64,000 bases of DNA. Source: an uncultured bacterium. GTDB lineage: Bacteria; Patescibacteriota; Minisyncoccia; Minisyncoccales; CAVTZN01. The DNA is taken from positions 59,903 through 123,902 of the forward strand of contig OY969803.1 in assembly GCA_963703245.1 (NCBI GenBank), written 5' to 3'. This document shows, one piece after another, positions 1 to 64,000 of this stretch. The notes beneath the pieces are model-generated. The model was not told where the DNA came from and searched no databases. It saw only the letters and a list, made by a program, of their open reading frames with translations. Each line of letters opens with the position of its first letter. Positions within the stretch are counted from its first letter, which is position 1. The translations under genes and the position numbers were made by a program.

Positions 1-1071
1 ATTATTGGCGGCAAATTCTGGCAAAAATTCTTTTTCCAAGAATTCAGCGTCTTCTGCTCCTATCCTAAAGGTGATTATTGTTCCGACGTTTCCAAAAACT
101 GCGTCTCTAACGGTTTCGTCCATCTGAGTGATGTATTGATGAGCTAAAATTAGAACTAACCTATATTTTCTCGCCTCGGATAAAATATTAACAAAAGATT
201 CTGTAGCAAAATTTTGAAATTCGTCAACATATAAATAAAAATCTTTTCTTTTTTCTTCGGAAATATCAACCCGAGACATTGCTGCTAATTGAAGTTTTGT
301 AATTAATAAGGCTCCTAATAACCTGGAATTCTCTTCGCCGATTTTCCCCTTGGACAAATTCATGATTAGAATTTTCCCTTCGTCCATTATCTTTCTCATG
401 TCAATGGTTGAACGAACCTGCCCAATAATATTTCTAATTAAGGACGCTGAAATAAACTGGCCAACTTTGTTTTGGATAGCGGCTTTTGCCTCAACTTCGT
501 ATCTCTGGGTATAAGAAGCGTATTCCTGCACCCAAAAAGCTTTAATTACCGGATCCTTAATATTATCAACTACTTTTTTTCTGTATTCTGGATCGGATAA
601 CATTCGGTTAATGCCCAATAGGGTTGCTCCTGGATATTCTAAAAGCGCCAAAATACAATTATTCAAAATATATTCCATTCTTGCTGACCATACATCGGGC
701 CAAATTTTCTTGAATACTCCCAAAAGCCCTGCTGCTACTAAATGGCGATGTTCTTGATCAACTTTTTCCATAATATTAAAAGCAATGGGGAAATTCAGGT
801 CAGCCGGATTAAAATAGATTACATCATTAATTCTGTCAGCTGGAACAAAATCAAGTATTTTTTCAGCAAATTCTCCGTGAGGATCAACCACTCCTACTCC
901 GTTGCCTTTCTGAATATCCTGAATTACCATATTTTCCAACATCACGGTTTTGCCCATACCAGTTTTACCAACAACATAAATATGCCGACGCCTGTCATCG
1001 GCTTTAATGCCAAATTTTTTTCTCTCGTTCCGGAAAGTAGTTTCACCGAAAAAAATTATATCGTTGTTCAT
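1..1071 (-). CDS. TraD/VirD4/HerA-like P-loop ATPase (type IV secretion coupling-protein-like); C-terminus lies outside the window
   Basis: Open minus-strand frame from ATG at 1071-1069 to the window edge; absent from the ORF track because it has no stop in the window. My translation reads MNNDIIFFGETTFRNERKKFGIKADDRRRHIYVVGKTGMGKTVMLE (Walker A GKTGMGKT). Later come FYLYVDEFQNF (Walker B-like) and AHQYITQMDETVRDAVFGNVGTIITFRIGAEDAEF, typical of T4SS coupling/DNA-binding ATPases. Confidence 0.7.
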   Translation of the reverse strand, partial: MNNDIIFFGETTFRNERKKFGIKADDRRRHIYVVGKTGMGKTVMLENMVIQDIQKGNGVGVVDPHGEFAEKILDFVPADRINDVIYFNPADLNFPIAFNIMEKVDQEHRHLVAAGLLGVFKKIWPDVWSARMEYILNNCILALLEYPGATLLGINRMLSDPEYRKKVVDNIKDPVIKAFWVQEYASYTQRYEVEAKAAIQNKVGQFISASLIRNIIGQVRSTIDMRKIMDEGKILIMNLSKGKIGEENSRLLGALLITKLQLAAMSRVDISEEKRKDFYLYVDEFQNFATESFVNILSEARKYRLVLILAHQYITQMDETVRDAVFGNVGTIITFRIGAEDAEFLEKEFLPEFAANN

Positions 1072-1074
1072 AAT

Positions 1075-2382
1075 TTATTCAATTGGCAAAGTAGAGGGCG
1101 GCTCTCCTTTTTTATATTGAACGCGAGGAACGGTAGGAGCTGGAGCAACACTTCTGCCCGGTAAATGCCACAGAGAAGCTAATTCTTCGGTGTTCAAAAC
1201 AATTGTCCCACCGCTTAAGGGGAAATAAGGAGGCAAGCGTTTTTGGAAATACCTGAATAATCTCCTGCATTTCAGATAAACTCTTCTTTTTTTAAAAAAA
1301 TAAGTGACTTTTGTTAAAGTGTTTTTTTCAATTCTTAAGTGATTTAAATTAACCGTACCGAATGAATTAGTGAAGCCAAAAGGAATTTTTGCCATTGCTT
1401 TTAGAAAAACATCTCTTTTCCCAAGATAAATCCAGCGAACGGTGCTTTCATAACAAAATTTGGAAATTTTTTCTTCAATTGATTTTACTACTTCTTTTTC
1501 TCCGGGAGTCATTTCCATCTCGGGAAGAGTTTGTCTTACTTCTTTTTTTTCTTCTTTTGGAGGACCAAATGCCACAATTTCCGCTGCTTCCTGTAAAATT
1601 GGCTTTGCTTTTTCTTTTTCGGGTCTTTTAACTAATTTATCAACAATCTTTTTCCCTTCTTCGACTAAATTTTTCTCGCCCCCTTCTCCAATAACAATGG
1701 GTTTGGCAACAATTTGAAACCAAAGCTGTTCACCGGGTTTCATCGCGGATATTCCATCCAATAAAGTAGATAAAGGATCCATCCTTTTCTCTTCTTTCGT
1801 GTCTGGACTCACTTCAAAGAATTTTTGATAAGTTTTAATCGGATAGACATGGGGTTTTTCAAACCTATAAGACGTACCAAAGAGGTCCCATTCTTTGTTT
1901 GGAATATCTTGGGGAACTTTTTTGGTATAATCGTCAACTTCAAATATTTCCGCCTCGGGATATTGGGAATAAATCGTTGATTCAACAAAATTTTTAAACA
2001 TCTTCCTAGCTCTAATGTAAAAATGGGGAACGCCGTCAATGCCAGCGATCTCAAGAGAAAAAGAAAGTAAGAAATGTCCTTCAATCCATTTTTCTTTCCA
2101 GTTTGGCGGATCGTAAATTGCCCACAAATTAGCAAAAATGTTTTCCATTACTTTAATTGGTCTTTCAACTTCTTCAGGCAATCTGATTTCGAGAAGAATA
2201 CTTGGCATCGTAGCATCCCATTTTTCGGCGATATAATAGTAATAAATTAATTTAAAGAACTGAAAAAATACCAGCAAGGCTGGTATCCACCACCAATCTT
2301 TGAGGATTTTTAAAAAAACAGGTAGAATCGCTGGTAATTTGTCAGCGATGGTTTGCCATATTGGAGATAAAACTTCTGGCAT
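1075..2382 (-). CDS. N-terminally membrane-anchored protein of unknown function, coupled to the downstream ATPase
   Basis: 435-aa ORF. Hydrophobic N-terminus (LPAILPVFLKILKDWWWIPALLVFFQFFKLIYYYY) followed by a soluble domain. Its stop at 1075 is 3 nt from the ATPase start at 1071, suggesting an operon. Confidence 0.6.
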   Translation of the reverse strand: MPEVLSPIWQTIADKLPAILPVFLKILKDWWWIPALLVFFQFFKLIYYYYIAEKWDATMPSILLEIRLPEEVERPIKVMENIFANLWAIYDPPNWKEKWIEGHFLLSFSLEIAGIDGVPHFYIRARKMFKNFVESTIYSQYPEAEIFEVDDYTKKVPQDIPNKEWDLFGTSYRFEKPHVYPIKTYQKFFEVSPDTKEEKRMDPLSTLLDGISAMKPGEQLWFQIVAKPIVIGEGGEKNLVEEGKKIVDKLVKRPEKEKAKPILQEAAEIVAFGPPKEEKKEVRQTLPEMEMTPGEKEVVKSIEEKISKFCYESTVRWIYLGKRDVFLKAMAKIPFGFTNSFGTVNLNHLRIEKNTLTKVTYFFKKRRVYLKCRRLFRYFQKRLPPYFPLSGGTIVLNTEELASLWHLPGRSVAPAPTVPRVQYKKGEPPSTLPIE

Positions 2383-2398
2383 TAATAAAAAGGCGCAA

Positions 2399-3427
2399 TT
2401 ATTTTTTTAAGGTATATTTTCCGTCTTTTGTCCTTGAAAAGTAATCTTTATTTGAAAGATTGAGTAAAATTGTGTTCGCTTTGACTAATCTTTGCGATAA
2501 AACCCTTTCAATAATTTCATCTTTTGTTAAAGCTTTTTTCGCTGCTTTCAAAACATCTACAATTATATCTTTTACCCAGCCGGGTTTATATCCCCATTCG
2601 GAAATAGCATAAATTCCCCTCCCTACCAAAACAAATCTTGGGTCTTTTATCAATTCATTATGAACCGTCTGAGGAAGCGCTTGTTCCGGGTAAAGGCTGA
2701 ATTTATTGATTTTATCAGTAATATCCATAAAGTGAAGGGGCTTTCCTTCTTTCTTAAGAATAAGGAAGGCTCTATCTTTTATTCCTCTGGGCTTTATTTC
2801 CGGCCAATCAGTTAAACCGATTTCTCCAAAAGAATTTTCTTCAATTTTTTTAGCGATTTCGTATGAAGAGATTATAAGCTCCAGTTTTATTTGTTTTCCA
2901 AACTGATTTTTCAATTCTTTTATTTTCATCTCAAAAAATTCATTCCTTGGAGAAGGATTTGATTCTTTCTTGAGATCTGCAATAAGACGGTCAACAACTT
3001 CTTGGGAAAGTTTAACTAAATCTGGCTTAACTGTCCAAAAAGGATAAAATTCATTAGTTTCCCCGTATCTAATAAACGGGTCTCCTAAAGTTAAAAGAAA
3101 GAAAACACAGGTTTTTTCGTTATCTTTCCCAAGCTCAGATAACGCCATATCTTCTCTTTTTAAACCACCCTGATTTTTAAAATAATCTTGAAAATAATCA
3201 AAAGCAGGTGCGGCAAATTTTAAAACTTCTGGTCTCTTTAAACGGCTCATTCCATCTTCCTCGATTTGGCGAACTCTCTCCCGAGTCAATTTATATTCCT
3301 CGCCAATGCCCTCCAATGTTTCTTTTTCGCCTTTTTCTAAACCAAAACGTCGGACTAAAATGTCCTTTGTCCTATCGGGTAAACCTCCTAAAAGATTTGA
3401 GCAAATTTTATGGTAATTTAATGGCAT
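2399..3427 (-). CDS. sigma-70 region-4-like HTH protein with a C-terminal HARE-HTH-like winged helix
   Basis: 342-aa ORF. N-terminus DILVRRFGLEKGEKETLEGIGEEYKLTRERVRQIEEDGMSRLK matches the sigma region 4 / LuxR-type HTH pattern. C-terminus IIVDVLKAAKKALTKDEIIERVLSQ resembles the HARE-HTH of RpoE-delta-like proteins. Confidence 0.5.
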   Translation of the reverse strand: MPLNYHKICSNLLGGLPDRTKDILVRRFGLEKGEKETLEGIGEEYKLTRERVRQIEEDGMSRLKRPEVLKFAAPAFDYFQDYFKNQGGLKREDMALSELGKDNEKTCVFFLLTLGDPFIRYGETNEFYPFWTVKPDLVKLSQEVVDRLIADLKKESNPSPRNEFFEMKIKELKNQFGKQIKLELIISSYEIAKKIEENSFGEIGLTDWPEIKPRGIKDRAFLILKKEGKPLHFMDITDKINKFSLYPEQALPQTVHNELIKDPRFVLVGRGIYAISEWGYKPGWVKDIIVDVLKAAKKALTKDEIIERVLSQRLVKANTILLNLSNKDYFSRTKDGKYTLKK

Positions 3428-3481
3428 GTTAATTCAATATAACATATTCTAAATGACCTGTCAACGGCGATTTTACCCCCT

Positions 3482-4366
3482 CTAGCCCTTTTTCTTTAAC
3501 CAGCTGACTAATAAGGGGCTGGCAATAAATATTGATGAATAAGCTCCAGAAGTTATCCCTATAATAAGAGCTAAAGCAAAATACCTTAAAGTTTGACCAC
3601 CGAAAAAGAAAATAGCAAAAAGGACAATCAAAACAGTTAAAACCGTATTAATTGATCTACCAAGGGTTTGATTTAAACTCCAATTAACAGTCTCCTCAAA
3701 TGACTGAGAGCTTCTTTTTAGAATATTTTCTCTAATTCTATCAAAAATAACTATTGTGTCATGCACCGAATAACCAAGTATAGTTAAAAGGGCTGCGATA
3801 ATCGGAATTGTAATCTCAATATTGTAAAGTTTTCCCAAAACAGCGAAAATTCCTAAAGGAATTAAAATATCGTGAAAAAGAGCGATTAACGAGGCAACTC
3901 CATACCTCCAAGAAGAGATTGGCCTAGAAATCTTTCTAAAAGCAATAGCAATATAAATAGTAATAGCAAATAAAGCCATAATTATAGCGAGGATGGTTTT
4001 TTGTTTTATTTCTTTACCAATTGATGGCCCTATGCTTTCAAAGTGTAATTCTTGAATTTTAGAAAGATCCCCAAGGTTTTTTAATATCTCCTGGTGGACT
4101 GTTTCGTCAATGTTTTTTAATCTCAAAATTACTCCTTTCTCCCCTGTCGGCTGAATAATAATTTCTCCCAAATTGAGACTTTTTAGTTTGTCTTCGATTA
4201 CCGAATTCTCTGGTCTTTTTTCAAAATTTAATTCCGTCATACTTCCACCAGTCAATTCAATACCAAATTTTAGACCGAAAATTATTATAGAAGTAATTGC
4301 TGCTATAATTAAAATTCCAGAAAGAATATAATAAACTTTTGAATATCTTGTAAATTGTATGTTCAT
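3482..4366 (-). CDS. secF: protein translocase subunit SecF
   Basis: 294-aa polytopic membrane protein directly downstream of secD. Has the typical SecF C-terminal TM bundle (HDILIPLGIFAVLG, VIFDRIRE). Confidence 0.9.
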   Translation of the reverse strand: MNIQFTRYSKVYYILSGILIIAAITSIIIFGLKFGIELTGGSMTELNFEKRPENSVIEDKLKSLNLGEIIIQPTGEKGVILRLKNIDETVHQEILKNLGDLSKIQELHFESIGPSIGKEIKQKTILAIIMALFAITIYIAIAFRKISRPISSWRYGVASLIALFHDILIPLGIFAVLGKLYNIEITIPIIAALLTILGYSVHDTIVIFDRIRENILKRSSQSFEETVNWSLNQTLGRSINTVLTVLIVLFAIFFFGGQTLRYFALALIIGITSGAYSSIFIASPLLVSWLKKKG

Positions 4367-4370
4367 ATTT

Positions 4371-5753
4371 TTACCAAAGCCAGTGAATTTTCTCTAATTT
4401 TGTATTACTAAAAAATTTCAAAAAGATTCTTGTTATAAAAATTGCTGAAAACATACTCGCTAAAACTCCAATACCTAAAGTCAAAGCAAATCCTTTAATA
4501 AAACTTGTGGCGAAGGTAAATAAAATAGCGCAAACAATCAAAGAATTAAAATTGCTATCTCGAATAGAAGGCCAAGCCCTTCTAAAACCTTCTTCCACTG
4601 ACGCGGAAAAACTTTTCCCTTGGCGAATTTCTTCTCTCATTCTTGAAAAAATTAAAATATTAGCATCAACCGCCATCCCAATAGATAAAATAAAACCTGC
4701 AATACCTGCTAAAGTTAGAGTAACTGGAATTAGTTTGAAAAAAGCCAAAACTAAAGCAATGTAAATTCCTAAGGCCAAAGAAGCGAGAATGCCAGGGAAT
4801 CTATAAAAAATTATCATAAATAAAATTACTGCCAAAAAACCAAAGATTCCAGATTTTAAAGATTGTTCCAAAGAAATCTTTCCTAACATTGGACCTACGG
4901 TTTGTTGGGAAATTAATTTTATCGGCACGGGAAGGGCTCCGGCATTTAAATTCCTAACTAAATCTCTGGCTGTATTCATAGTAAAATTTCCAGTAATCTG
5001 GGCTTTGCCACCCGAAATTGCCTCTTGAACGGTTGGAGCTGAAATTGGAGCCTGATCAATATAAATCGCCAGTTGTTTCCCGATATTTTTTGAGGTTAAT
5101 TCTTCGAAAATTTTAGCTCCCTCGTCATTAAATTGAAGCAAAACCATAGGCTTTGGATTTGTTTGGTCAAAACCAAGTTCTGCTTTCTTTAAATATTTTC
5201 CGGTTAAACTGGTAGCTTGAAAATAAGGATCTTCTAAAGCCAATTGCCAGTCAGGAAGTTTTTGGAGCTCTTCTAAATTTTTCCCTTCCACTTCTTTTTG
5301 TTTTGCAATAATTTTTTGAGTTTCTTCTTCTGGTCTTTGTTCTTTGAATTCAAGATAAGGAGTCTGCCCAATCATTTTTATCGCTTCGTTAACGTCTTTA
5401 ATTCCGGCTAATTCAATAATTAATCTTTCATTTTGAATTTGAACAACAGGTTCGCTGACGCCTAAAAGATTTACTCTTCTTTCTATAACGTCTCTTAATC
5501 CGGACATTGAATCTGCTTTTTCTTTTTCTCCAATTTGAGACAAATCGGCTTCATAAACAAGATGAGAACCTCCCTGGAGATCTAACCCTAATTTAAAAGA
5601 GATTTCTGGAAAGTGAGGTATTTTAATTACTTCTTCTTTAGCATTTATGAAATCCACGCCCTGATTGAAATATTTAGGGTAATCCAAAATCCCGGCAGAA
5701 GCTGCCAGAATAAAAATAAAAATTAGTGATATGCTTGTTTTCTTTTTTGACAT
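4371..5753 (-). CDS. secD: protein translocase subunit SecD
   Basis: 460-aa ORF with an N-terminal TM, a periplasmic-type domain (GLDLQGGSHLVYEAD, RVNLLGVSEPVVQ) and a C-terminal 5-TM block (AVDANILIFSRMREE). Confidence 0.9.
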   Translation of the reverse strand: MSKKKTSISLIFIFILAASAGILDYPKYFNQGVDFINAKEEVIKIPHFPEISFKLGLDLQGGSHLVYEADLSQIGEKEKADSMSGLRDVIERRVNLLGVSEPVVQIQNERLIIELAGIKDVNEAIKMIGQTPYLEFKEQRPEEETQKIIAKQKEVEGKNLEELQKLPDWQLALEDPYFQATSLTGKYLKKAELGFDQTNPKPMVLLQFNDEGAKIFEELTSKNIGKQLAIYIDQAPISAPTVQEAISGGKAQITGNFTMNTARDLVRNLNAGALPVPIKLISQQTVGPMLGKISLEQSLKSGIFGFLAVILFMIIFYRFPGILASLALGIYIALVLAFFKLIPVTLTLAGIAGFILSIGMAVDANILIFSRMREEIRQGKSFSASVEEGFRRAWPSIRDSNFNSLIVCAILFTFATSFIKGFALTLGIGVLASMFSAIFITRIFLKFFSNTKLEKIHWLW

Positions 5754-5763
5754 TTCCTATATT

Positions 5764-6306
5764 CTACAATAATTTTTTTGCTTTGAGAAGAGGGATAAAA
5801 CCTAAAATTTTAGGGTCAATTGTTATTTTTTTTGATTGTTTTATTAAAAATTCCCTCAAGTTTTTCAAAGGAACTTTTATTACCTCTATTTCTTCAACAT
5901 CCTCTTTAGTTGTAGGATTGCTTTTTAATTCAACTTCAGGAGCGAAAAATAAAATTCCTTCATTTGTAACAAAAGCTGGATCTATGGCGAATTTTAAAAT
6001 TGGAATTAATTTTTTAGCAAGATATCCAGTTTCTTCTATAAGTTCTCTTTTAGCGGCTTTTTCGGGCTTTTCTCCTTTTTTATCTAAAAGGCCTGCGGGA
6101 AGTTCAATACTAAATGAATTGATTGGAATGCGATAAATTTTTTCCAAAATTACTTCTTTATTTTTAGTCAAGGGAAAAATAAAAACAGCATTTGGCTTTT
6201 TAATACATTCCCAAATTCCTTTTTCTCCATTTTTGGTAAAATATTCTTTACTTAATACTTCTAGATATTTTCCTTTGTAAACTATTTTTTGTTTCGAAAT
6301 CTTCAT
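5764..6306 (-). CDS. NUDIX hydrolase (ADP-ribose pyrophosphatase-like)
   Basis: Nudix box GLLDKKGEKPEKAAKRELIEETGY fits Gx5Ex7REUxEExGU. Confidence 0.8.
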   Translation of the reverse strand: MKISKQKIVYKGKYLEVLSKEYFTKNGEKGIWECIKKPNAVFIFPLTKNKEVILEKIYRIPINSFSIELPAGLLDKKGEKPEKAAKRELIEETGYLAKKLIPILKFAIDPAFVTNEGILFFAPEVELKSNPTTKEDVEEIEVIKVPLKNLREFLIKQSKKITIDPKILGFIPLLKAKKLL

Positions 6307-6314
6307 ATTAAAAA

Positions 6315-6770
6315 TTAATTATCCCAAACTATTTCCAAAGTTTCATATTCACCGTCTGATTCCCTATATTTTCCTACCATAAAATGCAAATGGGGCCCTA
6401 AATGAGCCAACCATCCCGTCGCTCCACCATAACCTATAATTTGCCCTTTTTCAGCCCTTCCTCCGATTTTGACTAAAACGCCATCTTTTCTAAGATGTTC
6501 GTAAATTGAGTACTCGTCGTTTTTGTGCTTTATTTCAATAAAATTTCCTAATTCTTCTAATTCTTTTTCCTCGCCGCCAATATCTGAATCCGACTTTAAA
6601 TCAACAACTACTCCGTCGGCAGCAGCAAAAATTTCCGCGCCTTCTTCAATAATAAAATCTACTGAATATTTTAAATTTTCTACGTGCGCCGGCGATTCGT
6701 CATAACTAATTTTAATTTTTTCATTTATTTTTACCGGATAGATATATTTATTTTTCGTTTTAGTCTCCAT
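6315..6770 (-). CDS. M23/LytM-family peptidase domain protein
   Basis: 151-aa ORF with AAADGVVVD, IEIKHKNDEYSIYEHL and GPHLHF motifs typical of M23 metallopeptidases. No obvious signal peptide. Confidence 0.6.
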   Translation of the reverse strand: METKTKNKYIYPVKINEKIKISYDESPAHVENLKYSVDFIIEEGAEIFAAADGVVVDLKSDSDIGGEEKELEELGNFIEIKHKNDEYSIYEHLRKDGVLVKIGGRAEKGQIIGYGGATGWLAHLGPHLHFMVGKYRESDGEYETLEIVWDN

Positions 6771-6772
6771 TT

Positions 6773-7123
6773 CTATTTTAATTTTAGAGCTATAAGGCCG
6801 TATTTTTTAATTTTTTCCTTATAATTTGGAAAACTACACCACATTCTTTCTAATTCTCTATTCGAGTGTATTTTAGGATTAATATCTTCTGGTTTATATA
6901 TTTTCAAAATCTCCTTTATATTTTTGAAAAATTCAGCTTTCAAAACCTGCTTTTTATAATTTTCTTTGCCACATACTAATTTAATGGTATCGCCATCTTT
7001 AATATTACGAAATCTAATAGTTGCTGCTCTTGTCTCGATTTTTTTCTTTCCATTTTTTATCGCTTCAAAAATATCTCTATTAATTTCTCTGAATCTTAAT
7101 TGTGTTATCTTTTTATTTCCCAT
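6773..7123 (-). CDS. ASCH-domain protein
   Basis: 116-aa ORF. FEAIKNGKKKIETRAATIRFRNIKDGDTIKL matches the ASCH beta-barrel N-terminal pattern. Confidence 0.5.
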   Translation of the reverse strand: MGNKKITQLRFREINRDIFEAIKNGKKKIETRAATIRFRNIKDGDTIKLVCGKENYKKQVLKAEFFKNIKEILKIYKPEDINPKIHSNRELERMWCSFPNYKEKIKKYGLIALKLK

Positions 7124-7157
7124 GGCGCTTTTAGTATTTATTCCATAAAATATTTTG

Positions 7158-7778
7158 TCATGTAAATAACTCCTTTCTTTTGGGGATAACTTTTTTTAGT
7201 ATCTTCTTGATCCGACTACTTTTTGAATAAAACGGATGAAATTCCAGTAATGCCTCTGTTATTTTTTTATTGCTTGACTGGATTTTCTTCCAAATTCTTT
7301 TCGAAATTGCTAGTAAAAATACTTCTTGTACATTCCTTATCATGTTTTTTTCTTCTGACATAGCCGGAAACACAACTATCTGATATGAGTGGCCAAAAAC
7401 TTCCTTAAAAAGCCAACTTGCTCTTCTCATATGCCAACCAGAGGTCACAAGCAAGATTCGTTTCCAATTCTTATGTTTTGCGACAATTTCTCTCGAGAAA
7501 ATTGCATTGCTCACCGTATCTAATGATTTGTCTTCAGAATAGAACCGGCTGGCACTAATGCCATTTGCTATTAGATATTTTTTCATCGCCTGTGCTTCGG
7601 TAATTTTTGGTTTAATTTCCATAAGTCCGCTCCAGCGACTACTTAATAAAATGGGCATCTTGATGAATTTGTTCTTTTCTTTTAAAAATCCATTCAAACG
7701 TTCTTTTGTTATCTTTGAGATTTTCCCTTGTTCGTCGATACCACCGCCCAAAATAATTATCACATCAATTTTCCCCAT
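7158..7778 (-). CDS. DUF218 / YdcF-SanA family protein
   Basis: IIILGGG, SLDTVSNA and LLVTSGWHMRRA motifs characteristic of the DUF218 family. Confidence 0.7.
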   Translation of the reverse strand: MGKIDVIIILGGGIDEQGKISKITKERLNGFLKEKNKFIKMPILLSSRWSGLMEIKPKITEAQAMKKYLIANGISASRFYSEDKSLDTVSNAIFSREIVAKHKNWKRILLVTSGWHMRRASWLFKEVFGHSYQIVVFPAMSEEKNMIRNVQEVFLLAISKRIWKKIQSSNKKITEALLEFHPFYSKSSRIKKILKKVIPKRKELFT

Positions 7779-7834
7779 AATTTATCCCTAAACCCCATGA
7801 CACTTTTTGTTTTTTATTCCTGTGTCCGCAGGGA

Positions 7835-8268
7835 TTATTTCTTAATTTTTGATATATCATCTACCGTTATCCATGCCGACATCGCACCAAATCCAGTTTT
7901 ATCAATCTCAAACGGTTCAACTTTCTGCGGATTTTTTAGGAATATGAGCATGCAATATTTCTTGTCTTTGAACCGCTCAAAAAATTCTGGAATTTTTTCT
8001 TTTTCTAACCCATCTTCATTACCGTATTCATTCAAGATTTCTTTTACTCGGTTCGGAGTCAAATCAGTAAACTGCATAACCTTGTTCACTTCTGCTTTCA
8101 GCTTTACTGGTTCGCCAGAATCTTTGAAGTAAACCGTTTCGCCCTTCCTTTAATTTTATTCCAAGGCCTGTATTTTACTGAATACCAACGCGATTCAATC
8201 TTTTTCTGACCATTCAGAATTTTTTGAGTCAATCCCCAAGATTTTCTCATTATTGCTAAGTGTTCCAT
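7835..8268 (-). pseudogene. ASCH-like gene split by one frameshift near 8145
   Basis: ORF 8104..8328 (probable true start MEHLAIMRKSWGLTQKILNGQKKIESRWY at 8268) ends RPWNKIKGRAKRFTSKILANQ*. Shifting one frame at about 8145 gives KGETVYFKDSGEPVKLKAEVNKVMQFTDL, which runs directly into ORF 7835..8089. Confidence 0.6.
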
Positions 8269-8272
8269 ATTC

Positions 8273-10699
8273 CTACTTACCATGACATCTTTTATACTTT
8301 TTGCCCGAACCACAAGGACAAGGATCATTTCTGCCGATTTCTTTTGCAGAGGTCGGCGTTTTATATGTAGTAGATGGCTTTTCGTTGGCTGGCTGCAGCG
8401 ACGCTTTCATAATGGTTTGGACTATAGTCAAATCAATTGTCTCAAGTAATTGTCTAAACATCTTATGACCTTCGTTTTTATATTCCACTAAAGGATCTTG
8501 CTGACCGTAAGCTCTTAGTCTTACCGAATCTCTAAGATATTCCATCTCTTCCAAATGATTCATCCATAACATATCCAAGGTTTTCAAGCTTATTATTTTT
8601 TCAATCTTACGCATATTTTCTTCGCCAATTTCTTTTTCTTTTTTTTCATAATCTTCTTTAGAAAAACCGGCTAATGTGGCCATATCTAAGGTTTTTTCTC
8701 TTAACTCTTTGGGAATAGCGATAATTATTTCCTTTCTTTTCCGATAAATAGTTTCTCTGTGTTTGTTCATTACGTCATCGTAATCCAAAACATGCTTCCT
8801 AACATCAAAATTAAATCCTTCTATTTTTGACTGGGCCGATTCAATCGCGCCGGAAACCATCCTTGCTTCAATGGGTTGATCTTCGGGAATTTTTAAATAA
8901 TTCAGTAAAGATTTTAGTTTTTCTCCGCCAAAAATTCTTAATAATTCATCTTCTAAAGAAACAAAAAATTGGGAGGAGCCCGGGTCTCCTTGTCTTCCGC
9001 CTCTTCCCCGCAACTGATCATCAATCCTCCTGGCTTCATGTCGTTCCGTCCCTATAATATGCAATCCGCCCAATTCAATGACTTTTTTTACTTCTTCTGG
9101 GCCTGACGGGTTTCCGCCCAAAATTATATCAACGCCACGACCTGCCATATTTGTAGCAACGGTTACTGCTCCTAATTTTCCTGCCTGGGCTATAATTTCT
9201 CCTTCTTTTTCGTGGTGTTTGGCATTTAAAATCTGATGTGGGATTCCTTCTCTTTCTAATAACTTCCCCAAAAATTCATTTTTATCGACCGACCTTGTCC
9301 CGACTAAAATCGGCTGGCCCTTTTTGTGTCTCTCTGCTATTGTCTTGACAAGCGCTTCAATTTTTCCTTTTTCCGTTTTATAAATTCGGTCAGACAAATC
9401 TTCCCTAATCATTGGTTTATTTGTTGGTATAGCAACAACATCTAATCTATAAACTTTGTCAAATTCTTCAGCTGAGGTGGAGGCGGTTCCTGTCATCCCG
9501 GCTAATTTTTTATACATTCTGAAATAATTTTGAAAAGTGATGGTGGCTAATGTCAGAGATTCTGGCTGAACTCTTACTCCTTCTTTAGCCTCGATTGCCT
9601 GGTGAAGACCGCCAGACCATCTGCGCCCTGGCATCAATCTTCCGGTGAATTCATCGATAATTATAACTTCGCCGTCTTTGACCACGTAATCGCGGTCTTT
9701 TTTAAATAAAACTTCTGCTCTTAAGGCCTGCTCTAAATGATGTAAATATTTTATTCCCCTCTCTTCATAAATATTTTCCATCCCTAAAATTTTCTCAATT
9801 TTGTTAACCCCATTTTCAGTTAAAGTCGCAACTCTCATCTTTTCGTCAATTTCATAATCATCTGTTTCTTTTAATTTCGGGATGATTCTCGCAAAATCAT
9901 TGTACCATTTGGAACTTTCGGTATCAGGAGCAGAAATAATCAAGGGAGTCCTCGCTTCGTCAATCAAAATAGAATCAACCTCATCGACGATAGTATAATT
10001 AAATCCTCTCTGGGATTGTTCAGATAAATCATAAATCATATTATCTTTTAAATAATCAAAACCGAATTCGTTGTTTGTTCCGTAAGTTATATCGGCTAAA
10101 TATGCTTCTTTTCTTGAAACCGGCCTAAGATAACTTTCAATGACTTTAAATCCGCCAACTGTATCTCGTTCTTTATCTAATTTTTCGCTTTCTTTTTCAT
10201 AATTGGGATCATATAAAAAAGCATTGTCGTGAACAATACAAGCTACCGACAACCCTAAAGCGTAGTAGATCTGTCCCATCCAGACAGTATCTCTTTTTGC
10301 TAAATAATCATTAACCGTAACCAAATGACATCCTTTTTCTTCTAAAGCATTTAAATAAAGAGGTAATGTCGCAGATAATGTTTTTCCTTCTCCGGTCTTC
10401 ATTTCCGCAATTTTCCCTTGATGCAAAACAATACCTCCGATTAGCTGAACGTCAAAATGCCGCTGGCCCAAAGTTCTTTTGGCAGCTATCCTGACCAAAG
10501 CAAATGCTTCTGGTAATAAATCATCCAAAGTTTCGCCCCTTTTTAATCTTTCTTTCAATTCTTTTGTTTTTTCTTTTACTTGTTCGCCAGAAAACTTTTC
10601 AAATTCCGGTTCAAAAGAATTGATTTTCTCAACCAACGGCTGAAGGTTTTTTACATATTTTTCATTGGCATCGCCAAAAATTTTAGTAAGAATACTCAT
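8273..10699 (-). CDS. secA: preprotein translocase ATPase SecA
   Basis: 808-aa ORF with MKTGEGKTL (Walker A), [18 protein letters not shown] and [11 protein letters not shown]-terminal zinc motif [14 protein letters not shown]. Confidence 0.97.
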
Positions 10700-10784
10700 A
10701 ATTAAAAATTATACAATAAAATTCACTTTTTTTCAAATAAAAAACAGCTGTATTTTCTAACTGTTTTTAATATTAATTAATTGT

Positions 10785-11339
10785 CTATAAAACTTTTCGA
10801 GGTAAAAATAATATTACTAAAGCAGAAATAAGGGCAAATATTCCCATAAGAATAAATAAAATATTAAATCCAAAAATAGTAGCTAAAATAGCGCCGAATA
10901 CGGCACCACCAGCTGTGGCAAAATTTCTCATTGCATCCCACGCTCCCCACTGAAAAGCTGGCCTTTTATGATCTAAATATTTAGAATAAAGCGCACTAAA
11001 AGCTGGCGTTTCAATCGCCTCTCCTATTCCTAAAAATATCTGGACAATAAATAAATGCCAAGGAGCCTTCACAAAGAGATAACTAAAGAAACTAATTGCT
11101 ATTATAAAATAACCTGCGCATATCCAAAGCTCTGTTTCTTTCAATATAATATCTTCGATTTTCCCCATTATCAAAATTAATACTCCCATCACTAAAGAAA
11201 AAACAGCAAAAGAAGTTCCAGCGGTTAGAATATCGCCTCCGATTTTTTCCACAAAAACAGCATAAATCGGACCAAGCATCGCAGCAGCGAGTAAAAATAA
11301 ACCGTCGGTTGTTAATAATATTCTTAATTGAATTGGCAT
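10785..11339 (-). CDS. small 6-TM membrane protein, MFS-half-like (possible polyamine-linked transporter)
   Basis: 184-aa, strongly hydrophobic with about 6 predicted helices. Starts 7 nt after the speE stop. Function inferred only from context. Confidence 0.45.
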   Translation of the reverse strand: MPIQLRILLTTDGLFLLAAAMLGPIYAVFVEKIGGDILTAGTSFAVFSLVMGVLILIMGKIEDIILKETELWICAGYFIIAISFFSYLFVKAPWHLFIVQIFLGIGEAIETPAFSALYSKYLDHKRPAFQWGAWDAMRNFATAGGAVFGAILATIFGFNILFILMGIFALISALVILFLPRKVL

Positions 11340-11346
11340 AAGTTTT

Positions 11347-12192
11347 TTAAATTTTTATAATTTGGGGCAAAATACCAGACGCTAAATGAATTTCCGGAGA
11401 ATAATATTTGGTTTTTAAATTTAATTTTTTATATCTTCGATTAATTATTTCAAAATTAATTTTATTTAAATTGATTTTAGAAGCCATTGTAAAGCTATAT
11501 TCCCCTGTGCCATAACAAGGAACGCACGCTCTATATACTTTTACATAAGGAAAAACTTTTTTAAAATTATTAAAAATTCTTTTAATTTGCGGAAACTGTT
11601 CTAAAAAAGTTCCGCTTTGGGTAATCATTACTCCTTTTTTAGTTAAGGCGTTAGAAATGTTTTTGTAAAATCTTTCTGAGAAAAGAGGAAGTGAGGGACC
11701 TAAAGGATCGGTTGAATCAATAATTATCACATCAAAATAATTATGGTATTTTTTAATAAACTTCATTCCGTCTCCAATAATAATTTTTGATCTTTTGTCT
11801 CTAAACGCTCCTTTTGAAACAAAAGGGAAATATTTTTTAGAAACATCAATAATTTTTTTATCAATTTCAACTAAAAAAACTTCCTTAATTGGATGTTTTA
11901 AAACTTCTTTTAATACTCCACCATCACCACCGCCAACAATCAATACCTTTTCTGGGCTTGGATGAGTAGATAGTGGCAAGTGAGCCATTATTTCATGATA
12001 AATAAATTCATCTCTTTCTGTTAATTGCACTATTCCGTCTAAAACCAACATTCGTCCATAAAAGGAAGTGTTAAAAATTTCAATTTTTTGAAAAGGGCTT
12101 CTGAGAGAAGTTATTTTCTTTTTTATCTTGATAGAAAATTTATTATTGTTTTCTGCCCCCGGTAAAATTTTTTCTGTAAACCACTTACTCAT
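11347..12192 (-). CDS. speE: spermidine synthase (aminopropyltransferase)
   Basis: 281-aa ORF with VLIVGGGDGGVLKEVLKH and IIIDSTDPLGP motifs of the spermidine synthase family. Confidence 0.9.
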   Translation of the reverse strand: MSKWFTEKILPGAENNNKFSIKIKKKITSLRSPFQKIEIFNTSFYGRMLVLDGIVQLTERDEFIYHEIMAHLPLSTHPSPEKVLIVGGGDGGVLKEVLKHPIKEVFLVEIDKKIIDVSKKYFPFVSKGAFRDKRSKIIIGDGMKFIKKYHNYFDVIIIDSTDPLGPSLPLFSERFYKNISNALTKKGVMITQSGTFLEQFPQIKRIFNNFKKVFPYVKVYRACVPCYGTGEYSFTMASKINLNKINFEIINRRYKKLNLKTKYYSPEIHLASGILPQIIKI

Positions 12193-12231
12193 AATTTTGA
12201 GCTCTAGCGAAAAATTATATCGACGTAGTTG

Positions 12232-12627
12232 CTATATTAATTTTCCTCTTTTTATTATTTTAATAACAATTTTTTTGGGCCGAAATTTTTTCTTTAGATA
12301 TCCTAAGGATTTATAAGGTGTTGATTTGTTTCCACAAGTGAAGATATCGATAGCTAAATAATTAAATTCTGGCCAAGAATGCAGGGCAATATGGCTCTCG
12401 GCTAATAAAATAACCCCAGTGATGCCATGGGGTGAAAATCTATGAATAGCCACTTTTAAAGGAGTATTATTCGCTTCTTTTGCTGCTTGAATTAAAATTT
12501 CTCTTATTTTTTTATTTTCTTCGATAGTTTTTCCATGCCAAAATTCGGCAATCAAATGGACACCTGCATATTTTTTATCTTTTTTTTCTTTGACCCATCG
12601 AATGGATCTCTTTGTTTTTTTGATCAT
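12232..12627 (-). CDS. speD: S-adenosylmethionine decarboxylase proenzyme (small bacterial/archaeal class)
   Basis: 131-aa ORF. ITGVILLAESHIALHSWPE contains the canonical Glu-Ser self-processing site and the HxWPE motif. Confidence 0.85.
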   Translation of the reverse strand: MIKKTKRSIRWVKEKKDKKYAGVHLIAEFWHGKTIEENKKIREILIQAAKEANNTPLKVAIHRFSPHGITGVILLAESHIALHSWPEFNYLAIDIFTCGNKSTPYKSLGYLKKKFRPKKIVIKIIKRGKLI

Positions 12628-12727
12628 TTCTTTTAAACAATCGCCTTACCAAGTAAATGTACTTTACTCAGCGGTTCTCAATGTGTTTTCATTGAGAAAA
12701 ACAAAGAGTTTAACAAAAAAGCGACTG

Positions 12728-13111
12728 TTATTCCCAAGGATACTTAACCTCTAAGGTTTCTACCTGTTTTGGTTTTACTTTTAGTTTATTATATAAATAT
12801 TTTCTAACTTTTTGATAGTCGAATTTGCGACAAGAAAAAACATCAATATATATCTCTTTAGTCTTTATAAAAGTATGAATCGAAATATGGGAAAAATCAA
12901 TTATAGCAAAACCAGTAATACCTGGATTCGTTCTGTCTAAATCACGCACTAAATTAGGACCTGAAAGAACTTTCATTTTTACAATTTTAGGAATTTCAAA
13001 TAATAATGAAAGAATAAAATTTTCATCATTAAGAAATTTTCTATTACAATCAAACGCATCAAAAATAATATGGTATGTTTTAGTAAATTTCTTTTTATTA
13101 TTTTTCTCCAT
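12728..13111 (-). CDS. divergent AdoMetDC-fold (pyruvoyl decarboxylase-like) paralog
   Basis: 127-aa ORF. ITGFAIIDFSHISIHTFIKTKEIYIDVFSC aligns with the speD segment ITGVILLAESHIALHSWPEFNYLAIDIFTC. The Ser is retained but the preceding Glu is Phe. Confidence 0.55.
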   Translation of the reverse strand: MEKNNKKKFTKTYHIIFDAFDCNRKFLNDENFILSLLFEIPKIVKMKVLSGPNLVRDLDRTNPGITGFAIIDFSHISIHTFIKTKEIYIDVFSCRKFDYQKVRKYLYNKLKVKPKQVETLEVKYPWE

Positions 13112-13217
13112 TTTATAATTAAAAAATAATTTTTAAATTATCATACAATGATATAACAAGAAAAAATATGGAATATTTTTTTATTATATTAAAATTAAAA
13201 AATCTTGCAATAGAAAA

Positions 13218-13266
13218 CCCCGCCCTCTATACCCATCGAATTTTTCAATAAGTTTAGAGGACGGGG
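13218..13266 (-). terminator. 12-bp stem (one G-U) with a 25-nt loop followed by a U-run; terminator/attenuator in the polyamine operon leader
   Basis: Plus strand CCCCGCCCTCTA (13218-13229) pairs with TAGAGGACGGGG (13255-13266). On the minus-strand RNA the stem is followed by UUUUCUAUU. Confidence 0.5.
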
Positions 13267-13277
13267 CTGAGATTTCT

Positions 13278-13307
13278 TTATCTCTTCTTCTTCTTTTTCT
13301 TTGCCAT
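13278..13307 (-). promoter_or_regulatory. candidate leader mini-ORF MAKKKKKKR*
   Basis: ATG GCA AAG AAA AAG AAG AAG AAG AGA TAA read from the minus strand. Its stop lies 11 nt upstream of the terminator stem. No SD visible. Confidence 0.25.
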
Positions 13308-13359
13308 TTTAGAATTTAAAATCCAAATAACATATTATTTTATTGGAAATCTTTTTATC

Positions 13360-13407
13360 TTAGCAACAAGAACATGATTTCTTGGTTTTTTTCTTCTTCT
13401 TTACCAT
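13360..13407 (-). promoter_or_regulatory. candidate leader mini-ORF MVKKKKKTKKSCSCC*
   Basis: Read from the minus strand. Enclosed by a perfect 10-bp inverted repeat (13322-13331 and 13412-13421). No SD visible. Confidence 0.25.
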
Positions 13408-13579
13408 TTTTGTTATTTGGATGAATTATTTTTTAGAAATTTTTATTGCAAATAGCCGACCATCTATCCGCAAAAAAGAATTATTAATATATTTTCGCAT
13501 TTCAAGAGATATTGTCAATAGTTTTTGGTTAAGTTATCCACAGTGTCTCAAAAATTTTTTAGTAGTCGCAAAAATATTT

Positions 13580-14471
13580 TTAAATTTGTCCGAGATATTG
13601 AATTTCTTCTTCTAAATTGATTCCAAATTTATTTTTTACTTTATTTTTTGCTAACTTTATCAATTTTATTACATCTTTTGCTTTTCCTTTTCCCAAATTA
13701 ACAATAAAGTTCGCGTGTTTTTCAGAAATTTTTACATTTCCAACTCTTTTCCCTTTTAAACCGCACTGTTCAATCAGTTTACCTGCTGAAAATTTAACAG
13801 GATTTTTAAATACTGAGCCTGCGGAAAAACCATGTGGAACTTTTTTAATTCTTGTCTTTAAAATTTCCTGGCGATTTTTCTCTATATTTTTTCTTTTTCC
13901 ATTTTTTAAATTTAAGACAACTTCCAAAATTATAGGTTTGCTGGTTTTAATTTTTTTAAGCCTTGAATTTCTGTATCCGAAAGCAAGCCACTTTTTCCTA
14001 ACTCTTTTTATCCCATCATTTATCATTAGAAGTTCAACTTTTTCAACACAGTCGCCAATTGCCCAAGCTCCTCTTGGCCAACCGGCATTACCATAAACCG
14101 CCCCTCCTATTGTCCCTGGGATACCACTACCTTTTTCTAATCCCGTAAGTCCCTTTTTTGCTGCTGCTTTTATAATCGTATCAAAAGTTGCCCCTGATTC
14201 TGCAATAATTTTTTTATTATTAATTTTAATTCTTCTTGCCTCATTTTTTATAAAATTCCTTGAAACCTTTGTCGGAAACTAATAAATTTGAACCTCCTCC
14301 CAAAACAAAAAATGGCAAACTTAATTCTTTTGCCACTGAAACTGCTTTGATTATTTCTTTTTTATTTTTTGCAACAAAAAAATACTTGGCTGGCCCGCCA
14401 ATCCGAAAAGTAGTATAATTTTTTAGCAAAACGTTTTTTTGAACGCCCGGTAATAATTTTGAGATATCCAT
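13580..14471 (-). pseudogene. murB: UDP-N-acetylenolpyruvoylglucosamine reductase MurB, interrupted by one frameshift near 14245
   Basis: N-terminal piece MDISKLLPGVQKNVLLKNYTTFRIGGPAKYF...GGGSNLLVSDKGFKEFYKK* stops at 14241. One frame over it continues NFIKNEARRIKINNKKIIAESGATFDTIIKAAAKKGLTGLEKGSGIPGTIGGAVYGNAG and runs into ORF 13580..14026 (SAGSVFKNP...GLKGKRVGNVKISEKHANFIVN). Confidence 0.8.
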
Positions 14472-14620
14472 ATTTTGAGCTTTAGTGAAAATATATAGTT
14501 CTTTAAAAGGAAAGTTTATATTATTGTATTTTATCAGAGTTTCCGCTAAAATAAAATTGGGTCGGGAGGATAGCACTCACTAAAGACTTAGTTTTGGAGT
14601 CAACTCTCCTGGCCCATTCT

Positions 14621-14645
14621 AAAACCTCGCTTTTAGCGAGGTTTT
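14621..14645. terminator. hairpin AAAACCTCGC-TTTT-AGCGAGGTTTT flanked by A/T runs (bidirectional-type terminator)
   Basis: 8-bp stem AACCTCGC/GCGAGGTT seen directly, with T-runs on both strands. Confidence 0.45.
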
Positions 14646-14654
14646 AGTTTTTTA

Positions 14655-14729
14655 TTAAAAAACAACAAGCCTCGCTCGAGGGAGGCCTGCTGTCGACTTA
14701 GTAAGAGTTCTCTTGCGAGAGCACTCACT
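14655..14729 (-). ncRNA. candidate ~75-nt small RNA (or compound terminator of the upstream gene)
   Basis: Minus strand has TTGACA (14764-14759), a 17-nt spacer and TAATAT (14741-14736). Then a 30-nt hairpin AGUGAGUGCUCUC-GCAA-GAGAACUCUUACU with a GNRA loop. Then GCCUC-CCUCGAGC-GAGGC followed by UUGUUGUUUUUU. Confidence 0.25.
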
Positions 14730-14774
14730 GGGCATATATTAGCAAATTAAGAGGAATTTGTCAACCCTTCACCC

Positions 14775-16466
14775 TTAATAGCTCTTTATTAATTCGTTAT
14801 TCACGGCTGTACGGGTTAAAGGACCGAAATAGCCGGTTGAAATTATGCCTTTTGATGTCTGGTATTTTTTTACAGCCGACAGGGTTGCCGAAAAATAGTT
14901 TCCGGTTACCAGTCCTTCAGGATAGATTGAATCCCCTTTTGATTTTAAAAACTCCTGTAGGCAACGGACTTCAGAATTATTTGTTATTCCAAAATAAAGA
15001 TTATTCTCGAATTTTTGGCAGGAAATTTTTGGCTTTCCAGCAGATAAAAGGGATTGTAATCTCGCAATTTCTTTTTTTAGGTATTCTATTTGGGCGAGTA
15101 AGTTTTCGATGTTTTTTGCTTCTTCTTGAGATGGAACTTCTTCTGCTCCTACGATAGAAACCTTATAAGTGAATTGATAAAACGGCTCGTTTTCGGTAAA
15201 GTCAGAAGTTTTTGATTGAATTGAGGGAACAATCATTAAAGAAACATTTTTAGTACTGAAATCAGAAATAAAAAGTGTGCCCTTTTGTAAAGCATCAAGC
15301 TTTAAAAAATTAATAGATAATTTACCGGCTGAATCTCCGATAATGTAGGGCACTTTAAAATTGGTATCTTGTACCCCTTCGAATTCAAATTTTAAATTTC
15401 CTTTCCCTCCAACAAATTTTTCCCAGTTGCCTGCCCAAGTTTTAGTTAATTTTATAACCTGAAGAGAGCTCTGCCCAGTTAAAGGAAGAAAATTTGTTGA
15501 AGGGATAACCTGGATTTTTTTTAAATTTTCGTTTTTATAGCAATATTTTTCGCCGAGCGAACAGTCATTAATCAAAATAGTGATGGTCCAATTAGTAAAA
15601 ACTTGGCTGAAATCCTCGGAAGCTCCTTCTTGATTCAGAGTCTTGTTTAAGCTTTCAATCCCGGTTTCCCGCATCTTCAAAGAATCAACAAGAATTTTTA
15701 CACCGTAATGATCAACTAAGTATTGGGTAAAAAGATTTAAAACACCGTAGTCATAAGTTTTTCCCTGCCATTCAGTTAAAGAATCATTGGGTTTCTCCAA
15801 AAAGCTTTTAACCCGACGCTGGAGGTTGCTTCCTTCATAAACTGAATCGTATCCTAATAAGGTAGAGGCATATTCTGAACGGGCTTCATTTAGCCAAATA
15901 TCCTCTGAGACATTAAATAGTTTTTCTTTTTGATTATAAGTAATCAAATGCTGAAATTCGTGAGCTAGGAAACTTTTTGCCTGAGAAGTTTTAATGTGTT
16001 CCGTATTTAAATAAACCATTTCTCTTTCATTGGAAAGAGGATATTGAATTTTTGGATATTCGTTTCCATTATTAAAATAGCCTCCAGCATCTTTTCTTAT
16101 TTGATGCAACAAAACCGTAATATGGCTATCGCCGTCAATTCCCGGATTCCATTCCGAGCCAAAAGTTGAAGTTAAGGTTGGATAAATTTTATTTAAAAAT
16201 TCCAAGGAAAGATCATTTAAAGCGTTTGAAAATTCTTGTTTTTGAATTTCGTTTTGAATATTCCACCAATCATCTTCAATATAAAAATAAATTTTGGGAG
16301 TGATATAAACCAAACTCGCTGTTATCTGTTCCCTACCTAATAAATCATAAGAGGAATCAACAAAAAAATTAACTTTCTGTCCCTGATAATCAGCAAATAC
16401 AAAATAAGGAATAATAAACAATATTCCTGAGAGCAAAATAGTTTTAATTGTTAAATTCTTGAACAT
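14775..16466 (-). CDS. secreted HExxH metallopeptidase-like protein with a coiled-coil linker and C-terminal PG_binding_1 domain
   Basis: Signal/anchor MFKNLTIKTILLSGILFIIPYFVFA. Zinc motif FLAHEFQHLI. Coiled coil IENLLAQIEYLKKEIARLQSLL. C-terminus VRCLQEFLKSKG...AVKKYQTSKGIISTGYFGPLTRTAV matches the peptidoglycan-binding domain 1 pattern. Confidence 0.65.
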   Translation of the reverse strand: MFKNLTIKTILLSGILFIIPYFVFADYQGQKVNFFVDSSYDLLGREQITASLVYITPKIYFYIEDDWWNIQNEIQKQEFSNALNDLSLEFLNKIYPTLTSTFGSEWNPGIDGDSHITVLLHQIRKDAGGYFNNGNEYPKIQYPLSNEREMVYLNTEHIKTSQAKSFLAHEFQHLITYNQKEKLFNVSEDIWLNEARSEYASTLLGYDSVYEGSNLQRRVKSFLEKPNDSLTEWQGKTYDYGVLNLFTQYLVDHYGVKILVDSLKMRETGIESLNKTLNQEGASEDFSQVFTNWTITILINDCSLGEKYCYKNENLKKIQVIPSTNFLPLTGQSSLQVIKLTKTWAGNWEKFVGGKGNLKFEFEGVQDTNFKVPYIIGDSAGKLSINFLKLDALQKGTLFISDFSTKNVSLMIVPSIQSKTSDFTENEPFYQFTYKVSIVGAEEVPSQEEAKNIENLLAQIEYLKKEIARLQSLLSAGKPKISCQKFENNLYFGITNNSEVRCLQEFLKSKGDSIYPEGLVTGNYFSATLSAVKKYQTSKGIISTGYFGPLTRTAVNNELIKSY

Positions 16467-16521
16467 TTTTGATTTAAAAATCTGTTTTTTTATTATATCA
16501 AAAATAGCAGGGAAAACAAAA

Positions 16522-16544
16522 GACCCCGGTTATTCGCCGGGATC
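16522..16544 (-). terminator. rho-independent terminator after 16608..17885
   Basis: Minus strand GATCCCGG-CGAATAA-CCGGGGTC followed by TTTTGTTTT. Confidence 0.6.
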
Positions 16545-16607
16545 TTTTGTTTTTTCTATCCGGCTCACATCTCCACAAGGAGAGAGAGGCCGGTCCGTTT
16601 CAAGAAA

Positions 16608-17885
16608 TTATTGGCTTACGCCTAAATCTGCGTTAATTGCTGCTCTTGTTAAAGGTCCACAACGACCATTAACTGGAGTAATTCCCTTTGCTGTCTGGTA
16701 TGCCTTTACAGCTGCCATGGTTCCTGAAAGATAATTGCTGGTGTTGAGACCCGATGCCAAATAACCTTTACTGATTAGGAACTCCTGAAGCCGTTTAACA
16801 TCAACGTTGCCTTTTAATCCATAATAAAGATCAGTAGTAAATGCTTGTCCAGTAACGCCCAACATTTTCACTAATTCAGATTGCAATTGAGCGATTAAAA
16901 CGGCTATCCTCGCGATTTCCGCTTTCAATTCCTCAATTGTCATCTCAGAAATTGGCTTTGTTGTCGTCGGCGTTGTCGGGGTAGGAGTAGTCGTTGCTCC
17001 TGTCGTTCCCATCACGGCAAATTTAGAAAAAGCAGTAGTCGTTGCTGTAAGAGTGTTGGTCGCGGTGTTGATTGTGGTGGACAAGGCAACCCACTCCGTC
17101 CCGTTCCAACGGTATATCTTCAAGGTTGACTCATTAAGGCCGGTAATTTGCGCATCAGTATAAGTAATAGTAATTGTAACGTTGTTACTAAAACTGGTTA
17201 CTGCTGTGGTCCCGGCTGTAGCTGTAATAGTGAAACCGCTTACTACTGTCATTCCGGCCGGAGCCGAAGCTCCCACTACAATATTACCCGCGCTGGATTC
17301 TGTAACACTAACTACTGTAGTGGCTGTAACAGCATTAGCAGGAATTGCAACTGTTGCCTGTGTTCCTGTTGATGTGGTTAAAGTGGTCTGACCGCCTCCA
17401 GAAGGAGTGGCCGTAACCTGGCCTGTGGTGGTTGTAGGAATAGTTGGTGTCACTGCCTGAACTGGTCCTCCGCCACCGCCACCGCCTCCTCCTCCGCCCG
17501 ATGAACAGAATCCTGAAGGAGTAACAGTAACAGTACTACTACCAGCAGTTGAAGGTCCTGTAATTGTAACGCTAGAAGAACTGTCGCCACAAGTTATCCC
17601 CGTCCCCTGAGAATTTACAAGATTATACTTCGTGCTTGAAGTTATCGTAACTCTAGAGGTTAAAGAAGTATCTGTTTCCGTTGTAAGCGTAAAGCTAATA
17701 TAGGTTGGATAAACGGTCATGGCCTCGGCTGTTGATCCAGAACTAATTGTTAGCGTAATATCTGATCCCGAAAGATAGATATTAGCAGCTTCCGGAAACT
17801 GAACAGTATTATAAGTAGTGGCAACAGCTGAAGCTCCAAAAGGCAAAACCAGAAAAGCTAATAATAATGCTAAAAAATATTTCAT
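16608..17885 (-). CDS. secreted Thr/Gly-rich wall-associated protein with a coiled coil and C-terminal PG_binding_1 domain
   Basis: Signal peptide MKYFLALLLAFLVLPFGASA. Run of 11 Gly. Coiled coil TIEELKAEIARIAVLIAQLQSELVKML. C-terminus VKRLQEFLISKGYL...AVKAYQTAKGITPVNGRCGPLTRAAI. Confidence 0.65.
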   Translation of the reverse strand: MKYFLALLLAFLVLPFGASAVATTYNTVQFPEAANIYLSGSDITLTISSGSTAEAMTVYPTYISFTLTTETDTSLTSRVTITSSTKYNLVNSQGTGITCGDSSSSVTITGPSTAGSSTVTVTPSGFCSSGGGGGGGGGGGPVQAVTPTIPTTTTGQVTATPSGGGQTTLTTSTGTQATVAIPANAVTATTVVSVTESSAGNIVVGASAPAGMTVVSGFTITATAGTTAVTSFSNNVTITITYTDAQITGLNESTLKIYRWNGTEWVALSTTINTATNTLTATTTAFSKFAVMGTTGATTTPTPTTPTTTKPISEMTIEELKAEIARIAVLIAQLQSELVKMLGVTGQAFTTDLYYGLKGNVDVKRLQEFLISKGYLASGLNTSNYLSGTMAAVKAYQTAKGITPVNGRCGPLTRAAINADLGVSQ

Positions 17886-17967
17886 TCATGAGAAATTACG
17901 TGATTAGGTTCAATTTTGGTTGAAAATTAATTAAATCTCTGTATTGCACAAATATAAATATTTTTAT

Positions 17968-19413
17968 TTAGTCTGCCCACACAGGGAAAGAGTATTCTGT
18001 TTCTCCTATATAGATTTTCAACCAATATGCAGGGTTTCCAGTTTTTGGCGAATTCGTCATCGTTGCTGTATTCCCGCCTGTTGCTGTCATTGATGTCCAA
18101 CTTCCATCACCATCTTCAATAGAAAAAACTCCATCCCAATCAACTGTTCCTGTTGCACCCCTGATTCTGAAACCAGTCAAGATGCCGGTTTTCGTGCCAG
18201 AACCACCAACGCCGACTGAAACGCCGGCGGCATGAGAATTGGCTGCCAAGGTTCCAACTATATCCACGCCGAATGTCCCGCCACTAACATCTCCAAGACT
18301 CCCAACCAGATTTACTGCCTTTCCTGAAGCTATTGTGGTATTTCCCCAAATAGAGCTTAACCCGCCAGTTCCTGTATAGTTTGCATCAATCACCAAATCT
18401 GGGTGTATTGCCACCGTAGAAATATCTCCGGTTGCGACTGTTGTTGTAATTAGCATTCTTGATGTAAAGCATTCTGTATAACCAGTTAAAGCAACTCCGT
18501 CATCGTCGCAATATAGTCCGTTTCCTGTATCAAAGGTTGCTCCATGTAAAGGAATTCCGCTTTGGGCAGAGTTTGAAGCTTCTCCTATAAATATCCCCCC
18601 AGCAGAAGCTGCTGCCGCTGCTGCCGTGATATTAATTCCTGCTGTCGCGCCTACTGCTATTTTAATGCCATTTGTCCAGGTTGCGTTAGAACCTACAGTT
18701 GGATCACCTTCAATGGTTAATGCATCTCCCATAACTCTAACAGCGTCTGCGTCTCTTCCGATAATTCTTATACCATCAAGATTGGTATAGCTATTTAATC
18801 CAGTAGCTGTTTGTATTTTAGCTACGATTGCGGCCACACCATTTGTAATTGTGGTTGTTTTGCCAGCAGCGGCTGCATCATAAGCAAAGGTTGCTTCTAA
18901 TGCGCTAGGATATCCAGCTATAGTGTAGCTACTGAGTGGTAATTTCACAAGTAATTCTGAATATAATCCTGAAATGCCTTCAAGTCCTGTAGTTCCTGAG
19001 GCTATATTTGCGACAGAATAAACTTCCATACCTCTTAAATCACCGCTTGCGTCCCCTTTAGTAGTTTCAGTTCTGAAATAATATCCTTTAAAAGATTTGT
19101 CTGGTATCAATGTCCAATCATCAACTGCATATCTCATTTCCATGCCCTCACCGTAGGCATAAGAAGCACCTGTGTTTATTACAGCTCCCGCTGCCGATGT
19201 TGTAGCGATTCTACTTTTAACGATAGTAGTATCGGCAATTGCATCCCCTAAGGTGGTTGTACCGTTTAATGTTGTAGCCCCTGTAACTTCTAATGTTCCA
19301 CCGGTGAGAATACCCGTTCCAATTGTTGTTGTGGCAAAAACTGCAGCAGCCGTAAGCAAAGTTGCAAATACAGTAGTTGCCGTAATACTTAAAATTTTAT
19401 GTTTTGTTTGCAT
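17968..19413 (-). CDS. secreted Thr/Ala/Gly-rich protein of unknown function (surface-layer or fibre-like)
   Basis: 481-aa ORF with signal peptide MQTKHKILSITATTVFATLLTAAAVFA. Low-complexity beta-rich composition. No recognised catalytic motif. Confidence 0.55.
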   Translation of the reverse strand: MQTKHKILSITATTVFATLLTAAAVFATTTIGTGILTGGTLEVTGATTLNGTTTLGDAIADTTIVKSRIATTSAAGAVINTGASYAYGEGMEMRYAVDDWTLIPDKSFKGYYFRTETTKGDASGDLRGMEVYSVANIASGTTGLEGISGLYSELLVKLPLSSYTIAGYPSALEATFAYDAAAAGKTTTITNGVAAIVAKIQTATGLNSYTNLDGIRIIGRDADAVRVMGDALTIEGDPTVGSNATWTNGIKIAVGATAGINITAAAAAASAGGIFIGEASNSAQSGIPLHGATFDTGNGLYCDDDGVALTGYTECFTSRMLITTTVATGDISTVAIHPDLVIDANYTGTGGLSSIWGNTTIASGKAVNLVGSLGDVSGGTFGVDIVGTLAANSHAAGVSVGVGGSGTKTGILTGFRIRGATGTVDWDGVFSIEDGDGSWTSMTATGGNTATMTNSPKTGNPAYWLKIYIGETEYSFPVWAD

Positions 19414-19698
19414 TTTAGATTTTTTCTCAATCTACTTATTATTTATCATGCATCAATAAATAATTGGTAGATTTTATTTAGTTAATTATTATTTTCGACC
19501 TTGAAAATATTTTTTCAGTTCTTATTAAAAAGAACTATCTACCTAACTTTTTATTTTTGGTTTTTTATAAAAAATAAAAAGCCTTCGACCTTTAAGATTG
19601 TCTTTTAAAAAAGACAAGATATTAGAATATTATATCACAAAAATGCTGTTAAGGACCAGAAGTTTTCCACAACCTAATTTCAGCGTATTTATCAGCGA

Positions 19699-21612
19699 CT
19701 AATCAGCGGAAATTTGTTTTAAAAGTTCTGTTGCCGGACTGAAATCTGCTTTCAGCTCTATTGATTTTTCAAGTTGCTTTTTTGCTTCGTCTAATTGGTT
19801 CATCGCAAAATAAGTTCTTCCTAAAAAGTATGGAAATTGGGGATTTTGGGGGTCAAGCGTCTGGGCTTTTTGATAATTTGAAATCGCGAGATTATCCGCT
19901 CCTTTAACATTAAAAGGAACAAGGTTTTCATAAACAGAAGCTAACTGCTGCCAATTCAAGCTGTCTTTTTGGTTTATTCCAACGGCATTGGTGGCGGAAG
20001 CTTCGGCGGCTGAAACGGTCTGCTGGAAAAGATCCTTTTTTTGGTCTTCAGACAGGTTTTTATCATCCAAAATCTCATTTGTTTTCAGTAAAAATACCTG
20101 CGATAAAGTTCTGAAATATATATCTTTGTTTTTGTCGGCATTTATCGCCCGGTTAATATTTGTTATGCCTTCGTCCAAATTATCTGCGGAAACCCCTCTG
20201 ACATAATATAAAGCTCCTGCATATTGCTGACAAACAAAGTAAATTCCCGCAACGGAACCCACAATCAGAAGGCAAAGTCCGATCATCATCAAGAAAGATT
20301 TTTGGGGAGATTGGGAAAAAACAAATTCTTTTTTCTGTTCTGAATAAACCAAGGCAACCCATATTCCCATCATTAGAAAAGCGGAAAAAGCCAAGGTTAA
20401 ATTTAAAGGGTAGAAAAACCAGAGAATGAAAAAGTAAAAGCTGATGATAAATGTAACGCTGATTAACGCTGATTTTGGCTGATTCATGCTGATTAGTTTT
20501 TTAAATCCTTTCCAAAAGAAAATTGCAATCATAAATAACATTGCTAAAATTCCCAGAACTCCGCAAGTCCCCAAAAATGTCGGCAAAGCAGCTATCCCCT
20601 GGGGAAATTTTACTGACCAAAAAGAAGTCAGGTTTAAGCTAACGTAGCGATATAAAGCGAAATCCGAGCCAAAAGTTGCAGGACCCGAACCCAAAATAAA
20701 ATTCTTCGGCCCTTCCATCAAAGTCCCTTTTGCAATATCAAATGTCGCCCCGTATGTGGGGCTAACTTCGGATGGTATGTTTAAAATATTAGGCAATGGA
20801 GATTTGACTAAAATAAAAATTAAGGCAATAGCCAAAAAAATCAAAGGAATAATAAAGTTTTTAAAATTACCCTGAGTTAATTCGGATATATTGTTTTTTA
20901 ACCTAACCCAGACAATTAAAACTGCTGCTATGATAATCCCCACCCAAGACAGCCAATAATTGATAAATAAAATATTGGCGAACAATAAAAGGCCTACTAA
21001 AAGAGCCAATGAAAAGAAAATTAATGATTTGTATTCTTTCCGCAGCTGGGGTAAAAGAGCTATTAAAGCAATGAAAGCGCCGGTTAAAAATAAAGACAGT
21101 CCCTGGGCCGAACCAACAGGATTGAAATTGCTGGTCTTCGCAAAATCCCACGGGAAAATTTGGAAAAAAGAATTGATTAAAAACAGCAAAGCCGAGATTC
21201 CCGCGCTCAAAATGAAAATTGAAATTACTTTTAAAATTTCTTTTTCTTCTTTAAAAAGATTAGTAAAAAGGAAAAAGGTCAGGCCGTATAAAATAAAACT
21301 AAAAAGGGTGTCCGGCTCAAAGTTCATCCCCCAAAAACTCTGAATTTTGGAACCGGAAAGAAAAGTTGAAATCCCTAAAGCCAAAAGAAGCAGAAAAACA
21401 GCAAAGGTTATTTTATTCCAGATAAAACTTATTTTCCCCGAACTGAAAACTTTTACTGCCCACAAAATAATAATGAAAAAACAAAAACCCGCCAAAAGGG
21501 TTTGTTTATTTTGCGCCACCGGGAAATTTGTAAAGGGCAGGAAAAAAATCGGCACTAAAAAAACTAACGAATATAAACTGTATTTTATTATTTTATTAAG
21601 TGTGTTTTCCAT
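19699..21612 (-). CDS. polytopic O-antigen-ligase/polymerase-like membrane protein with C-terminal TPR repeats
   Basis: 637-aa ORF with more than 10 hydrophobic helices. The soluble C-terminus has TPR-like repeats (YQKAQTLDPQNPQFPYFLGRTYFAMNQLDEAKKQLEKSIELK). Confidence 0.6.
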   Translation of the reverse strand: MENTLNKIIKYSLYSLVFLVPIFFLPFTNFPVAQNKQTLLAGFCFFIIILWAVKVFSSGKISFIWNKITFAVFLLLLALGISTFLSGSKIQSFWGMNFEPDTLFSFILYGLTFFLFTNLFKEEKEILKVISIFILSAGISALLFLINSFFQIFPWDFAKTSNFNPVGSAQGLSLFLTGAFIALIALLPQLRKEYKSLIFFSLALLVGLLLFANILFINYWLSWVGIIIAAVLIVWVRLKNNISELTQGNFKNFIIPLIFLAIALIFILVKSPLPNILNIPSEVSPTYGATFDIAKGTLMEGPKNFILGSGPATFGSDFALYRYVSLNLTSFWSVKFPQGIAALPTFLGTCGVLGILAMLFMIAIFFWKGFKKLISMNQPKSALISVTFIISFYFFILWFFYPLNLTLAFSAFLMMGIWVALVYSEQKKEFVFSQSPQKSFLMMIGLCLLIVGSVAGIYFVCQQYAGALYYVRGVSADNLDEGITNINRAINADKNKDIYFRTLSQVFLLKTNEILDDKNLSEDQKKDLFQQTVSAAEASATNAVGINQKDSLNWQQLASVYENLVPFNVKGADNLAISNYQKAQTLDPQNPQFPYFLGRTYFAMNQLDEAKKQLEKSIELKADFSPATELLKQISAD

Positions 21613-21691
21613 ATGTTTTTATTTTACAAAAAATAATTTTAAAAAACAAGAAGTCTATAAAAATTATAACACAAAGTTATTGAAAAACAAA

Positions 21692-21716
21692 AGCTCCCGG
21701 TTTTTCGCCGAGAGCT
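21692..21716 (-). terminator. rho-independent terminator after the large surface-protein gene
   Basis: Minus strand AGCTCTCGG-CGAAAAA-CCGGGAGCT (one mismatch) followed by TTTGTTTTT. Confidence 0.6.
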
Positions 21717-21753
21717 TCTGCTTGGTCACAAGGAAACCAATTTTAGCTTAACT

Positions 21754-24700
21754 TTAGTATCCCATTGAAACTGAAGCTGTTCCACCTGAAGGATTCATCC
21801 AAGTAATTGGAAGCGTTCCATCAACTGCTTGATCATACCATCTGAAATCTCCAGCTGTTAATGTTGGAACACCAACGGATGACATCGATATGCTACCCAT
21901 ATCAAAACTGATAGATAATACTTCGACGTTAGCAGTATCGGCCAACATCAAACCAATCGTAGAAGTAATCAAATCATAAACGCTTGAGCTTCCACTGGCT
22001 GCTATTAAGCTATCAGGAATAAGAGTAACTGTACCTGCTGTAACAGTTCCGGAATAATAACCGGTAGCATAAATTGTACCTCCTGACTTCAGGTAGACAG
22101 GAACACCATCGGGAATAGCAGCGAGAAAATTACCGGCTAAATCAAGATTGACGGAATCGTTATACCATCTGATTTGATCAACATCTAATGTCTGATTAAC
22201 AGCAGGTGTATCGTTTAAAGACTCAATAATCTTAATAGAAGTAATTATGTCTTTACTAGCTGCAGCTGCAGGTAAGCTAACTTCAACAAACTGCCAAGTA
22301 TTAGCTGCTACAATATCAATAGTTTGAGTTGTTGTCGCACCAGCATCTATTATTTGAACTTTCCATTGCACCTCATCATTAACAGGAGTAGCAGCAGTTG
22401 CAACACTAGATCTTATCCAGAAACCTAATTTTGAATAATTCGTTAAATCAGGTCTTGAATCTGCATCGAAAGTAAATTCCATTCCGTCTCCAGTTACCAC
22501 TGTAGCTCCGTGTTCTGTCAATCTAATAACATTAGTGCCTGCAATAGGAGTTCCTGTATTTACAGACATAGCACCCGCACCAACGGCTGCCCAGTCACCG
22601 TCATAAGTTCCGCCATTTGGCGCAACAGCCTCCATAAAGTCTCCTGTAACAGCGGCTCCTAATTGAGCATCAGCCTCGCTGGTACCCGTTAAGGTTAATT
22701 TAGCAACTGTATCATTTGCTGATCTACCATTACCGGTAGCAGCTTTTGTGGTTGTTAAACCAGCTGTAAGAGTGGTTCTGTAAGGATAAATAGCATTACC
22801 GTAATAAGTCGTATCAAGATTAGCCGGTGTGGCATAAGCACCAGAGGTTGCTCCTTTGGTAATTATTGTATCGGTTGTTGCTCCTGTTGGAGCTGCAGCC
22901 GGAGTTAAAATATCAAATACAATATAATTACCAACGCTTTCTCCTTCAGCATAAGGAGTAATGTCAGCTTTTACTGTTACGACAGTATTGCCGCTCTTTG
23001 GAATGTTGATGTTAAGATTTCTGAACCAAGCCTGATATGAAGCATCTAAGGCAGGGACAGTATCGCCAGCTTGAACTCCACCAACAAATAATTTGATATT
23101 TCTTACATTGGCAGCGCTATTAGCACCATTAAGGTTGGTAACGGCGAGTTGAGTAAGAGTTTGGTCTTCAACATTATTTGCGGAGAATCTAAAGGCGGCT
23201 ATTGCTTGATCTGTGGATCCACCTTTTACTTGTGTCGGAACTGGAGTTGTTGTATCAACAGCGACGGTAAGAGTTCCGCCAGTCAGTATCGCAACTACTT
23301 GACCGAGCATACTGGTACCAGCACCGGTTGCAATGTTTGACGCAGAACTGGTTATTTTACCTGTCCCAGTAGCTGAATCCAATTCAACCGCTTCTGTATC
23401 TACCCAACTGGAAGCGGCAGCTGCATTTGATAAAATGTCAGCGTATAAATCTATCTGAACGGTTGTTCCTGCAGGAATTGATAAGGCTGGTGACGGATAG
23501 AAAGTATACTGAACTGTAATTGCGTCAGAAGAGCTGGTAGTCTTAACAGGAGCGATTGCAACGCCTCCTGACTTTAAGGTCAGGTTGTTGAAAGCTTCTC
23601 CTAAAGAATTGCTGCCTGCAACATTAACGGTACCATTACAATCTTCGAAAACGATCGATGAAACATCAACGCCTTCTGAAGCGCCTGATGTCAATAAGAA
23701 GGAAGCGATTCTCTGATTGGAAGCTCCCTGAACTAAAGTAATAGTACCAACTGAAGCATTCTTCGCTGCCGTTAAGGAAGAAGAAGAAATAGTCAAAAGA
23801 TTGCCTGCCTGACAAGAGGATAGGAACGTCAACTGTTCCTAAAGAAACAGTTCTCTGACCATTTGCGGAAATCTTCATCCTAAATAAGCTTGAATTGTGT
23901 CGGCGTTTTAATTGCTATCACTGATAGCTTCGAAGCAATATCCGCTCTAATTTCCAATGTCTTTGTAGATTCCGACCGGGACTGTAAAGTTAACAGTAAT
24001 TTCTGTGCCCGCTGTTATCATTGAACAGTAATCGGTCAACAGAACTGTCAGTCACACCAACCTGTGCTCCATCAAAATACACTCTGACATTTTTGATATT
24101 GTCCGTGGACCGCCCGCTAAAGTAATACCAAATTCTATGCTGCTTACCTTAATTGGTTCGCCAATTGCCTGAAAATTGTATTTAGCAAGCAAAACATTAG
24201 TTGCAGCAAGAGCGATATTCCCCGAAGGAGAATCGACTGCTTTGGTAACAACTATGCTACCCGAAGCAACTGTCGTGGCATCGGATGTTTGAACTGTGAA
24301 GCTTCCAACCGTTCCGGTATCAGCTTTGACATAAACATTGTAATTGGCATCCATCGCTTCTATATCGGTTGACTCTTTGTAAAGAGAATTGGATTGTTCT
24401 TGTTGAACCGCCAATTACATCCACCCTGAAACTAAGATTCTTTACAGAAGTAATAGTTAACGGAGAGGCTGACAAATCAAAGGTTACTGTTCTGTCAGAC
24501 GCCAAAGAAGCAACAGAAGCTAACAATGTGGCTCCATCGTAAACCTGAAGATTAGCAAGGTCGGTAATATTAGCTGAACCCAACATTAAGAGTTTAATCC
24601 TGTAAAGCTTAATGTTCTGGTTTGAAGCTGTTAACGTAAGTTTCATAGCTTCAAATCCTGTTGTCCCTGGGTCAACTGAAGCGGAAGTTGGTTTGTTTCA

Positions 24701-25630
24701 CAACTTGTAATCTGCCAAAATCATCAACATCGGCAGTGGTCATCAAATTTCCCGAAACTCGGGAAGACTCCAGAAACTATTGCCCCGTCAGTTGTGATAT
24801 TTGTTGCGGCGGTTACCTCGAAATCCAATTGTTTTTCCTGCCGTAGTATCTTTATTAAGATCGAATTTCACAGTAATGGCTTTAGTACCACTAACCGTAA
24901 AAAGACCATCTGCATTGTTGAAAGTGATAACACCTAAAGAGACCGAATTCATTTCAGCTAATTTTGTCGTGCCGTCATAAAGATAAACATTGTCCATATC
25001 AGAATCAGCAGAAACTCCCAGTCTCTTTAAAACTAAAGTTTTAACTTTAGCTGTTGTTCCAGCGGCAGTTGTAAATTGTAATTTTAATGTGTCTATTAGC
25101 GCCTGTGATCCTGTTGTTGTACCAGCGCCATCAGAAATAATGGTTGCTGAAACGGGTGTATCAGCGGCTAAGGCAACACTTAAGGTTCCAGCAGCTGTCG
25201 GAGTGGTAGGAGTTGTTGGGGTTGTCCCTAAATCAGCATTCGCGGCTGCTCTGGTTATTGGACCAAAGTAACCAACATTTGGGGTTATTCCTTTAGCTGT
25301 CTGGTAAGCGACAACGGCGGCTTTGGTTAAATTCCCAAAGTAGCTAGTGTTCAAACCAGCGGCTAAATAACCCTTACTGATAAGGAATTCCTGCAACGCC
25401 TTTACTTTTGCGTTTTTCAATCCAAAATAAAGATTGGTGTCAAAAGCAGTGGCAGGAGTTGTAGTTCCTGAAACAGTGCCTAATTGAGCCTGTAAGGCTG
25501 CTAATTGAGCAGTTAGGGCAACAATTTGGGCTTGGAGTTCATCAGCTGTTAAAGCATTGGCGACTCCTGGTCCTACCAACCAAACTGCACAGGTAAGGGT
25601 TGTAACGATCGCTATAATTTTTTTAGTCAT
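21754..25630 (-). pseudogene. very large repeat-module surface protein (signal peptide, coiled coil, N-terminal PG_binding_1, Ig-like repeat modules), broken by multiple frameshifts between about 23.83 and 24.85 kb
   Basis: ORFs 24788..25630 (MTKKIIAIVTTLTCAVWLVGPGVANA, LQAQIVALTAQLAALQAQL, VKALQEFLISKGYL...GPITRAAA), 24320..24646, 24052..24414, 23666..23878 and 21754..23832 all carry the same module style (NIKLYRIKLL..LQVYDGATLLA / NIKNVRVYFDGAQVG). They join into one coherent protein when the frame is shifted. Confidence 0.65.
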
Positions 25631-25789
25631 ATTTTATGTGTTTTTTCGTTTTATGTTAATTATTTATTATTTATTTCTGTCTGCCGTTATCGACCTTGTC
25701 TCGATCTTTTGTGTAAAAAAATTTTTGGCTGGCGCCTATTACGCAAAAAATCAAGGCTAACGACCTTCTATTGTTAAAATTAAATATTT

Positions 25790-26503
25790 TTATTTACTAG
25801 CGCTTTGAGTGATCTGCCAAATTTCTTCAAGAGCTTGGGCAAAATTACCAGCTTCGAAGCTTGTCTTAGCTTCTTCTAAAAGTCTTGTTTGAGATTCGGT
25901 TAAAGTTCGGTTTCCCAAATCATTAATTTCTCTCTCAACCAATTCTCTAAGGGTATTGTCTAGCTCATCAGTTCCACTAATAACTACTCCTAATTTTTCG
26001 ACTTTTTCTTTGTTCTCAACTATTTTTTTAGCTTGGTCAATAATTTCCTTGCCTATATTTGGATTGTCTTTCAAATTTTTAGCTGCTTGTGAAAGGGTCT
26101 TTTGAAATTCATCAACCGCTGGCGCTATCTTTTTAACCTGATTTTGTTCCGCAATTTTGACTAAATCTTCCAGTCGCGAATTCGCCTGTTCTAATTGGTA
26201 TTTTGACATATCTGCTTCTGAAACAAAAATTGCCCGGCCGCTCTCTGAAGCCTTTTTCAAAGAAAAGAGGAAATCGCCAGGCAGACTGATTTGAGAAAAA
26301 CCAAAAAGACCTATTAAAATAAAAATAGATAAAACTGGAGCAAAAGCCAGCCGATATCGGGGAGAAAACAAGAAAGAGGGCAGAAAAAATGTCTTTTGAG
26401 GTGCTTCTCTCAATATCCGGCTTTTAGTCGAAAAAGCCCATTCTTTGTTGGGCTTTATCTCTTTTAATAGCTGTATATTTTTTATAAGCTCTTTCTCAGT
26501 CAT
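25790..26503 (-). CDS. anti-sigma-factor-like single-pass membrane protein (DUF5667-like extracytoplasmic helical domain)
   Basis: 237-aa ORF immediately downstream of the ECF sigma gene. One TM (LAFAPVLSIFILIGLFGF) and a helical C-terminal domain. Confidence 0.5.
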   Translation of the reverse strand: MTEKELIKNIQLLKEIKPNKEWAFSTKSRILREAPQKTFFLPSFLFSPRYRLAFAPVLSIFILIGLFGFSQISLPGDFLFSLKKASESGRAIFVSEADMSKYQLEQANSRLEDLVKIAEQNQVKKIAPAVDEFQKTLSQAAKNLKDNPNIGKEIIDQAKKIVENKEKVEKLGVVISGTDELDNTLRELVEREINDLGNRTLTESQTRLLEEAKTSFEAGNFAQALEEIWQITQSASK

Positions 26504-26581
26504 CTTGTGGTGAGTTTATCGAACCATTTAAGATGAACCTTTAAATCGTCCTTAATAGATGACGTATTTTAGGGTAATTTA

Positions 26582-27106
26582 TTACAGTTTTACCTCTTCT
26601 TTTAGGGCATTTAGTGCCCTATGAAGCGTAACTCTGACCGCGTCCTCGGATTTATCGAGGATTTTAGCTATTTCCGGCACTTTCAAATCGTCCAAATAAT
26701 GCCATATTATAATATCTTGGTATTCGTCTTTAAGGTTGGTTAAAGCCCCCTTGATCTGCTCTAAATTTGAGTTTTGAAGGGCTTTTTCTTCGGGGCCCGG
26801 GCTAGGATCAATTTCTCCCTGAATATATTCATCCGGAATGGTCTGGGTTTTGGCTTTTTCCCGATAAAAATCAATTATTAGATTGCGGGCAACCTGGTAA
26901 AGGTAAGCTCGAGGATTTTCTAAGGTTTCGCCCTTTTGAAAAGTTTCCCAAGTCCGAACAAAGGTCTCTGAAGTTAAATCCTGGGCTGTTTCCTGGGAAC
27001 TGACCTTAATAAAAACAAAACGGTAGATTTTTTCTACATACTGGTCGTAAATTTTGTTAAATTTTTTCTTGGTATTAGCCATTTGAATCTTCAAATGGTA
27101 GGACAA
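26582..27106 (-). CDS. ECF-type RNA polymerase sigma factor (sigma-70 family, regions 2 and 4)
   Basis: Region 2 AQDLTSETFVRTWETF...RAYLYQVARNLIIDFYR. Region 4 IIWHYLDDLKVPEIAKILDKSEDAVRVTLHRALNALK. Confidence 0.85.
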   Translation of the reverse strand: MSYHLKIQMANTKKKFNKIYDQYVEKIYRFVFIKVSSQETAQDLTSETFVRTWETFQKGETLENPRAYLYQVARNLIIDFYREKAKTQTIPDEYIQGEIDPSPGPEEKALQNSNLEQIKGALTNLKDEYQDIIIWHYLDDLKVPEIAKILDKSEDAVRVTLHRALNALKEEVKL

Positions 27107-27129
27107 ATGTGCTTTGTCCTACTTATGTC

Positions 27130-27717
27130 CTACTTAAGTTTATAGAAAGTATTATTTTTTTCTCCTATCCGCTCTACCAAATTTTGATTTAATAGATAGT
27201 CGAAATCCCGCCGGAGAGTTCTTTTACTCACTTCGGGAAAAATCTTTTTTAATTCCCAAACTTGTGCTTGGCCTTTTTCTTTTAGAGTTTCTAAGATTTT
27301 TTGATGCCGTTGTTCCTGACCAGCACCTAATTTTACTCCAACCGGCCGGACAATACTCGGCACAATAATTTGTTCTTCAGCGGGCTTTTTTTGTATAACT
27401 TTCCTAGTTGCGATCTCGAAATCTTGGGTTTTAGATAAATTTTTAAACTCTTCTTTTATCTTGCTGTATTCTTGCTCCAAAACTAAAAAATTAAGAGGAT
27501 TGACCCAATTTTGAATTCGAGCTACTTCGAAATAATTTTCCAAAACTTCAACATCTTTTAAAATTTTTTCCTGGCCCGTGGGGTTAAATAAAACCAAATC
27601 GGTCAAAATATCATTGGCTTTTCCCCGGATTTTAAATTTTAGAGGCTCCCCCTCCGGAAAATTGTCAGTTACCCTATAAACCGCCTGAGTTAATTTAAGA
27701 TAAAAACCTTTATCCAT
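27130..27717 (-). CDS. DeoR-type winged-helix HTH protein
   Basis: C-terminus RHQKILETLKEKGQAQVWELKKIFPEVSKRTLRRDFDYLLNQNLVERIG matches the DeoR-like HTH pattern. The N-terminal helical domain is not assigned. Confidence 0.5.
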   Translation of the reverse strand: MDKGFYLKLTQAVYRVTDNFPEGEPLKFKIRGKANDILTDLVLFNPTGQEKILKDVEVLENYFEVARIQNWVNPLNFLVLEQEYSKIKEEFKNLSKTQDFEIATRKVIQKKPAEEQIIVPSIVRPVGVKLGAGQEQRHQKILETLKEKGQAQVWELKKIFPEVSKRTLRRDFDYLLNQNLVERIGEKNNTFYKLK

Positions 27718-27750
27718 AGTTTATTTTATATATTATGTAGAACAATTTCT

Positions 27751-27779
27751 ACTTTAGCAAAAAATAAAAAGAGGGTCAA
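27751..27779 (-). promoter_or_regulatory. sigma-70-like promoter for 27130..27717 (TTGACC-17-TAAAGT)
   Basis: Minus strand TTGACC (27779-27774), 17-nt spacer, TAAAGT (27756-27751), about 35 nt upstream of the ATG. Confidence 0.3.
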
Positions 27780-27842
27780 CCCCGAAGCTAAAATAGTTCT
27801 GAATAATAAAAAACCCCTCCTGGGATTTCATAATTGGGGGTT

Positions 27843-27922
27843 GGAAGAGATGGAGAAAAAGAATTTATCGTTTTATATTCTTTTTTTATCTGCCTGGTGT
27901 ACGGCCTCTCTCCATCTCTTCC
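27843..27922. repeat. nested inverted repeats: 14-bp GGAAGAGATGGAGA/TCTCCATCTCTTCC enclosing 9-bp AAAAAGAAT/ATTCTTTTT
   Basis: Outer arms at 27843-27856 and 27909-27922, both perfect. Inner arms at 27856-27864 and 27877-27885, both perfect. Confidence 0.85.
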
Positions 27923-28038
27923 GAGTTACGTTTTGGATGTTGTCGTATCTGACTATCCATTAGCGTAACCCTTTGCGGGACTGTCGGCAACTTATTGTAG
28001 CGCAAACAGTCCACCGTGGGGGAATAAATATGTGACAA
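27886..28038 (-). CDS. candidate 50-aa small basic protein (TTG start) in a GC-rich structured segment
   Basis: Minus strand AAAGGAGGTGA (SD at 28050-28046), 7 nt, then TTG. Translation (M)SHIYSPTVDCLRYNKLPTVPQRVTLMDSQIRQHPKRNSEEMERGRTPGR*. Below the ORF-track length cut-off. Could instead be an ncRNA. Confidence 0.3.
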   Translation of the reverse strand: MSHIYSPTVDCLRYNKLPTVPQRVTLMDSQIRQHPKRNSEEMERGRTPGR

Positions 28039-28090
28039 TAAGTCACCTCCTTTTGTCAACAAATTAAAATTCCCACTTTATGATTATATT

Positions 28091-28119
28091 ATATTATTAA
28101 AAACAAACGATTATGTCAA
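28091..28119 (-). promoter_or_regulatory. near-consensus sigma-70 promoter TTGACA-17-TAATAT
   Basis: Minus strand TTGACA at 28119-28114 (overlaps the stop of the 92-aa gene), 17-nt spacer, TAATAT at 28096-28091. Lies about 45 nt upstream of the SD of the 50-codon ORF. Confidence 0.4.
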
Positions 28120-28394
28120 TATTTTCTATCTTTAGCTCTGTTTCTTTTTGGTTTTTTGTCTTTTAATGGTAAAACGGTGCAATCCACCACTTCAGTTCCG
28201 GCGCCTATTGATAAAATTTCCTTATTCGCCCCGACTACAAGATGGACTTGTTGTGTTCTTTCTATAGTTTTTTTACATTTTACCACCATTTTTCTCGATT
28301 TCATGCCGTCTTTGCTATTAATCTTGAGAGTTATCACTCCTCCGTTATTTTTAACGAGCTGTGGGAAAATATCTTTTACTGTTTGCTTTTCCAA
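28116..28394 (-). CDS. orphan 92-aa protein with a basic C-terminal tail
   Basis: ATG preceded by TAAGGAGGTTAAAA (strong SD). No recognisable motif. Confidence 0.6.
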   Translation of the reverse strand: MEKQTVKDIFPQLVKNNGGVITLKINSKDGMKSRKMVVKCKKTIERTQQVHLVVGANKEILSIGAGTEVVDCTVLPLKDKKPKRNRAKDRKY

Positions 28395-28450
28395 TTTTTA
28401 ACCTCCTTATTTTGTTTTTTACCACATTGCTCAAAAAAAGTCAAAAAAGA

Positions 28451-28473
28451 AGCGCCATGACAAGCATGACGCT
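28451..28473 (-). terminator. rho-independent terminator after 28518..28811
   Basis: Minus strand AGCGTCATG-CTTGT-CATGGCGCT (one G-T) followed by TCTTTTTTGACTTTTTTT. Confidence 0.55.
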
Positions 28474-28517
28474 ACTTATTTTAATTTTATACAATTAACC
28501 TAACCGTTAGTTTTCTG

Positions 28518-28811
28518 TCAGCAAACCGCTGGTGTTTTCGGAAATTCAACAGTGAGTATCTGAATTAATACTTTCGTCTGTGCCGGAGTGAATATATAAT
28601 TATTTGTTGATTTCCCTGCGCCGTCTCTGCTGCGATTGCAAATCCTCGATATAATATGAAGGGTATGATCGTCCCATACAGTAATTATTATATCACTGTG
28701 TCCCCCTCTTATCTTAAGTTTCGCGTTAGCAAAAGTTTCCTCATAAGTGCCATTCATCCTGATAACTATTGTTTTCCCTGACTCAATAACTGGAATTGTT
28801 TTTTCTTTCAT
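28518..28811 (-). CDS. orphan 97-aa protein
   Basis: ATG preceded by AAAGGAGGGAAATA. Starts 19 nt after the stop of 28831..29373, so likely the same operon. No recognisable motif. Confidence 0.6.
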   Translation of the reverse strand: MKEKTIPVIESGKTIVIRMNGTYEETFANAKLKIRGGHSDIIITVWDDHTLHIISRICNRSRDGAGKSTNNYIFTPAQTKVLIQILTVEFPKTPAVC

Positions 28812-28830
28812 ATTTCCCTCCTTTCTTGAT

Positions 28831-29373
28831 TTAGCGATGATATGTTTTTAAAAGGCTTGGCTTTCTGAAATACTCGCATTTTCGTAATTTGCGTCCTTGA
28901 ATAATAAATTTTTTACAAACTCCCCACAGGCATATTCCTTCAACTTTTTCTCCTGGTGGCGGTAACCAGCGTCGCCGGCCCTTAGTAAGAGCTAATATCT
29001 GAATAACTCTAAAAGTATCTTCTTTTCTTACGCAATGCGAACAATGACAGCAGTCTTTGGTAATATTTTTGCTATCCCAATCATTTCTGTGCCATGACCA
29101 ATCCGTTGAAATCTCAATTTCTTTACCTAAAGCGTTTTTAACCATTATCTTTCCAGGCATATTACTCATTTTCTGCCTTATTTTTCTATTTTTTTTCCTT
29201 CCTCTGCTAAAAGATGGAAGTGGCGCGTCGCATTCAGTAACAGGGCCCTGACAAGCAAAACATCCGTCCGCCTCTCCATCAGTATTAGAAACACAAGTAT
29301 TCAATAATCTACAGTCGGCGCAAAGACATTCTCGGCCGTGGTATTCTGGATGAGAAGGATTATCACATTTCAT
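28831..29373 (-). CDS. orphan Cys/His-rich 180-aa protein (probable metal-binding N-terminal domain, very basic middle)
   Basis: MKCDNPSHPEYHGRECLCADCRLLNTCVSNTDGEADGCFACQGPVTECD, then RGRKKNRKIRQK, then CCHCSHC. SD AGGAGAAAG upstream of the ATG. Confidence 0.6.
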   Translation of the reverse strand: MKCDNPSHPEYHGRECLCADCRLLNTCVSNTDGEADGCFACQGPVTECDAPLPSFSRGRKKNRKIRQKMSNMPGKIMVKNALGKEIEISTDWSWHRNDWDSKNITKDCCHCSHCVRKEDTFRVIQILALTKGRRRWLPPPGEKVEGICLWGVCKKFIIQGRKLRKCEYFRKPSLLKTYHR

Positions 29374-29464
29374 TTACTTCTTTCTCCTTTCTTTTATTAA
29401 AAAATAAAAGGGCTAATTTTTATTAATGATACGATAATTTAAACTATCACAATTTTGGATAAAA

Positions 29465-29493
29465 AATCAAGCCTCACTTAATGGGGCTTGATT
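29465..29493 (-). terminator. rho-independent terminator after the IR-bounded cassette
   Basis: AATCAAGCC-(11 nt)-GGCTTGATT. On the minus strand it is followed by TTTTTATCC. Confidence 0.6.
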
Positions 29494-29567
29494 TAAAATA
29501 AAATTTTTATAATGGAACGGGCGGCTACGTTGCTTCTTTAGACCGATCTCCTTGGTTATAAAGTTTA

Positions 29568-29602
29568 TTAATAATAGCGCGTCGTCCAATCTATGTTGTA
29601 GG
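29568..29602. repeat. left copy of the ~35-bp inverted repeat
   Basis: TTAATAATAGCGCGTCGTCCAATCTATGTTGTAGG. Its reverse complement matches 31029-31064 except for a 2-nt mismatch and a 1-nt indel. Confidence 0.9.
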
Positions 29603-30292
29603 ACTGTAATACTTGGGATTCCAATACCATAGATTGCCCCTCTTGTATAGAAAACCGGGGTATATTTTATTTTCTCTATAAAGGTCCGGAACAAAAATTT
29701 TGATTATTTTTTCCACACACTCATTATAATCATTTTTTTCTTCATAATTCATATCCGTTAGGGCCTTAATGGCTTCTTGCGCTATTAAATAGGATTTTGT
29801 TTTTTGTCTTTTACATTTTTGTTCAAAGAATTTAAGTTGTGACTTATATTCCGGACAAAATTCGCAAAAAGTATAGAAATTAACTAAATTATTTATTATT
29901 TCTTCATCAGGAAGATTTATTATATTATCTTTTCCCCTGAACCAGTCTTTGTTTATAGGGTTAAATTTATAATCATATTTTATTGTTTTATGAGCGACGT
30001 AATCTTCTGGAAAATTTTTAAATGGATTAGTTATTTTATGGAAACTGGGATTACTACAAAGAATTAAAGAATACTCATTAATAAAAAATTTTTCTAAGTG
30101 AATAAGCTCATGTAAAATATGCACTTTGTTTATAGAATTGCAATGTAAAATCTTAGGCAATTGTGCCTTATCGTGCCAATCGGGCCAATTAATACAGGCG
30201 CCAACGGTGTTATTTTCTTGTATTATTACTTGATTTCCTGTTGTTTCTTGGATTAATTTAATTTTTTCTTCTATTATTTCTTCTATTTCCAT
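29591..30292 (-). CDS. HExxH-motif protein (putative zinc metallopeptidase), orphan
   Basis: 233-aa ORF with the motif KVHILHELIHLEKF. Its last four codons and stop lie inside the left inverted repeat. Confidence 0.55.
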   Translation of the reverse strand: MEIEEIIEEKIKLIQETTGNQVIIQENNTVGACINWPDWHDKAQLPKILHCNSINKVHILHELIHLEKFFINEYSLILCSNPSFHKITNPFKNFPEDYVAHKTIKYDYKFNPINKDWFRGKDNIINLPDEEIINNLVNFYTFCEFCPEYKSQLKFFEQKCKRQKTKSYLIAQEAIKALTDMNYEEKNDYNECVEKIIKIFVPDLYRENKIYPGFLYKRGNLWYWNPKYYSPTT

Positions 30293-30320
30293 ATCATTAT
30301 TGCGGTATATCCTCTTTTAT

Positions 30321-30956
30321 TTATTTTTCCCCAAAATACTTCAAATAAGCTTCCCAAAAAAACCTTAAATATTCTTGAAATTTTATTCTAATATCTCCCA
30401 AATATTGAATTTCCGTTCTATCTTTATTCCTATGTTTCAAGCCACTTAAGGAAGCAAATGCTTCGGAATTTTGTTCTATTAAGTTAAACCAGTGTGCCTC
30501 GTGAATAAATTCATTTCTCATATCATATAGTATTTCCCAAAATTCTAATTGGACAGGGATTTTGGTCAAAGATCTCGCTGTTATTGCTTCATTTAATGCC
30601 TTAATATTATGTGTTGAAAAATATTTTATGAAATCTTTTATTCTCTCCCTTGGTGATTCTGTCTCTTTATTAAGGTATTCTATTATAGAAAGAGTTATCT
30701 GATACATAAAACCATCTATGTTTACAATCCTTTCTTTGTCGGGAATTCTATAAAGATCGTGAGTATAATAAAAGAAAATTGTATAAAGGAAGTCTTCAAA
30801 TTGATCTTTAGAAGTTTGCTCTAAAAAAACAAAATATTCATTTTCATCACTAAAATACCCCTTTAAGTATTCCCAGCCCCTTTCTAATATTTTTGGGATT
30901 CTGCTTTCAAATGTGCCCTTATTGGTTTTTTCTAATAAAATTTTGGGAACGATCAT
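30321..30956 (-). CDS. HEPN-like protein (Rx4H motif), orphan
   Basis: 211-aa all-helical-looking protein. LYDMRNEFIHEAHW contains R-N-x3-H, as in HEPN RNase families (Abi/Apea/RiboL-PSP type). Confidence 0.5.
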   Translation of the reverse strand: MIVPKILLEKTNKGTFESRIPKILERGWEYLKGYFSDENEYFVFLEQTSKDQFEDFLYTIFFYYTHDLYRIPDKERIVNIDGFMYQITLSIIEYLNKETESPRERIKDFIKYFSTHNIKALNEAITARSLTKIPVQLEFWEILYDMRNEFIHEAHWFNLIEQNSEAFASLSGLKHRNKDRTEIQYLGDIRIKFQEYLRFFWEAYLKYFGEK

Positions 30957-31028
30957 CTTTTATTATTTTAATAGACTAATTTCCTATTTTTTAGATTAGT
31001 CCTTTTCAGAAAAATGGCAAGGCGAACG

Positions 31029-31064
31029 CCTTACAACATAGATTGATCGACGCGCTATTATTAA
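31029..31064. repeat. right copy of the ~35-bp inverted repeat
   Basis: CCTTACAACATAGATTGATCGACGCGCTATTATTAA. Immediately preceded by the palindrome AAGGCGAACGCCTT. Confidence 0.9.
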
Positions 31065-31066
31065 TC

Positions 31067-31090
31067 AAAAAGCCCAATTATGGGCTTTTT
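31067..31090. terminator. terminator AAAAAGCCCA-ATTA-TGGGCTTTTT after 31119..31820
   Basis: Perfect GC-cored hairpin with A/T runs on both sides. Confidence 0.65.
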
Positions 31091-31118
31091 GCTTTTCTTA
31101 AAGATTTACTTTTAAAAG

Positions 31119-31820
31119 TTAAAATCCTGTGAAAGTTTTTATTTTTTGGACGGGGACGGAAAGGATTTTTCCGTCTGAAGAAAGATAGTTTAGGCCGACG
31201 ACTTCTCCGTCGATATTAAATAAAGTTGTTCCCGGCGCGAATTTTCCTTCGGAAATGTTTGTTTCAATCAGATTCGCGTCAAAATTCTTAATAATACCTT
31301 CGTTTGTGAATTTTATAAACTTATCAACGCTGAATTTTTCGCCGAGTAAAAATACTCTGTCCCCCATTTTTATTTTTGTTTGGTCGGCGAAACTACAGAC
31401 AGACAAATTCCCTTTTTCAATTTTCAGCAAAGCTAAATTGTTTTGAGTGTCCCTTTTCAAAATTTTTGCGGGTAAAGTTTCCCCCTCGTAGAAAACTACG
31501 GCGTTTTGCGAAACAGTATTGGATAAAGTTAAAATCAAGCCGTCGTTGGTAATAATCAATCCTGAGCCGTTAAAAAGGTTTTTTACTCCGCTTTTCGAGC
31601 CAATTCCGACAACTGATTTTTCAACTTTTTCAATTGCCTGGGTCAAGGCAGTATTCTCCTGAATGCGAACTTCTTCTTTTTGGATAACTTGAGTTGGCGT
31701 TTCTTGTTTTTTCCCAAAAAGCGGTTTTTCGGCAAAATAGGGAGCTGTAATTTGAGCAGCCAAAATTCCGCCGATGGCACCCGCTACTAAAACTGCTAAA
31801 AATTTTAAAAGTGTTTTCAT
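31119..31820 (-). CDS. membrane-anchored trypsin-fold (HtrA-like) protein lacking the catalytic triad
   Basis: GSGLIITNDGLILTLSNTV aligns with GSGFIISEDGMILTNKHVV in the true HtrA at 36284 (His to Asn). NNLALLKI aligns with QDIAIIKI (Asp to Asn). EGKFAPGTTLF aligns with AGNSGGPLLN (Ser to Ala). No PDZ domain. Confidence 0.65.
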   Translation of the reverse strand: MKTLLKFLAVLVAGAIGGILAAQITAPYFAEKPLFGKKQETPTQVIQKEEVRIQENTALTQAIEKVEKSVVGIGSKSGVKNLFNGSGLIITNDGLILTLSNTVSQNAVVFYEGETLPAKILKRDTQNNLALLKIEKGNLSVCSFADQTKIKMGDRVFLLGEKFSVDKFIKFTNEGIIKNFDANLIETNISEGKFAPGTTLFNIDGEVVGLNYLSSDGKILSVPVQKIKTFTGF

Positions 31821-31824
31821 AAGA

Positions 31825-34536
31825 TTATTTTGTTAATGTTTTTTCTAATTTTCTTATTTTTGTCGCCTTTACTAAATTTGCCGGCAACTGAAAAATAATT
31901 TTGTCTTCTTCGGCATCAACTAAAACCCTTTCTCCCTCTTTGATTTCGCCCGACACAATCTTTTTTGCCAAAGGATCTAAAATCAATTGCTGAATTACTC
32001 TTTTTAAAGGCCTTGCTCCCAAATTTTGGTCGAAACCTTTTTCAGCCAGCAATTCTTTTGATTTTTCGGAAAATTTCATTTCGATTCTTTTTTCTTCCAG
32101 CCGTTTTATCACTCTTTCCAGCTGAAGATCGACAATTTCTTTAATTTCTTTTTTGCCAAGATAGTTGAAAATAACAATTTCATCAACCCGGTTTAAAAAT
32201 TCTGGACGGAAATTTTCCTCTAAAGACTCCATTACTTTTTCTTTTAAAGATTCTTTTTGGGAAAGAGCTTCTTCTTTCGTCACAAAACCCAAAGTTCCCA
32301 TTTTCGCAATGTATTCAGAGCCAATATTTGAAGTCATAATCAAAATCGCGTTTTTAAAAGAAGCTACTCTGCCTTTGGCATCGGTTAATCTGCCATCTTC
32401 TAAAATCTGAAGTAAAATATTAAAGACATCTGGATGAGCTTTTTCAATTTCATCAAGCAGAATAACACTGTAAGGCCTTCTGCGAATCTTTTCAGTTAAT
32501 TGGCCTCCTTCGTCATAGCCGACATAGCCTGGCGGACTTCCTATCATTTTTGAAACTGTGTGCTTTTCCATATATTCTGACATATCAAGACGAATCATAG
32601 AGTTTTCGTCATTAAATAAAAATTCAGCGAGCGCCCGCGCCATTTCAGTTTTCCCCACGCCGGTCGGACCCAAAAACATAAAAGAACCCAAAGGCCGATT
32701 TTCTTCTGAAATTCCAGCCCGCGACCTTCGAATGGCGTTGGAAACCGCGTCAACCGCTTCTCTCTGGCCAATCACTTTTTTCCCCAAAATTTCCTCCATT
32801 CTGTCCAATTTTTTCGCTTCTTCTTCAATTAATCTGGTTACGGGAATTCCTGTCCAGCGGGAAACGACTCTGGCAATATCTTCTTCGGTCACTTCTTCTT
32901 TCAAAATCCGGTGGTTTTTTTGGACCCTGACTAATTCTTTTTCAGCTGCTTTCAATTCTTTCAAAAGAGTTGGGATTTCGCCGTATTTTATTTCCGCCAC
33001 TTTCTGAAGATTTGCTTCTCTTTGAAAAATAAGGGATTGGGCGGTTAATTCTTCTATTTTTTTTCTAAGATTTTTAATTTTAAAAATCGCCTCTTTTTCA
33101 GATTTCCATTGGGCTTCAATAACACCAGACTCTTCTTTTAAATCAGCTAAAGATCTCGCAATCGCCTTTAATCTTTTCAATGAATCTTTATCTTTTTCTT
33201 TTTTCAAAGCTTCTCTTTCTGTTTCTAATTTAAGAATCTCTTGTTTGTATCTATCAAGATCTGTTGGCTCTGATTCGATTTCCAGCCTCAAAGCTGAAGT
33301 TGCTTCGTCCATTAAGTCAACTGCTTTGTCCGGCAAGAATCTGTCGGAAATGTAGCGCGAAGCTAATTCGGCAGCTGCGACTAAGGCAGAATCTTTTATT
33401 TTTACTCCGTGATGAACTTCGTATTTCTCTTTTATTCCGCGCAAAATAGCAATTGTGTCTTCAATTGAGGGTTCTTGAACATAAATCGGCTGGAATCTTC
33501 TTTCCAAAGCTGGATCTCTTTCAATATATTTTTGATATTCTTTCAAGGTTGTTGCGCCGATCGCCCGGAGCTCGCCTCGAGACAAAGCTGGCTTTAATAA
33601 ATTAGAGGCGTCAATCGCTCCCTCGGCAGCTCCAGCGCCAACTAAAGTGTGAAGTTCATCAATAAATAAAATATAATGACCGGCTACTCGATTGATTTCT
33701 CGAAGCAAGGCTTTTACCCTATCTTCGAATTCGCCACGATATTTAGTTCCGGCAACTAAAGCTCCTAAATCTAGAGCAATAATTTCTTTGTCTTTTAAGC
33801 TTTCGGGCACTTCGCCTTTTATAATTTTTTGGGCTAATCCTTCGATAATTGCTGTTTTTCCTACGCCAGCTTCTCCAATTAAAACCGGATTATTTTTTGT
33901 CCTTCGAGATAAAACCTGCATTAACCTTCGGATTTCATTTTCCCGGCCAATTACCGGATCTAATTTTCCCTGACTGGCCAAGTGGGTCAGATTTCTTGCG
34001 TATTTTTCAATCACCTGATATTTTGTTTCTGGTTCGGGATCGGTAATTCTTTGGCCGCCGCGAATTTGAGCTAAGTTTTTCAGAAAAGTTTCGTAATTAA
34101 GTTTTTCCAAAGACAAACCCGTTTTCCCCGGCTGGATTAAAGATAAACTATCTAAAATATCCTTTGCCCGAGAAGGAGTATCGATTATCGCTAAAAATAA
34201 ATGCTCAACGGAAACAAATTCGTCTCCCATTTTCAAAGCTTCTTTTGCGGCCCTATCGAGAACTCTCGCCATATCCTGAGTTAGATAAAACTGGCCGAAA
34301 GCAGGACCGCCGGTAATCGTTGGAATGTTAGTTAATTCTTTTTGGACTTTTTCTTTCAGTTTTTCAATATCAATTCCCATTTTCTTTAAAATAGTTAAAA
34401 GCACGCTTTCTTCTTGAGACATTAGCGCAAATAAAAGATGTAAGGCGTCAATCTGCTGCTGACCCCTTTCCTGGGCTAGAGATTGAGCCGTCATTATCGC
34501 ATCTTGGGCTTTGTGTGTAAATTGGCCTCCATTCAT
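31825..34536 (-). CDS. clpB: ATP-dependent chaperone/disaggregase ClpB
   Basis: 903-aa ORF with two AAA+ modules ([21 protein letters not shown]) and a long coiled-coil middle domain. Confidence 0.95.
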
Positions 34537-34568
34537 ATATTTTATTGTACCAAAATTTTCATTAAAAA

Positions 34569-34593
34569 ATCAAGTCCCGAAAAGGGACTTGAT
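34569..34593 (-). terminator. rho-independent terminator after the PKD-domain gene
   Basis: ATCAAGTCCC-GAAAA-GGGACTTGAT. On the minus strand it is followed by a T-run. Confidence 0.65.
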
Positions 34594-34614
34594 AATTTTT
34601 ATATTAATCTATCT

Positions 34615-36153
34615 CTACCACGGCACAATCTCCTGCCAGACAGGAGCGAAGATGCCGACGTTAATGGTTTTAGTGATAGAGCAGGAGTTGTTATTAGCGT
34701 CCCAGACAGTCAGGTTGACTAGTTTGATGCCTTCTGAGGTGAAGATGGCGATCGGGTTTTTCTTTGAAGGGTTGGTGGTGACGTAGGTTTGAAGGATTGG
34801 CGTCTTGGAAGGTCCAGGACCATTTGGCAATATTTGTGGCTCCTGTTGAATCGTCAGCAAACAGGGTTGATTGGTTTTTGGCTGGTCTTGGGGGATTGGC
34901 GGTAAAGGCAGGGGTGGGATATTCATTGGGTGGAGTATTAAGGGTTTGGGAGGAGGTTATCCAGCTTGAGCTCAGGCCTGCTGGATCCCAGACCTTTACT
35001 CTCCAGTAATATGTGTTGTTGAATTGCAGTCCTGAGCCTGTGGCTGGGATGGAATATGCTGGGATATCGTTTGATACTTTTCCTGAGTCAAAGGTTATGG
35101 TTGTGAAGCTTGAATTGGGAGAGACTTGGACTTGTTTTGCTCCTTGGGTGTCATTGTCTGGGTCTGAGAAGGTCCAGTTCATTCTGAATTGGAAGGGATT
35201 GGCGCACCAGTCGCAGTCGTCTCTGTAAAGGTTTGTGGCTGTGGGAGGTCGGTTGCAGGGTTTAATACAATAACCAACTACAGATGTGGGCATCTGGCAC
35301 ATACATAGAATTGCGAGATTTGATCCACCAGTGACGTACTGGTTACAATCATAGCCGGCGTATGGAGCATATGTATAAGGAGGAATGCTGTAGGGCTTAT
35401 TAGGACATTGACCATTTACACAAGTACCTCCTTGACTAGAACACCAGGTATGGCAGCTATTTCCGCTAATCCTATAGCAAAGATAGCTGTATTGTGTGGT
35501 TGTACAGCTTCCGTATGAACAATATCCTGTGGGAATAGATAGACTGTAGGTTGTTCCTGAAGGACAGCTACATCCAGAAGTGCCACCTCCTCCACCTGTA
35601 CCGCCCGTACCGCCACCCCAGAGTTTGATATAGTTATCCCTGTAGTTACAAGACCATTTGAGGTGCTTACGGTAACGACGGCATGATTGCCGCTTAAAGC
35701 ATCAACTGATATTATTTGTCCGGTTACCGGACCATTTGGAGTATTGACTGTAATGCTTTGACCAACTTGGGGAGCGCTTTGAGTAATTGCCGTAGCTTCA
35801 ACGTGCGTGGCTTCCTCCTCCTATTGAAAATGATATTGAGCCTTGTCCCGGACCAGTCATTGTGTATGTGTTGATGGAGACCCCGCTGGCACTGTTGTTA
35901 CGCTAACGTAACCGACTGCTTGGCCGTAAGCATTGTTTATAGCACTAACAACGGTGTTTACACCACTGACTACGGCCTGAACAGCGGCAGCAATAGCATT
36001 GCTTATACCACTGCTAGAACTAGTAGCAGAAGCACTTGTATCTCCGCTGCTCCCTCCGCCGGTAGCCAAAACCATTGCAGCGGGAGAAAAAAGTATGATT
36101 AAAGAGGTGAAAGCAACAGAGAAAATAACTAAAAGAAAGGTTATTTTTTTCAT
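34615..36153 (-). pseudogene. secreted Cys-rich / FN3-like / PKD-domain protein broken by about four frameshifts
   Basis: Signal peptide MKKITFLLVIFSVAFTSLIILFSPAAMVLA (ORF 35857..36153). Shifting frames gives TMTGPGQGSISFSIGGG, then EATHVEATAITQSAPQVGQSITVNTPNGPVTGQ, then GGTGGTGGGGGTSGCSCPSGTTYS... running into ORF 34694..35302 (WTFSDPDNDTQGAKQVQV...YYWRVKVWD). The last piece is the PKD-like end in ORF 34615..34926 (IAIFTSEGIKLVNLTVWDANNNSCSITKTINV). Confidence 0.65.
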
Positions 36154-36234
36154 AGTTTTAAAAATTGAATTTCATCCTAATTCCATTATATCAAAAAGAG
36201 CTGTCAAGTAAATATATGGGGAAAATATTTAAAG

Positions 36235-36259
36235 AAATCGGAGGCGAAACCTCCGATTT
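36235..36259 (-). terminator. rho-independent terminator after htrA
   Basis: AAATCGGAGG-CGAAA-CCTCCGATTT with flanking T-run. Confidence 0.65.
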
Positions 36260-36283
36260 TTGATTTATTAATTAAAACAATCT

Positions 36284-37615
36284 CTACTCTTTCCTTTCGC
36301 CGAGGGTGAGCTGAAAAAACTTTTCATCTTTGCCTCGAAGCACTTTTAAAGTAATTTTGTCTCCAGGATTGTATTTTGAAATAATTTTAGCTAAGGAATT
36401 ATCAATAGTGATTTTTTCGGCATTAAATTCCAAAATTATGTCATCTCGTTGAAGCCCAATACTTTCAGCAGGAGAACCACTCAAAAGCACTTCTTTGGAA
36501 GGATCACCATTTTTATCCCTTCCGACCCAGGCACCGTAATCAACCGCCAAATTATATTTTTCTTTAAGCTCGGGCGTAATCAAAGTGTAATAGATTCCTA
36601 AGAATGGATAGCTAATTTTCCCTTGGTTTTTAACCTGTTCAATATCTTTTTTCGCCAAATTTATAGGAAGGGCAAAGCCAATATTTTGAGCTCCTTGCAC
36701 TGTTGCTGTATTAATTCCAATAACTTCTCCTTTTAGATTTAAAAGAGGCCCTCCAGAATTTCCTGCATTGATTGCTGCGTCTGTTTGAATAACATCTTCT
36801 AATGTTTCTACTAAATCTCCGCCCGAAGCAGTAATTGTTCTACCTAGACCAGAAATTACTCCGACTGAAACAGTGTTTCTAAATTCTCCTAAAGCATTTC
36901 CAATAGCAATAATAGTTTGACCAATTTGTAAATTTGAGGAATCTCCAAACTTAACGGACCGGAAAGAACCCGCTACTGCATTATCTATCTTTATTATGGC
37001 AATATCTTGGGCCGGATCTAATGCTAAAACTTTGGCTGGATATTTTTTCCCCTCATTGGTTAAAACAGTATATTCAGCCGTCTGGTCTGAAACAACGTGT
37101 TTGTTAGTCAGTATCATTCCATCTTCAGAAATAATAAATCCTGAACCGCCGCCGACTTCCTGCTGCTGGGTTCCTTTTTGACGAATCTGAGGAATTTCAA
37201 TATTAAATGGCGAACCTTCTCCAAAAGGATTAACAAAATATTGTTCGTATACTGGCAGATTTTTAGTAATGATAATACTTACGACCGACGGCGACACATC
37301 TTTCACTACTTTAATTACCGCTTCCTCCTGGCTGGTTTGGGGGACATATTCTTTTTCGACAACCCTTTCCTTTTCAATAATTTGGGACTGGTTAGAAATT
37401 ATCGGTAATTCAATTCTTATTTTTGAGAAAAAATCTCTTATTTGGTTATAATAATAGCCACTCGAAGCAGTTCCGGCCGCAAAACCAAAAAGAGCAGCAA
37501 TTATTATAAAACAAACCACAAGGAAAGTTTTATTCTTCCAAAATTTTGGAATATTAATTTTTGGTAAAGATATTTTCATAGTTTTGTTTTTTAATTCTTT
37601 AATAATTATGACCAA
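36284..37615 (-). CDS. htrA: serine protease HtrA/DegP family (S1C) with PDZ domain
   Basis: GSGFIISEDGMILTNKHVV, DIAIIKI and GNSGGPLLN form an intact triad. N-terminal TM. C-terminal PDZ-like segment. Confidence 0.9.
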   Translation of the reverse strand: MVIIIKELKNKTMKISLPKINIPKFWKNKTFLVVCFIIIAALFGFAAGTASSGYYYNQIRDFFSKIRIELPIISNQSQIIEKERVVEKEYVPQTSQEEAVIKVVKDVSPSVVSIIITKNLPVYEQYFVNPFGEGSPFNIEIPQIRQKGTQQQEVGGGSGFIISEDGMILTNKHVVSDQTAEYTVLTNEGKKYPAKVLALDPAQDIAIIKIDNAVAGSFRSVKFGDSSNLQIGQTIIAIGNALGEFRNTVSVGVISGLGRTITASGGDLVETLEDVIQTDAAINAGNSGGPLLNLKGEVIGINTATVQGAQNIGFALPINLAKKDIEQVKNQGKISYPFLGIYYTLITPELKEKYNLAVDYGAWVGRDKNGDPSKEVLLSGSPAESIGLQRDDIILEFNAEKITIDNSLAKIISKYNPGDKITLKVLRGKDEKFFQLTLGERKE

Positions 37616-37617
37616 TA

Positions 37618-37998
37618 TTAAATTTTAATATTCTGTTTATAGTTGTCAATAGCTGATTTCAAAGCCTGGTTAGCTAAAACTGAACAATGAACTTTAATTG
37701 GAGGCAATTCGCCAAGCTCTTTTATAATATCTTTAAAATCTATTTTTAGGGCCTCTTTTATAGTTTTATCTTTTACTATCTCGCAAATCATATCCGAAGA
37801 AGCAATAGCAGCGGCACAACCCGTGGTATGAAATTTTATATCTTTGATTTTTTGATTTTTGGGATCAACTTTTATATAAAGCTCCATTAAATCCCCACAC
37901 AAAGGATTACCTGCCTTGCCGACGCCGTCAGCGTTTTTAATTTTTCCGAAAAACTTTGGGTTAGAAAAATGTTTTAAAACTTTTTTAGAATAAATCAT
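37618..37998 (-). CDS. iscU: Fe-S cluster scaffold protein (IscU/NifU-like)
   Basis: GNPLCGDLMELYIKV, FHTTGCAAAIASSDM and VHCSVLA motifs. Confidence 0.85.
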   Translation of the reverse strand: MIYSKKVLKHFSNPKFFGKIKNADGVGKAGNPLCGDLMELYIKVDPKNQKIKDIKFHTTGCAAAIASSDMICEIVKDKTIKEALKIDFKDIIKELGELPPIKVHCSVLANQALKSAIDNYKQNIKI

Positions 37999-38008
37999 AT
38001 ATTTTGAA

Positions 38009-39220
38009 TTAAGCTTTATTATAACCAGATATATCTCTTAATTTTTGGATAACATGGGGCAAGATTTTTAAAACTCTATTTATTTCCCCTTCTGTTGTAT
38101 AACGGCCAAAAGAAAATCTAACTGAACTATGAGCTTCTTCTACACTTTTACCCAAAGCCAAAAGAACATGCGATGGCTCTAATGATTTTGCCGCGCAAGC
38201 AGAACCAGTAGAAACGCAGATTCCTTTCTGATCCAAAGCAACAACAATTGCTTCTCCTTCCACTCCTTTAAAACTAAAATTAGCGATGTTGGGTAAGGAA
38301 TTTTCAAAAACACCATTAAATTGCGAATCGGGAATATTTTTTAGAGTTTCTTTAATGAATTTTTCTTTTAATCTTTTTATTTTTTTATTTTTTGCTTTTT
38401 GTTTTTTAATTTGTTCTATCGCGTTTCCAATACCAACAATTCCGACTACATTTTCTGTTCCTGACCTTAATCCCTGTTCCTGACCGCCGCCTAAAATATG
38501 GGGGCTAAGAGGTATTCCTTTTTTGACATAAAGAACTCCTATTCCTTTCGGTCCGTAAATTTTATGACCGCTTAAGGTTAATAAATCAACCCCCAATCTT
38601 TCAATATTACAATCCAGCCAATTCGCCGCCTGAACAGCGTCGGTATGAAAAAAAGTTTTCTGGACTTTTGATTTTTCTTTAATCCGGTTGATATTTTTTA
38701 GCAATTTCCCAATCTCAATCATTGGCTGAATAACACCCGTCTCGTTATTAGCATACATTATTGAAACTAAAACCGTATTTTCTTTAATTTTTTTAGCTAA
38801 ATCGGAAATTTTAATCCGTCCTTGGTTGTCTACTGGCAGATAAGTAACTTCTATTCCTTCTTTTTCCAAAGCATTACAAGGCTCTAAAATTGATTTGTGC
38901 TCAGTTTTAGTGGTGATAATATGGGCGTTCTTGGCTTGAAAACTATAAATTGATGATTGTAGATTTCTAACTAATCCTTGGATTACAAGATTGTTTGCTT
39001 CGGTAGCAGACCCTGTAAAAATAATTTCTTCGGGAGCGCATCCCAAAAACTTAGCAATTTTTCCTCTACTCTCGTCAACCGCCATTAAAGATTTTTGGCC
39101 AAAATAATGGATAGAAGAAGGATTGCCAAAATTTATTTTTAAAAACGGTAACATCGCCCGAAAAACTTTCGGGTCAATTGGCGTGGTTGAAGAATAATCA
39201 AAATAAACTCTTTTTCGCAT
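38009..39220 (-). CDS. cysteine desulfurase (NifS/IscS class V aminotransferase)
   Basis: YFDYSSTTP, SGHKIYGPKGIG (PLP lysine) and SGSACA active-site Cys loop. Start chosen at MRKRVYFDY; the ORF track extends to 39241. Confidence 0.9.
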   Translation of the reverse strand: MRKRVYFDYSSTTPIDPKVFRAMLPFLKINFGNPSSIHYFGQKSLMAVDESRGKIAKFLGCAPEEIIFTGSATEANNLVIQGLVRNLQSSIYSFQAKNAHIITTKTEHKSILEPCNALEKEGIEVTYLPVDNQGRIKISDLAKKIKENTVLVSIMYANNETGVIQPMIEIGKLLKNINRIKEKSKVQKTFFHTDAVQAANWLDCNIERLGVDLLTLSGHKIYGPKGIGVLYVKKGIPLSPHILGGGQEQGLRSGTENVVGIVGIGNAIEQIKKQKAKNKKIKRLKEKFIKETLKNIPDSQFNGVFENSLPNIANFSFKGVEGEAIVVALDQKGICVSTGSACAAKSLEPSHVLLALGKSVEEAHSSVRFSFGRYTTEGEINRVLKILPHVIQKLRDISGYNKA

Positions 39221-39280
39221 AATAAGATATTTTACACCCAAAAAAAGAGCACATCAAGTAGCGCAAATTGGCGTTAGTGT

Positions 39281-39991
39281 TTAATCCTTTGCTTTTTTAT
39301 AATGGTTGAATTTATATTTTATAATATCTGATTTTATTGGTCCAAAAATAAAAATAAAAAAATTGGCGAGAAGATATTTAAAAGAAGATCTTAACCAACC
39401 TTCTTCTTGAAATCTTCTTATTGAAACTAAAATTTTAGATGATCTTAAAAAAGCGAATTTACCAAATTTCGAAGCTCTCACAACATAATCAACATCTTCA
39501 CCAAATTTTATTTTTTCATCAAATCCTCCAATTTTTTCGTGGATAGTTTTTTTAATCATCATAAAATTCATTGCTGAAGGACGAATCTTTTCCAATAATA
39601 AAATAGTTAGGTTATAAACAACATTATACACAATAAAGGAAAGAAAACTTTTCTTTTTTGGTGTTACCAAACAAGAGGCGACATCTAATTTTTTTTCTTC
39701 AAATTCCTTTAAAAATTTAAAAAGAGTGCTTTCAGGCAAAATTACATCTGCGTCTAAAAATAAAAATAAATCGCCTCTTGCGATTTTTGCGCCTTCGTTC
39801 CTTGCTTTTCCTGGTAATCCTCCACTAGAAATTCTACAGCCATAATTTTTAGCAATCTCAACCGTCTTGTCTGTTGAATTATTATCAGCGACGATTATTT
39901 CATAATCATTAAAATTCTGTTTTTTAATTGATTCGAGTAACAAAGGAAGATATTTTTCTTCGTTTAAGGTCGGAATAATAATTGAGAACAC
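39281..39991 (-). CDS. family 2 glycosyltransferase
   Basis: FSIIIPTLNEEKYLPLLLESIKKQNFNDYEIIVADNNSTDKT and LFLDADV (DxD). Confidence 0.8.
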   Translation of the reverse strand: MFSIIIPTLNEEKYLPLLLESIKKQNFNDYEIIVADNNSTDKTVEIAKNYGCRISSGGLPGKARNEGAKIARGDLFLFLDADVILPESTLFKFLKEFEEKKLDVASCLVTPKKKSFLSFIVYNVVYNLTILLLEKIRPSAMNFMMIKKTIHEKIGGFDEKIKFGEDVDYVVRASKFGKFAFLRSSKILVSIRRFQEEGWLRSSFKYLLANFFIFIFGPIKSDIIKYKFNHYKKAKD

Positions 39992-40036
39992 AATTTTTAA
40001 TTTCTAATTTTTAATTTATAATTTTTAATTTTAAAA

Positions 40037-41035
40037 CTAAAATAGTTTTTTTGCTTCGTTCCAGATTTCGGACTGCCCCTGTTTTTCTTTCATCCAATAC
40101 CACCACTCCCCTCCCCACAAATAAAATTCTTTTAGACCTGTATTTTTGAAAAATTCAATATTTTTCCGGAATTGTTCTAAATTCATTGTTTTTTGTTGTT
40201 CTGCTAAGGAACAATTAGAAGTGAGGTGGTGCGGACACCATGGTTCTACTTGGCATTCAACGCAAATCACATCTTTATTGAATATTTTTTTGATAATCTG
40301 GGCTTTACGATTATAAAAAGTTGGCGGAAAGGGATAACGAAGATAAAACCCAATTTGCCGAAACCAAACTTTTTTATACATAGTAGTGCCGACAATATCG
40401 CCAAAATGAGCAGCTGAAATCCAGAACGAACCCTCTCCGCTATCAGAAATTAATACCGGCCTTTTTAGAGAATCAAGATTTTTTACTAATTCTATTTCTT
40501 TTTTTAAAAATTCTTTATCAACCCAGGGGCATTCTCCAAAGGGGAAAAATGGCTCGTTTTCCACCTGCCAAGCCCATATTACTTCTGAATTTTGGTATTT
40601 TGAAACAATTTTTTCAATCAAGCTTAATATTCTTTCCTGCTGGTCTTTTTTGTTTAAATTTTTCGCCCATTCGGGAATATGGCATTCTGGCCAGCGCGGA
40701 CTTTTCATCCCAATTACCAAAAGAATATTTACTCCTCGATTCTCTGCTTCTTTGATTTGCCAATCCAAATCATTAAATTGATACTCCCCTTCTTTTTGTT
40801 CAATCAAATCCCAATAACTGGCTAATTTTAAATTCTTTGCCCCTAAATCATCCATTAAAGCTAAATAAGTTTCTTTCCAATCTAAACCTAAATTTTGCGC
40901 CTGTTTTTGGGAGAAATTTACGCCCCAGGTAATTTTTTCCGCTGGTTTTGTTTCGCCAATAAAAAAATAGCTGACAAAAATTAAAATAATAATTAAAAAT
41001 CCAAATAAAGTTCGTTTAATAATTTTCTTGATCAT
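40037..41035 (-). CDS. membrane-anchored TIM-barrel glycoside-hydrolase-like protein (GH5/GH42-like)
   Basis: N-terminal TM. WDLIEQKEGEYQFNDLDWQIKEAENRGVNILLVIG and WQVENEPF (NEP acid/base motif). Confidence 0.5.
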   Translation of the reverse strand: MIKKIIKRTLFGFLIIILIFVSYFFIGETKPAEKITWGVNFSQKQAQNLGLDWKETYLALMDDLGAKNLKLASYWDLIEQKEGEYQFNDLDWQIKEAENRGVNILLVIGMKSPRWPECHIPEWAKNLNKKDQQERILSLIEKIVSKYQNSEVIWAWQVENEPFFPFGECPWVDKEFLKKEIELVKNLDSLKRPVLISDSGEGSFWISAAHFGDIVGTTMYKKVWFRQIGFYLRYPFPPTFYNRKAQIIKKIFNKDVICVECQVEPWCPHHLTSNCSLAEQQKTMNLEQFRKNIEFFKNTGLKEFYLWGGEWWYWMKEKQGQSEIWNEAKKLF

Positions 41036-41036
41036 C

Positions 41037-41942
41037 TTACCTTAAAGCGACTAAAACCAAACCTCCTATAATTAATAAAATGGCGAATATTTTTTGGAAA
41101 AGAATTTTCTTTGAAGTTTCCTCTTTTAGGATTTGAGGAAATTTAATAGAAATCAAAATGCTAAAAATTAATACGAATATGTATTTGGTTCCTTCTAAAG
41201 CATTGATAAAAGGCAGAAAGCTTAATGGGACAATGGCAATGGCCCAGTTTTGCAAAAGAAAAGCAACCGATCCAACAACCTGATTCCCAAGAAAAATGGC
41301 ACCTGTCTTTTTTTGGAAAGTGGGTTTTCTCCTAAAAATTTCGTCTCTCACCTCTTTGCCAAAAAGAAAGAAAAGGGCTGTTAAAAAACCACCGATTCTC
41401 ATCCAAATAAAGCCCGTCCAAAACGGCTGATTCATATAAACATATTTAGTTAAAACAAAGGTAATAGCAAATAAAAAAGCTGCCAGGGCTGTAATTTTAA
41501 GGCTCTTAAGAGAAATGGATTTCTTTTTTTCGAAAGTAATAAAAATACTCCCCAAGATAAGCAAAATGAAGGCTATAATTTCTCCGAAATTCAAGACTTG
41601 TTTTTCTCCCGAAACAAAAAAGACAAATCCAAAAGTAAATAACGGCAAAAATCCACCGATTGCCGGCGCCACTTTTGAAACTTCAAAATGTTCTAAAGCG
41701 GTATAATAACAAAAACTAGCAAGGATTAAAAAGGAACCTGCTAAAAGGCTTAAAATGATTTGAAATAAGCTCGGAATTGAAAAACCTACAAATGGTATTA
41801 AAAACAAAACCAAAAGCCCTAATATCCCCACATAAAATGAGTAGTTCTTGGGATTGGGCGGACCATTTAAAAGATATTCATCGCCCAATGTAGAAATAGC
41901 TAAAAAAAAGTAGGCTAAAATTATAATTATCAACCAAAGCAT
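41037..41942 (-). CDS. 10-TM EamA/DMT-superfamily-like permease
   Basis: 301-aa ORF, highly hydrophobic, with a two-halves architecture. No specific motif. Confidence 0.5.
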   Translation of the reverse strand: MLWLIIIILAYFFLAISTLGDEYLLNGPPNPKNYSFYVGILGLLVLFLIPFVGFSIPSLFQIILSLLAGSFLILASFCYYTALEHFEVSKVAPAIGGFLPLFTFGFVFFVSGEKQVLNFGEIIAFILLILGSIFITFEKKKSISLKSLKITALAAFLFAITFVLTKYVYMNQPFWTGFIWMRIGGFLTALFFLFGKEVRDEIFRRKPTFQKKTGAIFLGNQVVGSVAFLLQNWAIAIVPLSFLPFINALEGTKYIFVLIFSILISIKFPQILKEETSKKILFQKIFAILLIIGGLVLVALR

Positions 41943-41979
41943 AAAATTATTTTTAGGTTATAGGTTTAAATAATTATTT

Positions 41980-43113
41980 TTACAAATTTCGGCATAGTAA
42001 AAAGCATGATGGACGCGGCTTTCTTTCTAGGGTTTTGTAATCAATCCCAATTAATCCAAACTCCGGCTCAAATCCCCTGTGCCATTCTAAATTATCCATC
42101 AACGACCAGTGAAAATAACCACGAACATCAATTCCTTCTTCAATAGCTTTATGTGTCCAAAATAAATGGTCTTTTATAAAATCTTTTCTTAGTTTGTCTT
42201 CTTTATCAGCTAAGCCATTCTCGGTGATATAAATTGGCTTTTTATATTTTTTTAAATTTTTTAATACGTGATAGATGCCTTCTGGATAAATCTCCCATCC
42301 TAAATCTGAAACTATTTTATTTTCATTTTGGTTGAATTTGAAACCTTTTATCCGATTATGAAAATAATAATTTAATCCGATAAATTCTAAATGATTTTTA
42401 ATTCTGTCTAAGATGTAAAAATGATCTAATCGCTCGACAATAATTTTTACTAAGCGACTCACCGGATCGTTAAAAGCTTCATAACAAGTATTATTTGTGG
42501 CAATCCCCACTTGTGCATTCGGTTGTATCTTTTTAATTATTTTATATGCTTCTCGATGGGTTTTGATCAGGTTATTTAACACAACAAGAAAAGAAAAAAT
42601 ATTCTTCTTCTGAGGAGGCCAAATTCCTTTAAAATACGAAGAAGTAGCATATATCTCTGGTTCGTTTATGGTAATCCAAAATTTTACATTATCTTTCAGA
42701 GAAGAGACGATTTTCTCTACATATCTTGAAAAATAGTAAGCAATTTTTCTTGATTCCCAATTACCTTTATTTTTTAGCCATAAAGGATTGGTCCAGTGCC
42801 ACAACCCAACAAATGGTTCAATGCCACGTTTTCTTAGAGCTAAAATTACCTGCCGATAATGTTCAATTTCTTTTTCATCAAATTTTCCTTCTTCTGGTTC
42901 AATCCTAGACCATTCAATTGAAAATCGGTAAGTGTTTTGATTTAGGGATTTTAATAAATCGAAGTCTTCTTCATAGCGATTATAATGATCACAAGCTTGG
43001 CCTGCTGGAAAGTCTTTTGACCAATCGCAATTTTCGATTCCTCCTTCAACTTGATAGGAAGAAGTAGACGATCCCCAAAGAAATCCCGCGGGGAATTTTA
43101 ATAATCTATCCAT
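41980..43113 (-). CDS. family 1 glycoside hydrolase (beta-glucosidase-like), short form
   Basis: FLWGSSTSSYQVEGG, ITINEPE (acid/base) and YITENGLAD (nucleophile). Confidence 0.8.
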   Translation of the reverse strand: MDRLLKFPAGFLWGSSTSSYQVEGGIENCDWSKDFPAGQACDHYNRYEEDFDLLKSLNQNTYRFSIEWSRIEPEEGKFDEKEIEHYRQVILALRKRGIEPFVGLWHWTNPLWLKNKGNWESRKIAYYFSRYVEKIVSSLKDNVKFWITINEPEIYATSSYFKGIWPPQKKNIFSFLVVLNNLIKTHREAYKIIKKIQPNAQVGIATNNTCYEAFNDPVSRLVKIIVERLDHFYILDRIKNHLEFIGLNYYFHNRIKGFKFNQNENKIVSDLGWEIYPEGIYHVLKNLKKYKKPIYITENGLADKEDKLRKDFIKDHLFWTHKAIEEGIDVRGYFHWSLMDNLEWHRGFEPEFGLIGIDYKTLERKPRPSCFLLCRNL

Positions 43114-43128
43114 TTTTTGAAATTTTAT

Positions 43129-44484
43129 TTAACGGGATGAAATTATTTTTTCGATACTTAGGGTTCCTAATTTTTCTCCTTCAATAAAACCTTGGAGAGC
43201 GGCTTCGGCAAGATATCCTTTATTTATCCAATCAAAAAGCCATTCTTCTGTATAATTTGTGTCTTCTTGAGATAATCCAAAACCTGATTTTAGAAGCCAC
43301 CTCATATTAAAATCCTCCTGGGAGCCGATTGGCGGAGCAATAATAATTGGAATTCCCAAAGCAGCGTAAAAAGAAAGTTCTGATGGCTTTGTCCATAAAA
43401 TGTCCGTTTTTCTTAATTTTTGGTTAAATGTTTGAAAATAATTTTCAATATTTTTCTCAAATAATATTTCAATGTTTTGACCCAAGTATTCTTTTAAGTT
43501 TAATTTTTCTATGTTTTTCTCAAAATATCCTTTAACTTTTTCTCTAATGCCAGCTGATAGAATTATTTTAATCTCGCTGTTTTTAATTTTTTCAGCGAGA
43601 CCTTTTAGAATATTTATTGCCAGTCCTTTTTGGGCTCCGGCACCGCCGACGGAAAACATTATTGTCAAAGAATGATCTGATTTTTCGGGTAAATTGCCTA
43701 AATTGGCGTCTATAAGCGTTTTATATGTTTCAAAATATTTTCTTTGGGGATCTAAATTTAAAATTCTATATTTTAAATCTTCTTTTATAATTTCTAAATT
43801 TCCTCCCCCAACATTTTCTAAAGGTAAGGGATAACCTGTGAAAAAAATATTTTCTGGCTTTACTCCATAAAGTTTTAATCTTTCAACCACTCTTTCGGTT
43901 GGAGCGAAATATTTAATTATGCTTTCTTTTGGATTTAGGGGAGCCCAAGCCCTGGAAATATCAGCATCGCAAACAACGCAAAAAATTTCTCCAGGATATT
44001 CAAAAGTTTCTGCCATAAATGCTGGAATAAAAAAAGTAGAGATAATTGGTAAATCCGTTTTGAGTTTTGAGTTTTGAGTTTTGAGTTTTTCAAAAAGGTC
44101 TCTTCCCCATCCTTTTTTAATTAAAGAATATGCTTGTTTCAACTGAAAGCTTGATTTTGACAAATCTCTTTTCGGATAAAAACTAAATATTTTTTGAAAT
44201 CTATCAAAAATAGCAAAAAAAAGTTTACCGACAAAAGAAGTCTGATAGAAACTGGAGATAAATTCATAAAATTTCCTTTGGCTTTCCCAAATTTTTCTGT
44301 CTTTTTTAGGAATTCCTTCATAATCATTAGCATTAATAACGGACCCTGACCCGATATATCGCCGTTCAGGCGTTATAATTTTATCTTCTGGCGCTAAATA
44401 TTTTAAAGGAAAGGCTGTCCTCTGATGCCCGTAACCCATATTAACTGAAATAATCCAAGCTTTTTTGTTAGTTAATTTATCCAT
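43129..44484 (-). CDS. putative GT-B-fold glycosyltransferase (MGDG-synthase/MurG-like N-terminus)
   Basis: 451-aa ORF. WIISVNMGYGHQRTA resembles the G-x-GH loop of the MGDG-synthase/MurG family. The assignment is weak. Confidence 0.4.
   Translation of the reverse strand: MDKLTNKKAWIISVNMGYGHQRTAFPLKYLAPEDKIITPERRYIGSGSVINANDYEGIPKKDRKIWESQRKFYEFISSFYQTSFVGKLFFAIFDRFQKIFSFYPKRDLSKSSFQLKQAYSLIKKGWGRDLFEKLKTQNSKLKTDLPIISTFFIPAFMAETFEYPGEIFCVVCDADISRAWAPLNPKESIIKYFAPTERVVERLKLYGVKPENIFFTGYPLPLENVGGGNLEIIKEDLKYRILNLDPQRKYFETYKTLIDANLGNLPEKSDHSLTIMFSVGGAGAQKGLAINILKGLAEKIKNSEIKIILSAGIREKVKGYFEKNIEKLNLKEYLGQNIEILFEKNIENYFQTFNQKLRKTDILWTKPSELSFYAALGIPIIIAPPIGSQEDFNMRWLLKSGFGLSQEDTNYTEEWLFDWINKGYLAEAALQGFIEGEKLGTLSIEKIISSR
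44057..44089. repeat. heptanucleotide tandem repeat (GTTTTGA) x4 plus a partial fifth unit, inside the CDS 43129..44484
   Basis: GTTTTGAGTTTTGAGTTTTGAGTTTTGAGTTTT read directly. Encodes KLKTQNSKLKT on the minus strand. Confidence 0.9.
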
Positions 44485-44695
44485 AATTCGATTAAAACAA
44501 GAATTATATAGTTCTTGCCGAAGGCAAGGTTTATATATTACAATAATTTTATCATATTTTCTGCCTTAATACTAAATCAATAATCTAGAAATTTAGGACT
44601 TTGTTCCTATTATAGTTCGATTCTCTTGAGTCCTTGAGCCCTCGGTGAAATTTTTTCGTAGGAGGCTTTTTTCTTTTTCTCAAAAATAAAAATTG

Positions 44696-44712
44696 CTGAG
44701 ATTATTTCTCAG
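44696..44712 (-). terminator. hairpin CTGAGA-TTATT-TCTCAG after nrdG
   Basis: On the minus strand it is followed by CAATTTTTATTTTT. Confidence 0.45.
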
Positions 44713-44742
44713 TTAAAAATTAAATTTAAGTAAATTAAGAGT

Positions 44743-45450
44743 TTACCTTATCTGGCAAACTTCGAAAAATGGTGAAATAGCTTTTTGAATTTCTAAAAGA
44801 TAGCTTTCAGGATATGGTTGGATTTTTTCAAAATCAGAATCAATTGTTTTTTGGGGTTGGAAATTTTGTAAAAAATATTTTGGAGCAGGCTGTATCCAAC
44901 GGGCAATTTCTAAAACGTCTTCCTTGGTTAACAGGAGAGGAACTATCGTCGTTCTAAATTCATAATCAACTCTTTTTTGATTTAAAATATCCATACTCTT
45001 TTGAATGTTTTCAATAATATCCAAGGCGCTATTGATATTTCCAATAAGTCCCTGATATTTCTCTTTAGGAGCCTTGATGTCCATCGCCACATAATCAACT
45101 AAGCCATTTTCAATTAAGTTTTGCAGCATTTCAGGATTTGAACCATTCGTATCAAGCTTAACAAAATATCCTAAATTTTTAATTTTTTCAATAAAATCCG
45201 GCAAGTCTTGATAGAGTGTAGGTTCTCCTCCCGAAATACAAACTCCCTCTAAAAGTCCTTTTCTTTCTTTAAGGAAAAAAAATAATTCTTTTTCAGAAAT
45301 TTGGGGTTGTTTTTTTATTTTTTCCGGGATCACGAGCTCGCTGTTTTGACACCAAGGACATTGAAAATTACAGCCAAGACAAAAAACCGTAGCGGATATC
45401 CGCCCCGGAAAATCAATTAAACTAAGTTTTTGAAGACCTCCAATTAACAT
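44743..45450 (-). CDS. nrdG: anaerobic ribonucleoside-triphosphate reductase activating protein (radical SAM)
   Basis: CNFQCPWCQN cluster motif and GGEPTL. Lies directly downstream of nrdD. Confidence 0.85.
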   Translation of the reverse strand: MLIGGLQKLSLIDFPGRISATVFCLGCNFQCPWCQNSELVIPEKIKKQPQISEKELFFFLKERKGLLEGVCISGGEPTLYQDLPDFIEKIKNLGYFVKLDTNGSNPEMLQNLIENGLVDYVAMDIKAPKEKYQGLIGNINSALDIIENIQKSMDILNQKRVDYEFRTTIVPLLLTKEDVLEIARWIQPAPKYFLQNFQPQKTIDSDFEKIQPYPESYLLEIQKAISPFFEVCQIR

Positions 45451-45454
45451 CTAA

Positions 45455-47572
45455 TTAAACATTAACTGCTATTGATTTGCTAATTTTAAATTCTTTTCTC
45501 TGTCGAAATTCCTCTTGTTTTCCAAGATGCCATTGCTGGACTGGCCTTAAATAGCCAACGATTCTGGAATAAACTTCGCAAGGTTGTTTAATTGTGCATT
45601 TTGGACATTCAAAATGTTCGCCGTCCAAATATCCGTGAGTAGGACAGATAGAAAATGTGGGGCTGATAGTGATATATGGCAAATGGAAGTTTTCAAAAGT
45701 TTTCTTAATTAAATTTTTTACGGTTTGAATATCAGAAATTCTTTCTCCTATAAACATATGCAGAACCGTTCCGCCAGTATATTTGCATTGAATATCGTCT
45801 TGAAGTTTAAGTGCTTCAAATACATCTTCGGTGTAATTAACTGGCAGTTGACTACTATTCGTATAATATGGCTCTTTTTTACCAGCAGTAATAATATCTG
45901 GATACAGTTCTTTATCTTTTAAAGCTAACCTATAAGAAGTTCCTTCGGCTGGCGTTGCTTCAAGATTATAAAGATTCCCAGTTTCTTTTTGGTATTGCAC
46001 TAATCTATCCCGCATGAAATCTAAAATCTCAATTGTAAAAAGTCTGCCTTTTTTAGTAGCTATAGTTTCGCCAATAAAATTTAAAATTGCTTCATTCATT
46101 CCTACTAATCCAATCGTAGAAAAATGATTACTGAAATACTGACCTCTCATTTGTTTTATTCCAAATAAATAAAATTTGGAATAGGGATAAAGACCTTTGT
46201 CTATAAAATTTTCCAAAGTTTTTCTTTTTATTTCCAAACTTTCTTTTGCTAAATCCATTACTTTTACTAATCTTTCAAAAAATTCTTTTTTAGTTTTTGA
46301 AAGGTAGCCAATTCTTGGAAGGTCAACTGTAACTACGCCTATTGAGCCAGTTAAGGGATAAGAACCAAATAAACCCCCTCCTCTCATATAAAGTTCTTTA
46401 TTTGATAGCCTTAAACGGCAACACATAGAACGAACATCTTCTGGCGCCATATCAGAATGAATAAAATTGGAAAAATAATTTACTCCATATTTTGCTGTTG
46501 CCTCCCACATCAAACTTAAATTAGGATTATCCCAGTTAAAATCTTTAGTAATATTCACGGTTGGAATTGGAAAAGTAAAGGGCCTGCCCTTTGCATCTCC
46601 TTCCATTAAAACTTCGTAAAATGCTTTATTAAATATATTCATTTCTTCCTGGAATTCCCCATAGGTTTCTTTTTGCGGCTGGCCGCCAATGATTACTGGT
46701 TGTTTTGCCATAGTCGGGGAGGGAGTAATATCTATAGTTACATTTGTAAAAGGGGTTTGAAAACCAACACGAGTCGGAATGGCGCAATTAAATATAAATT
46801 CTTGCATTGCCTGTTTTACTTGGGCATAATTTAAATTATCGTATCTAATAAAAGGAGCTAATAAAGTATCAACAGAAGAAAAAGCCACAGCGCCAGCTGT
46901 TTCCCCCTGTATTGTATAAAAGAAATTTACCATCTGTCCCAAAGCGGTTCTTAAATGTTTTGGTGGTTTTGATTCAACTTTTCCAAAAACTCCGCGAAAA
47001 CCTTTTATTAATAAATCATAAAGATCCCAACCGCCACAATAAGGTGCTAAAGCGTCTAAATTATGAATGTGTAAATCTCCTCCTTGACTAGCTTCTCTAA
47101 TTTCTTTTGTATAAATTTTATTAAGCCAATATTTTTTAGTCACAGCTGATTTAACATATTCATTTAATCCCTGCAAAGAATAAGCCATATTTGCATTTTC
47201 TTTGATTTGCCAATCGAGTTCTTGAATATATTTATCAACCATTTCCACTGATTCGTCTATTGCTCCAATTGCTTCTCTGATTTTTCTTCTTTGTTCACGA
47301 TACAGAATGTAAGCCCTTGCCGTTTCAACTAATCCTTCTAAAATTAAAACTTCTTCAACGATATCCTGAATTTCCTCAACCTTTGGAATTTCGTCTTTTT
47401 TAAATCTACGATTTAAAAAAGAAACTACCTTATCGGAAAGTTTCTTAGATTTTTTCCCATCACCCTGTTTAGTTGCGGTCAGGGCTTTTAAAATGGCTTT
47501 TGTAATTTTCTCTTGTTCAAAATCAACAATTGAACCGTCTCTTTTTTCAACTTTTGTAATTTTGTTTTCCAT
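45455..47572 (-). CDS. nrdD: anaerobic (class III) ribonucleoside-triphosphate reductase
   Basis: N-terminal ATP-cone (KRDGSIVDFEQEKI). C-terminal Zn ribbon CPTHGYLDGEHFECPKC. Glycyl-radical motif SRIVGYLRPV. Confidence 0.95.
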   Translation of the reverse strand: MENKITKVEKRDGSIVDFEQEKITKAILKALTATKQGDGKKSKKLSDKVVSFLNRRFKKDEIPKVEEIQDIVEEVLILEGLVETARAYILYREQRRKIREAIGAIDESVEMVDKYIQELDWQIKENANMAYSLQGLNEYVKSAVTKKYWLNKIYTKEIREASQGGDLHIHNLDALAPYCGGWDLYDLLIKGFRGVFGKVESKPPKHLRTALGQMVNFFYTIQGETAGAVAFSSVDTLLAPFIRYDNLNYAQVKQAMQEFIFNCAIPTRVGFQTPFTNVTIDITPSPTMAKQPVIIGGQPQKETYGEFQEEMNIFNKAFYEVLMEGDAKGRPFTFPIPTVNITKDFNWDNPNLSLMWEATAKYGVNYFSNFIHSDMAPEDVRSMCCRLRLSNKELYMRGGGLFGSYPLTGSIGVVTVDLPRIGYLSKTKKEFFERLVKVMDLAKESLEIKRKTLENFIDKGLYPYSKFYLFGIKQMRGQYFSNHFSTIGLVGMNEAILNFIGETIATKKGRLFTIEILDFMRDRLVQYQKETGNLYNLEATPAEGTSYRLALKDKELYPDIITAGKKEPYYTNSSQLPVNYTEDVFEALKLQDDIQCKYTGGTVLHMFIGERISDIQTVKNLIKKTFENFHLPYITISPTFSICPTHGYLDGEHFECPKCTIKQPCEVYSRIVGYLRPVQQWHLGKQEEFRQRKEFKISKSIAVNV

Positions 47573-47730
47573 TTCTTTTATTGGTTATGAGTTTTTAAAA
47601 ATTTCGACTGTTGTTAATTTTTGAGCTTAAGTGAAGCAAAAATTCTTAAATTTCGACAATTAAAAACGAATTATAAATTCGTTTTTAATTTTAATTTGCT
47701 GATATTACTTCATTTTATGAAAACAAAAAA

Positions 47731-47747
47731 GGCTGGTCAAGACCAGC
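47731..47747 (-). terminator. rho-independent terminator after ftsZ
   Basis: GCTGGT-CAAG-ACCAGC. On the minus strand it is followed by CTTTTTTGTTTTC. A second AT-rich palindrome AAAAACGAATT-ATA-AATTCGTTTTT lies at 47662-47686. Confidence 0.6.
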
Positions 47748-47833
47748 TGTCAAGTCCTTCACCTTTTTATCCTTTTAAAGGGTGAGGGTCAAGCCTTTTA
47801 AATGAAAATTTCCCAAAAGAGGGGCTAAATTTT

Positions 47834-48922
47834 CTACTTTTTCCCTTTTTTTCTTAAAAAAGCAGGTACTTCCCACTCTTCTTCTTCAGAAGGGGAAGTT
47901 GTTTCCGGTTTTTTTTGTTCTACAACCTGAATCTTTTTAGATCCTTCAAAGATTTTAATATTTTTTGGCGAGCTTTTTTCAAAACCAGTAGCGATAACCG
48001 TAACTTTTAATTCTTTTTTTCTTAATCTTTCGTCCTGAACCGCGCCGAAAATTACTTTTGCGTTTGAATCAACTGCTTCGGTAATGACTCTCGCAGCTTC
48101 ATTAATTTCAGCCAAAGTCATATCTTCTCTCCCCGAAACATTAAATAAAACTCCTTTTGCTCCGTCAATTGAAATATCAAGAAGAGGAGAGTTGATTGCG
48201 GCTCTGGCAGCTTCCACTGCTCGATTCTTTCCTCTCGCTCTACCTACTCCCATCAAAGCAGAACCAGAATTTTCCATAATCGCTCTGATGTCGGAAAAAT
48301 CAATATTAATAATTCCTGGTAAAACAATTAAATCAGAAATTCCCTGAACAGCTTGACGTAAAACCTCATCACAAATCCAAAAAGCATTTAATAATGAAGT
48401 TTTACTATCAATAATTCCTAAAAGTTTGTCATTAGGAATAATCAACAAAGCATCGACATGATCTTTTAATTGGGATAATGATTCTTCTGCAATCTGGGCT
48501 CTCTGGGAACCTTCAAAAGAAAATGGTTTTGTCACAACAGCAATTGTCAAAGCTCCTATTTTTTTCGCTTCTTCTGCAACAATGGGAGAAGCACCACTAC
48601 CAGTTCCGCCGCCCATGCCGCAAGTAATAAAAACCATATCAGCGCCCTGTAAAATTTCGGTAATCTCTGCTCGATTCTCTTCAGCCGCTGCTTTTCCGAG
48701 CTCGGCATTCATTCCAGCTCCTAACCCTCCTGTTACAGTTTTTCCAATTTGAATTTTTTGATTTGCTTTTTTAAAATGAAGATCTTGCGCATCAGTATTT
48801 ATAGCAATCAAATCAACTCCTTGAAGATGACATTTCATCATACGGGAAATCGCGCTGGAACCTGAACCACCAACGCCCACTACTTTAATTTTTGCGAAAA
48901 TTTCATTAGTTGGTTTTACCAT
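47834..48922 (-). CDS. ftsZ: cell division protein FtsZ
   Basis: GVGGSGSSAI and GMGGGTGSGASPIVA (tubulin signature). Confidence 0.97.
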   Translation of the reverse strand: MVKPTNEIFAKIKVVGVGGSGSSAISRMMKCHLQGVDLIAINTDAQDLHFKKANQKIQIGKTVTGGLGAGMNAELGKAAAEENRAEITEILQGADMVFITCGMGGGTGSGASPIVAEEAKKIGALTIAVVTKPFSFEGSQRAQIAEESLSQLKDHVDALLIIPNDKLLGIIDSKTSLLNAFWICDEVLRQAVQGISDLIVLPGIINIDFSDIRAIMENSGSALMGVGRARGKNRAVEAARAAINSPLLDISIDGAKGVLFNVSGREDMTLAEINEAARVITEAVDSNAKVIFGAVQDERLRKKELKVTVIATGFEKSSPKNIKIFEGSKKIQVVEQKKPETTSPSEEEEWEVPAFLRKKGKK

Positions 48923-48923
48923 A

Positions 48924-50135
48924 TTATGGTATAAAATTCTTAAAAATTCTCTTTATATTAGACATTGGACCCTTTTTAAAGAAAGATGAAGGTTTTTCAT
49001 CTGTCGAATCTTGGCCCCATAAGGCAAGACCGGCGCAAACAGCAAAAGAAGGGTCTTCAATCTCAACTGTAAATCCTTCAGGAGAACCTATTCTTGACGG
49101 CAATCTTAATTCCTTTTTAGCAAGTTCTTTAATTTTTGGCAACTTCGCTCCTCCGCCAGTCAGAACAACGCCTGCTGGAAGTAATTGTGCCCTAGCAATA
49201 TTTTTTAATTCTTTATTTACCAAATCAAAGATTTCTGACAATCTCGCCTCAATAATTTCCGCCAATTCTTTTCGCGAAAAAGATAACGGCTCTCCTAAGG
49301 TCTCTGATAAATCAATCATTTCTTTTTTTTCAGCATTCTGAGGCGAAGCAATTCCAAATTCTAATTTTATTCTTTCAGCTGTATCAATATCAGTTTTTAA
49401 ACCAATAGCAATATCATTTGTAATATGAGAAGAGCCAATCGGCAGTATCGCCAAGTGTAATAAGTCTCCTTCTTCAAAAACAGCCAAGCTCGTAGTCCCT
49501 GACCCAATATCAATTACTATCACTCCTAATTCTTTTTGTCGCGGAGTTAAAACTGCCCGAGCGGAAGCCAAAGGAGATAAAACTAAATCTTCAATTTCAA
49601 CATCGGCTCCCAAAATCGCCTGAGTCAAGTTTTGAATATAGGGAGTGAAACCACCTAGAATTAAAGTTTGAACTTCTAATCTTATTCCTTTCATCCCCAC
49701 AATATTTTTTATCCCTCCTTCGCCATCGATAATAAATTCTTTTGGCAAAATATGTAAAATTTCTTTATTTGGAGGCAAAGAAAAAGCTTGAGCGGCCACC
49801 ATTGCTCTATCAATATCTTCTTGAGAAATTGTCTGGTCAGCTCGTGAAACTGCTACTACTCCTTGGCTCGGAGCAATAAAAATATGACTACCACCAAGGG
49901 CGCAATAAGCTTCTTTGATTTTTTGGTGAGATAATTTTTGGGCTTCGCCGATTGTTTCTCTTATCCCTTTGGAAACTTCTTCAACATCAAAAACTACCCC
50001 TTTGCGAATTCCTGAGGAAGGCCAGGCCAATTGTGTAATAATTTCTAATTTTTTCTGGTCGGGTTTTTTAAAGGCTACTATTGCCTTAATTTGGCTAGTG
50101 CCTATATCCAAACCAGTGATAATAGAGCCTTTCAT
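48924..50135 (-). CDS. ftsA: cell division protein FtsA
   Basis: Actin-fold motifs GLDIGTSQIKA, VIDIGSGTTSLAVF and GVVLTGGGAKL. Immediately upstream of ftsZ. Confidence 0.9.
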   Translation of the reverse strand: MKGSIITGLDIGTSQIKAIVAFKKPDQKKLEIITQLAWPSSGIRKGVVFDVEEVSKGIRETIGEAQKLSHQKIKEAYCALGGSHIFIAPSQGVVAVSRADQTISQEDIDRAMVAAQAFSLPPNKEILHILPKEFIIDGEGGIKNIVGMKGIRLEVQTLILGGFTPYIQNLTQAILGADVEIEDLVLSPLASARAVLTPRQKELGVIVIDIGSGTTSLAVFEEGDLLHLAILPIGSSHITNDIAIGLKTDIDTAERIKLEFGIASPQNAEKKEMIDLSETLGEPLSFSRKELAEIIEARLSEIFDLVNKELKNIARAQLLPAGVVLTGGGAKLPKIKELAKKELRLPSRIGSPEGFTVEIEDPSFAVCAGLALWGQDSTDEKPSSFFKKGPMSNIKRIFKNFIP

Positions 50136-50557
50136 TTTATTATTTTTTTAAGATAATAATTCTGCTTTTCTTCCATTATTTTAACATCTTTTCCGCCCTT
50201 TTCGTGATCATATCCTAATATATGTAAGATGCCGTGGATTAAAACTCGCACTAATTCTTTTTTAAAGGTTGAATGAAATTTTTTCGCATTTTCCTTAACC
50301 ACTTCGGGGCAAATAATTATTTCATTTATGTCTTCAAAAGATAAAACATCTGTTGGTCGGTTTTTCTTTCTGTATTTTTGGTTCAAATTTTTTATTCTCG
50401 CCGCACAAACTAATGCAATTGATAAATCTAATTCTTTTTTTTCTTTGCCCTCCGAAACCTTGGCGAAGGAGAGTCTTTCTTTTAAAACTTTTTGGGTAAT
50501 CTCTTTTAAAAATTTTTTATTAATCCGAACAGTAGTTAAATTATTAATTTCAATCAT
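50132..50557 (-). CDS. ybeY: rRNA maturation endoribonuclease YbeY
   Basis: HGILHILGYDH zinc motif. 4-nt overlap with the ftsA start. Confidence 0.85.
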   Translation of the reverse strand: MIEINNLTTVRINKKFLKEITQKVLKERLSFAKVSEGKEKKELDLSIALVCAARIKNLNQKYRKKNRPTDVLSFEDINEIIICPEVVKENAKKFHSTFKKELVRVLIHGILHILGYDHEKGGKDVKIMEEKQNYYLKKIIK

Positions 50558-50564
50558 AATCTTA

Positions 50565-51062
50565 TCAGTTTTTTGGAGTTAGCAAATCTTTTACAATTTT
50601 ACTTACTAAACCGCCTTCGGCCTTACCCTTAATTTTCGGCATTAACTCTCCCAATACTTTCCCCATGTCTTTAATTTCTTTAGCTCCGGTTTTTTCAACA
50701 GCCTCTTTGGCTAATTCTTTAATTTTCCCCTCAGATAACTGTTCGGGTAAATATCTTAATAAAATCTCTAATTCTTGTTTTTCTTTTCCAGCTAAATCTT
50801 CCCTTTTTCCCTTTTCGAACTCTATAATCGCTTCTTTTCTTTTTTTAACTTCAGAAGAAATCACATCAATAATCTCCTCGTCAGAAAGCTTTGATAATTC
50901 TTCTAATTTTTCTACAGGTTCTGATTTTGAAAATTTAGTCCTTTTTTCAATCTCTTTATTGTGTAGGGCAGCATTTAAAAGTCGTAAAACCGAAATCAAA
51001 CCCTCTTCAGATTTTTTAAGAGCTTCTTTTAAATCTTGTTGAATTTTTTCTTTTAATGGCAT
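50565..51062 (-). CDS. GatB/YqeY-domain protein
   Basis: LKEALKKSEEGLISVLRLLNAALHNKEIE and a C-terminal GKVLGELMPKIKGKAEGGLVSKIVKDLL pattern. Confidence 0.8.
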   Translation of the reverse strand: MPLKEKIQQDLKEALKKSEEGLISVLRLLNAALHNKEIEKRTKFSKSEPVEKLEELSKLSDEEIIDVISSEVKKRKEAIIEFEKGKREDLAGKEKQELEILLRYLPEQLSEGKIKELAKEAVEKTGAKEIKDMGKVLGELMPKIKGKAEGGLVSKIVKDLLTPKN

Positions 51063-51283
51063 TACTTTTCTGATTTACCCATTTTTTTTAGTTTCTCGTA
51101 TTTTTTTTTAATTTCTTCCTTTCTTAAAGCTGCTTTTTTCTTAGCCCCCTCGCTGATTTTTGAACTATAAAATCTATTCTTTCTCGCCCTAACCAAAATC
51201 CCGCTTTTCTGGACCCTTTGGGTAAAGCGACGAATCAAACTTTGAGCTGTTTCTTTATCTTTTTTTCTTGCTTCTAAAGCCAT
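51062..51283 (-). CDS. rpsU: 30S ribosomal protein S21
   Basis: MALEARKKDKETAQSLIRRFTQRVQKSGILVRARKNRFY matches the bS21 pattern. Start taken at the internal Met (51283). Its stop overlaps the yqeY-like start (TAATG). Confidence 0.8.
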   Translation of the reverse strand: MALEARKKDKETAQSLIRRFTQRVQKSGILVRARKNRFYSSKISEGAKKKAALRKEEIKKKYEKLKKMGKSEK

Positions 51284-51290
51284 ATTAAAA

Positions 51291-51626
51291 TTACGGCCAG
51301 CGGGATAATTCCCCACTTACCAAATGAAGATGTAAATGAGGAATCAATTGGCCGCCTTTTTCGCCTACATTAAATAATAATTTATAGCCAGAATCGACTT
51401 TTAAATCTTTGGCAATTTTTTTCGCGATTAAAAAAATATTTCCTATCATTTCTTTATCTTCCTCGCTGATATCGTTAATGGAACCGATGTGTTTTTTGGG
51501 CACAATTAAAAGATGGACTGTAGAAGCTGGATTAATATCTTTAAAACAAACTACTGTATCGTCTTCATAAATAATATCGGCGGGCATTTCTTTTTTCGCA
51601 ATTTTACAAAAAATACAATTTTCCAT
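51291..51626 (-). CDS. HIT-family (histidine triad) nucleotide hydrolase
   Basis: CIFCKI and HLHLHLV histidine-triad motifs. Confidence 0.85.
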   Translation of the reverse strand: MENCIFCKIAKKEMPADIIYEDDTVVCFKDINPASTVHLLIVPKKHIGSINDISEEDKEMIGNIFLIAKKIAKDLKVDSGYKLLFNVGEKGGQLIPHLHLHLVSGELSRWP

Positions 51627-51635
51627 TTTTTATAA

Positions 51636-52970
51636 TTACTTTTTTAATTTTCTTTTCATCTCTTTTATCACCTTATCTAATTTTATTGTCTCCTGTTTGC
51701 CAGTTGTCATTTCTCTAACAATAATTGTTCCATTTAGTGCTTCTTGTTGTCCTAAAATCAAAGAATATTTAACCCCCAACCTGTCAGCGCTTCTTAGTTG
51801 GGCTTTTAAAGAATCTCTACCAAAAGATTCTGCCACAGAAATTCCAGCTTCTCTAAATTCTTCAAAAAGCTTCAATCCCTTTCTTTTTGCTAAAGGACCT
51901 AATTGCGATAAAAATATTTTTGGCTGCGGTGAAGAAGTTCGGAATTTAATTTGCGAATTCTTTAACAATTCAATGATTCTCTCAATTCCTCCTGCTCCGC
52001 CGCAAGCTGGTGTTTCTTTCCCTCCTAAAATTTTTACCAAATTATCATAACGACCACCTCCCACCAAAGCGATTCTCGGCAAAGTTTCTTCTAAGGATAT
52101 TTCTTCTTTTTTTGTTTTTTTTCTTTCTCCTTCTAAAAAAATTTCGAAAACAGTTTTGGTATAATAATCTAACCCCCGAACCAAATAAGGATTTAAATGA
52201 TAGGGTAATTCTAATTCATCTAAAAATTCTAAAACTTCTTTAAAATGATTGTGGCATTCTTCGCATAAATGATCAATTATTTGGGGAGCTTGGGATTTTA
52301 CCGGTTGACATTTTTCTTCTTTACAATCCAAAATTCTTAAAGGATTTTCTTTTAATCTTCTCCGGCAGTCCGAACATAAAGAAACTTCCCGAGATTTAAA
52401 ATAACTAACCAACATTTTTTTATAATAAGCCCTGCAGGAAGGACAACCAATGGAGTTTACTTCAACAATTAGGTTCTTAAATTTAAGCTCCTTTAGAATG
52501 TTGTAGAAAATCTGAATTGTTTGGGCGTCAATTACTGGGTTCTCCTCACCAAGGATTTCAAATCCGAATTGCCAAAACTGACGGTACCTGCCAGCCTGAG
52601 AATGTTCATAACGAAAATAAGGACCGAAGTGCCAGAGCTTCACAGGCTGTGGTAAATTTATCATGCCGTGTTGGATATAAGCACGAGCTATTGATGCGGT
52701 TTCTTCTGGTCTAAGAGACATGCGATCTCCTCCCTTGGTCCTGAAGTTATACATTTGTTTTTCAATAACATCAGTTGTTAGGCCCACCCCTTTTTCAAAA
52801 AGTTCAGTATTCTCAATAATTGGAGTTTCAATTCGGGAAAAACCATAAAAATTAGCGGTCTCTTCAACCACTTTTTGAATTCTTTGAAAATAGTCCCAGT
52901 CTTCTGGTAAAATATCGTGCATTCCTTGTGGCGTCTGAAATATTTTTTTGGGTCTGCCAATTTGGTTCAT
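51636..52970 (-). CDS. hisS: histidine--tRNA ligase
   Basis: Class II motifs (LRPEETASIARAY, FRYEHSQAGRYRQFWQFG, GGGRYDNL) and a C-terminal anticodon-binding domain. Confidence 0.95.
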   Translation of the reverse strand: MNQIGRPKKIFQTPQGMHDILPEDWDYFQRIQKVVEETANFYGFSRIETPIIENTELFEKGVGLTTDVIEKQMYNFRTKGGDRMSLRPEETASIARAYIQHGMINLPQPVKLWHFGPYFRYEHSQAGRYRQFWQFGFEILGEENPVIDAQTIQIFYNILKELKFKNLIVEVNSIGCPSCRAYYKKMLVSYFKSREVSLCSDCRRRLKENPLRILDCKEEKCQPVKSQAPQIIDHLCEECHNHFKEVLEFLDELELPYHLNPYLVRGLDYYTKTVFEIFLEGERKKTKKEEISLEETLPRIALVGGGRYDNLVKILGGKETPACGGAGGIERIIELLKNSQIKFRTSSPQPKIFLSQLGPLAKRKGLKLFEEFREAGISVAESFGRDSLKAQLRSADRLGVKYSLILGQQEALNGTIIVREMTTGKQETIKLDKVIKEMKRKLKK

Positions 52971-52976
52971 CTTTTT

Positions 52977-53510
52977 TTAGTAGGCTGGCGCTTCAAATTT
53001 AGTTAAAGTAGCAAATGGCCAAGTCCTAAGATAAACGCGACCGACAATATTTTCTCTCGGCAATGTCCCCCAACGCCTCGAATCAGAAGAAGCTAATCTA
53101 TTGTCGCCCAGCACAAAATATTCTTTATCTCCTAAAACAAATTTTACCAAACCAGGGGTGGGCGTATCGGTGGACAAATAACTGGATTCGTCTAAAACTT
53201 CGTTCCCAATAAAAACTTTATTGTCTTTAACCTCTACTGTCTCTCCTGGCAAGCCGATTATTCTTTTAATGTAGCGCTGGGAGGGATCATGAGGATATTT
53301 GAAAACAATAACTTCTCCTCTTTCGGGATTTCTAAATCTATAAGACAGTTCATCAATAATTAAATACTGGCCGTCGTCAAAATTCGGCTCCATCGAAGCT
53401 CCTTTTACAAAAAAGGGCTGAAATAAAAAATACCTAATAGGAAGAACTATCGCCAAGGCAATAATTACTATCTTAAATGTTTCCCAAAGAAAAGAGAGGA
53501 AGTTTTTCAT
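52977..53510 (-). CDS. lepB: signal peptidase I
   Basis: GASMEPNF (catalytic Ser), IKRIIGLPGE (Lys box) and GDNRLASSDSR. Confidence 0.9.
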   Translation of the reverse strand: MKNFLSFLWETFKIVIIALAIVLPIRYFLFQPFFVKGASMEPNFDDGQYLIIDELSYRFRNPERGEVIVFKYPHDPSQRYIKRIIGLPGETVEVKDNKVFIGNEVLDESSYLSTDTPTPGLVKFVLGDKEYFVLGDNRLASSDSRRWGTLPRENIVGRVYLRTWPFATLTKFEAPAY

Positions 53511-53563
53511 GCTTTTCTTATTATACTATTTTTTATTTTAAAAGCAAATGTTAGAATGGAATA

Positions 53564-54169
53564 ATGATTTTAATTGTAGGTTTAGGAAACCCTGGCAAAA
53601 AATACGAAAAAACTTGGCACAATCTTGGTTTTACGGCATTGAATAATCTGCAATCAAAAATTGAGAGTTTTTTGAATTGGAGAAAAGAAAATAAATTCAT
53701 GTCAGAAATAAGCGAAGGTAAAATTGCTGATGAAAAGATAATTTTAGCAAAGCCTCTTACATATATGAATAATTCTGGACGGACCGTAAAGTCCTTAACC
53801 AAATATTATAACGCTTTAAGCGATATATCGAGCGAAGCTCATTATAAACTAAAAACTTCGAACTTATTTGTGGTTCACGATGATATTGATTTGTCTTTTG
53901 GTAAAATAAAAATAGTAAAAGGCCGCGAAGCGGCCGGACACAAAGGTGTTGAATCAATAATTGAAAATTTGGGAACGAAAGACTTTGTCAGATTCAGGAT
54001 TGGTATCCAACCACAAAAAGGAAAACCGAAAAATGTAGAAAAATTTGTTCTTCAAAAATTTAATAAGGAAGAAGAAAAGATTGTCAAAGAAGTTATTGAA
54101 AAAACAGTTCAAGCGGTTGAAATTGTGATAAAAGAAGGGGTAGAAAAAGCGATGACGAAATATAATTAG
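53564..54169 (+). CDS. pth: peptidyl-tRNA hydrolase
   Basis: ILIVGLGNPGKKYEKTWHNLGF and HDDIDLSFGKIKI. Confidence 0.95.
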   Translation: MILIVGLGNPGKKYEKTWHNLGFTALNNLQSKIESFLNWRKENKFMSEISEGKIADEKIILAKPLTYMNNSGRTVKSLTKYYNALSDISSEAHYKLKTSNLFVVHDDIDLSFGKIKIVKGREAAGHKGVESIIENLGTKDFVRFRIGIQPQKGKPKNVEKFVLQKFNKEEEKIVKEVIEKTVQAVEIVIKEGVEKAMTKYN

Positions 54170-54192
54170 TGGATAGTAATTAAAATAAAAAA

Positions 54193-54224
54193 CTGAGGAA
54201 ACGACTTTAAAATCGTAACCTCAG
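54193..54224. terminator. bidirectional terminator between pth (+) and the small minus-strand ORF
   Basis: CTGAGG...CCTCAG enclosing ACGA-CTTTAAAA-TCGT. On the minus strand it is followed by TTTTTTATTTT. Confidence 0.55.
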
Positions 54225-54245
54225 CTTTAACGCGGCAGAAATCTC

Positions 54246-54401
54246 TTAACTTTTCTGAGCTATTGGTCTTATTGGTTCCCCTTGTCTTTTGTGCTCTTCA
54301 GCTTCTTTTTTCTTTCTGCAATTTTTACAATTACATTGAGACTCTTGGCAAACGCTCATTGGAGCATCGCAGTAATACCATAAAAATCTATTATCAAACA
54401 C
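54246..54401 (-). CDS. candidate 51-aa Cys-rich small protein (GTG start)
   Basis: Minus strand AAAAGGAGAAATAGAG-GTG. Translation (M)FDNRFLWYYCDAPMSVCQESQCNCKNCRKKKEAEEHKRQGEPIRPIAQKS*. Below the ORF-track cut-off and followed by the terminator at 54193-54224. Confidence 0.35.
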   Translation of the reverse strand: MFDNRFLWYYCDAPMSVCQESQCNCKNCRKKKEAEEHKRQGEPIRPIAQKS

Positions 54402-54452
54402 CTCTATTTCTCCTTTTTATTTATAAATAGTAAGAGCAAAAAATTTCTGCCC

Positions 54453-54603
54453 TTCAGTCTATCTGTAAGCGCTATGGAATTATCCCGAAAACGGGTAAAC
54501 CATAAACTTCGGCTCCCAGGCTTTAAGGAGGGATTGCCTGAATTTTTACCATTCACTTTTGTAAAACAAAGGCGAAAGGTAAGCCACTTACAGATAGACT
54601 GAA
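54453..54603 (-). ncRNA. 151-nt structured element closed by a perfect 17-bp stem (candidate riboswitch-like leader or sRNA; class unassigned)
   Basis: TTCAGTCTATCTGTAAG (54453-54469) is the exact reverse complement of CTTACAGATAGACTGAA (54587-54603). Internal helices: TATGG/CCATA around CCCG-AAAA-CGGG, and CAGGC/GCCTG. Lies between a TATAAT-type -10 and the SD of the small ORF on the minus strand. Confidence 0.35.
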
Positions 54604-54612
54604 AAGCAAAAT

Positions 54613-54641
54613 TTGAATGAACCTTCACAATAGTGTATTAT
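54613..54641 (+). promoter_or_regulatory. sigma-70-like promoter TTGAAT-17-TATTAT upstream of mfd
   Basis: TTGAAT at 54613-54618 and TATTAT at 54636-54641. The candidate mfd ATG is at 54659. Confidence 0.35.
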
Positions 54642-54658
54642 AGTATATTTTAATAAAA

Positions 54659-56590
54659 ATGTCAAGTCTTGATAAGATTTTAATTGTTGCTATCACCCCC
54701 TACTTTTTGGAAAAGGGGAATTTTTGGTTTAAAGAAAATATAAAACAAATTCTTGAAATCAGAAAAACCCAATCTTTTTTGAGGACAATCTTTTATTTTT
54801 AGAAAGAGATAAGGCAATAAATTTCTCTGAATTTTTAAGAAAGTTGGATGAAATGGGTTATGAAAGGGTTTGGCAAGTTTCTGAACCCGGTGAATTTCGC
54901 CAACGAGGAGGAATTGTTGATGTTTTTCCAGTTAATTTAGATTATGCTATTCGTTTTGAATTTTTGGGAAACAAAATTGAAAATATAGAAAAATTGCCGG
55001 TTGAAATTAGTGATGAAAAAGCCGCAAAAGAGATTTTAAAAAAGAAATTAAAATCCCAAAAATTATTTTCCGATTTAAAAGGATTGAAATCCGGGGATTA
55101 TTTAGTTCATCTTGACCACGGAATATGTATTTACAACCAGCAAATAAAAATTGGGTGTCAACAATATTATCAACTTGAATATGCGTACGGCGATAAGCTA
55201 TACGTCCCTTTTGGGTTGGAAAGAAAATTTTCTCGTTATATTGGTTTTTCTGAACCAAAAATTTCCCGACTTGGCTCTTTTTTATGGCAAAAAACAAAAA
55301 AGAAGATAAAAGAAGATGTAGAAAAATTTGCCAGAGAACTTTTAGAAACTTATGCTAAAAGGGAAATTGCTATTCGGCCGCCCTATATACCGGATGAAGA
55401 AATCCAAAAACATATAGTCGGAACTTTTAAATACGAAGAAACTCCAGATCAATCACAAGCGATTGAAGATATTAAAAAAGATATGGAAAAAGAAGAACCT
55501 ATGGACAGAATAATTTGCGGTGATGTTGGTTTTGGAAAAACCGAAGTGGCTTTAAGAGCAATGATAAAAGCTGTAATTTCCGGCAGACAGGTAGCAATGA
55601 TAAGCCCTACAACAATTTTGGCTAATCAGCACTTCCAAAATTTTAAAGAAAGACTAAAAAATCTGCCAATAAAAATTGCCATCTTATCACGACTACAATC
55701 TAAAAAAGACCAAAAAGAAATAATTGAGGGGTTAAAAACGGGAAAAATTGATATTGTTATCGGCACTCACCGGCTTTTGTCAAAAGATATTCAATTTCAA
55801 AACTTAGGACTTTTAGTTATTGATGATGAACAAAGATTTGGTGTAAAACAAAAAGAAAAATTTAAACAGTTTAGGTCTTCTTTAGATGTGTTATCTCTTT
55901 CCGCTACTCCTATCCCTCGCACTTTATATATGGCTTTATCTTCTCTGAAAGAAATTAGCTTGATTCAAACTCCTCCTCTCGGAAGATTATCAATAAAAAC
56001 TTTTGTACTCCCATTTTCAGAAAAAATAATTAAAGAAGCTGTTGAAACAGAGGTTTCTCGCGGTGGCCAAGTTTATTATTTGCATAATCGGGTGGAAACA
56101 ATTGAAAAAACAAAAGAATTTTTAGAAAATTTAGTATCCAAAGTAAAATTTGGAATAGCTCACGGAAAGATTAAAGGAGAAAGAATTGGTAAAGGTAATG
56201 GAAGATTTCCAAAATAAAAAAATTGATGTTTTAATCGCAACTACAATTATTGAAAATGGATTGGATTTGCCGAATGTTAATACTTTGATTGTGGCTGATA
56301 GCACCCGCTTAGGGCTTATCACAGGCATATCAAATTAGAGGCAGAATCGGCCGTTCTTATATTCAGGCTTTTGCTTATTTTCTCTATCCGCAAAAGTTAT
56401 CACCATTAGCGAAATAAAGATTAAAAGCTTTAAAGGAAGCTGAAGAATTGGGTTCTGGATATAAAATCGCTCTAAAAGATTTGGAAATTCGAGGAGCCGG
56501 CAACATTTTAGGCAAAGAACAATCAGGAAATATAAACCGGTTGGATTCAATCTATATTGTCAGATACTAAGCGAAACAATCTCGAAATGA
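54659..56590 (+). pseudogene. mfd: transcription-repair coupling factor Mfd (short form), decayed by several frameshifts and an in-frame TAA
   Basis: The central 457-aa ORF (54844..56217) has SGDYLVHLDHGICIY, GDVGFGKTEVALRA, LLVIDDEQRFGV and LSATPIPRTL. Downstream pieces continue in other frames: ELVKVMEDFQNKKIDVLIATTIIENGLDLPNVNTLIVADSTRLGL, LSQAYQIRGRIGRSYIQAFAYFLYPQKLSPLAK-TAA(56415-56417)[37 protein letters not shown], [16 protein letters not shown]. The N-terminal 60 codons from ATG 54659 are also out of frame. Confidence 0.8.
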
Positions 56591-56650
56591 ATAAAGAACC
56601 TCTCCTGCGACGAGAACCTTGTTTTCTCACTAGGTTTGAAAATAAAAAAA

Positions 56651-56682
56651 AGAGTCTCGCTATTTTTTGTGAGTGAGACTCT
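56651..56682. terminator. bidirectional terminator between mfd (+) and 56706..57521 (-)
   Basis: AGAGTCTCGCT-(10 nt)-AGTGAGACTCT with an A-run before and a T-run after. Confidence 0.6.
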
Positions 56683-56705
56683 TTGTTTATCAAACTATTA
56701 TAGGT

Positions 56706-57521
56706 TCAATTGTGTTTTTGAGTTTTAACTTTCTTCACTATAATTTCAAAGTGATCATCTGGATTAAAACTTTTCCTTTTTCCATCTGCACCCCGACCAT
56801 AGAGATGTTGGAGAGCGGGTAATTTAAATTCTAACTGTATACCTTTTCTCATCCCTAGCGTGTTTAGGGCTTGCCCAAAGCATGCTTCAAGTATTTGAAC
56901 ATAGTAAACTATTGCACGTGCCCGGTCTTCAAGTTTTTTAACACGCTGCTCTAGATTAGTATTATTTGATTGCCGTGTTTCACCCAGGGACTTTTCTATA
57001 ACCCTGGTTCTTTTTTCTAATTCCGCAATATTCTTTTCTAAGGGTTCAACTTTTTTGCTATTTTTAAGTAATAGGCGCAGATATTTAGAAACCGAAAGAA
57101 TTATATCAGGAAATTTTTCAACTTCTTTAAATTTACTATCCTCAATGGAGGTTGCTGTAGGTTTAGTCTTATGGTGAATTCTTTTGCCCCATGTAAAACC
57201 CATCTCTCTTAGTTTTACAGAACCGACGTGGTATTTTTGTTTTACAAAACCAACACCGTAATTATCTATATCGGCTTGAACCTCTGTTTTTTTGGTTTCG
57301 ATGTCGGACCGTTTGATTTTGGCTATAGGTTTTTTCCCGATTCCTTTAGAAACAATATTAAGTCGTTGCAACCGCCGGAAATCCACGCCGACTTCTTTTT
57401 CAATCCATCTTCGGGATTTTCCTTCTTTTAACCACCTTCTTATTTTAGGACCAGACTCAATAAGTTCTGAATTACTCTTTGGCAAACGTTTGGACTTAAG
57501 CTTTTTATCTTTTTTTACCAT
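56706..57521 (-). CDS. orphan 271-aa basic protein with an N-terminal HTH-like segment and central coiled coil
   Basis: IRRWLKEGKSRRWIEKEVGVDFRRLQRL resembles small Hin/terminase-type HTH segments. Coiled coil LEKNIAELEKRTRVIEKSLGE...RVKKLEDRARAI. No catalytic motif recognised. Confidence 0.55.
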   Translation of the reverse strand: MVKKDKKLKSKRLPKSNSELIESGPKIRRWLKEGKSRRWIEKEVGVDFRRLQRLNIVSKGIGKKPIAKIKRSDIETKKTEVQADIDNYGVGFVKQKYHVGSVKLREMGFTWGKRIHHKTKPTATSIEDSKFKEVEKFPDIILSVSKYLRLLLKNSKKVEPLEKNIAELEKRTRVIEKSLGETRQSNNTNLEQRVKKLEDRARAIVYYVQILEACFGQALNTLGMRKGIQLEFKLPALQHLYGRGADGKRKSFNPDDHFEIIVKKVKTQKHN

Positions 57522-57730
57522 GATTCCTCCTTGTTTTTTATTTTTCTTTCAGAATATTAAAATTTGAGGTGCAAATCCTCTTTTTTATATAAGATGTAAT
57601 TGTCTAATGTACAAATATTTTATATTTTAAAATACAATATTCAGTCAAAAAAGTCAAATCTTTTTATTTTTAAAAAGTATTTTTATAAAAAATTTTTGAT
57701 ATATCAAAATAGATTTGATATAGTTGAATA

Positions 57731-57858
57731 ATGTTTATAGAGGAGATAAAAGAACTTTCTATCAACGACGGAAATTATCCGAAACTCTTGCAATTTTAGA
57801 AATAAGGGGTAAAGTAAAAAACTTAGGAGAAAATGTTTATGCAATTAATCATCGTTGA
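57731..57858 (+). pseudogene. dprA: C-terminal remnant of DNA-processing protein DprA
   Basis: Two frames give MFIEEIKELSINDGN and LSETLAILEIRGKVKNLGENVYAINHR*, the pattern of the DprA C-terminal winged helix. It sits in the conserved dprA-topA position. The Rossmann domain is absent. Confidence 0.5.
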
Positions 57859-59884
57859 AAGTCCTACTAAGGCAAAAACAATTGAAAAATTTTTAGGCAA
57901 AGAATACAAGGTTCTTTCTTCTTATGGCCATGTCCGCGATTTACCAACGGATGAATTTGGTATTGATGTAAAAAATGATTTTGAGCCAACTTATATAATA
58001 ATGTCAAAAGCTAAAAAAATAATTAAGCTTCTTAAAGATTCTGTAAAAAAATCAGATGCTACGATTTTAGCCACCGATGAAGACAGGGAAGGAGAAGCAA
58101 TTTCTTATCATTTGACTAAAGCTTTAAATTTAAAAAATTCAAAGAGAATTGTTTTTCATGAAATTACAAAACCAGCGATTGAAGAGGCTCTAAAAAATCC
58201 TCGCGATATTGATATAAATTTAGTTGATTCTCAACAGGCAAGAAGAATTTTAGACAGGATTGTTGGTTATAAATTATCACCATTTTTATGGAAAAAATTA
58301 ACTCGAGGATTATCAGCGGGAAGAGTCCAATCTGTAGCAGTAAGATTGGTGGTAGAAAGAGAAAGAGAAATCCAAAATTTCAAACCAGAAGAATACTGGA
58401 CAATCACGGCCTTATTAAAAAAACTTTCAGATAAAGAAACACAATTTGAAGCGATTTTAATTAAGAAAGATGAAAAAGTTATTCCGAAATTGGGGATTAA
58501 AACAAAAAAAGAAGCTGATAAAATTGTGAAAGATTTAAAGGGGGTTGAATACAAAGTTGCGAATATTGAAAAAAAAGAAACAAAAAGAAATCCCCTACCG
58601 CCTTTTACAACCAGCACTCTCCAACAAGAAGCCTGGCAGAGATTTAGATTCCCGGCAAAACTAACAATGAGCATCGCCCAAAATCTTTATGAGCGTGGTT
58701 TTATTACCTATCATAGAACAGATTCTTTGAATTTAAGCGATTTATCTCTTTTTGCTGCTAAAAAATTTATCATTAAAAAATATGGTGAAAATTACTGGGC
58801 AGGATTTTTAAGAAAATATAAAACAAAATCAAAAGGCGCCCAAGAAGCTCATGAAGCAATAAGGCCGGCTTATCCTAACAAGGAACCTTCTTTTCTTACT
58901 AAAACCTCGAAAAATAATAATAAATTAGACCAGAATCAAATAAAGCTATACGATTTAATTTGGCGGAGATTCATTGCTTGTCAAATGGCAGAAGCTCACT
59001 TTGATTCAACTACTATTAATGTTTCTGCTAAAGAATATATTTTTAGAGCTACTGGCCAAATTTTAAAGTTTGATGGATTCTTAAAAATATATCCTATTAA
59101 TTTTAAAGAAAACGAACTTCCAATATTAGAAAAAGAGGAAATCTTAAAATTAATCAAACTAATTTCTTCTCAGCATTTTACTGAACCTCCGCCACGATTT
59201 AATGAAGCAACCCTAATTAAAGCTCTGGAAGAATACGGAATTGGCAGGCCTTCAACCTACGCACCAATTTTGGCAACAATCCAAGAGAGAAATTATGTCG
59301 GAAAAGATGAAAATAAAAAATTTCAGCCGACTGAAATTGGATTTTTGGTAAATGATATTTTAGTTGAACATTTTCCAAAAATTGTCGACGTGGGTTTCAC
59401 CGCCGAGATGGAAAAGGAATTAGACGAAATTGCGCAAGGGAAAGAAAAGTGGGTTTCAGTTGTTAAAGAATTTTATACTCCTTTCGCGGAAAATTTAAAA
59501 ATAAAAAATAAGGAGGTTTTAAAAAAAGAATTAAGCGAAGAAAAAATTACTGAGACTTGTCCTGAATGCAATAGTCCTTTAGTGATGAGGATAAGCAGAT
59601 ACGGAAAATTCTATGCCTGTTCAAAATTTCCCAAATGCCGCTACAAAAAAGACATCCCAAAACTTTTGGGAATTAAATGCCCAAAATGTAAAAGTGGCGA
59701 CATTATTGAAAGAATAACGAAAAGGAGGAAAATCTTTTATGGTTGTTCAAATTATCCAAAATGCAATTTTGCCTTATGGGACAAACCAACAGGAGAAATT
59801 TGCCCGAAATGCGGTTCTTTAATAGTAAAAACAAAATGGGGTAAGATTAAGTGTTCAAACACCGAATGCCTTAAGATTGCTTAA
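57833..59884 (+). CDS. topA: DNA topoisomerase I
   Basis: LIIVESPTKAKTIEKFLG (Toprim), active-site region ITYHRTDS, and C-terminal CxxC zinc ribbons (CPECNSPL, CPKCKSGD, CPKCGS). The true start may be the second ATG at 57839, which has better SD spacing. Confidence 0.95.
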   Translation: MFMQLIIVESPTKAKTIEKFLGKEYKVLSSYGHVRDLPTDEFGIDVKNDFEPTYIIMSKAKKIIKLLKDSVKKSDATILATDEDREGEAISYHLTKALNLKNSKRIVFHEITKPAIEEALKNPRDIDINLVDSQQARRILDRIVGYKLSPFLWKKLTRGLSAGRVQSVAVRLVVEREREIQNFKPEEYWTITALLKKLSDKETQFEAILIKKDEKVIPKLGIKTKKEADKIVKDLKGVEYKVANIEKKETKRNPLPPFTTSTLQQEAWQRFRFPAKLTMSIAQNLYERGFITYHRTDSLNLSDLSLFAAKKFIIKKYGENYWAGFLRKYKTKSKGAQEAHEAIRPAYPNKEPSFLTKTSKNNNKLDQNQIKLYDLIWRRFIACQMAEAHFDSTTINVSAKEYIFRATGQILKFDGFLKIYPINFKENELPILEKEEILKLIKLISSQHFTEPPPRFNEATLIKALEEYGIGRPSTYAPILATIQERNYVGKDENKKFQPTEIGFLVNDILVEHFPKIVDVGFTAEMEKELDEIAQGKEKWVSVVKEFYTPFAENLKIKNKEVLKKELSEEKITETCPECNSPLVMRISRYGKFYACSKFPKCRYKKDIPKLLGIKCPKCKSGDIIERITKRRKIFYGCSNYPKCNFALWDKPTGEICPKCGSLIVKTKWGKIKCSNTECLKIA

Positions 59885-59919
59885 ATTTCTTTTTTGTGAT
59901 ATAAAAAAATATCAATTAT

Positions 59920-61689
59920 ATGGAGGAAATTCTCCAAAAAATTAAGCAAAAAGTAAAAGAGCCTGATTTGATTTTGAAGGCTTTTAATTTTGCCCAAAAC
60001 GCTCATTCTGGTCAAAAAAGATTTTCTGGAGAGGATTACGTTATTCACCCACTTAAAGTAGCTCAAACATTGGTAAATCTTAATCTTGGTTCTAAGACAA
60101 TTGTTGCTGCTCTTTTACATGATGTTTTTGATGATTGCGATATTCCTTTGGAAAAAATTAAAGAGGAATTTGGGGAAGAGGTTGCTCTTTTAGTTGAAGG
60201 GGTCTCAAAATTGGGAAAAATCCGTTATCCTAAAGAACCTCTGGTAATCCAATCTATTGAAAAAAGGGAAGAAAAACCGATTGATCTTCAGGCTGAAAAT
60301 TTAAGAAAAATGTTTTTCGCTATGGCTAAAGATATAAGAGTTGTTCTGATAAAATTGGCTGACCGACTTCATAATATGGAGACATTAAACCATATACCAG
60401 AAGAAAAACAGAAAAGGATGGCTTTAGAAACTTTAGAGATTTTCGCGCCCCTAGCTGATAGACTGGGAATTGGAGAAATAAAATCAAAATTGGAAGATTT
60501 GTCTTTCCCCTATCTTTATCCTAAAGAATTCCAGTGGTTGATGGAAAACGTTAAAGAAAAATATGAAGAAAGAGGAAAATATCTTGAAATAATAAAACCC
60601 ATTGTAAATAAAATATTAAAAAGAGAAAAAATTAAAGTTATAGATATTCAAACTAGGCCAAAATCTTATTTTAGTCTCTACCAGAAATTATTGAAACACG
60701 AAATGGATTTTGAAATAATTTATGACTTAGTTGCTTTAAGAATAATTGTTCCCGATGTTAAAACCTGCTATCAGGCTCTTGGTGTTTTGCATGAATATTG
60801 GAAACCTTTGCCCGGCAGAATAAAAGATTATATCGCTTTCCCCAAGCCAAACGGTTACCAAAGCTTACATACAACTGTCTTTTGTGAAGGCGGAAAAATA
60901 ACCGAAATCCAAATTAGAACGCCCGAAATGCACCAAGAAGCAGAATACGGAATTTGCGCCCATTGGGCGCAAAAAGAAAAAATTTCTCTTGTTTATCAAA
61001 AGAAAAAATTTGAATGGGTGAAAAATTTAAATGGTTGGCAGAAAGAAATTTCCGCCCCTAAAGAATTTTTAGAAGGATTGAAGGTTGATTTCTTTAAAAA
61101 TCGAATTTTTGTCTTCACTCCAAAAGGAGATTCTATCGACCTTCCCGATGGCGCCACTCCTATTGATTTTGCTTACCACGTCCACACTGATATTGGCAAT
61201 CACTGTGTCGGCGCAAAAGTTAATGGGAAAATGGTCTCGGTTTCTACTCCTTTAAAAAATGGCAGCGTAGTGGAAATCCTACTTGATAAAAAAAAGATTC
61301 CTAGTAGAGATTGGCTAAAATTTGTTAAAACTAATTTAGCCCGTTCTCATATCAAAAAAGTTCTTCAAAAAGGTTTTTTAGAACAAGTTACAGAAAAAAT
61401 TTCGCCAAGAAAAATAGTAAAAGAATTGTTCAAAGAAAAAAAACAAAAAGTTTCGCCGATAATAATTCCAGTAAAGATTGAAAAAATTCCCAAAAGCGTT
61501 ATTATTGGCGGTGAAAGCCGGATTTCCCTTTCTTTCGCCAAATGTTGCAATCCCCAGCCAGGAGATAAAATTAAAGCTTATATAACAAAAGGGAAAGGCG
61601 CTTCTATCCATAAAATTTCCTGTGAAAATTTCAAAAGAGCTGAAAAAAAATGGCCCAATAAAGTAGTTGAGGCCGAGTGGCGACAATAG
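59920..61689 (+). CDS. rel: bifunctional (p)ppGpp synthetase/hydrolase (RelA/SpoT homolog)
   Basis: HD domain (HPLKVA, LLHDVFDD), synthetase domain (RPKSYFSLYQKL, YQSLHTTV) and TGS domain (IFVFTPKGDSIDLPDGATPIDFAY). Confidence 0.9.
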   Translation: MEEILQKIKQKVKEPDLILKAFNFAQNAHSGQKRFSGEDYVIHPLKVAQTLVNLNLGSKTIVAALLHDVFDDCDIPLEKIKEEFGEEVALLVEGVSKLGKIRYPKEPLVIQSIEKREEKPIDLQAENLRKMFFAMAKDIRVVLIKLADRLHNMETLNHIPEEKQKRMALETLEIFAPLADRLGIGEIKSKLEDLSFPYLYPKEFQWLMENVKEKYEERGKYLEIIKPIVNKILKREKIKVIDIQTRPKSYFSLYQKLLKHEMDFEIIYDLVALRIIVPDVKTCYQALGVLHEYWKPLPGRIKDYIAFPKPNGYQSLHTTVFCEGGKITEIQIRTPEMHQEAEYGICAHWAQKEKISLVYQKKKFEWVKNLNGWQKEISAPKEFLEGLKVDFFKNRIFVFTPKGDSIDLPDGATPIDFAYHVHTDIGNHCVGAKVNGKMVSVSTPLKNGSVVEILLDKKKIPSRDWLKFVKTNLARSHIKKVLQKGFLEQVTEKISPRKIVKELFKEKKQKVSPIIIPVKIEKIPKSVIIGGESRISLSFAKCCNPQPGDKIKAYITKGKGASIHKISCENFKRAEKKWPNKVVEAEWRQ

Positions 61690-61692
61690 CCC

Positions 61693-61775
61693 GGGCGAGT
61701 GGCGGAATGGCAGACGCACAGGTTTCAAAAACCTGCGAGAGTAATCTCATGAGAGTTCGACTCTCTCCTCGCCCA
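61693..61775 (+). tRNA. tRNA-Leu (anticodon CAA), type II with a long variable arm; CCA not encoded
   Basis: Hand-folded. Acceptor GGGCGAG/CTCGCCC. D-arm GCGGAATGGCAGACGC. Anticodon arm CAGGT-TTCAAAA-ACCTG. Variable hairpin GAGA-GTAA-TCTC. T-arm GAGAG-TTCGACT-CTCTC. Discriminator A. Confidence 0.9.
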
Positions 61776-61796
61776 CTTATTAAAGTTTAATAAAAA

Positions 61797-61814
61797 ATCC
61801 GCCAAATGGCAGAT
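61797..61814. terminator. hairpin ATCCGCC-AAAT-GGCAGAT between the tRNA (+) and the PAP2 gene (-)
   Basis: 7-bp stem with one mismatch, flanked by A6 and T7 runs. Confidence 0.45.
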
Positions 61815-61835
61815 TTTTTTGATTTTGATATGTTT

Positions 61836-62354
61836 TTATGATTTGAAAAGTTTTCTAAAAATCTTATTTATCAACCATCCTGAAAAAATACCGACGATTA
61901 ATCCTCCCAAAATATCCGTAGGCCAATGGACTCCACAAAAAACCCTTGCCAAAGAGATTAAAAAAGTACCAATAAAAAACCAAATGCCTATTTTTTTATT
62001 ATAAGAGAAAATAATTGTTGAAATTGCGAAATAAAAAGCTGCGTGACCGGAAGGAAAAGATGGAGTTGTTTCGTGGGGCAAAAGTAAGTTCACTTGATTT
62101 TCTATGAATGGTCTTGGCCTTTCCCAAAACCAACGGATAAGATTGGTAATAACAAATCTTGATAAGATGCCCGCGAATAAAGCCTGAATAATCACAGAAA
62201 AACGCTTCTTAAATTTTTTAAAAAGAAAAATAATTAAAAATAAAATCAAAACATACCCAAAATATTCTGCAAAAAATATTGCTAAATTATTTAACAATGG
62301 CCATTTGCCAGCAAATTGGTTAATTTGTTGAAAAAGATAAAAATCTATATTCAT
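61836..62354 (-). CDS. PAP2-family phosphatase (undecaprenyl-diphosphatase BcrC-like)
   Basis: RPRP, PSGHAAF and HWPTDILGG acid-phosphatase motifs. About 5 TM helices. Confidence 0.8.
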   Translation of the reverse strand: MNIDFYLFQQINQFAGKWPLLNNLAIFFAEYFGYVLILFLIIFLFKKFKKRFSVIIQALFAGILSRFVITNLIRWFWERPRPFIENQVNLLLPHETTPSFPSGHAAFYFAISTIIFSYNKKIGIWFFIGTFLISLARVFCGVHWPTDILGGLIVGIFSGWLINKIFRKLFKS

Positions 62355-63178
62355 TTCTTTTTATTAAGAATAAGTAAATTCTTAAGTAAACATGCGACGG
62401 TCATCGGACCTACGCCACCGGGAACGGGCGTAATATAACTTGCCTTTTTTGAAACCGTCTCAAAATCAACGTCTCCTTTTAGCTTTCCTCTATAAACGCT
62501 TGTGCCAGCATCAATAACTATTACTCCTTTTTTGACCATACTTCCTTTAATTAAATTCGGTTTCCCCACTCCAGAAATCAAAATATCGGCTTTTTTCGTT
62601 ATAGAAGGAATATTTTTAGTAGATTTATCTACTACTGAAACTTTATATTTTTTTCTTGAAAGCCAAAAAAATAAGGGTTTGCCGATCAATCTGCCGGAAC
62701 CGATAATAATAATTTTTTTCTTTCTTGCGGGTATTTTATATTCCTTTAAAATATGGGAAACCACGCCAACAACTGGCGGAAGGATAAAAAAATTACCGCT
62801 ATAAAATCTTTCAGCGCTTTTATCTGACAAAACATCAATATCTTTTTTTGCTGGAACAAGATTTAAAATTTCCTGAGTATTAAAATTTTTGGGCAAGGGT
62901 AATTGAATTATTGCTCCCGAATTAGTTGGATTTTTTACAATCTTTTTAATTTCTCTTTTTAGTTTTTGGGTGCTAATTTTTACTGGAAATTTAAATAATT
63001 GGAAGTCTATCCCAACTTTCTCACAAGCTTTTTTCTTTTGATTAATATAAATTTTTGAAACTTGGTTATTACCAACTAAAATTACCGCCAGTTTTAATTT
63101 CAAACGGCGGTTTTTTATTTCTTTTTTAATATTATCTAAAATTTTCTCGGATAGCTTTTTCCCATCGAAAAATTTCAT
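62351..63178 (-). CDS. folD: bifunctional methylenetetrahydrofolate dehydrogenase/cyclohydrolase
   Basis: LAVILVGNNQVSKIYI, IIIGSGRLIGKPL and TPVPGGVGPMTVACLL. Confidence 0.9.
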   Translation of the reverse strand: MKFFDGKKLSEKILDNIKKEIKNRRLKLKLAVILVGNNQVSKIYINQKKKACEKVGIDFQLFKFPVKISTQKLKREIKKIVKNPTNSGAIIQLPLPKNFNTQEILNLVPAKKDIDVLSDKSAERFYSGNFFILPPVVGVVSHILKEYKIPARKKKIIIIGSGRLIGKPLFFWLSRKKYKVSVVDKSTKNIPSITKKADILISGVGKPNLIKGSMVKKGVIVIDAGTSVYRGKLKGDVDFETVSKKASYITPVPGGVGPMTVACLLKNLLILNKKK

Positions 63179-63179
63179 A

Positions 63180-64000
63180 TTATGGAATAGGGAATTTTTT
63201 ACAAAGTTTTTTAACTTCTGTTTTTACTTTTTTTATTGATAAGGGATTGGATATTACTTCGTTTATCCAAAAGGCAATTTTTTTCATTTCTTTTTCCTTC
63301 ATGCCTCTTGTGGTAATCGCCTGAACGCCAATCCGGATTCCGCTTGGATCCATTGGTTTTCTTGGGTCGTCAGGAATCACGTTTTTATTAAGTGTAATGC
63401 CGGCTTTATCCAAAAGGGTTTCGGCTTCCTTACCGCTGACTCCTTTTGAACCGAAAACATCAATTAAAATCATATGGTTTTCGGTCCCACCGAACATTAA
63501 TTTAAATCCGTAATTTTTAAGTTCCTTTTCTAAAGCTTTAGCGTTTTTCAAAATTTGCCTGGCATAAGCTTTAAACGATGGCTTTAAGGCTTCTCTTAAA
63601 GCCACTGCTTTGGCGGCAATATTATTCATATGAGGACCTCCTTGAAATCCCGGGAAACACGCCTTATCAATAATTTGGGCGAATTCTTTTTTACATAAAA
63701 TCATCCCACCTCTCGGGCCTCTCAAACTTTTATGAGTTGTTGTTGTAACAATGTCAAAATAAGGAACAGGGTTTGGAATAGCTTTTCCGGCAATAAGGCC
63801 GGCGATATGAGCCATATCAAACATGGTTATTGCTTTTACCTTTTTGGCAATATCACAAAACTTCTTATAATCAATCTGTCTTGTGTAAGATGAAAATCCA
63901 GCAAGCATTAATTTTGGCTTTTCTTTCTTAGCAATCTGTTCAAGATCTTTGTAATCAATTAAGCCGTCTGTTTTTGTTTTGTATCGAATAAAATTATAAA
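63180..64000 (-). CDS. glyA: serine hydroxymethyltransferase; N-terminus outside the window
   Basis: TTTTHKSLRGPRGG (PLP lysine motif). The frame stays open upstream of the listed Met to the window edge (..GLIDYKDLEQIAKKEKPKLMLAGFSSY). Confidence 0.95.
   Translation of the reverse strand, partial: YNFIRYKTKTDGLIDYKDLEQIAKKEKPKLMLAGFSSYTRQIDYKKFCDIAKKVKAITMFDMAHIAGLIAGKAIPNPVPYFDIVTTTTHKSLRGPRGGMILCKKEFAQIIDKACFPGFQGGPHMNNIAAKAVALREALKPSFKAYARQILKNAKALEKELKNYGFKLMFGGTENHMILIDVFGSKGVSGKEAETLLDKAGITLNKNVIPDDPRKPMDPSGIRIGVQAITTRGMKEKEMKKIAFWINEVISNPLSIKKVKTEVKKLCKKFPIP

Follow-up and report, generated by a model that had tools for sequence, protein, structure and literature searches.

On the minus strand of the window, by which we mean the whole 64,000-nucleotide stretch of DNA analysed here, positions 13,211 to 13,542 are best read as a self-contained oligolysine micro-gene and not as the leader of the spe operon, a reading to which we assign a probability of roughly 0.7 and which is built on comparison of sequences. 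Judged in this way, the micro-gene is an unannotated unit conserved within an order of ultra-small bacteria, usually beside hpf. Its transcription would start from its own sigma-70-type promoter, with a DnaA box beside it, and would yield an RNA of about 270 nt that opens with a conserved hairpin carrying GGUCGR in the loop, continues with one Lys-rich frame, or in this genome with two following an internal duplication of about 100 nt (MVKKKKKTKKSCSCC and MAKKKKKKR), and ends at a very stable hairpin with a U-run. The product would be a short, acid-free polycation binding RNA, ribosomes or DNA; this function is a guess, because no protein family matched the peptide. The AdoMetDC-paralog/speD/speE genes would most likely be started from a promoter of their own just past the hairpin. 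The features are collected in Table 1.

Table 1. Features of the oligolysine micro-gene and its surroundings, in coordinates of the window
Feature	Positions	Strand	Remarks
Candidate DnaA box	13534..13542	-	TGTGGATAA, i.e. TTATCCACA reversed; 16-24 nt ahead of the -35 hexamer
Promoter-like site of the micro-gene	13491..13518	-	-35 TTGACA 13518-13513; TG 13499-13498; -10 GAAAAT 13496-13491
Conserved leader hairpin	13448..13471	-	GCGGAUAG / loop AUGGUCGG / CUAUUUGC
Inverted repeat of 12 bp, 5' arm	13411..13422	-	4 nt before mini-ORF1; present in the MFE fold
Mini-ORF1	13360..13407	-	product MVKKKKKTKKSCSCC, then stop; 40 nt from the leader hairpin, the canonical distance
Inverted repeat of 12 bp, 3' arm	13321..13332	-	14 nt upstream of mini-ORF2
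Mini-ORF2	13278..13307	-	product MAKKKKKKR, then stop; C-terminus, spacer and hairpin all canonical for the family
Small hairpin GAGAU/AUCUC	13269..13284	-	stop codon where stem meets loop; pyrimidine spacer paired with the final codons; in MFE folds
24-bp hairpin (13268-13216) and UUUUCUAUU	13211..13268	-	in the unit's terminator slot; basal 12 bp shared with a family of dispersed hairpins
Promoter-like site for AdoMetDC-paralog/speD/speE	13183..13210	-	TTGCAA-16-TATAAT, scan 10/12; just past the hairpin
Predicted leader pseudoknot spanning the speD start	12592..12727	-	outside the micro-gene; covariation

The preliminary description of this DNA had located two poly-lysine mini-ORFs in a 468-nt gap, read on the minus strand, between the C-terminal ORF of murB (13580-14026) and the AdoMetDC paralog (12728-13111), and these observations hold: Pfam bears out the gene identities around the gap (AdoMet_dc, AdoMet_dc, spermidine synthase, MurB_C), and the frames were correctly placed as ATG GTA AAG AAG AAG AAA AAA ACC AAG AAA TCA TGT TCT TGT TGC TAA for mini-ORF1 and ATG GCA AAG AAA AAG AAG AAG AAG AGA TAA for mini-ORF2, the latter with six Lys codons among its nine sense codons. 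Runs of at least five AAR codons occur only 20 times, in any frame, in the whole 516-kb genome, and just three of them start no more than two codons past a start codon, namely those of the two mini-ORFs and one inside secA; the unit itself is single-copy, with no repeat elsewhere in its own genome. The absence of a Shine-Dalgarno sequence before the mini-ORFs, also noted earlier, is real but uninformative, because SD-like 4-mers precede only 10% of the 268 long ORFs of this genome against a background of 15%. An alternative genetic code was tried as well, and since table 25 neither joins the split murB nor alters the local ORFs, the standard code was retained.

The combination of mini-ORF and stem, for which conservation in related genomes had been proposed as a check, does recur in relatives. 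In this order, about 45 out of 401 genomes carry the same unit, which is made up of a promoter with TTGACA, in many cases accompanied by a DnaA box, then a conserved leader hairpin whose loop is GGUCGR, a Lys-rich frame, and finally a hairpin with a U-run. The leader motif GGTCGRCTATTTGC, itself present in about 45 of the 401 genomes, has an M(A/V/P)K-rich ORF of 9-80 codons 23-104 nt further on, giving about 40 units, and no true instance of it was found in about 284 genomes from elsewhere in the phylum; a 14-mer scan of contigs returned random matches across bacteria, its sole Patescibacteria record (L127) being a false one in coding sequence, and a genome of the same genus (G001, 59% complete) lacks both the leader and the AdoMetDC paralog. 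The promoter-like site of the micro-gene scores 10/12 plus the TG in a consensus scan, and 37 of 41 units have TTGAC[AC] about equally far ahead of the leader hairpin. A strict TTWTNCACA box lies upstream of 14 of the 41 units, against 0.8 expected from shuffles, and the reversed arrangement of the window is shared by two others (L084, L085). As a side observation, a putative DnaA box at the promoter would fit a nucleoid protein.

Within the 5' arm of the conserved leader hairpin, A-to-G changes preserve G.U pairs; an alignment selected by the motif gave no covariation, a null that is uninformative because the 3' arm had served as the search key, so that variants found through hpf were needed, and the leaders ascertained in that way do carry compensatory changes (CAAGUG/CACUUG in L219, AACAG/CUGUU in L227). 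The leader region as a whole folds well beyond its shuffles (z = -5.75). A pairing of the GGUCGG loop with the 5' arm of the terminator was considered by eye and rejected, as it requires a U.U mismatch and is absent in relatives.

Downstream of this leader, the Lys-rich frame looks translated, and comparison across the family shows codon-level selection for its translation as lysine. Across 43 ORFs that differ widely in length, the ATG, the in-frame stop and a G periodicity of 3 nt persist; all 43 have A, V or P as their second residue, and 42 end in K or R. Within the purine runs, G falls at codon positions 3, 2 and 1 in 321, 49 and 42 cases, that is, at position 3 in 321 of 412. AAG makes up 9 of the 13 Lys codons here (69%) and 54% of those in the family; among the 268 long ORFs of the genome its share is 15% overall and 41% where three or more K stand in a row, and the longest A run in the Lys-rich ORFs does not exceed 9. 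The peptides consist of K (60%), A (13%), T (9%), V (6%) and R (5%), with D and E outside the ten commonest residues; mini-ORF2 resembles members such as MAKKKKKKKK (G037), MAKKKKKKK (L023) and MAKKKKKKKKR (L081), each closed by a stop, and the longer members have ordered KKKP/T/A repeats. Searches of ten longer members against Pfam and NCBIfam returned nothing above cut-off, the only matches at E <= 1 being HC2 (0.019) and, at chance level, Dak2 (0.59) and hist_H1_lk_Burk (0.92); a homologous-protein search with a 47-residue member gave no significant match. Rfam yielded only miRNA-like matches (E >= 4.8) for positions 12500-14200 of the window and none at gathering score for eleven related loci, and full-text literature searches covering small lysine-rich proteins, short ORFs and polylysine in this group of bacteria turned up no description of the family.

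It could be asked whether the unit is instead a small non-coding RNA, in which the conserved hairpin and the purine tract are the functional parts, for example as a sponge or seed for U-rich targets, and the ORFs are incidental. The highly conserved 5' hairpin with its invariant loop and 3' arm, the fold of the leader region, the strong putative terminator and the lack of any protein-family match for the peptides would all suit such an RNA, yet it would leave the maintenance of ATG, stop and G periodicity in 43 ORFs and the near-fixed second and last residues to coincidence, and the KKKP/T/A repeats of the longer members would be superfluous for a purine seed; we hold this explanation to be very unlikely.

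Two lysine frames are present in this genome where the family usually has one, and the ORF regions are copies of each other: they share a 23-nt direct repeat (87% identity, spacing 100 nt), and their local alignment, AAAATGGTAAAG..AAGAAATC against AAAATGGCAAAG..AAGAAATC, scores 42 versus 26 +/- 4.5 for shuffled sequence, with one of 500 shuffles as high. As the alignment indicates, the second ORF is the product of a local duplication of about 100 nt, and mini-ORF1 is a duplicate copy that lost its stop and so runs into the former 3' UTR. Tandem K-ORFs are also present in another unit (L068). The inverted repeat reported earlier as enclosing mini-ORF1 is indeed perfect, but it is a 12-mer and not a 10-bp repeat. 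It is of modest significance, a perfect repeat of at least 12 occurring in 10 of 300 shuffles of the gap (p ~0.03), and it was not seen in relatives, none of which is close.

At the other end of the unit, the stem CCCCGUCCUCUA/UAGAGGGCGGGG of the preliminary description is present but is not the whole structure, being the base of a 24-bp hairpin (14 + 10 pairs, 3-nt loop) with a dG of -35.8 kcal/mol and z = -8.5, which none of 200 shuffles equalled. The UUUUCUAUU that follows is an interrupted U-run, a simple consensus terminator scan does not call the hairpin, and read-through past it into the spe genes is possible. The small hairpin just before it has analogues by eye in L023 and L031 (GAAGAA/UUCUUC and AGAAGA/UCUUCU). 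Family-wide, a promoter-like site overlaps or follows the U-run of the unit in 12 of 34 units against 3.3 expected, and by eye GGTTGTTTTTTT..TGnTAtAAT recurs among relatives. The same 12-bp basal stem is found in 28 of the 401 genomes, in one to five copies each, and its position 6 forms G.U pairs on the minus strand only; elsewhere this dispersed hairpin stands, without a U-run, in the 5' UTRs of rpsF and rplK, and the basal stem may have a role beyond termination. In many copies the rpsF start is 16 nt downstream of the hairpin. The S6:S18 motif of rpsF leaders is a stem-loop directly 5' of rpsF with an internal bulge containing two conserved cytosines (PMC3895269), whereas the dispersed hairpin has a single A.A mismatch in place of a CC bulge, and against Rfam its loci matched only Ref64 (E = 0.88).

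That these elements are chance ORFs and hairpins within an AT-rich spacer might be suspected from the composition of the region, which holds 24 inverted-repeat pairs per 500 nt, and from the merely marginal rarity of the 12-bp repeat. The conservation of the entire unit in about 45 genomes from many families, the folding score of the terminal hairpin and the scarcity of long AAR runs genome-wide nevertheless make this explanation next to untenable: as an account of the ORF and of the leader and terminal hairpins, chance is refuted, and only the 12-bp inverted repeat may be due to it.

Genomes of the order typically have the K-ORF first, followed by hpf and, behind it, spe genes, secA or both. 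Where the next gene is co-directional, it is hpf in 25 of 35 cases; SecA (3), AdoMet_dc (3), PvlArgDC (2) and rplJ (1) also occur in this place. Polyamine genes adjoin the unit as AdoMetDC in four cases, the window included, and as pyruvoyl arginine decarboxylase in two, so that 6 of 41 units stand directly before such genes. Since hpf is absent from this genome, its loss would have brought the unit next to AdoMetDC-paralog/speD/speE; hpf is absent from G037 too, where the K-ORF is likewise followed by the AdoMetDC paralog. In five units (L072-74, L076, L077) the following gene is a convergent cdaA, which leaves no downstream gene to control and argues that the unit stands alone. Except for these five, all assessable units are co-oriented with the next gene and near it, and this arrangement, together with the six units before polyamine genes, leaves room for some functional coupling with the next gene.

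The preliminary description had interpreted the locus as a translation-coupled attenuator of the polyamine genes. Its observation of mini-ORF and hairpin is confirmed and the unit does recur beside polyamine genes, but the attenuator interpretation is mostly unsupported, as is the idea of a spe-operon leader, the unit mostly preceding hpf. As in an attenuator, mini-ORF2 is a short ORF rich in potentially regulatory codons just upstream of a terminator slot, and its stop does lie 11 nt before the first C of the stem. The leading edge of a terminating ribosome is, however, about +15/16 from the P site in toeprint geometry, so that a ribosome at this stop, said to sit on the 5' arm of the terminator, would reach only the A-U/G-U foot of the stem at about 13268. 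No antiterminator was found: when the 3' arm is taken away, the MFE fold leaves the 5' arm single-stranded, and the best competing upstream duplex reaches -12.4 kcal/mol (-8.4 +/- 2.2 in shuffles), far from the roughly -35 of the hairpin. Nor is there an obligate single downstream operon, the next gene being variable; the putative promoter after the hairpin, enriched in the family, argues against transcription only through an attenuator; and the repeated codons do not correspond to the end product of the pathway, lysine being neither substrate nor product of AdoMetDC or spermidine synthase. The mini-ORFs probably do not serve the polyamine genes as a sensor switch.

A more general form of this idea would have translation of the Lys frame report Lys-tRNA, polyamine or ribosome status and set passage through the hairpin, or the activity of the overlapping promoter, thereby tuning hpf or spe. 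The closeness and co-direction of the downstream gene, where there is one, the short distance from stop to stem (mostly 5-20 nt, with a recurrent aaTCTTCTCAG spacer), the overlap that many relatives show between the U-run and the -35 element of the promoter that follows, the recurrent adjacency to hpf and polyamine genes and the imperfect U-run here are consistent with such a regulator. We regard it as improbable all the same, given the five units with no co-directional downstream gene, ORFs of up to 80 codons, a 5' arm with no alternative pairing, a ribosome halting at the weak foot of the 24-bp hairpin, an AAG enrichment that favours smooth and not slippery decoding, and an amino acid foreign to the AdoMetDC and spermidine synthase reactions.

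Polyamine-specific control is likelier to be exerted by the predicted pseudoknot over the speD start codon than by the mini-ORFs. Its helices are S1 (12727-12719 / 12647-12638), S2 (12708-12697 / 12619-12608) and S3 (12607-12593); S1 has compensatory changes in 9 of 11 pairs, with 97.5% of cells paired, and S2 is an invariant 12-bp complement whose 3' strand is formed by codons 3-7 of speD. Like the H-type pseudoknots of SAM-II and SAM-V, it pairs a U-rich strand with an A-rich strand overlapping the translation start of a SAM-pathway gene, and its closing helix covaries strongly; unlike them, it has its 3' strand inside the coding region, and it has no Rfam match. This is the place to seek polyamine or SAM control, and the locus cautions annotators that a mini-ORF of repeated codons with a hairpin is not always an attenuator.

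Returning to the micro-gene itself, the MAKKKKKKR gene is far below the size limits of gene callers and is nonetheless conserved with a putative promoter, leader hairpin and terminator; if the peptide is made, it would be among the shortest and most extreme conserved gene products of bacteria, and in minimal cells it could be a component of the ribosome or the nucleoid or take part in ribosome hibernation. Tentatively, and with less confidence than doubt, we suggest that an oligolysine of 9-15 residues is a peptide counterpart of polyamines or a partner of the ribosome or its hibernation, under DnaA-linked control via the leader hairpin, and that it is kept beside hpf and the polyamine genes because all three manage the charge or dormancy of ribosomes and nucleic acids. 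If so, the link between poly-lysine and polyamines would be real at the level of function, not through attenuation.

Among known systems, the unit resembles the leaders trpL, hisL, pheL and thrL in having a very short ORF of essentially one codon type, with a stable hairpin and U-run some 11 nt on, before biosynthetic genes on the same strand; it differs from them in having no antiterminator, a promoter-like site between hairpin and operon, a repeated amino acid unrelated to the pathway of the operon, ORFs of up to 80 codons, and a position before hpf, SecA or no gene at all. With SpeFL and the MAGDIS uORF of eukaryotic AdoMetDC it shares a small ORF upstream of polyamine-pathway genes, but those peptides are specific arrest sequences that act on the directly downstream gene, whereas the peptide here is low-complexity lysine of variable length, is not tied to spe genes, and comes with no arrest motif or coupling structure that we could find. 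In composition the longer members, with their KKKPAAKK and TAKKK repeats, are like H1 tails, which invites comparison with chlamydial Hc1/Hc2 and AlgP-type KPAA repeat proteins, and an 80-residue member alone matches HC2 (PF07382) with 15.5 bits against a cut-off of 40, while the members in the window, of 9 and 15 residues, are near-pure lysine with neither globular nor repeat architecture. Compared with eL41, bS22, bL37 and bTHX, the family is far more variable in length and sequence and has no Pfam or NCBIfam match, but like them it consists of peptides of 9-40 residues that are nearly all K and R, and as with autoregulated ribosomal-protein genes it has a structured 5' leader, here habitually adjoining the ribosome-hibernation gene hpf.

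The arrangement between murB and the polyamine-biosynthesis (spe) genes is best explained, with a probability of roughly 0.7, as a stand-alone oligolysine micro-gene (a promoter, a leader hairpin, a Lys-rich ORF, and a hairpin with a U-run, hereafter the K-ORF unit), which has been duplicated internally here and brought beside the spe genes by loss of the ribosome-hibernation gene hpf. Both mini-ORFs, the GC-rich stem and the U residues that the preliminary description had listed in the gap are all present as stated; its 10-bp inverted repeat around mini-ORF1 is there but proves to be a perfect 12-mer, and its 12-bp terminator stem exists but is merely the base of a 24-bp hairpin. This hairpin folds with z = -8.5 (0 of 200 shuffles with an equally good fold). 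The 12-bp inverted repeat alone is only marginally unusual, being matched in 10 of 300 shuffles, and no relative was found that keeps the 12-mer. The window is part of one contig, 516,640 bp long and with a G+C content of about 35%, on which the K-ORF unit is single-copy, and the genetic code at the locus is standard. The murB gene is split into two ORFs, which stay unjoined under translation table 25 (14026-14576 region), and a 184-residue MFS_1 fragment between speE and secA, covering profile positions 7-174 of 347, looks truncated.

Features of the locus and of the dispersed hairpin, in window coordinates
Feature	Position	Strand	Remarks
Intergenic gap	between murB C-terminal ORF (13580-14026) and divergent AdoMetDC paralog (12728-13111)	minus	468 nt
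murB ORFs	14241-14576; 13580-14026	minus	FAD_binding_4; MurB_C
DnaA box	13542-13534		reversed, TGTGGATAA; about 20 nt further upstream than abutting boxes, likewise in L084 and L085
Inverted repeat around mini-ORF1	13411-13422 / 13321-13332		perfect 12-mer
mini-ORF1	13407-13360	minus	MVKKKKKTKKSCSCC
mini-ORF2	13307-13278	minus	MAKKKKKKR
24-bp hairpin	13268-13216	minus	GC-rich, then U residues; fold dG -35.8 kcal/mol
Promoter-like sequence	13210-13183	minus	TTGCAA-16-TATAAT, directly 3' of U-run
Conserved structure of speD leader	12727-12592	minus	between AdoMetDC paralog and speD
Helix S1	12727-12719 with 12647-12638	minus	encloses CUCUUUGUUUUU
S2, 5' strand	12708-12697	minus	CUCUUUGUUUUU, U-rich, 12 nt
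S2, 3' strand	12619-12608	minus	AAAAACAAAGAG, codons 3-7 of speD
Further hairpin of speD leader	12607-12593	minus	
speD	12232-12627	minus	downstream of AdoMetDC paralog
speE	11347-12192	minus	downstream of speD
MFS_1 fragment	10785-11339	minus	
Dispersed-hairpin loci	window 13216-13268; L250, L245, L246, L251, L253, L254, L257-L259, L262, L263, L006, L009, L242, L023		L-numbers are loci fetched from relatives

As the preliminary description had proposed should be checked, mini-ORF and stem are kept in relatives, both in G037, a genome of another family, and as a family of units in about 45 of 401 genomes of the order. Upstream of its AdoMetDC paralog, G037 matches the window in arrangement, with the motif UGGUCGGCUAUUUGC followed by ATGGCAAAGAAAAAAAAGAAGAAAAAGAAATAG (MAKKKKKKKK and a stop) and a long CCCCGCUCCC...GGGAGCGGGG hairpin with at least 6 U residues. 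A search of the 401 genomes with the leader motif GGTCGGCTATTTGC, one mismatch being allowed, matched 106, about 45 of them with GGTCGRCTATTTGC; in nearly all of the roughly 42 such places inspected, the motif forms the 3' half of a hairpin, (G)CAAAUAG-n-GGUCGR-CUAUUUG(C). The Lys-rich ORF starts 23-104 nt 3' of this hairpin, begins with M-A/V/P, ends in K or R, spans about 9 to 80 codons, and consists of about 60% lysine with acidic residues essentially absent (MAKKKKKKK, MAKKKKKKKKKKKKK, MAKKKAKKTSKKKTSKKK..., MATKKKAVAKKKPVAKKK...); a hairpin and U-run follow, usually 5-20 nt past the stop. The longest Lys-rich members, with KKKP/T/A repeats and the standard leader hairpin, occur in five loci of one family (L072-74, L076, L077), where the diadenylate cyclase gene cdaA faces them tail-to-tail.

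Upstream, TTGAC[AC] is found at 37 of 41 units and a strict DnaA box (TTWTNCACA) at 14 of 41, against 0.8 expected, often at or abutting the -35 hexamer of the putative micro-gene promoter; this consensus suggests a possible replication-linked control. In about 284 genomes outside the order, the exact leader motif was matched twice, both false matches inside coding sequence. Sampling 30 hpf loci across families of the order, independently of the motif, showed a Lys-rich mini-ORF upstream of hpf in 13, seven with the exact leader and six with a diverged one that keeps a GGUCG or GGCCG loop and has changed on both stem sides. These diverged leaders, with compensatory variants such as CAAGUG/CACUUG (L219) and AACAG/CUGUU (L227), are the sole real covariation obtained for the leader hairpin, the motif-selected alignment holding one-sided A-to-G changes only, with G.U pairs preserved.

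Three signals in the sequence say that the lysine frame is probably under selection. Across the purine runs of 43 ORFs, 321 G residues occupy codon position 3, as compared with 49 at position 2 and 42 at position 1; AAG makes up 9 of the 13 Lys codons in the two mini-ORFs and 54% (361/669) family-wide, against 15% in 268 long ORFs of the window's genome (41% where these ORFs have K runs of at least 3); and ATG, the second residue and an in-frame stop are maintained over an almost ninefold range of ORF length. The ORF and hairpin are real, conserved and apparently translated. The preliminary description was right that a Shine-Dalgarno (SD) sequence is missing before the mini-ORFs, but this is uninformative, since among the genome's long ORFs just 10% are preceded by an SD-like 4-mer, below the 15% background. 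Long A runs cause ribosome sliding, and A-runs in the Lys-rich ORFs never exceed 9; together with the AAG-rich codons, this looks as if slippery poly(A) were being avoided, whereas a slipperiness sensor would need the reverse.

The preliminary description had taken the poly-Lys mini-ORFs and the stem for a translation-coupled attenuator of the spe operon; its observation stands and its interpretation is supported in part, in that the ORF and hairpin are conserved and apparently translated, but they probably do not attenuate the spe operon. Of 35 units, 25 have hpf as their first co-directional ORF downstream, 3 have SecA, 3 AdoMet_dc, 2 pyruvoyl arginine decarboxylase and 1 a distant rplJ; five further units, the cdaA loci with ORFs of 51-88 codons, are followed by a convergent gene. 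Having nothing downstream to control, a unit of this kind is an independent gene. No alternative pairing was found for the 5' arm of the hairpin, which stays unpaired when the 3' arm is omitted from the fold and whose best duplex with any upstream sequence reaches -12.4 kcal/mol. In toeprints, the ribosome's leading edge is found about 15-16 nt 3' of the first base in the P site. For a ribosome at the mini-ORF2 stop, its A site holding UAA (13280-13278), this edge would come near 13268, at the A-U/G-U foot of the stem and short of its CCCC core. Finally, a putative promoter follows the unit: 12 of 34 units are followed by a match to a strict promoter pattern, where 3.3 would be expected, and by eye the U-run in relatives commonly runs into GGTTGTTTTTTT-N8-10-TGnTAtAAT (L031, L053, L055, L081, L082, L084, L085, L057-L059). 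In L031, L053 and others, the unit's terminator tail seems to contain the -35 of the promoter for the next gene, which would leave several hpf genes with almost no 5' UTR.

What does recur is the neighbourhood. The common gene order in relatives is K-ORF, hpf, (AdoMetDC paralog, speD, speE), secA, and 6 of 41 units directly precede polyamine genes, with several more having speD after hpf; the poly-Lys/polyamine link holds to this extent, but probably not as attenuation. In two families (L071, L080) the unit lies directly 5' of the gene for a pyruvoyl-dependent arginine decarboxylase (PF01862) of the polyamine pathway. A search for hpf (PF02482) found no match anywhere in the window's genome or in G037, while 41 of 61 genomes sampled from the order have the gene; in both genomes without it the divergent AdoMetDC paralog comes directly after the K-ORF unit, which probably touches the spe genes in the window because hpf, part of the common order, is absent here. 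Taken together, the four tests and the gene order make the spe genes neighbours, rather than cargo, of the K-ORF unit.

Polyamine control is more likely located at the speD leader. Here, CUCUUUGUUUUU pairs with AAAAACAAAGAG and thereby forms a predicted pseudoknot over the speD start codon, kept in at least 15 relatives. Across 15 sequences, 9 of the 11 S1 pairs show compensatory changes; the proportion of paired cells is 97.5%, as against 42-54% in all slid controls, and S2 is an invariant 12-bp complement. An Rfam search of this leader gave no match.

The two mini-ORF regions are copies of each other, sharing a 23-nt repeat of 87% identity at a spacing of 100 nt; their alignment over 44-48 nt scores 42, as compared with 26 +/- 4.5 in shuffles, of which 1 in 500 was as high. 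Since AGA TAA AGAAATC in mini-ORF2 corresponds to ACC AAG AAA TC.. in mini-ORF1, the latter has lost the stop and its frame runs on to SCSCC and a new stop, so that its odd tail follows from the duplication. Tandem Lys/Arg-rich ORFs behind one leader hairpin are seen a second time in the genome G050 (L068 / L241; MAKKKAKKKKAKRRRRCR and MPKRRKAKKKKAKKKRKPVKRKKAKRKRRR), which makes internal duplication of the unit recurrent. The peptide, a predicted short polycation, may bind ribosomes or RNA, as the hpf neighbourhood and the r-protein-like leader would suggest; alternatively, it may bind DNA, a reading favoured by the DnaA box and by the resemblance of the longer members to H1 tails.

The hairpin that ends the unit in the window has a distribution of its own. 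Its basal 12-bp stem, CCCCGYCCUCUA / UAGAGGGCGGGG (3' arm UAGAGGRCGGGG), is present in 28 of 401 genomes, each with 1-5 copies, and a reversed control pattern gave zero matches; the apical part is variable, with an identical 51-mer in three genomes from three families. Its commonest site follows ychF, 16 nt ahead of the rpsF start and without a U-run, and single copies lie in what by eye is the nusG-rplK spacer (L006), inside a speD pseudoknot leader (L242) and after the K-ORF of the genome G185 (L023). In the window and in G185 it occupies the unit's terminator slot, 11 nt past the stop, with a ..TCTCAG spacer and then U residues, a slot filled by unrelated hairpins in other K-ORF units; at stem position 6 the window copy carries a U, which pairs (G.U) on the K-ORF strand only. 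The spread of the hairpin may reflect the reuse of a protein-binding structure, or the hairpin may be a mobile palindrome. No Rfam model matches it, and it does not show the CC bulge that characterizes the published rpsF S6:S18 motif (PMC3895269).

Follow-up and report, generated by a model that had tools for sequence, protein, structure and literature searches.

A single inverted repeat encloses exactly two genes

Why would a long inverted repeat enclose exactly two genes of a bacterial chromosome with no recombinase beside them, and what might those genes encode? The question is raised by a segment of about 1.5 kb in a Parcubacteria-like genome, which we analysed within the whole 64-kb stretch of DNA around it (hereafter the window). 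The earlier note on this DNA had proposed a mobile cassette carrying a HEPN toxin and a metallopeptidase. The features of the segment and its borders are as follows.

29461–29491, minus strand: terminator-like hairpin with a T-run, beyond the left arm and some 100 nt past the end of the 233-aa protein gene
29564–29602, no strand: left arm of the repeat, TTTATTAATAATAGCGCGTCGTCCAATCTATGTTGTAGG; reaches into the 233-aa protein gene at its stop codon and non-conserved C-terminal tail
29591–30292, minus strand: gene of the 233-aa protein, a predicted zincin-like metallopeptidase with HExxH and PEDYVAHK helices
30321–30956, minus strand: gene of the 211-aa protein, a predicted divergent HEPN-like RNase of a very rare family; no visible Shine-Dalgarno sequence
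31017–31034, minus strand: second terminator-like hairpin, GTAAGGCGTTCGCCTTGC then CATTTTTCTG; lies upstream of the 211-aa protein gene and runs into the right arm at its inner end
31029–31068, no strand: right arm of the repeat, CCTTACAACATAGATTGATCGACGCGCTATTATTAATCAA; 31064–31068 is host terminator tail
31066–31091, no strand: bidirectional terminator hairpin of the upstream ClpB and protease genes; host sequence, conserved in position in relatives

The arms are 37–39 nt long and 92% complementary. The repeat finder returned a 37-nt core at 92% (29564–29600 against 31032–31068) with a spacer of 1431 nt, and the pairing reaches 29602/31029 once a 1-nt indel is allowed. It extends 4 nt further outward than first described, with one mismatch. 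The arms differ at three places, and two adjacent mismatches sit between two perfectly conserved blocks. Searching the 64 kb with a 31-nt core pattern, we found two matches, which are the arms themselves, against none expected from 100 shuffles; the arm pair reached E = 5e-7 in self-BLAST. On these two grounds, the match between the arms is not a product of chance. Within the whole window, self-BLAST finds no other inverted repeat that has arms no more than 5 kb apart and E < 0.01, and half-arm searches allowing up to three mismatches detected no extra copy or solo arm there.

Exactly two ORFs lie between the arms, both on the minus strand, and the opposite strand holds no ORF of 50 aa or more in this interval. 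A gap of 28 nt separates the 211-aa and 233-aa genes, which probably share a transcript. As the earlier note had described, the repeat brackets two co-directional genes. The left arm spans the TAG stop (29591–29593) of the 233-aa gene together with its three to four final codons, and the right arm occupies the gap between the protease gene's terminator hairpin and the 211-aa gene, 72 nt from the start of the latter. In many IS elements, the stop codon of the last ORF lies inside the terminal repeat, so that this overlap is no argument against an IS-type end.

The outer limits of the segment are partly set by the host. At its outer end, the right arm takes in 5 nt (31064–31068, ATCAA) of the host terminator tail ...TTTTTGAT. 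This tail keeps its position in three relatives, and any element would therefore end at or before 31063. The TTAA described at both repeat ends is present, and the ends read TTATTAATAA / TTATTAATCA. TA, AT or TTAA is compatible there with a duplication or with a part of the palindromic repeat. Because the ends (TTATTAATAA) are palindromic, a target-site duplication cannot be called, and the three fit equally. An excision or empty-site junction would read ...TTTTTGAT joined to ...AAACTTTATAACC.

The G+C content of the cassette (28.5%) is below that of its immediate flanks. We had considered this dip as a sign of foreign origin and dropped it, since the cassette is no outlier among the genes of the window and stays within the range of the housekeeping genes (z about -1.5; GC3 z about -0.5).

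The two genes are absent from the same slot in syntenic relatives

The cassette occupies a slot after the ClpB/protease terminator and before the DeoR and sigma-factor genes. Searching a protein database, we identified three relatives (L045–L047) whose protease is 64–66% identical; they are too diverged for an alignment of the junction DNA or for an empty site at base level. All three keep the order ClpB, protease and variable stretch, and both cassette genes are absent from them. One of the three (L047) also retains the DeoR-HTH, sigma-70 and DUF5667 genes. The stretch from the protease to DeoR differs in every relative examined. Scanning GTDB genomes with the protease returned relatives of 35% identity or less only. 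A resemblance of the left flank (ACGTAGC...CCGCCCGT) to the terminator region of the relatives was too weak and was set aside.

Further copies of the repeat, which the earlier note had proposed to look for, were not found in the window, in GTDB species genomes, in IMG/VR or among plasmids. We wrote the arm core as a 22-nt pattern (20 specified bases, two N); it was absent from a set of GTDB genomes with one per species, which does not contain the genome studied here, and from IMG/VR. BLASTN of the arms against plasmids returned only an 18-nt chance match. Scanning 47 of the 48 window ORFs of at least 150 aa (that at 13617–14096, plus strand, was left out), we obtained no match to a transposase or integrase family, in agreement with the claim that the unit carries no recombinase. 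Of the proposal of a mobile cassette, the bounded unit and its absence from the slot in three relatives stand, but a second copy, an empty site at DNA level and a variant in the opposite orientation were not found.

The 211-aa protein has the motif features of a divergent HEPN RNase

The MRNEFIHEAH motif of the 211-aa protein is conserved as predicted. R147, N148 and H152 (R147-N148-x3-H152) are invariant among 21 homologues, and in the remote relatives the R is at least 90% conserved and the H invariant. Upstream of the motif, E93 is invariant or nearly so in the relatives. In the AlphaFold model (pLDDT 91), a helix of residues 139–153 ends at the motif, and E93 is placed on a helix of residues 80–95. 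In the same model, the motif helix is followed by a beta-hairpin, and the N-terminal region is long and helical. The family is small: a search of 1.84 billion proteins gave 29 representatives at E <= 1e-3.

HEPN proteins are defined by an Rx4-6H motif with a polar residue after the R, placed at a helix end, and by an upstream acidic residue (PMC3710099). The 211-aa protein has the Rx4H, the polar residue after R, the motif at a helix end and the upstream acidic E93, but neither its profile nor its fold is significantly similar to that of a known HEPN family with the four-helix up-down core. We found no significant match in Pfam, NCBIfam, PADLOC or PHROGs, and HMM searches against the PDB were empty. 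Foldseek gave best E-values of 0.5 (PDB) and 0.3 (BFVD), with no HEPN protein among the top matches. The only profile link to HEPN comes from a remote relative (P0088), with sub-threshold matches to HEPN_RiboL-PSP (E = 0.0018) and HEPN_Apea.

Solitary HEPN proteins linked to R-M systems (Ymh/PF09509 and ApeA) share with the 211-aa protein the Rx4H with its polar residue, the helix-end position and the upstream acid, and homologues of the 211-aa protein likewise lie in or beside R-M operons. The differences from known HEPN families and structures are the lack of a significant sequence or fold match and, in the model, the added beta-hairpin and long helical N-terminal region. From these motif features, we predict that the 211-aa protein is a divergent HEPN-like, metal-independent RNase using R147 and H152.

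The 233-aa protein has motif features of a zincin-like metallopeptidase

The HELIH motif of the 233-aa protein is also conserved, with H61, E62 and H65 (H61-E62-x2-H65) invariant in 43 sequences; E67 is conserved as well. A confident AlphaFold model places the HExxH on a helix of residues 56–71, after N-terminal strands. About 30 residues further on, a helix of residues 94–108 carries PEDYVAHK, of which E96, D97 and H101 are at least 90% conserved, and this helix could be the source of the third zinc ligand. The family comprises 43 clusters, and some homologues have an N-terminal SEC-C zinc motif. Most homologues stop at ...WxWNP. The C-terminal extension of the 233-aa protein is not conserved, and its residues 230–233 have a pLDDT below 50.

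Minimal gluzincins (jannalysin) and other HExxH zincins have an invariant, helix-borne HExxH after N-terminal strands, as the 233-aa protein does, and its second conserved helix is a possible source of a zinc ligand. It differs from known zincins in having no significant structural or Pfam/NCBIfam match, and in the SEC-C motif of some homologues. No significant match was found in Pfam, NCBIfam, PADLOC, PHROGs or BFVD, and an HMM search of the PDB gave no relevant match. The top Foldseek matches were M3 and M9 peptidases and jannalysin, all of them non-significant (E 1.4–4.9, TM-score < 0.35). The invariant HExxH on a helix leads us to predict a zincin-like metallopeptidase, with no significant similarity to a peptidase family or structure in the searches above.

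The identities that the earlier note had given to the two proteins are thus upheld as far as the motifs and the conservation of their residues go, but profile and structure searches assigned neither protein to a significant family, HEPN or peptidase. As neither matches any family or structure entry, the HEPN and zincin labels apply at the level of motifs only; they are drawn from the motifs, the secondary structure and the genomic context.

Homologues of both proteins lie in defence islands, apart from each other

Performing a survey of the homologue loci, we find that members of both families lie in defence islands, with type I, IIG and III R-M, GmrSD and SduA_C (Shedu nuclease domain) genes as neighbours, and also KAP, nSTAND1 (STAND NTPase), NERD, Mrr and Ymh-HEPN genes. 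Elsewhere, members of the 211-aa family occur without the 233-aa family and often follow R-M genes (types IIG and III) at a distance of 7–34 nt, in an operon-like arrangement. The small ORFs of 42–43 aa downstream of 211-aa homologues are mutually unrelated. The closest 211-aa homologue (L004) has DNA homology of 78% over 650 nt, and the homology ends at the gene borders, which suggests that the gene travels independently of its surroundings. Neither family was found in IMG/VR, GenBank phages or plasmids. A protease near one homologue (L053) proved not to be an orthologue of the protease in the window.

A toxin/modulator system of the TA/Abi type would show a conserved pair. The 233-aa family adjoins the 211-aa family in none of 12 loci of the latter, and the 211-aa family adjoins the 233-aa family in none of 21 loci of the latter. 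The suggestion of an abortive-infection or toxin-modulator pair is therefore borne out for the defence-island setting of both families, but not for their pairing.

Two loci of the 233-aa family have a HEPN or R-N-x3-H neighbour. In one (L005), a member lies beside a Ymh HEPN gene. In the other (L006), the homologue is the last of three genes bracketed by a 260-nt, 96% inverted repeat, and an R-N-x3-H protein is encoded directly upstream of it; the outer end of this repeat coincides exactly with a break in the contig. Comparing the 211-aa profiles by hhalign with the Ymh protein and with the R-N-x3-H protein, we obtained no match to either. No bracketing repeat was seen at ten other 211-aa loci or at the longer 233-aa loci. 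An apparent bracketing repeat at one locus (L010) was of low complexity (GAA/T runs) and was discarded.

Discussion

We tentatively read the cassette as a single-copy, possibly relic, MIC-like element with defence cargo in a Parcubacteria-like genome, and we give this reading somewhat less than an even chance. The earlier note had known of no system with this architecture, which was mistaken: both MICs (PMC4337579, PMC3913671) and dif modules (PMC6449649) are recombinase-less gene sets flanked by repeats. A MIC consists of two inverted repeats and passenger genes, with no transposase (PMC4337579, PMC3913671). Like MIC231 of Bacillus cereus, the TnXax1-derived MICs of Xanthomonas and the qnrD mic, the cassette has imperfect terminal repeats of tens of bases around passenger genes. 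It shares the absence of a transposase inside or nearby (47 window ORFs), and at about 1.5 kb it is of the size of the qnrD mic (1,519 bp, 24-bp repeats; PMC3913671). The repeats of a MIC are those of an IS or Tn resident in the genome, whose transposase moves it, whereas no cognate element was found here. A target-site duplication is usual for MICs, as are multiple copies or contexts; the cassette has no duplication that can be called unambiguously, and our searches returned no second copy. Other differences are the Parcubacteria-like host and the cargo of two defence-type genes from unknown families.

We favour the MIC-like reading because the repeat brackets the two genes tightly, without a transposase, and the cassette is absent in three syntenic relatives; because the families are rare and their homologues lie in defence islands; and because L006 is a second repeat-bracketed case. 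Against it we counted the single repeat pair, the lack of a known cognate IS or transposase, the unexceptional G+C, the unbracketed state of most homologue loci, the ambiguous target duplication, and the fact that neither protein matches any library. The segment (roughly 29569–31063) would then be a horizontally acquired two-gene islet with terminal inverted repeats, built like a MIC from passenger genes between IS-type inverted repeats, and mobilised, if at all, by a transposase in trans; it may by now be an immobile relic. It would have inserted just past the ClpB/protease terminator, in the stretch that varies among relatives. Its cargo would be the predicted HEPN-like RNase and the predicted HExxH metallopeptidase, both typical of defence islands, and the peptidase may control the RNase or sense for it. 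A HEPN gene on a mobile (integron) cassette has precedent (PMC3710099).

The inverted orientation of the arms and the lack of a local recombinase would also suit crossover sites for a host recombinase acting in trans, either an invertase or an Xer-type enzyme, which would flip or exchange the cassette, so that a potentially toxic defence module would be shuffled or expressed in a phase-variable way. The contig break at the repeat end of L006 is what one expects if the segment is invertible or repeated and makes the assembly graph branch. The two adjacent arm mismatches flanked by perfectly conserved blocks point the same way, but with only three arm differences their position carries no statistical weight. 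Invertons resemble the cassette in having short inverted repeats around a segment and a recombinase that may be encoded elsewhere. They usually flip promoters or gene parts, and both orientations appear in reads; the cassette, in contrast, encloses whole genes and has no mapped promoter. No inward-pointing promoter was found outside the cassette, and no recombinase gene among the scanned ORFs of the 64-kb window. The dif modules of Acinetobacter plasmids are similar in that one or a few genes (0.8–3 kb), toxin-antitoxin pairs among them, lie between inversely oriented 28-bp XerC/XerD sites with no recombinase of their own (PMC6449649). Their sites have an 11-6-11 structure with an inner palindrome, whereas the arms here, at 37–39 nt, have neither; and the modules stand in plasmid arrays, whereas the cassette is chromosomal, in a housekeeping region. 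Aligned with reference dif sites, the arms matched at best 14/28, and 16/28 is reached by 17% of random window 58-mers; their dyad symmetry of at most 7/11 is reached by 37% of random windows. The arms were therefore rejected as dif sites, and recombination in trans appears unlikely to us.

A repeat without present function is somewhat unlikely. It would be a leftover of old rearrangements, such as two solo ends of extinct elements or an inverted duplication at acquisition, and the two genes would be mere neighbours in a variable stretch. The repeat is single-copy and has no partner element in the window, the GTDB species genomes, IMG/VR or plasmids; the gene pairing is unique to this window, the composition is unexceptional and the surrounding stretch varies in every relative. 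Against this, the genes are bracketed very precisely, with the stop codon overlapped on the left and the first start 72 nt away on the right; chance would by far not yield 37 nt matching at 92% (E = 5e-7), and L006 is an independent bracketed cassette with a homologous gene. Pairing of the arms in RNA, which the earlier note had offered as an alternative, would give a long-range 5′–3′ stem closing the transcript, for instance for processing or stabilising by RNase III, and stems of the RNase III-processed type flank rRNA genes. A duplex of the arms is predicted at -52.7 kcal/mol, and the minimum-energy fold of a transcript with both arms includes it. The right arm, however, adjoins the protease terminator on its outside and overlaps the second terminator-like hairpin and T-run on its inside, and because of these two hairpins it would be transcribed by read-through only, upstream of any promoter plausible for the cassette. 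Because the left arm reaches over the stop codon, ribosomes translating the 233-aa gene would melt the stem; such a stem is retained at no homologous locus, and Rfam has no match in 28000–32500. These points weaken the alternative to the extent that we hold it very improbable. Finally, a new insertion sequence with the two ORFs as an unrecognised transposase would account for a layout that is classic for an IS, in which one or two ORFs lie between terminal repeats of about 38 nt, the stop codon falls within a repeat and the whole measures about 1.5 kb. We consider it extremely improbable: the two families never occur together elsewhere, which already comes close to refuting it, and they are single-copy and mostly unbracketed, with the 211-aa family operon-like at 7–34 nt downstream of R-M genes and no match to a transposase family.

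A broader proposal, which we regard as decidedly unlikely, is that the HExxH family serves as a modular partner of unrelated HEPN-type RNases (the 211-aa protein, the R-N-x3-H protein of L006 and the Ymh protein of L005). This would be a new protease-RNase defence system made of two folds without solved relatives, housed in repeat-bounded cassettes that would recur in small-genome Parcubacteria-like bacteria and be swapped or flipped there by a recombinase in trans.

Such ultra-small genomes have few mobile elements, and these are poorly described. Should the cassette be mobile, or have been so in the past, as the MIC-like reading would have it, it would be a case of defence genes travelling on a transposase-less, repeat-bounded cassette in an ultra-small Parcubacteria-like genome. 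The two families are very rare, have confident predicted folds with no neighbour in the PDB or BFVD, and recur in defence islands. Both proteins are reasonable candidates for new anti-phage effectors.

A 37-nt inverted repeat brackets two minus-strand genes

We read the sequence at 29300-31400 directly and found it as an earlier note had described it, with the arms of an inverted repeat bracketing exactly two co-directional genes.

Features of the cassette and its borders
29564-29602: left arm
29591-30292, minus strand: 233-aa ORF with the HExxH motif, between the arms
30321-30956, minus strand: 211-aa ORF with the R-N-x3-H motif, between the arms
31029-31068: right arm
31034-31017, minus strand: second terminator-like hairpin with a T-run, overlapping the right arm at its inner end
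31091-31066, minus-strand reading: terminator hairpin after the neighbouring protease, between the protease stop and the right arm
About 100 nt outside the left arm: further terminator-like hairpin

Performing a repeat search, we find that 37 nt at 29564-29600 and 31032-31068 are 92% complementary at a spacing of 1431 nt; the pairing extends to 29602/31029 once a single-base indel is permitted. In self-BLAST of the whole window, this pair scored E = 5e-7, and no other inverted repeat whose arms are at most 5 kb apart reached E < 0.01. A 31-nt core pattern matched twice in the 64 kb, both times at the arms, and never in 100 shuffles. The inverted repeat is no chance match. Half-arm searches with three mismatches permitted found no additional copy in the window. 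The two ORFs lie 28 nt apart, and there is no opposite-strand ORF of at least 50 aa between the arms.

The left arm includes the TAG stop and final few codons of the 233-aa gene. These codons form a seven-residue extension absent from most homologues in the family alignment, and AlphaFold leaves residues 230-233 disordered, so the left arm does not represent conserved coding sequence. Its inner half (29587-29603) also pairs at 82% with 29620-29636, 16 nt off in the 3′ end of the same gene, so the 9-mer CAATCTATG or its complement is present three times. Base pairing here could fold the region of the stop codon into a local hairpin.

On the minus strand, the stop of the neighbouring trypsin-like protease (233 aa, beside ClpB) is followed by the terminator hairpin, the right arm, the second hairpin with its T-run, about 60 nt, and the ATG of the 211-aa gene. 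Because the second hairpin directly follows the host terminator, two terminators in tandem precede the cassette. The 60-nt stretch lacks a Shine-Dalgarno sequence, and promoter prediction gave no sigma-70-like candidate upstream of the gene; the cassette mRNA may be leaderless.

The window holds 48 ORFs of at least 150 aa, all except five on the minus strand. A family scan of 47 of them (13617-14096, plus strand, was left out) returned mostly housekeeping proteins, including SecA, SecDF, FtsZ, FtsA, HisRS, NrdD, topoisomerase I, RelA/SpoT, ClpB, HtrA and NifS, and no match to transposase, integrase or invertase families. Those homologues of the neighbouring protease that carry a name are from MAGs of Parcubacteria and Pacebacteria, so the host is probably a candidate-phyla-radiation bacterium. 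Among the few plus-strand genes, a 457-aa ORF (54844-56217) has only UvrB-interaction, CarD/TRCF and DEAD domains and is short for Mfd. An SHMT ORF (63180-63908, minus strand) aligns to positions 174-399 of a family model 399 positions long, so that just the C-terminal half is covered; the N-terminal half may lie upstream, past the ORF's first start codon and possibly past the window's end.

Relatives place the cassette in a variable stretch

Three relatives, whose protease is 64-66% identical, retain ClpB followed by the protease, and one (L047) continues with DeoR-HTH, sigma-70 and DUF5667 genes in the window's order. The stretch from protease to DeoR differs in each, and none of the three contains the cassette genes or arm-like sequence. 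In the relatives, the terminator behind the protease keeps its position, as does its tail ...TTTTTGAT. Thus, the right limit of any inserted DNA lies at or before 31063, and 5 nt at the outer end of the right arm belong to the host. At the DNA level, the 211-aa gene is closest to its relative in L004 (78% over 650 nt), and there homology is confined within the gene borders. The G+C content is 28.5% between the arms versus 36-38% in the immediate flanks. Three housekeeping genes of the window are equally low and the cassette's GC3 is unremarkable, so we rejected composition as a sign of foreign DNA.

In the window, the rest of the variable stretch up to the DeoR-HTH gene is filled by three small minus-strand ORFs (28116-29373; 180 aa and rich in cysteine pairs, 97 aa, 92 aa), none with a family match. 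The relatives carry other genes there, among them PRK/AAA_18-like kinases and, in L046, a Fic/HTH_17 pair. In the contigs of two relatives, both from one sample, gene calling breaks ClpB into several short pieces (L045:4572-7004, L046:4331-7004), probably through frameshift errors of that assembly and not biology. L046 also has a 638-nt inverted repeat of 99.7% identity (L046:12775-13412 and L046:14080-14717) within two convergent LTD-domain genes, reaching the end of the fetched locus.

The cassette encodes a predicted HEPN-like RNase and a predicted zincin-like peptidase

Neither protein has a useful match in Pfam, NCBIfam, PADLOC or PHROGs. The 211-aa family comprises 21 clusters among 5.8 billion proteins, and when 1.84 billion representatives were searched exhaustively with a profile, only 29 proteins reached E ≤ 1e-3. 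R147, N148, H152 and E93 are invariant in its alignment, and R147, H152 and E93 are retained even in relatives of about 20% identity. In a confident AlphaFold model (pLDDT 91, pTM 0.87), helix 139-153 carries R-N-x3-H at its C-terminal end, and a beta-hairpin and the last helix come next. [quoted passage not shown] Foldseek against PDB and BFVD found nothing significant and no HEPN protein among the top matches, and HMM searches of PDB sequences were empty. The sole sequence bridge is one remote relative with a sub-threshold HEPN_RiboL-PSP match (E = 0.0018) and a HEPN_Apea match. We therefore call this predicted divergent RNase HEPN-like, not a demonstrated member.

In the 233-aa family (43 clusters), H61, E62 and H65 are invariant and FKNxPEDYVAHK, about 30 residues further on, is nearly so. 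The AlphaFold model (pLDDT 96, pTM 0.91) places both motifs on consecutive helices behind N-terminal strands, a layout suggesting a small gluzincin. The best Foldseek matches were M3 and M9 peptidases and jannalysin, all at E > 1. Thus, for both proteins the motifs that the earlier note had read as HEPN RNase and zinc peptidase proved conserved, and neither assignment gained a family or structure match at significance. About a fifth of the HExxH family (P0026, P0027, P0030, P0033, P0035, P0037, P0038, P0047 and P0063 in the alignment) carries an N-terminal SEC-C zinc-binding motif (PF02810), which the window's protein lacks.

The two families occur separately among defence genes

We also checked the genomic contexts of homologues.

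Neighbourhoods of homologues outside the window
211-aa family, L001-L003: adjoins a KAP NTPase and a LexA-methylase fusion
211-aa family, L004: flanked by a HAD hydrolase and an unannotated gene
211-aa family, L048: adjoins a Shedu SduA_C nuclease
211-aa family, L049:1737-5636: starts 7 nt after an MmeI-type R-M gene; NERD and Mrr genes follow
211-aa family, L050-L052 (L050:2103-5645): 34 nt downstream of a type III R-M Res gene; GmrSD close by
211-aa family, L053 and L054: Parcubacteria-like context
233-aa family, L005: adjoins type I R-M genes and a Ymh HEPN protein
233-aa family, L007: adjoins GmrSD
233-aa family, L011: adjoins nSTAND1/DUF4062
233-aa family, L013: adjoins a methylase and a HincII-like nuclease

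The 211-aa family was examined at 12 loci, which represent six or seven distinct contexts, and the 233-aa family at 21; the partner family was adjacent at none of them. The two genes are therefore not a conserved pair, contrary to the toxin/metallopeptidase pair proposed previously. Each family is thus typical of defence islands, and only in the window do the two adjoin. Searches of IMG/VR, GenBank phages and PLSDB plasmids found no member of either family. Three times (in the window, L005 and L006) the HExxH family adjoins a protein of HEPN or R-N-x3-H type, hinting at a loose functional link with no conserved system. In L049 and L050, the 211-aa homologues are placed as if third genes of R-M operons. 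At two unrelated loci (L019:5642-6718, L024:5263-5982), HExxH-adjacent genes match MauJ weakly and below threshold (PF17419, E = 1e-3 to 1e-4); MauJ-like genes may be another recurrent neighbour family.

L006 is an independent parallel to the bracketed cassette. There, a membrane protein, a 245-aa R-N-x3-H protein with NRNPHHH and, last, the 233-aa HExxH homologue lie between the arms of a 260-nt inverted repeat (96% identity; L006:1-259 and L006:2690-2949). One arm's outer edge is also precisely where the contig ends. The less-than-perfect identity and the 2.4-kb spacing speak against a fold-back assembly artefact. Each L006 arm holds its own long hairpin (CCCCGCTCCAGAAC...GTTCTGGAGCGGGG). 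At other loci of both families with flanks long enough to judge, no bracketing repeat was found, so it is not a trait of either family. A match at L010 was discarded as low-complexity.

Origin of the arms

The arms could pair as an RNA stem (-52.7 kcal/mol), as the earlier note had suggested for long-range 5′-3′ pairing. However, the right arm has a terminator-like hairpin on either side and precedes any plausible promoter, and the left arm is part of a translated gene, making this very improbable. An invertible or exchangeable cassette driven by a recombinase encoded elsewhere is rather improbable. We rejected a dif module, a gene set between XerC/XerD sites (PMC6449649); the arms lack the 11-6-11 layout and inner palindrome, and dif similarity was no better than in random windows. 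A functionless leftover of a past rearrangement is somewhat unlikely, and a novel IS scarcely credible.

The observation made in the earlier note is borne out and its interpretation in part, and the architecture is not without precedent as had been thought. It is already known from mobile insertion cassettes (MICs; layout defined in PMC4337579 and PMC3913671); the cargo families are uncharacterised and lack structural neighbours. The window's cassette agrees with MICs in its size of about 1.5 kb, imperfect terminal repeats of about 38 nt, a last stop inside the repeat, and passengers replacing the transposase. However, we found no cognate IS, no more copies of the arms (in the window, one genome per GTDB species, IMG/VR and plasmids) and no unambiguous target duplication; the ends are the palindrome TTATTAATAA, and TA, AT or TTAA would each be compatible as duplication. 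We tentatively regard the segment as a single-copy, possibly relic MIC-like cassette with predicted HEPN-like RNase and zincin-like peptidase genes. It would have inserted after the ClpB/protease terminator, carrying two independent defence-island genes.
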